Part shown: positions 1 through 5,367 of the stretch, piece after piece | Layout: every line of letters starts with the position of its first letter | Position numbering within the stretch: the stretch's first letter is position 1 | From: an archaeon | Lineage (GTDB): Archaea; Iainarchaeota; Iainarchaeia; Iainarchaeales; CSSED10-239 | Direction of reading: 5' to 3' | Assembly: GCA_037147375.1 (NCBI GenBank) | Contig: JBAWVI010000065.1 | Location: 1 to 5,367, forward strand | Length of the DNA stretch: 5,367 nucleotides | Program-made: the position numbers and the translations under genes | The notes under the pieces: generated by a model | Seen by the model: the letters and a program-made list of their open reading frames with translations, nothing else | Told to the model about the DNA's origin: nothing | Database searches by the model: none

Positions 1-1793
1 TCAAGTATCATTCCATGTAAAGAAATATGCTTAAATGGTGCCTTATCAAATGCAATTGTTGAACAAATTAATTGTGAATTCCACCACCCTCTTATTTGAT
101 CGCTTCCTTCAAAGTTAATGTCTGGAGGCCAATATTGATTGAACTTGTCTTTGTTATCTGGGTAACCCAAAGATGCCCAAGATGCAATTCCTGAATCAAA
201 CCAAACATCAAATATTTCTGGTATTCTTTTTGCGTTCCCACCACATGAGCATTTGTAAGTTATATTATCGATGTATGGTTTATGAATATCCATTTCTAAA
301 TCAAGAGATGGTACTCTTTCTTTTAATTCTTTAAGTGAACCAAACACTTCTATTTTTTCACATTTATCACATTTCCAAATTGGAATTGGTATTCCCCAAT
401 ATCTTGCTCTTGAGATTGGCCAATCAGAAATTGAATTTAACCAATCATTGAATCTATCTTTTGCCCAAGTAGGATACCAAGAAACTTCTTTTTCATTTAT
501 TTCTTTTAATCTTTCCTTCATGTCTTCTGTTTTTAAGAACCATTGAGGGAGAGCAACTTGTAAGAGAGGAGAATGACATCTCCAACAAACTGGGTAAGCA
601 TGCTTAACTTTTCTTTTTCCAAGGAGATTTCCTTTTTCTCCTAGATAATTAATTATAAAAGGATCAAGCTCTTTTACTTTTTCTCCCTTATGTGATTGAA
701 TTGTTTCATCATAAACTCCAGAAATTGTTACTGGACAATATGCAGGTATATTATTTTCATGACCTACTGCATAATCTTCCTTACCATGACCAGGAGCACA
801 ATGAACAAGTCCTGTTCCTTCTTCTAGATGAACAAATCTTGGACTTGAAACTATTTTATAACTTCTTTTTTTATAATCATCAGAGATGTTTATCCATTCT
901 TCAAAAAGTGGTTTATATTTTTTTCCAACTAAATCAGTACCTTTGTATTCATCTCCAAGTAAATAATCATCTTTCCAATTAAGCTCATTAATTATTTTAT
1001 CAACTAAATCTTTTGCAACAACATACTTCTTTCCTGAATGTATTAATTCAACATATGTGTATGATGGATTAATCATTATACCCATGTTTGCTGGAAGAGT
1101 CCATGGAGTTGTTGTCCAAATCACAAAATATAGATTATCGTTATCAAGAGATTGGATAGCAACATAGATTGAAGTATCTGTTAAATCTTGATGTTCGATT
1201 TCATTAAATGAAACTGAGGTTTCACAAGAAGGGCAAACATGAACTGGGTACTTGCCATGATGTAACATTCCTTTATCTGATGCTTTTTTAAATGTCCACC
1301 ATCCTGTCTCCATGTACTTATTATCAAGTGTTCTATAAGGATGCTTCCAATCCATCCATTGTCCAAGATTTTCTATTTCTTTTGACATATCATCAATATG
1401 TTCTGTTGCAAACTTCTTACATTCAACTATAAATTTTTCAACACCAAATTTTTCAATATCTTCTTTTGATTTTAAAGAATATTTAATTTGAACCTTTCTT
1501 TCAATTGGAACACCATGAGTATCAAACCCAGGAGTGTCTAAGACCTTGTAACCTGTTTGTCTATGATACCTAATTACAATATCTTTCAATATTCTATTAA
1601 AAGTTGTTCCAAGGTGTACATGCCCTGAGGCATATGGAGGACCATCAATAAAGTAATAATGTTTTTTAGATTCCTTGCTTCTTACTTTTTCAGGAATTCC
1701 TTCCTTTGTCCAAAGCTTTTTAATTTCTTTTTCAGTTGCATAAGAATATTGTGTGTTTTCTTTGTTTGTGCTTTCGGTTTCTGTTGGTACCAT
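1..1793 (-). CDS. ileS: Isoleucyl-tRNA synthetase, N-terminal ~597 aa (3' end lies beyond position 1)
   Basis: Hand translation from ATG (complement of 1791-1793) is open to the window edge: MVPTETESTNKENTQYSYATEKEIKKLWTKEGIPEKVRSKESKKHYYFIDGPPYASGHVHLGTTFNRILKD...TPGFDTHGVPIERKV...WTTTPWTLPAN...HCAPGHGKEDY...CWRCHSPL...DWPISRARYWGIPIPIW...FDVWFDSG...FEGSDQIRGWWNSQ. These are the class I HIGH region, the IleRS-type editing-domain motif WTTTPWTLPAN, and the IleRS motifs ISR.RYWG and EGSDQ.RGW. Absent from the ORF track only because no stop falls in the window. A purine-rich GGGGG lies 8 nt upstream of the ATG. Confidence 0.93.
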   Translation of the reverse strand, partial: MVPTETESTNKENTQYSYATEKEIKKLWTKEGIPEKVRSKESKKHYYFIDGPPYASGHVHLGTTFNRILKDIVIRYHRQTGYKVLDTPGFDTHGVPIERKVQIKYSLKSKEDIEKFGVEKFIVECKKFATEHIDDMSKEIENLGQWMDWKHPYRTLDNKYMETGWWTFKKASDKGMLHHGKYPVHVCPSCETSVSFNEIEHQDLTDTSIYVAIQSLDNDNLYFVIWTTTPWTLPANMGIMINPSYTYVELIHSGKKYVVAKDLVDKIINELNWKDDYLLGDEYKGTDLVGKKYKPLFEEWINISDDYKKRSYKIVSSPRFVHLEEGTGLVHCAPGHGKEDYAVGHENNIPAYCPVTISGVYDETIQSHKGEKVKELDPFIINYLGEKGNLLGKRKVKHAYPVCWRCHSPLLQVALPQWFLKTEDMKERLKEINEKEVSWYPTWAKDRFNDWLNSISDWPISRARYWGIPIPIWKCDKCEKIEVFGSLKELKERVPSLDLEMDIHKPYIDNITYKCSCGGNAKRIPEIFDVWFDSGIASWASLGYPDNKDKFNQYWPPDINFEGSDQIRGWWNSQLICSTIAFDKAPFKHISLHGMIL

Positions 1794-1841
1794 TTCTTAT
1801 TCCCCCTGGAATTTTAAATTTAATTTTTTTTTAATCTAGAC

Positions 1842-1849
1842 CTATAAAT
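1842..1849 (-). promoter_or_regulatory. Candidate archaeal TATA box for ileS
   Basis: Minus strand reads caaaagaagATTTATAGgtctag about 45-50 nt upstream of the ileS ATG, preceded by a purine-rich BRE-like stretch. Judged on sequence resemblance only. Confidence 0.25.
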
Positions 1850-1877
1850 CTTCTTTTGAAAAACTCTTTTGTAGCAA

Positions 1878-1900
1878 ATAATTCTTGGTAAAAGAATTAT
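1878..1900. repeat. Perfect 9-bp inverted repeat with 5-nt loop in the ileS upstream region
   Basis: ATAATTCTT (1878-1886), ggtaa, AAGAATTAT (1892-1900). The arms are exact reverse complements. Confidence 0.5.
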
Positions 1901-2098
1901 GGCTACAATTATATAATTATAATTGATATAATAGAAATTGATGTTATAGTGTTTACACTAATCTTATTTGAAAATAAATTAGATTTATTTATTTGGTTCA
2001 TATTTAATCAAAGATTTCGTGTTCTTGTTATTATATAAATATATATAACTAAATATATTTAAAAACAGTAGGGAAGAAACTATTGGGCGTCAACCTCA

Positions 2099-2118
2099 TA
2101 AAAAGCAATTGCTTTTTA
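2099..2118. terminator. 20-nt perfect palindrome with flanking T/A runs; possible terminator downstream of tRNA-Ile
   Basis: TAAAAAGCAATTGCTTTTTA is its own reverse complement. On the minus strand it lies ~48 nt past the tRNA 3' end and ends in TTTTT, matching oligo-T termination signals. Confidence 0.35.
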
Positions 2119-2165
2119 GGATCCTGAAAACCCCTTGATTTTCATGAGACCGAAACCGGTTGAAG

Positions 2166-2240
2166 TGGGAATGGCAGGATTTGAACCTGCGACCCTTGGT
2201 GTATAAGACCAATGCTCTAACCAGGCTAAGCTACACTCCC
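2166..2240 (-). tRNA. tRNA-Ile, anticodon UAU (decodes AUA)
   Basis: Minus strand folds by hand into a 75-nt cloverleaf: GGGAGTG TA GCTT AGCCTGGTTA GAGC A TTGGT CTTATAC ACCAA GGGTC GCAGG TTCAAAT CCTGC CATTCCC A. Acceptor stem is 7 bp (one G-U), D stem 4 bp, anticodon stem 5 bp, T stem 5 bp with a TTCAAAT loop, discriminator A. The anticodon loop C-U-UAU-A-C gives anticodon UAU. No CCA is encoded. Confidence 0.9.
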
Positions 2241-2267
2241 ATAGATAAATAGAAGAAATGATCTTTG

Positions 2268-2275
2268 AAATAAAA
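2268..2275 (-). promoter_or_regulatory. Candidate TATA box for the tRNA gene
   Basis: Minus strand TTTTATTT is centred ~30 nt upstream of the mature tRNA 5' end. Judged on resemblance only. Confidence 0.25.
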
Positions 2276-2288
2276 TCATGTGGATTAG

Positions 2289-2582
2289 TTATTGCTTTTC
2301 AGAAAATTCTCCAAACCTTCCTAAATTAACTCTTAATTCTTTTTTGAATTCAGAGGAATAAAGGTTAGTGAAAGAATAGCTCTTACCAACAATAAGCTTC
2401 TCAATTGAAGCATCCCATAATGTTAGATAGATTGTGCCTGTATCATCTCCTACTTTTGCTTCACAGACTTTGTGTTCAACATTATCAAGCCTTGAAGTTA
2501 CAGATCTAAGTGGTGTTTTTTCTAAAATTTCACCAACAATATCGATCTTTTTTTGGTATGGTCTAATTTCCTTAATCTTCAT
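2289..2582 (-). CDS. Single OB-fold nucleic-acid-binding protein (SSB/RPA-like, hSSB1/SOSS-B-like layout)
   Basis: 97-aa ORF. The pattern IKEIRP..KKIDIVGEILEK....V.......HKVCEAKVGDDTGTIYLTLWD..IEKL.VGKSY.F.N.Y...F.....VNLGRFGE matches the one-OB ssDNA-binding layout: variable beta strands, then V.D.TG.I.L.LWD, then G....L.N......F.G...L..G. AGGAG lies immediately upstream (ggaaggagatATG). Confidence 0.6.
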   Translation of the reverse strand: MKIKEIRPYQKKIDIVGEILEKTPLRSVTSRLDNVEHKVCEAKVGDDTGTIYLTLWDASIEKLIVGKSYSFTNLYSSEFKKELRVNLGRFGEFSEKQ

Positions 2583-2653
2583 ATCTCCTTCCTATTTACT
2601 AGTAGTGATATAAGTAAATAAGATACGCAAAGGTATTTATACTTAATTATTTT

Positions 2654-2878
2654 TTATTCGAGAGGAAAAAGGAACCAAACCAAGTATTTATTTGTTTTAA
2701 AATTAGGTGTTTCATCTACTGTTTCAAGATGAAGTTCAATTGCTTCTTTAATGTTTGTTAATAGTTCTGTAAGTGTTTCTGCATATGTGTAACAGCCAGG
2801 AAGTACAGGAACAGATGCATAATATTGTTTAGTTTCATTATCAATTTCAATAACTACATCAAATGATTTATGGTCCAT
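2654..2878 (-). CDS. HicB-like / UPF0150 family protein (antitoxin-type fold), no HicA partner
   Basis: 74-aa ORF. FDVVIEIDNETKQYYASVPVLPGCYTYAETLTELLTNIKEAIELHLE matches the HicB N-terminal/UPF0150 signature (Y.A.VP.LPGC...G.T.EEA..N.KEAIE..LE). GGTGA lies 7 nt upstream of the ATG. Confidence 0.7.
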   Translation of the reverse strand: MDHKSFDVVIEIDNETKQYYASVPVLPGCYTYAETLTELLTNIKEAIELHLETVDETPNFKTNKYLVWFLFPLE

Positions 2879-2889
2879 TTTTATTTCAC

Positions 2890-2911
2890 CATATATATTA
2901 AGATATATATG
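2890..2911. repeat. (AT)n-based 9-bp perfect hairpin/palindrome just upstream of the HicB-like gene
   Basis: CATATATAT taag ATATATATG. It overlaps the SD region and may double as a TATA-like element. Confidence 0.4.
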
Positions 2912-3005
2912 ATTTTAAAAAACTATTATTTTTAAATAAACATAGAATTTCGAAGGAATTTAGGTTTATAAATGGTTTCATTGGTAGTGAACACTATCCT
3001 ATAAT

Positions 3006-4070
3006 TTAATGAGGCCTTACTTTATTAAAATTAGAATTGTAAGATATAAAAAGAAAATTAAAGCTAAATAACATCTTACTTGTAATCCTATATGCATTTG
3101 CGTGCATTGTGTAACCTAAGTAACTATTTATTGATGCAAATAGTCTATACATATAAATCTTATTTGCAAGATAGAGATGAGAAAGATGTATTGTTCTTTT
3201 TTTAAATTTAATAAGATTTGATTTCCTTAATCTAACAAATAATGAGAATATTTTGTATCCCACAAAATCAACTCCATCTTTTATTAAATAAATATTTGTT
3301 TTTCTTTTAGGTATCTCAAGTAAAAGCTTAATTTTAAGAAAACGCTTAATCTTTGTTTTATACGTGTGTAATTCTTTCTTTGAACTTGAAAGTATTATGA
3401 AATCATCAACGTATCTATAATAGTATTTTACTCTAAGTTTATGCTTAATAAATTTATCAAATTCATTTAGATAGATGTTTGCAAACAACTGGCTAGTTAA
3501 GTTTCCAATTGGTATGCCTTTGTTTTCTCCAAAATCAGAATTATCACTATCAACCAGTAAGGTTATAAGATCACATACTTTCTTATCCTTGATTCTTTTA
3601 AATAATATTTGTTTAAGAATAGTGTGATCAATGGTTGGAAAATATTTTTTCACATCACATTTCAATGCATATCCGTGTTTAGCAAACGTATTTTGAACTG
3701 CTTTTTTGATAGTGATTAATCCTTTATGTGTTCCTTTGTTTTTCCTACAAGCAAAGGAATTATTAATAAAGGTTTTATCAAAAATAGGTTCAATTAGATT
3801 GCATAATGCATGTTGAACAATTCTATTTCTAAACGGAAGTGCTTTAATAATTCTTTTTTTAGGTTCAAAAATAGTAAAGCTTCTATATTCTGGTACCTCA
3901 TATTTTCCTAAAATTAGTTCTTCTTGCAAAGCAAACAAGTTTTTTTCAAGATTCATAGAAAAAATCAGAACCTCGATTGAAGATGGCTTTGCTTTTCTTG
4001 CTTTTTTGTATGCAAGGGATAAATTTTTGAAAGAAACTAATTTCTCCCAAAAATTAGTGTGTGATTTCAT
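3006..4070 (-). CDS. Reverse transcriptase, diversity-generating retroelement (DGR) type
   Basis: 354-aa ORF with RT motifs in order: EPKKRIIKALPFRNRIVQHAL (motifs 1-2), LKCDVKKYFPTIDH (motif A), GIPIGNLTSQLFANIYLNEFD (motif B region; IGNLTSQ at 3489-3509 is the DGR-RT hallmark [I/L]G...SQ that replaces the QG..SP of group II intron RTs), YYRYVDDFIIL (YVDD at 3402-3413), DGVDFVGYKI, and the C-terminal SYLGYTMHANAYR typical of DGR RTs. There is no maturase/endonuclease extension. A TR-like element lies upstream on the same strand. Confidence 0.88.
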   Translation of the reverse strand: MKSHTNFWEKLVSFKNLSLAYKKARKAKPSSIEVLIFSMNLEKNLFALQEELILGKYEVPEYRSFTIFEPKKRIIKALPFRNRIVQHALCNLIEPIFDKTFINNSFACRKNKGTHKGLITIKKAVQNTFAKHGYALKCDVKKYFPTIDHTILKQILFKRIKDKKVCDLITLLVDSDNSDFGENKGIPIGNLTSQLFANIYLNEFDKFIKHKLRVKYYYRYVDDFIILSSSKKELHTYKTKIKRFLKIKLLLEIPKRKTNIYLIKDGVDFVGYKIFSLFVRLRKSNLIKFKKRTIHLSHLYLANKIYMYRLFASINSYLGYTMHANAYRITSKMLFSFNFLFISYNSNFNKVRPH

Positions 4071-4077
4071 GTGTTTC

Positions 4078-4149
4078 AGTAATTCTTTTGTATGATAATT
4101 ATTTATTGGTTATGAAAGTTCATAAAAGAATTACTAAATCATAACCAAT
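4078..4149 (-). ncRNA. Two interleaved perfect helices (pseudoknot topology) in the TR-RT spacer, ending 8 nt upstream of the RT start codon
   Basis: Plus-strand coordinates: AGTAATTCTTTT (4078-4089) is the exact reverse complement of AAAAGAATTACT (4124-4135), 12 bp. ATTGGTTATGA (4105-4115) is the exact reverse complement of TCATAACCAAT (4139-4149), 11 bp. The order B1-A1-B2-A2 means both helices can coexist only as an H-type pseudoknot; otherwise they are mutually exclusive alternatives. Confidence 0.5.
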
Positions 4150-4196
4150 GATATTTTGTTATTTGGCGTTCTTCTGTTGTTTGATATTGATTAACC

Positions 4197-4223
4197 AACC
4201 AGGCAAATTTCTTTGCAACCAGG
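4197..4223 (-). repeat. Direct 7-mer repeat flanking a small GAAA-tetraloop hairpin in the spacer
   Basis: Minus strand reads CCTGGTT-GCAAA-GAAA-TTTGC-CTGGTTGG. AACCAGG occurs at 4197-4203 and 4217-4223 (plus strand). The 5-bp stem GCAAA/TTTGC (4203-4216) closes a GNRA loop. Confidence 0.35.
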
Positions 4224-4337
4224 AAAATATACTGATGTAGTCAACTTGAATATACATTCTTTCTTGTGTTTAAGATAAAACTAAAACTTATCCTTTCCTT
4301 TCTTTAAAAAGTACATGAACACAAAAAACTCTACAGT

Positions 4338-4365
4338 TACTATCTTTTCACTTGAAAAGATAGTA
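4338..4365 (-). repeat. Perfect 12-bp stem, 4-nt loop hairpin immediately 3' of the TR
   Basis: TACTATCTTTTC (4338-4349), actt, GAAAAGATAGTA (4354-4365). The arms are exact reverse complements. On the minus strand it begins ~7 nt after the A-free GC-rich TR end (..GGCTTTCGTTGCGTCGT). Confidence 0.7.
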
Positions 4366-4371
4366 GAGACT

Positions 4372-4518
4372 ACGACGCAACGAAAGCCGATGTTGTTGTT
4401 CGTGTTACCAGGGACGTTGTTCAAGTTCAAAGCCAACAATCCTGCGTTCGTTTCATTGTTCCAATTGCCACCACGCAAGAACGAAGAACCTCGAAGAACC
4501 GACACACAGCAGAAAACA
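4372..4518 (-). repeat. DGR template repeat (TR); boundaries approximate because no VR is available to align
   Basis: A GC-rich island in an AT-rich background. The minus-strand frame reads ..VLRGSSFLRGGNWNNETNAGLLALNLNNVPGNTNNNIGFRCVV, resembling the C-terminal CLec/FGE-type variable region of DGR target proteins (LRGGSW...NNNIGFR). There are 11 AAY (Asn) codons within 25 codons (N14-N38 of the track ORF). The frame is closed upstream by TAG (complement of 4536-4538), so it is not the end of a long target gene. It lies ~300 nt upstream of the RT on the same strand. Confidence 0.78.
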
Positions 4519-4538
4519 TATACGTCAGTATATTCCTA

Positions 4539-4557
4539 ACTTGTAATACTTACAAGT
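4539..4557. repeat. Perfect 8-bp hairpin with 3-nt loop at the 5' side of the TR
   Basis: ACTTGTAA tac TTACAAGT. The arms are exact reverse complements. Confidence 0.55.
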
Positions 4558-4582
4558 CAAAATAGATTATGAACAGTTACTT

Positions 4583-4590
4583 ATATATAC
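4583..4590 (-). promoter_or_regulatory. Candidate TATA box for the TR-RT transcript
   Basis: Minus strand ggTATATATAag. A start ~25 nt downstream would fall at about 4555-4560, at the 5' hairpin that precedes the TR. Judged on resemblance only. Confidence 0.3.
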
Positions 4591-4616
4591 CTTATTCTAT
4601 AACTAAAATCCAATTA

Positions 4617-4676
4617 AATCGTTCGATACCAACGAACAGTTTAGCTATTAATCGTTCGATGCCATCGAACGATTTA
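4617..4676. promoter_or_regulatory. Two ~27-nt direct repeats, each with internal dyad symmetry (candidate operator pair) in the divergent DGR/ATPase intergenic region
   Basis: Copy 1 is AAATCGTTCGATACCAACGAACAGTTT (4617-4643). Copy 2 is TTAATCGTTCGATGCCATCGAACGATTTA (4648-4676). Copy 2 holds a perfect 11-bp palindrome AATCGTTCGAT-gcc-ATCGAACGATT (4650-4674); copy 1 keeps only GTTCG/CGAAC. A TTATTAAT box (4684-4691) sits ~20-27 nt before the ATPase ATG, which suggests a leaderless mRNA. Confidence 0.45.
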
Positions 4677-4710
4677 AAAACCTTATTAATCATAATATAT
4701 TAGAAAATAT

Positions 4711-5367
4711 ATGATATCTAAAGAAACATTAAAAGATATACTTTTAGATCAAAAAGAGTATATATTAAGTGAAATAAAATACGTTGACAGAGATATAAAT
4801 TTAGATGAATATATTAACAATAACTTAGTTACAATTATTTGTGGAGTTAGAAGATGTGGTAAATCCACATTATTAAGAATATTTTTAAATAAAATAATTA
4901 AAAACAACCAAAATATTACTTATTTATATTGTGATTTTAGTGATGAACGCCTAAATAAATTTGAAATAGATGATTTTCAAAAGCTATTTGAAATATTTTT
5001 AGAAACATATAAAGATGGAAAGAAATATTTCTTTTTTGATGAAATACAATCTATAAATGGATGGGAAAAGTTTGCAAATAGAATGTATGAAAAAGAAAAT
5101 GCTAAACTATTTATCACTGGGTCCAATAAATCACTATTACGATCAGACACATCAACAGTACTAACTGGAAGACAAAGATTATTAGAATTATATCCTTTTT
5201 CTTTTAGAGAATTTTTAAAAATAAAACCAAACAACTTTAATATTTTAAATCTTACAACGAAAGAAAGAATGAAGTTAAGTAATTATTTTGAAGAATACTT
5301 TCAAATTACTGGATTTCCATATCCTTTAGAAATAAAAGACAAAAGAACCTTGCAAGAATATTTTAAT
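4711..5367 (+). CDS. AAA+ superfamily ATPase, COG1373-like (AAA_14 domain, normally followed by DUF4143); N-terminal 219 aa, continues past the window end
   Basis: Hand translation: MISKETLKDILLDQKEYILSEIKYVDRDINLDEYINNNLVTIICGVRRCGKSTLLRIFLNK...KKYFFFDEIQSINGWEKFANRMYEKENAKLFITGSNKSLL...LTGRQRLLELYPFSFREFL. Walker A is GVRRCGKST (4843-4869), Walker B is FFFDEIQ, and ITGS and LTGR...L.PFSF.EF are characteristic of this family. An in-frame TAA at 4693-4695 makes 4711 the first possible start. Absent from the ORF track because no stop falls in the window. Confidence 0.8.
   Translation, partial: MISKETLKDILLDQKEYILSEIKYVDRDINLDEYINNNLVTIICGVRRCGKSTLLRIFLNKIIKNNQNITYLYCDFSDERLNKFEIDDFQKLFEIFLETYKDGKKYFFFDEIQSINGWEKFANRMYEKENAKLFITGSNKSLLRSDTSTVLTGRQRLLELYPFSFREFLKIKPNNFNILNLTTKERMKLSNYFEEYFQITGFPYPLEIKDKRTLQEYFN

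Follow-up and report, generated by a model that had tools for sequence, protein, structure and literature searches.

The 5367-bp stretch of DNA analysed here (the window) is a complete contig with a GC content of 29%. Very probably, it covers the 3' half of a chromosomal diversity-generating retroelement (DGR) that is canonical in type, still active at present and carried by a DPANN-type archaeon. On related contigs that cover more of the locus, the full cassette reads, on the strand of the reverse transcriptase (RT), as a target gene ending in the variable repeat (VR), a gene of 126-140 aa, bAvd, in some cases an ATPase on the opposite strand, the template repeat (TR), a spacer of about 300 nt and the RT. 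The window itself contains no VR, avd or target gene, a repeat search within it found neither a second TR copy nor a VR, and it ends 0.6 kb into the ATPase gene (Table 1). The sequence-only reading of the window had described a very small, compact element that lacks avd, and in these two points it was mistaken. Contig L012, which comes from the strain of the window and is 99.9% identical to it over window positions 4369-5367 (a 999-nt overlap), extends past the window into bAvd and the end of the second small gene, while the contigs of a sister strain (L018 and L020-L026) carry bAvd and the second small gene upstream of the ATPase, and one of them, L023, also holds a complete target gene with its VR. 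Both the compactness and the missing avd are thus artefacts of truncation within the ATPase gene. The complete cassettes all belong to the sister strain, which has an RT about 94-95% identical to that of the window and 93% nucleotide identity in the avd/ATPase region, and the window strain's own VR-bearing gene was not recovered.

The element is of a kind that is already known, and it leaves existing knowledge of DGRs unchanged. As the earlier reading had stated, DGRs of DPANN archaea and CPR bacteria are published (Paul et al. 2015, PMC4372165; Roux et al. 2021, PMC8144416), with a 'CPR set' of DGRs described by Wu et al. (2018, PMC5758913), and the present one resembles them in host group, in its target-avd-TR-RT architecture and in having an orphan target of a putative FGE/CLec type. 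What it adds is a well-documented archaeal case. The placement beside the housekeeping genes ileS and tRNA-Ile, also pointed out before, was borne out.

Table 1. Features of the window and the evidence for each
Feature	Position	Strand	Basis
DGR reverse transcriptase gene, 354 aa	3006..4070	-	Pfam RVT_1 E 5e-25; PDB 8ub7; PHROG 1423
Terminal hairpin UGGUUAUGA ... UCAUAACCA, loop motif UAGUA	4106..4148	-	36 nt before RT start codon
Small hairpin GCAAAGAAAUUUGC (4203-4216), variable hairpin region, conserved adenosine-rich GCC(A/G)AAA motif (4162-4175)	4162..4216	-	Listings of 10 lineages, compared by eye
Spacer strand UCAGUAUAUUUUCCUGG, partner of 4525-4539	4219..4235	-	RNAduplex, dinucleotide shuffles, covariation
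Spacer motif GACUACAU	4235..4242	-	ACUACAU invariant in 10 lineages of the subclade
Stem-loop SL1, inner stem CUAUCUUUUC / GAAAAGAUAG, loop AAGU, directly 3' of TR	4329..4368	-	Hairpin in 10 lineages
TR core, 115 nt, 30 adenines, encodes FLRGGNWNNETNAGLLALNLNNVPGNTNNNIGFRCVVV	4368..4482	-	100% identical copies and cognate VRs
Upstream strand UUAGGAAUAUACUGA of long-range duplex	4525..4539	-	RNAduplex, dinucleotide shuffles, covariation
AAA_14/DUF4143 ATPase, 5' part, 219 of 423 codons	4711..5367	+	Pfam AAA_14 E 2e-35

The reverse transcriptase

On its sequence, the RT is of the DGR type, as had been proposed. Its motifs IGNLTSQ (3489-3509), YVDD (3402-3413) and the C-terminal SYLGYTMHANAYR (3087-3125) lie at the coordinates first assigned to them, and IGNLTSQ is an instance of the DGR motif 4, [I/L/V]GxxxSQ. 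The best match among solved structures is the Bordetella phage bRT (8ub7; E 1e-53, 186 bits). The two align across some 290 residues and agree in those that contact template and dNTP; K29, F66, R74, I76, D138, I181, G182, Q187 and D215/216 of bRT are all kept in the alignment. Group II and retron-type RTs match at about E 1e-20, and the next class in the PDB reaches 79 bits. The RT also matches PHROG 1423 (E 8e-118). Relatives in GTDB genomes number 79, almost all from Woese-, Pace- and Nanoarchaeota and including the published single-cell genome SCGC AAA011-G17 (41% identity), and in 51 of the 79 an A-biased TR/VR pair adjoins the RT.

It could be argued that the RT belongs to another class, that of group II introns, retrons or the defence RTs (DRT/UG), and that the Asn-rich island upstream is a coincidental or pseudogenised gene fragment. 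These enzymes have the RT palm/fingers fold and also the YxDD motif in common with the window RT, the source annotations read 'reverse transcriptase/maturase family' or 'retron-type', PADLOC lists DRT models, and the best NCBIfam model is that of the group II RT/maturase, TIGR04416. That match, however, covers the RT part only and reaches 144.7 bits where the cut-off is 300, the retron St85 (51 of 235), Drt3a (73 of 200) and Drt2 (54 of 390 bits) models likewise stay below their cut-offs, and the PADLOC DRT models score lower than the generic RT model of the same collection. No maturase or endonuclease domain was found with the RT, and Rfam searches of the window yielded the tRNA only, with no retron RNA and no intron family even at E values up to 1. 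Moreover, adenine-specific TR/VR pairs would go unexplained with an RT of any other class, which leaves this reading with practically no chance of being correct.

Template repeat, variable repeats and target gene

The GC-rich island that had been noticed about 300 nt upstream of the RT on the same strand (48% GC against 29% for the window; the gap is 297 nt) is, judging from its copies and their differences, a template repeat and not a gene, in agreement with the first interpretation. The limits first given to it, 4372-4518, need revision, since the repeated part is the 115-nt core at 4368-4482. The count of 11 AAY codons stands, albeit over the 33 codons from RGGNW to FRC and not over 25 codons, the 25-codon span from W to I containing 10. 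Similarly, the island is closed by in-frame stops on both sides, but the downstream one does not follow directly upon FRC: the TR frame is an open frame of 85 codons between a TAG at 4536-4538 and another at 4281-4283, 31 codons past FRC, and the ORF from the GTG at 4505 would encode 74 aa.

A TR/VR search, the check that the sequence-only reading had suggested, did find repeats that align to the island. The TR core is 100% identical on L018 and L020-L027, and the TR is identical in 12 contigs overall. The cognate VRs on L020, L022, L023, L024 and L013 are changed at 16-19 of the 30 TR-adenine positions and at none or one of the 85 other positions. Over six VR copies, none of which lies in the window, 81 of 84 substitutions relative to the TR fall at TR adenines, and a recurrent non-adenine change, T to G (GTC to GGC), was seen in three VRs. 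Compared with one another, the VRs differ at 15-21 sites, of which at most one is not a TR adenine, and they vary between samples. Identical TRs accompanied by VRs that differ across samples are natural signs of ongoing diversification, and from these alignments the DGR is apparently active.

The homology between TR and VR stops at GTCGTAGTC. About 65 nt downstream of the VR, not adjacent to it, lies a GC hairpin with a GUAA loop (GCAACCC-GUAA-GGGUUGC) that is kept in several lineages, and short UCUG-type repeats and a second GTCGTCGTAGT motif occupy the interval.

These loci were obtained with a TR pattern in which each A was degenerated to N. Against GTDB genomes the pattern gave no matches, which implies that the species is absent from the GTDB representatives; run on JGI metagenomes, it gave the key loci. 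A protein search with the partial ATPase, intended for contig extension, returned its own partial protein only, the next match being 48% identical, and a search with the TR-encoded peptide returned no target proteins among its matches, but short TR-like ORFs of other DGRs, which led to the relatives L007-L011. Five of the six listed contigs with the exact RT terminate at window positions 4323-4423, inside the TR or directly after it, where a repeat would be expected to make an assembly stop. Since the TR/VR repeat interrupts assemblies, 'avd-less, minimal' DGRs found in scans of short metagenomic contigs can be artefacts and should be viewed with caution.

On L023 the target gene spans 2039-3673 (544 aa), with the VR (3553-3667) at its 3' end, a stop codon two codons later and a distance of 2.56 kb from the VR down to the TR. 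The product combines LamG with a putative FGE/C-type-lectin-like C-terminus, for which the Pfam FGE-sulfatase match is weak (E 1.7e-7 in L017, 'faint' in L023), and it has no sequence match in the PDB. bAvd, of 112 aa, is identified by Pfam PF22296 (E 5.6e-21) and by the PHROG 'Avd protein of DGR' (E 6e-23). Between target and bAvd lies the second small gene, encoding a conserved helical protein of 126-140 aa; such a tandem small gene precedes avd wherever a contig covers the region (L017, L018, L108-L112). We considered the 135-aa protein as an Avd paralogue and rejected this, with Pfam PF05635 at 31.9 bits against a cut-off of 33.8, weak PDB matches, and an hhalign comparison to the Avd alignment that was not significant (probability 0.6%). 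As for a viral origin of the target's surroundings, the three genes upstream of the target had no PHROG matches, and the neighbouring genes on L013 gave PHROG matches of the LamG type only.

Among the closest known systems is the DGR of Bordetella phage BPP-1, organised as mtd-avd-TR-brt, whose RT-Avd-RNA particle is described in the PDB 8ub7 series (Handa et al. NAR 2018, PMC6182149; bioRxiv 10.1101/2023.10.23.563531). Besides the RT, the two share bAvd, adenine-specific TR/VR differences and a VR at the C-terminus of the target. The GC hairpin past the VR is a candidate counterpart of the one in BPP-1. The archaeal element differs in its host, in its chromosomal site beside ileS/tRNA-Ile with no phage context detected, in the spacer of about 300 nt, in the extra 126-140-aa gene before avd and the ATPase between avd and TR, in the position of the VR hairpin some 65 nt past the VR, and in its target, a LamG plus FGE-like protein in place of Mtd.

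A structured spacer RNA and a proposed mechanism

The spacer, called structured in the original reading, is indeed structured, with hairpins and covarying helices across ten lineages. In GTDB relatives with a TR/VR pair the TR mostly ends about 25-45 nt before the RT, going by the listed coordinates, whereas the subclade of the window (the window, L009, L017, L028 and L107-L112) has spacers of 250-300 nt. Ten spacers aligned with MAFFT yielded no structure in RNAalifold because the 3' arms were misaligned, and the structures were obtained instead from per-lineage folding and a hand-registered mini-alignment. A matrix of cognate against non-cognate duplex energies was not diagnostic in such AT-rich sequence, and dinucleotide shuffles took its place.

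Three features of this RNA have counterparts in the BPP-1 RNA. The first is a duplex across the TR, between the upstream strand and the spacer, which has a parallel in the RNA of the Bordetella DGR, the 'cPRT Stop' duplex. By RNAduplex it measures about 15 bp in each lineage examined, and it beats 97-99.7% of dinucleotide shuffles in ten of ten lineages. Its 9-bp core, with the upstream-strand register picked from the best duplex and the mini-alignment registered by hand, has 93% of its cells paired, eight of nine pairs that change on both sides, and a score reached by none of 500 shuffles. The second is SL1, followed by a U-run at 4322-4328, which in location and form is consistent with what Handa et al. 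describe as the 'Avd-binding stem-loop just downstream of TR'; a hairpin stands at this position in all ten lineages with unrelated stem sequences, and compensatory changes occur within the window group. The third is the pairing of the TR 3' end GUAGUC (4368-4373) with GACUAC of the spacer motif, which recurs in every lineage and is lengthened differently from one lineage to the next, for instance by UUUCC/GGAAA or UUCCCA/UGGGAA. By analogy with the duplex of TR 117-129 and Sp 47-56 in bRT, we propose that GACUAC:GUAGUC is the template:primer duplex and the priming site.

Farther along the spacer, the region at 4162-4216 resembles the published 'stem-loop followed by adenosines' element. The terminal hairpin is present in ten of ten lineages, with 9-11-bp stems of differing sequence, the same UAGUA at the start of the loop and z-scores of -1.2 to -3.7, and in L111 it is kept upstream of an inserted PIN gene pair. 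The RNA elements also match those reported for Nanoarchaeota and CPR DGRs. Covariation shows that a DPANN subclade has preserved RNA elements of the Bordetella phage particle.

With the BPP-1 DGR as a guide for transcript ends, priming nucleotide, protein-RNA contacts and retrohoming, the following pathway can be envisioned. An RNA of about 430 nt, from about 4539 to 4106, would fold such that the strand upstream of the TR base-pairs with the spacer and the 3' end of the TR, GUAGUC, binds to GACUAC at the invariant ACUACAU, while the stem-loop directly after the TR and the terminal hairpin would bind Avd and RT. The RT could then prime in cis from the spacer, copy the TR and misincorporate opposite adenines, and the resulting cDNA would take the place of the target's VR and thereby recode as many as about 11 Asn codons, along with other codons containing A, in a presumed ligand-binding C-terminus. 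The defined RNA of about 430 nt and three proteins, RT, Avd and the second small protein, make up a set that could be reconstituted.

Possible rearranged copies and the ATPase

In L012, 12 nt of VR-type flank separate the intact TR from rpL7Ae and other genes, and in L013 a VR plus flank is joined to other genes. Both junctions lie just 3' of CGTCGTAGT, the motif that pairs with the proposed primer strand of the spacer. As the TR of L012 is joined to different downstream DNA, an RT-less or rearranged copy may coexist with the cassette of the window. The L012 junction, and the fact that RT contigs of three assemblies end precisely k or k-1 nt beyond position 4369, could point to an adenine-intact TR that stands, together with at least 2 kb of upstream flank (ATPase and avd), at a second junction in the same populations. 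This is decidedly unlikely; were it so, the retroelement, or recombination at the priming/homing motif, would move or duplicate parts of the cassette beyond the information of the VR. The DNA after the TR in L012 and that after the RT in L007 and L008 share a 52-nt likeness, which on inspection was only AT-rich promoter-like sequence.

The L012 junction could also be taken to mean that the TR-RT module of the window strain is an orphan or decaying remnant, from a rearranged cassette whose target is no longer diversified. That L012 has unrelated DNA in place of spacer and RT, that the RTs of the related lineage L007 and L008 are broken into ORFs of 173 and 130 aa, and that a cognate VR was recovered for the sister strain only would all fit such decay. 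Yet the RT of the window is complete and retains every catalytic residue, L012 has an intact avd, and the TR, the spacer and the RNA elements are undamaged and match those of the sister strain, which has diversified VRs, exactly or nearly so. The contig breaks at the TR are consistent with a further copy of the repeat in these samples. We therefore regard a decaying remnant as very improbable and an active DGR as the better description of the locus.

The ATPase lies on the strand opposite the RT, between avd and TR, and is full length in L012 and L018. It is probably a passenger and not a component of the DGR. A role as a functional accessory factor would be suggested by the fact that two lineages have an opposite-strand P-loop ATPase at the same avd-TR site, although the families differ, being AAA_14/DUF4143 in the window lineage and ATPase_2/DUF234 in L008/L009. 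We consider such a role unlikely: the gene is missing in L017, L107-L110 and L112, and A-biased TR/VR pairs are still found in L017 and L108-L112 (L107 holds no VR). The window ATPase matches a stand-alone candidate defence family of PADLOC, PDC-S01 (E 3.5e-110), L111 has the PIN gene pair instead, at another position, and the ATPase comes with palindromes that other lineages lack.

Template repeat and its variable repeats

The window is the half of a genuine diversity-generating retroelement (DGR) of a DPANN archaeon that carries the template repeat (TR), the spacer and the reverse transcriptase (RT), and population evidence, namely differences between contigs in the variable repeat (VR) of the target gene, indicates that this DGR is active. 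The sequence-only reading took a GC-rich island upstream of the RT (48% GC, against 29% for the window) for a template repeat and not a gene, and this is now borne out by identical cores and cognate, adenine-changed VRs on other contigs. A repeat search found no second copy of the TR within the window, and among the contigs listed with exactly this RT, five of six break off at window 4323-4423, either inside the island or shortly past it, which is where a repeat would be expected to interrupt an assembly. When the 3' portion of the island, with N in place of each A, was used to scan JGI metagenomes, eight loci were returned, and a look-up of a 95%-identical RT (P0138) led to eight further ones. 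L018 and L020-L027, mostly sister-strain contigs, carry the 115-nt core at 4368-4482 with 100% identity, and this core is the segment actually repeated elsewhere, in place of the limits 4372-4518 first given. The island does have the 11 AAY codons counted in it, but these are spread over 33 codons (RGGNW...FRC), not 25; likewise, an in-frame TAG is present upstream (4536-4538), but the frame said to be closed by a stop runs for 31 further codons past FRC before the next one.

The second copies, the VRs, were located on the same contigs as the TR or on contigs from sister samples. In the VRs of L020, L022, L023 and L013, respectively 18, 16, 19 and 16 of the 30 TR adenines are changed, together with 0, 1, 0 and 1 of the 85 other positions, while the copies at the ends of L024 and L018 are partial. 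Of the 84 differences between TR and VR, 81 are at adenines of the TR (34 A to G, 29 A to T and 18 A to C), the outcome that the sequence-only reading had made its deciding test, and the remaining three are one recurrent T to G. Between any two VRs there are 15-21 differing sites, and these are TR-adenine positions with at most one exception, which indicates ongoing diversification in natural populations.

In the sister-strain contig L023 the VR makes up the final 40 codons of an ORF of 544 aa, which ends ...GFRCVVVP* and matches Pfam Laminin_G_3 and, faintly, FGE-sulfatase. Downstream of the VR lie four to five short UCUG-containing repeats, a second TR-end motif (GTCGTCGTAGT) and a conserved GC hairpin whose loop is GUAA; this hairpin is ~65 nt away from the VR, whereas in the Bordetella phage it is adjacent. 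On a further contig (L013:1-2330) the VR and 60 nt of flank are 93-100% identical to the cassette copy (L018:11667-11749 and L023:3411-3725), and the sequence then diverges directly after the second GTCGTCGTAGT motif, leaving out the GC hairpin and continuing, instead of the cassette, into LamG/collagen-like genes: collagen-like (172 aa), Laminin_G_3 (248 aa, with PHROG virion-protein matches) and a membrane protein (99 aa). Either a second target context or a chimeric contig may explain L013.

A different junction was seen in L012, a contig of the window's own strain, in which the TR is whole, with every adenine kept. At the equivalent of window 4368 (L012:9385-9410) the sequence switches to 12 nt of VR-type 3' flank (FRCVVVP*), followed by unrelated DNA and ribosomal protein genes (rpL7Ae/S28e/L24e/aIF5B). 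Three contigs with the window's RT (L001, L004 and L005) end at window 4423, 4423 and 4398, that is, 55 nt past 4369 in two SPAdes-style contigs and 30 nt in a Logan contig, overhangs that we take to be related to the k-mer sizes of those assemblers. With such sizes, the contig ends suggest that reads from several samples contain the alternative junction. It may represent a second copy or an RT-less haplotype, or it may be an assembly artefact.

Reverse transcriptase and structured spacer

The RT motifs had been placed exactly (IGNLTSQ 3489-3509, YVDD 3402-3413, C-terminal SYLGYTMHANAYR 3087-3125), and the assignment to the DGR type holds. Among solved structures, chain A of PDB 8ub7 comes closest (E 1e-53, 186 bits, residues 2-295 aligned). 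Its numbering (K29, F66, R74, I76) shows that it is Handa et al.'s bRT from the Bordetella phage, and group II and retron-type RTs come next at E ~1e-20. The template- and dNTP-contacting residues of bRT (Handa et al.) and the catalytic aspartates are all kept in the alignment. NCBIfam holds no DGR model, and its group II, retron and Drt models are all far under their cut-offs; an Rfam search of the window found no intron or retron RNA.

Scanning GTDB genomes with the RT alignment gave 79 loci, nearly all in Woesearchaeota, Pacearchaeota, Nanoarchaeota or other DPANN MAGs. They include Nanoarchaeota SCGC AAA011-G17, which figured in the first descriptions of archaeal DGRs. At 51 of these 79 loci, simple self-BLAST found an A-biased repeat pair beside the RT, in which 80% or more of the mismatches fall on one copy's adenines. 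In the DPANN relatives with a TR/VR pair (L029-L106), the listed coordinates place the TR end mostly ~25-45 nt before the RT start codon, so that any spacer-type RNA elements would overlap the RT coding sequence. In contrast, the window belongs to a subclade (RTs 57-81% identical) in which a TR-RT spacer of 250-300 nt is common to L017, L009, L028 and L107-L112. Two JGI contigs of a related lineage (L007 and L008) have the RT split into ORFs of 173 and 130 aa with the catalytic region gone; the gene is intact (354 aa) in L009, from a different sample, and the split RTs are decaying copies in the L009 lineage.

That the spacer is structured, as first proposed, is upheld by four RNA elements conserved in ten lineages. 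The first, a hairpin starting 5-9 nt past the end of TR/VR homology, occurs in every lineage with unrelated stem sequences. The second is an invariant ACUACAU, whose 5' part with flanking bases (GACUAC) is complementary to the TR 3' end (GUAGUC, 4368-4373), a pairing kept by lineage-specific extensions such as UUUCC/GGAAA and UUCCCA/UGGGAA. In the third, the 17 nt directly after ACUACAU pair with a segment 42 nt upstream of the TR, and in each of the ten lineages this duplex is better than 97-99.7% of dinucleotide shuffles. Covariation was assessed for its 9-bp core, aligned with the register set by hand, and with the upstream register chosen from the best duplex, 93% of cells are paired (66% in shuffles), both sides change in eight of nine pairs and the score is reached by 0 of 500 shuffles; slid controls are 22-50% paired. 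The fourth is a terminal hairpin with a conserved UAGUA loop start and covarying stems of 9-11 bp. An adenosine-rich GCC(A/G)AAA motif after a small hairpin is conserved by eye. The predicted structure resembles the RNA elements described by Handa et al., who predicted elements of this kind for 207 of 278 DGRs, Nanoarchaeota and CPR ones among them. Because the spacer elements match those already described, we propose that the known DGR mechanism would apply here, with priming nucleotide and transcript ends that we infer.

Accessory genes and probable passengers of the cassette

The cassette of L023 reads target (VR), 135-aa gene, 112-aa bAvd (accessory variability determinant), AAA_14/DUF4143 ATPase on the opposite strand, TR, spacer, RT, HicB and SSB. 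The Avd assignment, from profile matches to Pfam bAvd (E 5.6e-21) and the PHROG "Avd protein of DGR" (E 6e-23), is firm. L012, which is 99.9% identical to window 4369-5367 and comes from the same assembly as one exact-RT contig, continues beyond the window end across the whole ATPase gene (423 aa) and on into avd and the terminal part of the 135-aa gene, so that the window's own strain has avd ~0.7 kb past the contig end. The description of the element as compact and avd-less was therefore an artefact of truncation.

In the subclade relatives, the tandem small-gene/avd pair is found wherever the contig spans that region, and A-biased TR/VR pairs wherever the target is on the contig. The gene of 126-140 aa directly before avd in L018 has homologues in L017 and L108-L112, with 37-42% identity between distant lineages and the motif GYNKY..(E/D)DKA..Y..AR. 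Two avd genes were found by Wu et al. in just 1 of 372 DGRs (2018, PMC5758913). As the match of this protein to Pfam PF05635 is weak, just under the cut-off, and a profile comparison with the Avd alignment was not significant, we describe it as a conserved putative partner that is probably a helical bundle.

The ATPase of the window lineage is of the DUF4143 type and has PDC-S01, a candidate defence family in PADLOC, as a match (E 3.5e-110). L008 and L009 carry an ATPase of a different family (ATPase_2/DUF234) in the avd-TR gap, in L111 a pair of PIN genes separates the spacer from the RT, and the cassettes of L017 and L107-L112 have no ATPase. These extra genes look like passengers, present in some lineages only. 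A pair of near-perfect palindromes, AATCGTTCGAT-GGC-ATCGAACGATT and a related one next to it, occupies part of the interval from the ATPase start to the TR promoter region. The pair is missing in lineages that lack this ATPase and could be an operator or an insertion scar. DPANN-archaeal DGRs, CLec/FGE-type targets and RNA elements have already been published (Paul et al. 2015, PMC4372165; Wu et al. 2018, PMC5758913; Handa et al.), and the modest interest of this element lies in its long-spacer subclade, in the second small gene being conserved and in the toleration of gene insertions.

Gene order and host neighbourhood

The 5367 bp of the window make up a complete NCBI contig, whose label is "MAG: archaeon".

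Features of the window, in the order of a minus-strand reading, followed by those of other contigs
Feature	Position	Strand or remark
AAA_14 ATPase, partial	4711-5367	+ (opposite strand to RT)
Palindrome pair	4614-4677
Intergenic region, then Asn-codon-rich GC island	between ATPase and spacer	island on RT strand
Upstream partner of element 3	4525-4539
Spacer, ~300 nt	between GC island and RT
Element 1, hairpin	4329-4368
Element 2, ACUACAU	4235-4241
Element 3	4219-4235
Element 4, terminal hairpin	4106-4148
Reverse transcriptase, 354 aa	3006-4070	-
HicB-like gene	2654-2878	-
OB-fold SSB/RPA-like gene	2289-2582
tRNA-Ile(UAU)	2165-2240	-
30-nt palindrome	2095-2148	after tRNA-Ile
ileS, 5' part	3-1793
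VR 3' flank elements	L023:3671-3760; L017:1341-1425	also L108 and L109 VR flanks
ATPase, full gene	L018:9503-10774
126-140-aa gene	L018:11188-11595	-
Split RTs	L007:582-1647; L008:3118-4183

No HicA partner accompanies the HicB-like antitoxin gene within the window; this gene and the OB-fold SSB gene stand between RT and tRNA-Ile in all contigs of the window lineage. The anticodon of this tRNA-Ile is UAU, not CAU. In most archaea the state is CAU, modified to agmatidine, and UAU is a trait reported for Nanoarchaeum and Korarchaeum; the anticodon fits a DPANN host.

Follow-up and report, generated by a model that had tools for sequence, protein, structure and literature searches.

The 11-bp helix found just upstream of the reverse transcriptase (RT) gene is likely the lower stem of a conserved hairpin in the spacer (Sp) RNA of a diversity-generating retroelement (DGR), probably the docking site of the RT, and the 12-bp helix that interleaves with it likely lies outside the conserved mechanism. 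We refer to the 12-bp helix as helix A, to the 11-bp helix as helix B and to the stem-loop built on the latter as hairpin B. The window, that is, the whole 5,367-nt stretch of DNA that was analyzed, contains the template repeat (TR), spacer and RT part of an archaeal (DPANN-type) DGR. Hairpin B is a known kind of RNA, to which the window adds a divergent archaeal member.

Searches with the RT recovered 5,881 RT homologues, the closest named ones being mostly from DPANN archaea. In contigs encoding an RT of 95% identity, the order of elements was a target gene (Laminin_G_3 plus FGE-sulfatase), two Avd genes, an ATPase gene, TR, spacer and RT, with the ATPase (AAA_14/DUF4143) encoded on the opposite strand. 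One of these relatives, L010, carries a TR identical to that of the window. Its 115-nt TR and its VR differ at 19 positions, and all 19 of these are adenines in the TR. As read from the sequence of this relative, such adenine-only differences are the hallmark of an active DGR. Together with the RVT_1 match of the RT, they confirm a claim of an earlier note on this DNA, namely, that the helices sit in a genuine TR-RT spacer. The context given there, a spacer element abutting the RT start, was also correct, with the amendment that all features are on the minus strand (Table 1). No Shine-Dalgarno sequence resembling GGAGG or GGUGA was read upstream of the RT ATG (4070), as the note had stated, whereas three neighboring genes carry one: hicB (GGTGA), an OB-fold gene (GGAAGGAG) and a tRNA synthetase gene (GGGGGA). 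An AT-rich, TATA-like stretch (AAUAAAUAAUUAU) is located about 30 nt upstream of the RT AUG, and other perfect palindromes are found nearby at positions 4614 to 4677.

Table 1. Features of the DGR locus in the window (coordinates are those of the window; arrows indicate the direction of reading on the minus strand).
Feature	Position	Strand	Basis or remark
DGR reverse transcriptase gene (354 aa)	3006..4070	-	RVT_1, E=5e-25; without Shine-Dalgarno sequence
Template repeat (TR)	4368..4482	-	Identical in L010; coordinates transferred via alignment A1
Spacer (Sp) between TR and RT	4367->4071	-	297 nt; via alignment A1
Perfect 12-bp stem with AAGU tetraloop; candidate Avd-binding stem-loop	4338..4365	-	2 nt after TR
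Upstream-of-TR strand of candidate cPRT-Stop duplex (AAUAUACUGACGUA)	4521..4534	-	Conserved in L013 and L014
Sp strand of long-range duplex (UACAUCAGUAUAUU, within conserved ACUACAUCAGUAU)	4226..4239	-	Candidate cPRT-Stop duplex
Small hairpin GCAAA-GAAA-UUUGC	4203..4216	-	After the duplex strand
A-rich linker (GCCAAAUAACAAAAUAUC)	4150..4167	-	Presumably single-stranded; directly 5' of hairpin B
Hairpin B, the Sp 3' stem-loop	4105..4149	-	Perfect complement; match to model R1; covariation
Hairpin B, 11-bp basal stem	4149->4139 (AUUGGUUAUGA) with 4115->4105 (UCAUAACCAAU)	-	Perfect complement
Hairpin B, 23-nt interior	4138->4116	-	
UAGUA, 5' strand of interior loop	4132..4136	-	TAGTA invariant in alignment A5; Rfam consensuses
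GAAC, 3' strand of interior loop	4118..4121	-	GAAC(C) recurs in relatives; Rfam consensuses
Helix A, 5' arm (AGUAAUUCUUUU)	4124..4135	-	Shares nucleotides with the conserved AGUA and with the apex of hairpin B
Helix A, 3' arm (AAAAGAAUUACU)	4078..4089	-	7 to 8 nt upstream of the RT AUG; lineage specific

Direct reading and a script agreed on both helices, which are perfect and interleaved as previously described. On the plus strand, positions 4078 to 4089 (AGTAATTCTTTT) are the exact reverse complement of positions 4124 to 4135 (AAAAGAATTACT), which gives helix A, and positions 4105 to 4115 (ATTGGTTATGA) are the exact reverse complement of positions 4139 to 4149 (TCATAACCAAT), which gives helix B. 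Since the arms follow each other in the order A, B, A', B', the two helices interleave. One inverted-repeat search listed the 11-bp pair without the 12-bp pair; our own script scan listed both. We estimated the chance expectation from dinucleotide-preserving shuffles, in which we counted perfect inverted repeats of at least 11 bp with a loop of at most 60 nt. Shuffling the whole window gave 0.33 such repeats per 5.4 kb, compared to 5 in the real window. In 3,000 shuffles of the spacer region (304 nt), the probability of one repeat of at least 11 bp was 0.021, that of two was 0.0007 (about 7 in 10,000), and that of any interleaved pair of at least 9 bp was 0.001. The helix pair is real and locally unusual, and the value for two repeats bears out the statement that two such helices within 72 nt are unlikely by chance. 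A single helix alone is unremarkable in a genome-wide scan, because inverted repeats of 11 bp or more turn up roughly every 16 kb in shuffled sequence.

We compared the spacers of relatives at increasing RT distance. The element is 100% identical in the relatives with 95% RT identity (L007 to L012), which are therefore uninformative on covariation. L015, at 67% RT identity, keeps stem B with one compensatory change from U-A to C-G and one G.U change; among the close relatives, the stem is 100% paired, with one compensatory change. At L176/L178, L180, L096, L097, L016 and many loci with 39 to 50% RT identity, the sequence of the stem is wholly different. A stem of 8 to 13 bp nevertheless encloses, at these distant loci, a loop that opens with (U)UAGUA and usually closes with GAAC(C). 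Across the family, hairpin B thus consists of a covarying stem of this length, a UAGUA/GAAC interior loop and a short apical stem-loop, predicted in the window to be about 2 bp with a 6-nt loop. The hairpin recurs with unrelated stems in DGRs of DPANN archaea, CPR, cyanobacteria and proteobacteria. Of the 159 distinct regions of 160 nt that precede RT genes, 26 carry a TAGTA hairpin; the background was 52 of 10,990 control windows from the same loci (0.5%) and 27 of 3,180 shuffles (0.8%), an enrichment with a binomial p of about 1e-31. When the spacer was used as a single nhmmer query, no relative below 67% RT identity was recovered, and the conserved 19-mer AAGTTGACTACATCAGTAT was absent from all 160 more distant loci. 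Primary sequence is therefore useless beyond the closest clade.

MAFFT failed to place the divergent hairpins in structural register. We built a model from an in-register subset and used it for re-alignment. The resulting covariance model, R1, was derived from eight loci with RT identity of at most 61%, with the lineage of the window left out. Searched against the window, R1 gave a single match at positions 4105 to 4160 on the minus strand (23.1 bits, E=6e-4), and the next best had an E value of 0.45. In the alignment made with R1, 95.2% of cells were paired, double-sided changes occurred at 10 of 10 pairs, and the covariation score was 1.06 versus 0.25 in shuffles (0 of 500 reached it) and at most 0.27 in slid-partner controls; these pairing and covariation figures lean towards structure, since the alignment was fitted to the structure of the model. 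The sample of family hairpins leans the same way, having been selected for pairing. The non-circular support for hairpin B consists of the enrichment test and the cross-lineage match of R1. For the 11-bp helix, the R1 match and the changes at all 10 pairs indicate a conserved, covarying spacer structure. The covariation check on related spacers that the earlier note had suggested separated the two helices: helix B is conserved and covaries, and helix A does neither. Together, these comparisons assign the 11-bp helix to the base of a hairpin that is conserved among DGR spacer RNAs.

Perfect repeats in AT-rich DNA, located beside a TATA-like stretch and the RT start and with further perfect palindromes at positions 4614 to 4677, could also belong to a DNA-level element, such as protein-binding sites, a cruciform, the promoter architecture of the RT or a terminator of the TR transcript. 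The composition of stem B in the family argues against this. Among 19 members, we counted 164 Watson-Crick, 21 G.U and 0 A.C pairs. The asymmetry between G.U and A.C means that pairing occurs only on the RT-sense strand, and hence that hairpin B is an RNA. Furthermore, the stem varies freely while the unpaired UAGUA/GAAC is constant, which is the opposite of what is expected of a DNA operator; on these two grounds, we ruled out an operator. A terminator was rejected because the hairpin is not followed by a U-tract, either in the window or in the GC-rich members. The DNA-level and terminator readings are unlikely, and we regard a DNA-level element of any of these kinds as extremely improbable.

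The position of the RNA hairpin also differs from what a DNA element of the RT gene would show, as it follows the TR whatever the position of the RT. In L159 and L025, the gene order is RT, TR, Sp, hairpin, and in L086 (a Pseudanabaena locus) it is TR, Sp, hairpin, avd, RT. The hairpin therefore belongs to the TR-Sp unit. Its distance to the RT AUG ranges from 9 to 98 nt among the 22 hairpin-bearing lineages, and across homologues it holds no fixed position relative to the RT start or the ribosome-binding site. Gating of RT translation, which the earlier note had suggested, is not supported as the role of the conserved hairpin, given that the RT lies upstream in L159 and L025 and that avd lies between hairpin and RT in L086.

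For comparison, we used the DGR RNA of the Bordetella phage BPP-1, in which an Avd-binding stem-loop right after the TR, a template:primer duplex located at Sp A56, a "cPRT Stop" duplex formed between upstream and Sp strands and accompanied by a small hairpin and adenosines, and a single-stranded Thumb Ring have been described (Handa et al., bioRxiv 10.1101/2023.10.23.563531). In the same cryo-EM work, Sp95-139 forms a 3'-terminal stem-loop that binds the RT (bRT) and whose interior loops offer flipped-out bases to it; deletion of Sp95-139 abolishes cDNA synthesis and RT binding (bioRxiv 10.1101/2023.10.23.563531). Within the first 100 nt after the TR, that study surveyed two elements for conservation, the cPRT-Stop duplex and the Avd-binding stem-loop; the RT-binding stem-loop was outside its survey (bioRxiv 10.1101/2023.10.23.563531). 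Like the latter, hairpin B is the last structured element of the spacer after the TR, and the elements before it are a candidate Avd-binding stem-loop, an upstream:Sp duplex accompanied by a small hairpin, and a presumably single-stranded linker. The two are also alike in form, with a stem, an interior loop with noncanonical or flipped bases, a very short apical stem and a small loop. By analogy of position and architecture, the hairpin of the window is the counterpart of the bRT-binding stem-loop of BPP-1. The earlier note had described the element as a candidate functional equivalent of the BPP-1 spacer RNA needed for cDNA synthesis. Its position fits this description, and the part to which it would correspond is the RT-binding "grapple," not the self-priming site at Sp A56. 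Several differences distinguish the two systems. The stem of the window is one uninterrupted 11-bp helix, whereas that of BPP-1 is made of two stems split by a second interior loop; BPP-1 itself reads GAUUA and not AGUA; the spacer of the window has 297 nt with extra hairpins, compared to about 140 nt in BPP-1; and the host is an AT-rich archaeon, unlike that of BPP-1.

Two Rfam families extended this comparison. The spacer of BPP-1 is covered by RF03022 (Phage_DGR, formerly RT-10) with 104.7 bits. The 3' hairpin of the Phage_DGR consensus, which in BPP-1 covers Sp95-139, has a GAGUA/GAAA interior loop and a 2-bp apical stem; the corresponding loop of the window is UAGUA/GAAC. The second family, RT-14 (RF02921), was described as a motif adjoining RT genes and has no assigned function (Weinberg et al. 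2017, PMC5737381). The 3' hairpin of its consensus has a 13-bp stem, UAGUA, the apical part gc-aaaa-gc and GAAu. RT-14 aligned to three members of the hairpin family, L030, L156 and L159, with 45.6, 44.4 and 39.6 bits, just below the gathering score of 48.1, and each alignment ended exactly at the hairpin. In addition, the RT-14 consensus begins at its 5' side with CUCUacuacu..., which is similar to the sequence that directly follows the TR in the window (...CUCUACUAUCUU). The spacer of the window is about twice the length of the 144-nt RT-14 model and differs in its middle part. On these sequence features, we identify the hairpin of the window with the 3' hairpin of RT-14, and RT-14 is probably a DGR spacer RNA.

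Direct matches to the window were not obtained with either family. RF03022 and RF02921 gave no match in the window at E<=1 and none at E<=10 within positions 4050 to 4560, and Rfam scans at the element returned chance-level matches only (SNORD70 and similar). Conversely, the models built here gave no match on BPP-1; these include the broader R2, which gained few members under default filters. The link that we draw by analogy between hairpin B and BPP-1 rests on position, architecture and the Phage_DGR consensus, without a direct match. Since neither Rfam model matches the window and our own models do not match BPP-1, the window is a divergent member of the family, AT-rich and with a spacer twice as long. 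Our results suggest that the third grapple, the RT-binding stem-loop, is also conserved, with a specific UAGUA/GAA interior loop, and that this stem-loop spans DGRs from phage-type and proteobacterial ones to those of CPR bacteria and DPANN archaea. The hairpin can serve as a simple marker, defined by both sequence and structure, of the 3' boundary of DGR RNAs.

UAGUA opposite GAAC(C), with pyrimidine-pyrimidine flanks, fits what we take to be the consensus of the loop-E/sarcin-ricin bulged-G motif (AGUA opposite GAA). This motif is a common protein-recognition element. We infer that the UAGUA/GAAC loop is such a loop-E/bulged-G motif; the likeness is one of sequence alone, and the BPP-1 structure paper reports "non-standard" pairs without naming a motif.

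We propose the following role for the conserved hairpin. The Sp RNA would be transcribed on the minus strand together with the TR, and hairpin B would be its 3'-terminal stem-loop. Hairpin B probably docks the RT, its binding and its role both being modeled on BPP-1. The RT would recognize flipped-out bases of the interior loop, and this recognition would tether the TR-Sp RNA to the RT-Avd complex. Tethering would in turn permit self-primed, processive and adenine-mutagenic cDNA synthesis. The interior loop thereby offers a candidate RT-recognition site for mutation in archaeal DGRs, which have not yet been reconstituted.

The comparative results for helix A were different. Its 3' arm is identical in the relatives with 95% RT identity. 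The helix is absent from the next relatives, L013, L014 and L015, with 81%, 78% and 67% RT identity, respectively. In L013 and L014, the 5' arm is unchanged and the 3' partner arm is lost. The complementary base pairs left number 7 in L013 (p=0.21), 5 in L014 (p=0.83) and 5 in L015 (p=0.41), and among these three relatives we found no compensatory change. Pairing of the hairpin loop with downstream sequence was unremarkable in 20 of 22 other lineages; it was not enriched and is not a feature of the family. The remaining two lineages, L097 and L127, reached a p of about 0.02, which is roughly the chance expectation in 22.

These findings bear on whether the two helices form at once, as a true H-type pseudoknot that provides a compact knot needed by the RT-Avd complex. 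The arms do interleave, both helices are perfect, the 12 nt of helix A lie wholly inside the loop of hairpin B, and the crude sum of the two helix energies would exceed that of either nested fold. Such a knot would nevertheless have RT-sense loops of 3, 8 and 15 nt, and 3 nt should not be able to span the deep groove of a 12-bp helix. Moreover, to form a full helical turn within a closed 23-nt loop, the 3' RNA would have to thread through that loop. Helix A would also use up AGUA and the apical stem and so destroy the conserved part of the hairpin, and this second helix is not conserved. We therefore consider a true pseudoknot very unlikely. The pseudoknot, one of two options put forward in the earlier note, is not supported, as helix A is lost in L013, L014 and L015, shows no compensatory change and is not matched by any family-wide loop-to-downstream pairing. 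Helix A and the conserved fold compete, and on steric grounds they look incompatible; if formed, helix A would replace this fold rather than knot onto it. We therefore read helices A and B as mutually exclusive. We favor an incidental origin or a local regulatory role for helix A over a required pseudoknot, and it may be either a lineage-specific switch or an accident.

As a lineage-specific switch, helix A would be an alternative to hairpin B on a TR-Sp-RT read-through RNA. Helix A would be extended by a further UUAUG/CAUGA pairing that covers the AUG. Such a switch would make translation of the RT depend on the state of the RT-binding site or bar the read-through mRNA from serving as a template RNP. 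Folding predictions are in favor of it. The loop-to-downstream duplex of the window has an energy of -17.6 kcal/mol (z=-7.6), and none of 400 shuffles was as stable. When the local 101 nt were folded in isolation with nested pairs only, the helix-A conformer had -16.8 kcal/mol versus -13.3 kcal/mol for hairpin B, and the predicted pair probabilities were 0.92 for helix A, the dominant conformer, and 0.002 for hairpin B. According to this model, hairpin B may not be the dominant state on read-through RNA in this lineage. The extended helix-A conformer is also predicted, with nested pairs only, to pair the RT AUG, whose predicted unpaired probability of 0.18 makes it the least accessible among the 22 lineages. 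For 20 of 22 lineages, the predicted probability of the conserved stem exceeded 0.9, and a competitor was seen only in the window and L097. The lack of a Shine-Dalgarno sequence at the RT, with one at three neighbors, points in the same direction. A precedent exists in group II introns, in which the start region of the RT LtrA lies within the DIVa stem-loop; LtrA binds DIVa, its high-affinity site, and in this way autoregulates its translation. DIVa, a stem-loop close to the start codon of an RT from the same broad clade, could serve as a model for helix A; in the DGR family, unlike DIVa, the hairpin is often distant from where the RT begins.

The 85 nt upstream of the AUG (4071 to 4155) show no substitution relative to a 95% relative whose RT gene is 6.3% diverged, which would also be compatible with constraint on helix A. 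However, the TR, its upstream flank and the start of the Sp (4266 to 4589) show zero substitutions against this relative as well. The whole TR-Sp cassette is thus unusually conserved, and the substitution-free leader is not specific to helix A. The switch is further weakened by the absence of helix A from its nearest informative relatives (L013, L014 and L015), by the lack of compensatory change, and by the fact that only 2 of 22 other lineages, near chance, approach significance for the pairing at a p of about 0.02. In addition, helix A was picked from a scan, in which repeats of this length come up about once per 16 kb of shuffled sequence, and the TATA-like AAUAAAUAAUUAU could give rise to a leaderless RT mRNA that lacks the 3' arm. 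On balance, we consider a switch unlikely.

A more specific form of this idea is that helix A was acquired in this DPANN lineage as an anti-structure on the RT-binding stem-loop and lets the spacer alternate at its 3' end between two states. In the first, the RNA would be RNP competent and the start codon open; in the second, the UAGUA site and the start codon would both be sequestered. Were this so, the anti-structure would act in cis as a riboregulator, linking RT synthesis to the occupancy of the docking site or separating the mRNA and template roles of the RNA. We regard this form as doubtful. Helix A nonetheless represents a cheap, testable candidate regulator of a DGR RT, a poorly known subject. 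Apart from helix A, the loop of the hairpin is complementary at 16 of 18 positions to RT codons 72 to 77 (3840 to 3857); this pairing was not significant against codon-order shuffles (z=-0.85, p=0.2) and is not conserved, and we attribute it to chance.

The remaining elements of the spacer agree with the assignment of hairpin B as the conserved 3' stem-loop of a DGR RNA. The stem-loop next to the TR matches, in position and form, the Avd-binding stem-loop of BPP-1 (Sp3-33) and that of the 207-DGR survey of Handa et al. The two strands of the candidate cPRT-Stop duplex are complementary over 14 nt at 93% (13 of 14 bp), and the ACUACAUCAGUAU motif is conserved in L013, L014 and L015. By its position only, the A-rich linker may be the counterpart of the BPP-1 Thumb Ring, and sequence similar to AAUAUAAA occurs 5' of the hairpin in most relatives. 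The small hairpin that follows the Sp strand of the duplex resembles the short stem-loop of the BPP-1 cPRT Stop and, as revealed by RNAalifold, carries a compensatory change from G-C to A-U in L015.

The spacer between the template repeat (TR) and the reverse transcriptase (RT) gene begins with a stem-loop placed 2 nt past the end of TR. This element has the same position and form as the Avd-binding stem-loop in the spacer of the Bordetella phage BPP-1 diversity-generating retroelement (DGR). It is kept in the related loci L013 and L014 (RT identity of 81% and 78%), with an altered loop in L013. Further into the spacer, a segment of the conserved motif ACUACAUCAGUAU is complementary at 13 of 14 bp to a segment upstream of TR, and this long-range duplex strand is followed by a small hairpin that shows a compensatory change in the more distant L015. 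Together, the duplex and the hairpin look like the cPRT-Stop duplex plus stem-loop of BPP-1.

Features of the window (coordinates in nt)
Feature	Position	Strand	Details
tRNA-Ile, anticodon UAU	2165-2240	-	Rfam tRNA, 72 bits
Ssb-like OB-fold protein	2289-2582	-	97 aa
HicB-like antitoxin	2654-2878	-	74 aa
Small spacer hairpin	4203-4216	-	GCAAA-GAAA-UUUGC
Long-range duplex, spacer strand	4226-4239	-
Stem-loop after TR	4338-4365	-	perfect 12-bp stem, AAGU tetraloop
Long-range duplex, strand upstream of TR	4521-4534	-
Tandem palindromic units	4614-4677		27-nt unit, two copies
Perfect palindrome	4650-4674		12 bp

Between TR and the start (position 4711) of a divergent AAA_14 ATPase gene, the unit AATCGTTCGATnCCAnCGAACnnTTTA is repeated in tandem at a spacing of 33 nt, each copy being in itself a near-perfect palindrome. 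This is among the few spacer-flanking stretches that differ from the loci with 95% RT identity, which have CTGTTCGCTGG. The tandem palindromes may act as an operator or promoter element, either for the ATPase gene or for the transcript that carries TR.

The window contains no VR, target gene or Avd genes. Among contigs carrying exactly the same RT (L001 to L005), five of six assemblies stop 253 to 353 nt upstream of the RT start, with ends that fall inside TR or in the spacer a little short of it; these are probably assembly breaks due to the TR/VR repeat. The HicB-like and Ssb-like genes lie immediately 3' of the RT gene, a synteny shared with the 95% relatives, and no HicA partner for the antitoxin was found within the window. 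A tRNA-Ile with a UAU anticodon is an unusual decoding solution known in some Nanoarchaeota, and the one detected here would fit a DPANN host.

Assembly GCA_005795845.1 contains both L003 and a second DGR, L176, whose RT is 61% identical. The latter has its own version of the conserved hairpin at the 3' end of the spacer (stem AUAAACAGAA/UUCUGUUUAU, loop CUAGUA...). One sample or genome thus holds two diverged DGRs. In the clade of L105, L033, L103, L021 and L101, the apical region of this hairpin reads AGAUGA(A/G)GC-AAAU-GCUGAUU. Its GAUGA and CUGA elements are box C/D- or kink-turn-like, although no canonical K-turn register could be found for them. Lastly, L010, a 95% relative, carries a GC-rich hairpin (GCAACCC-GUAA-GGGUUGC, about positions 3725-3745) some 55 nt past VR, in the 3' flank of the target gene, which is reminiscent of the target-recognition hairpin beside VR in BPP-1.
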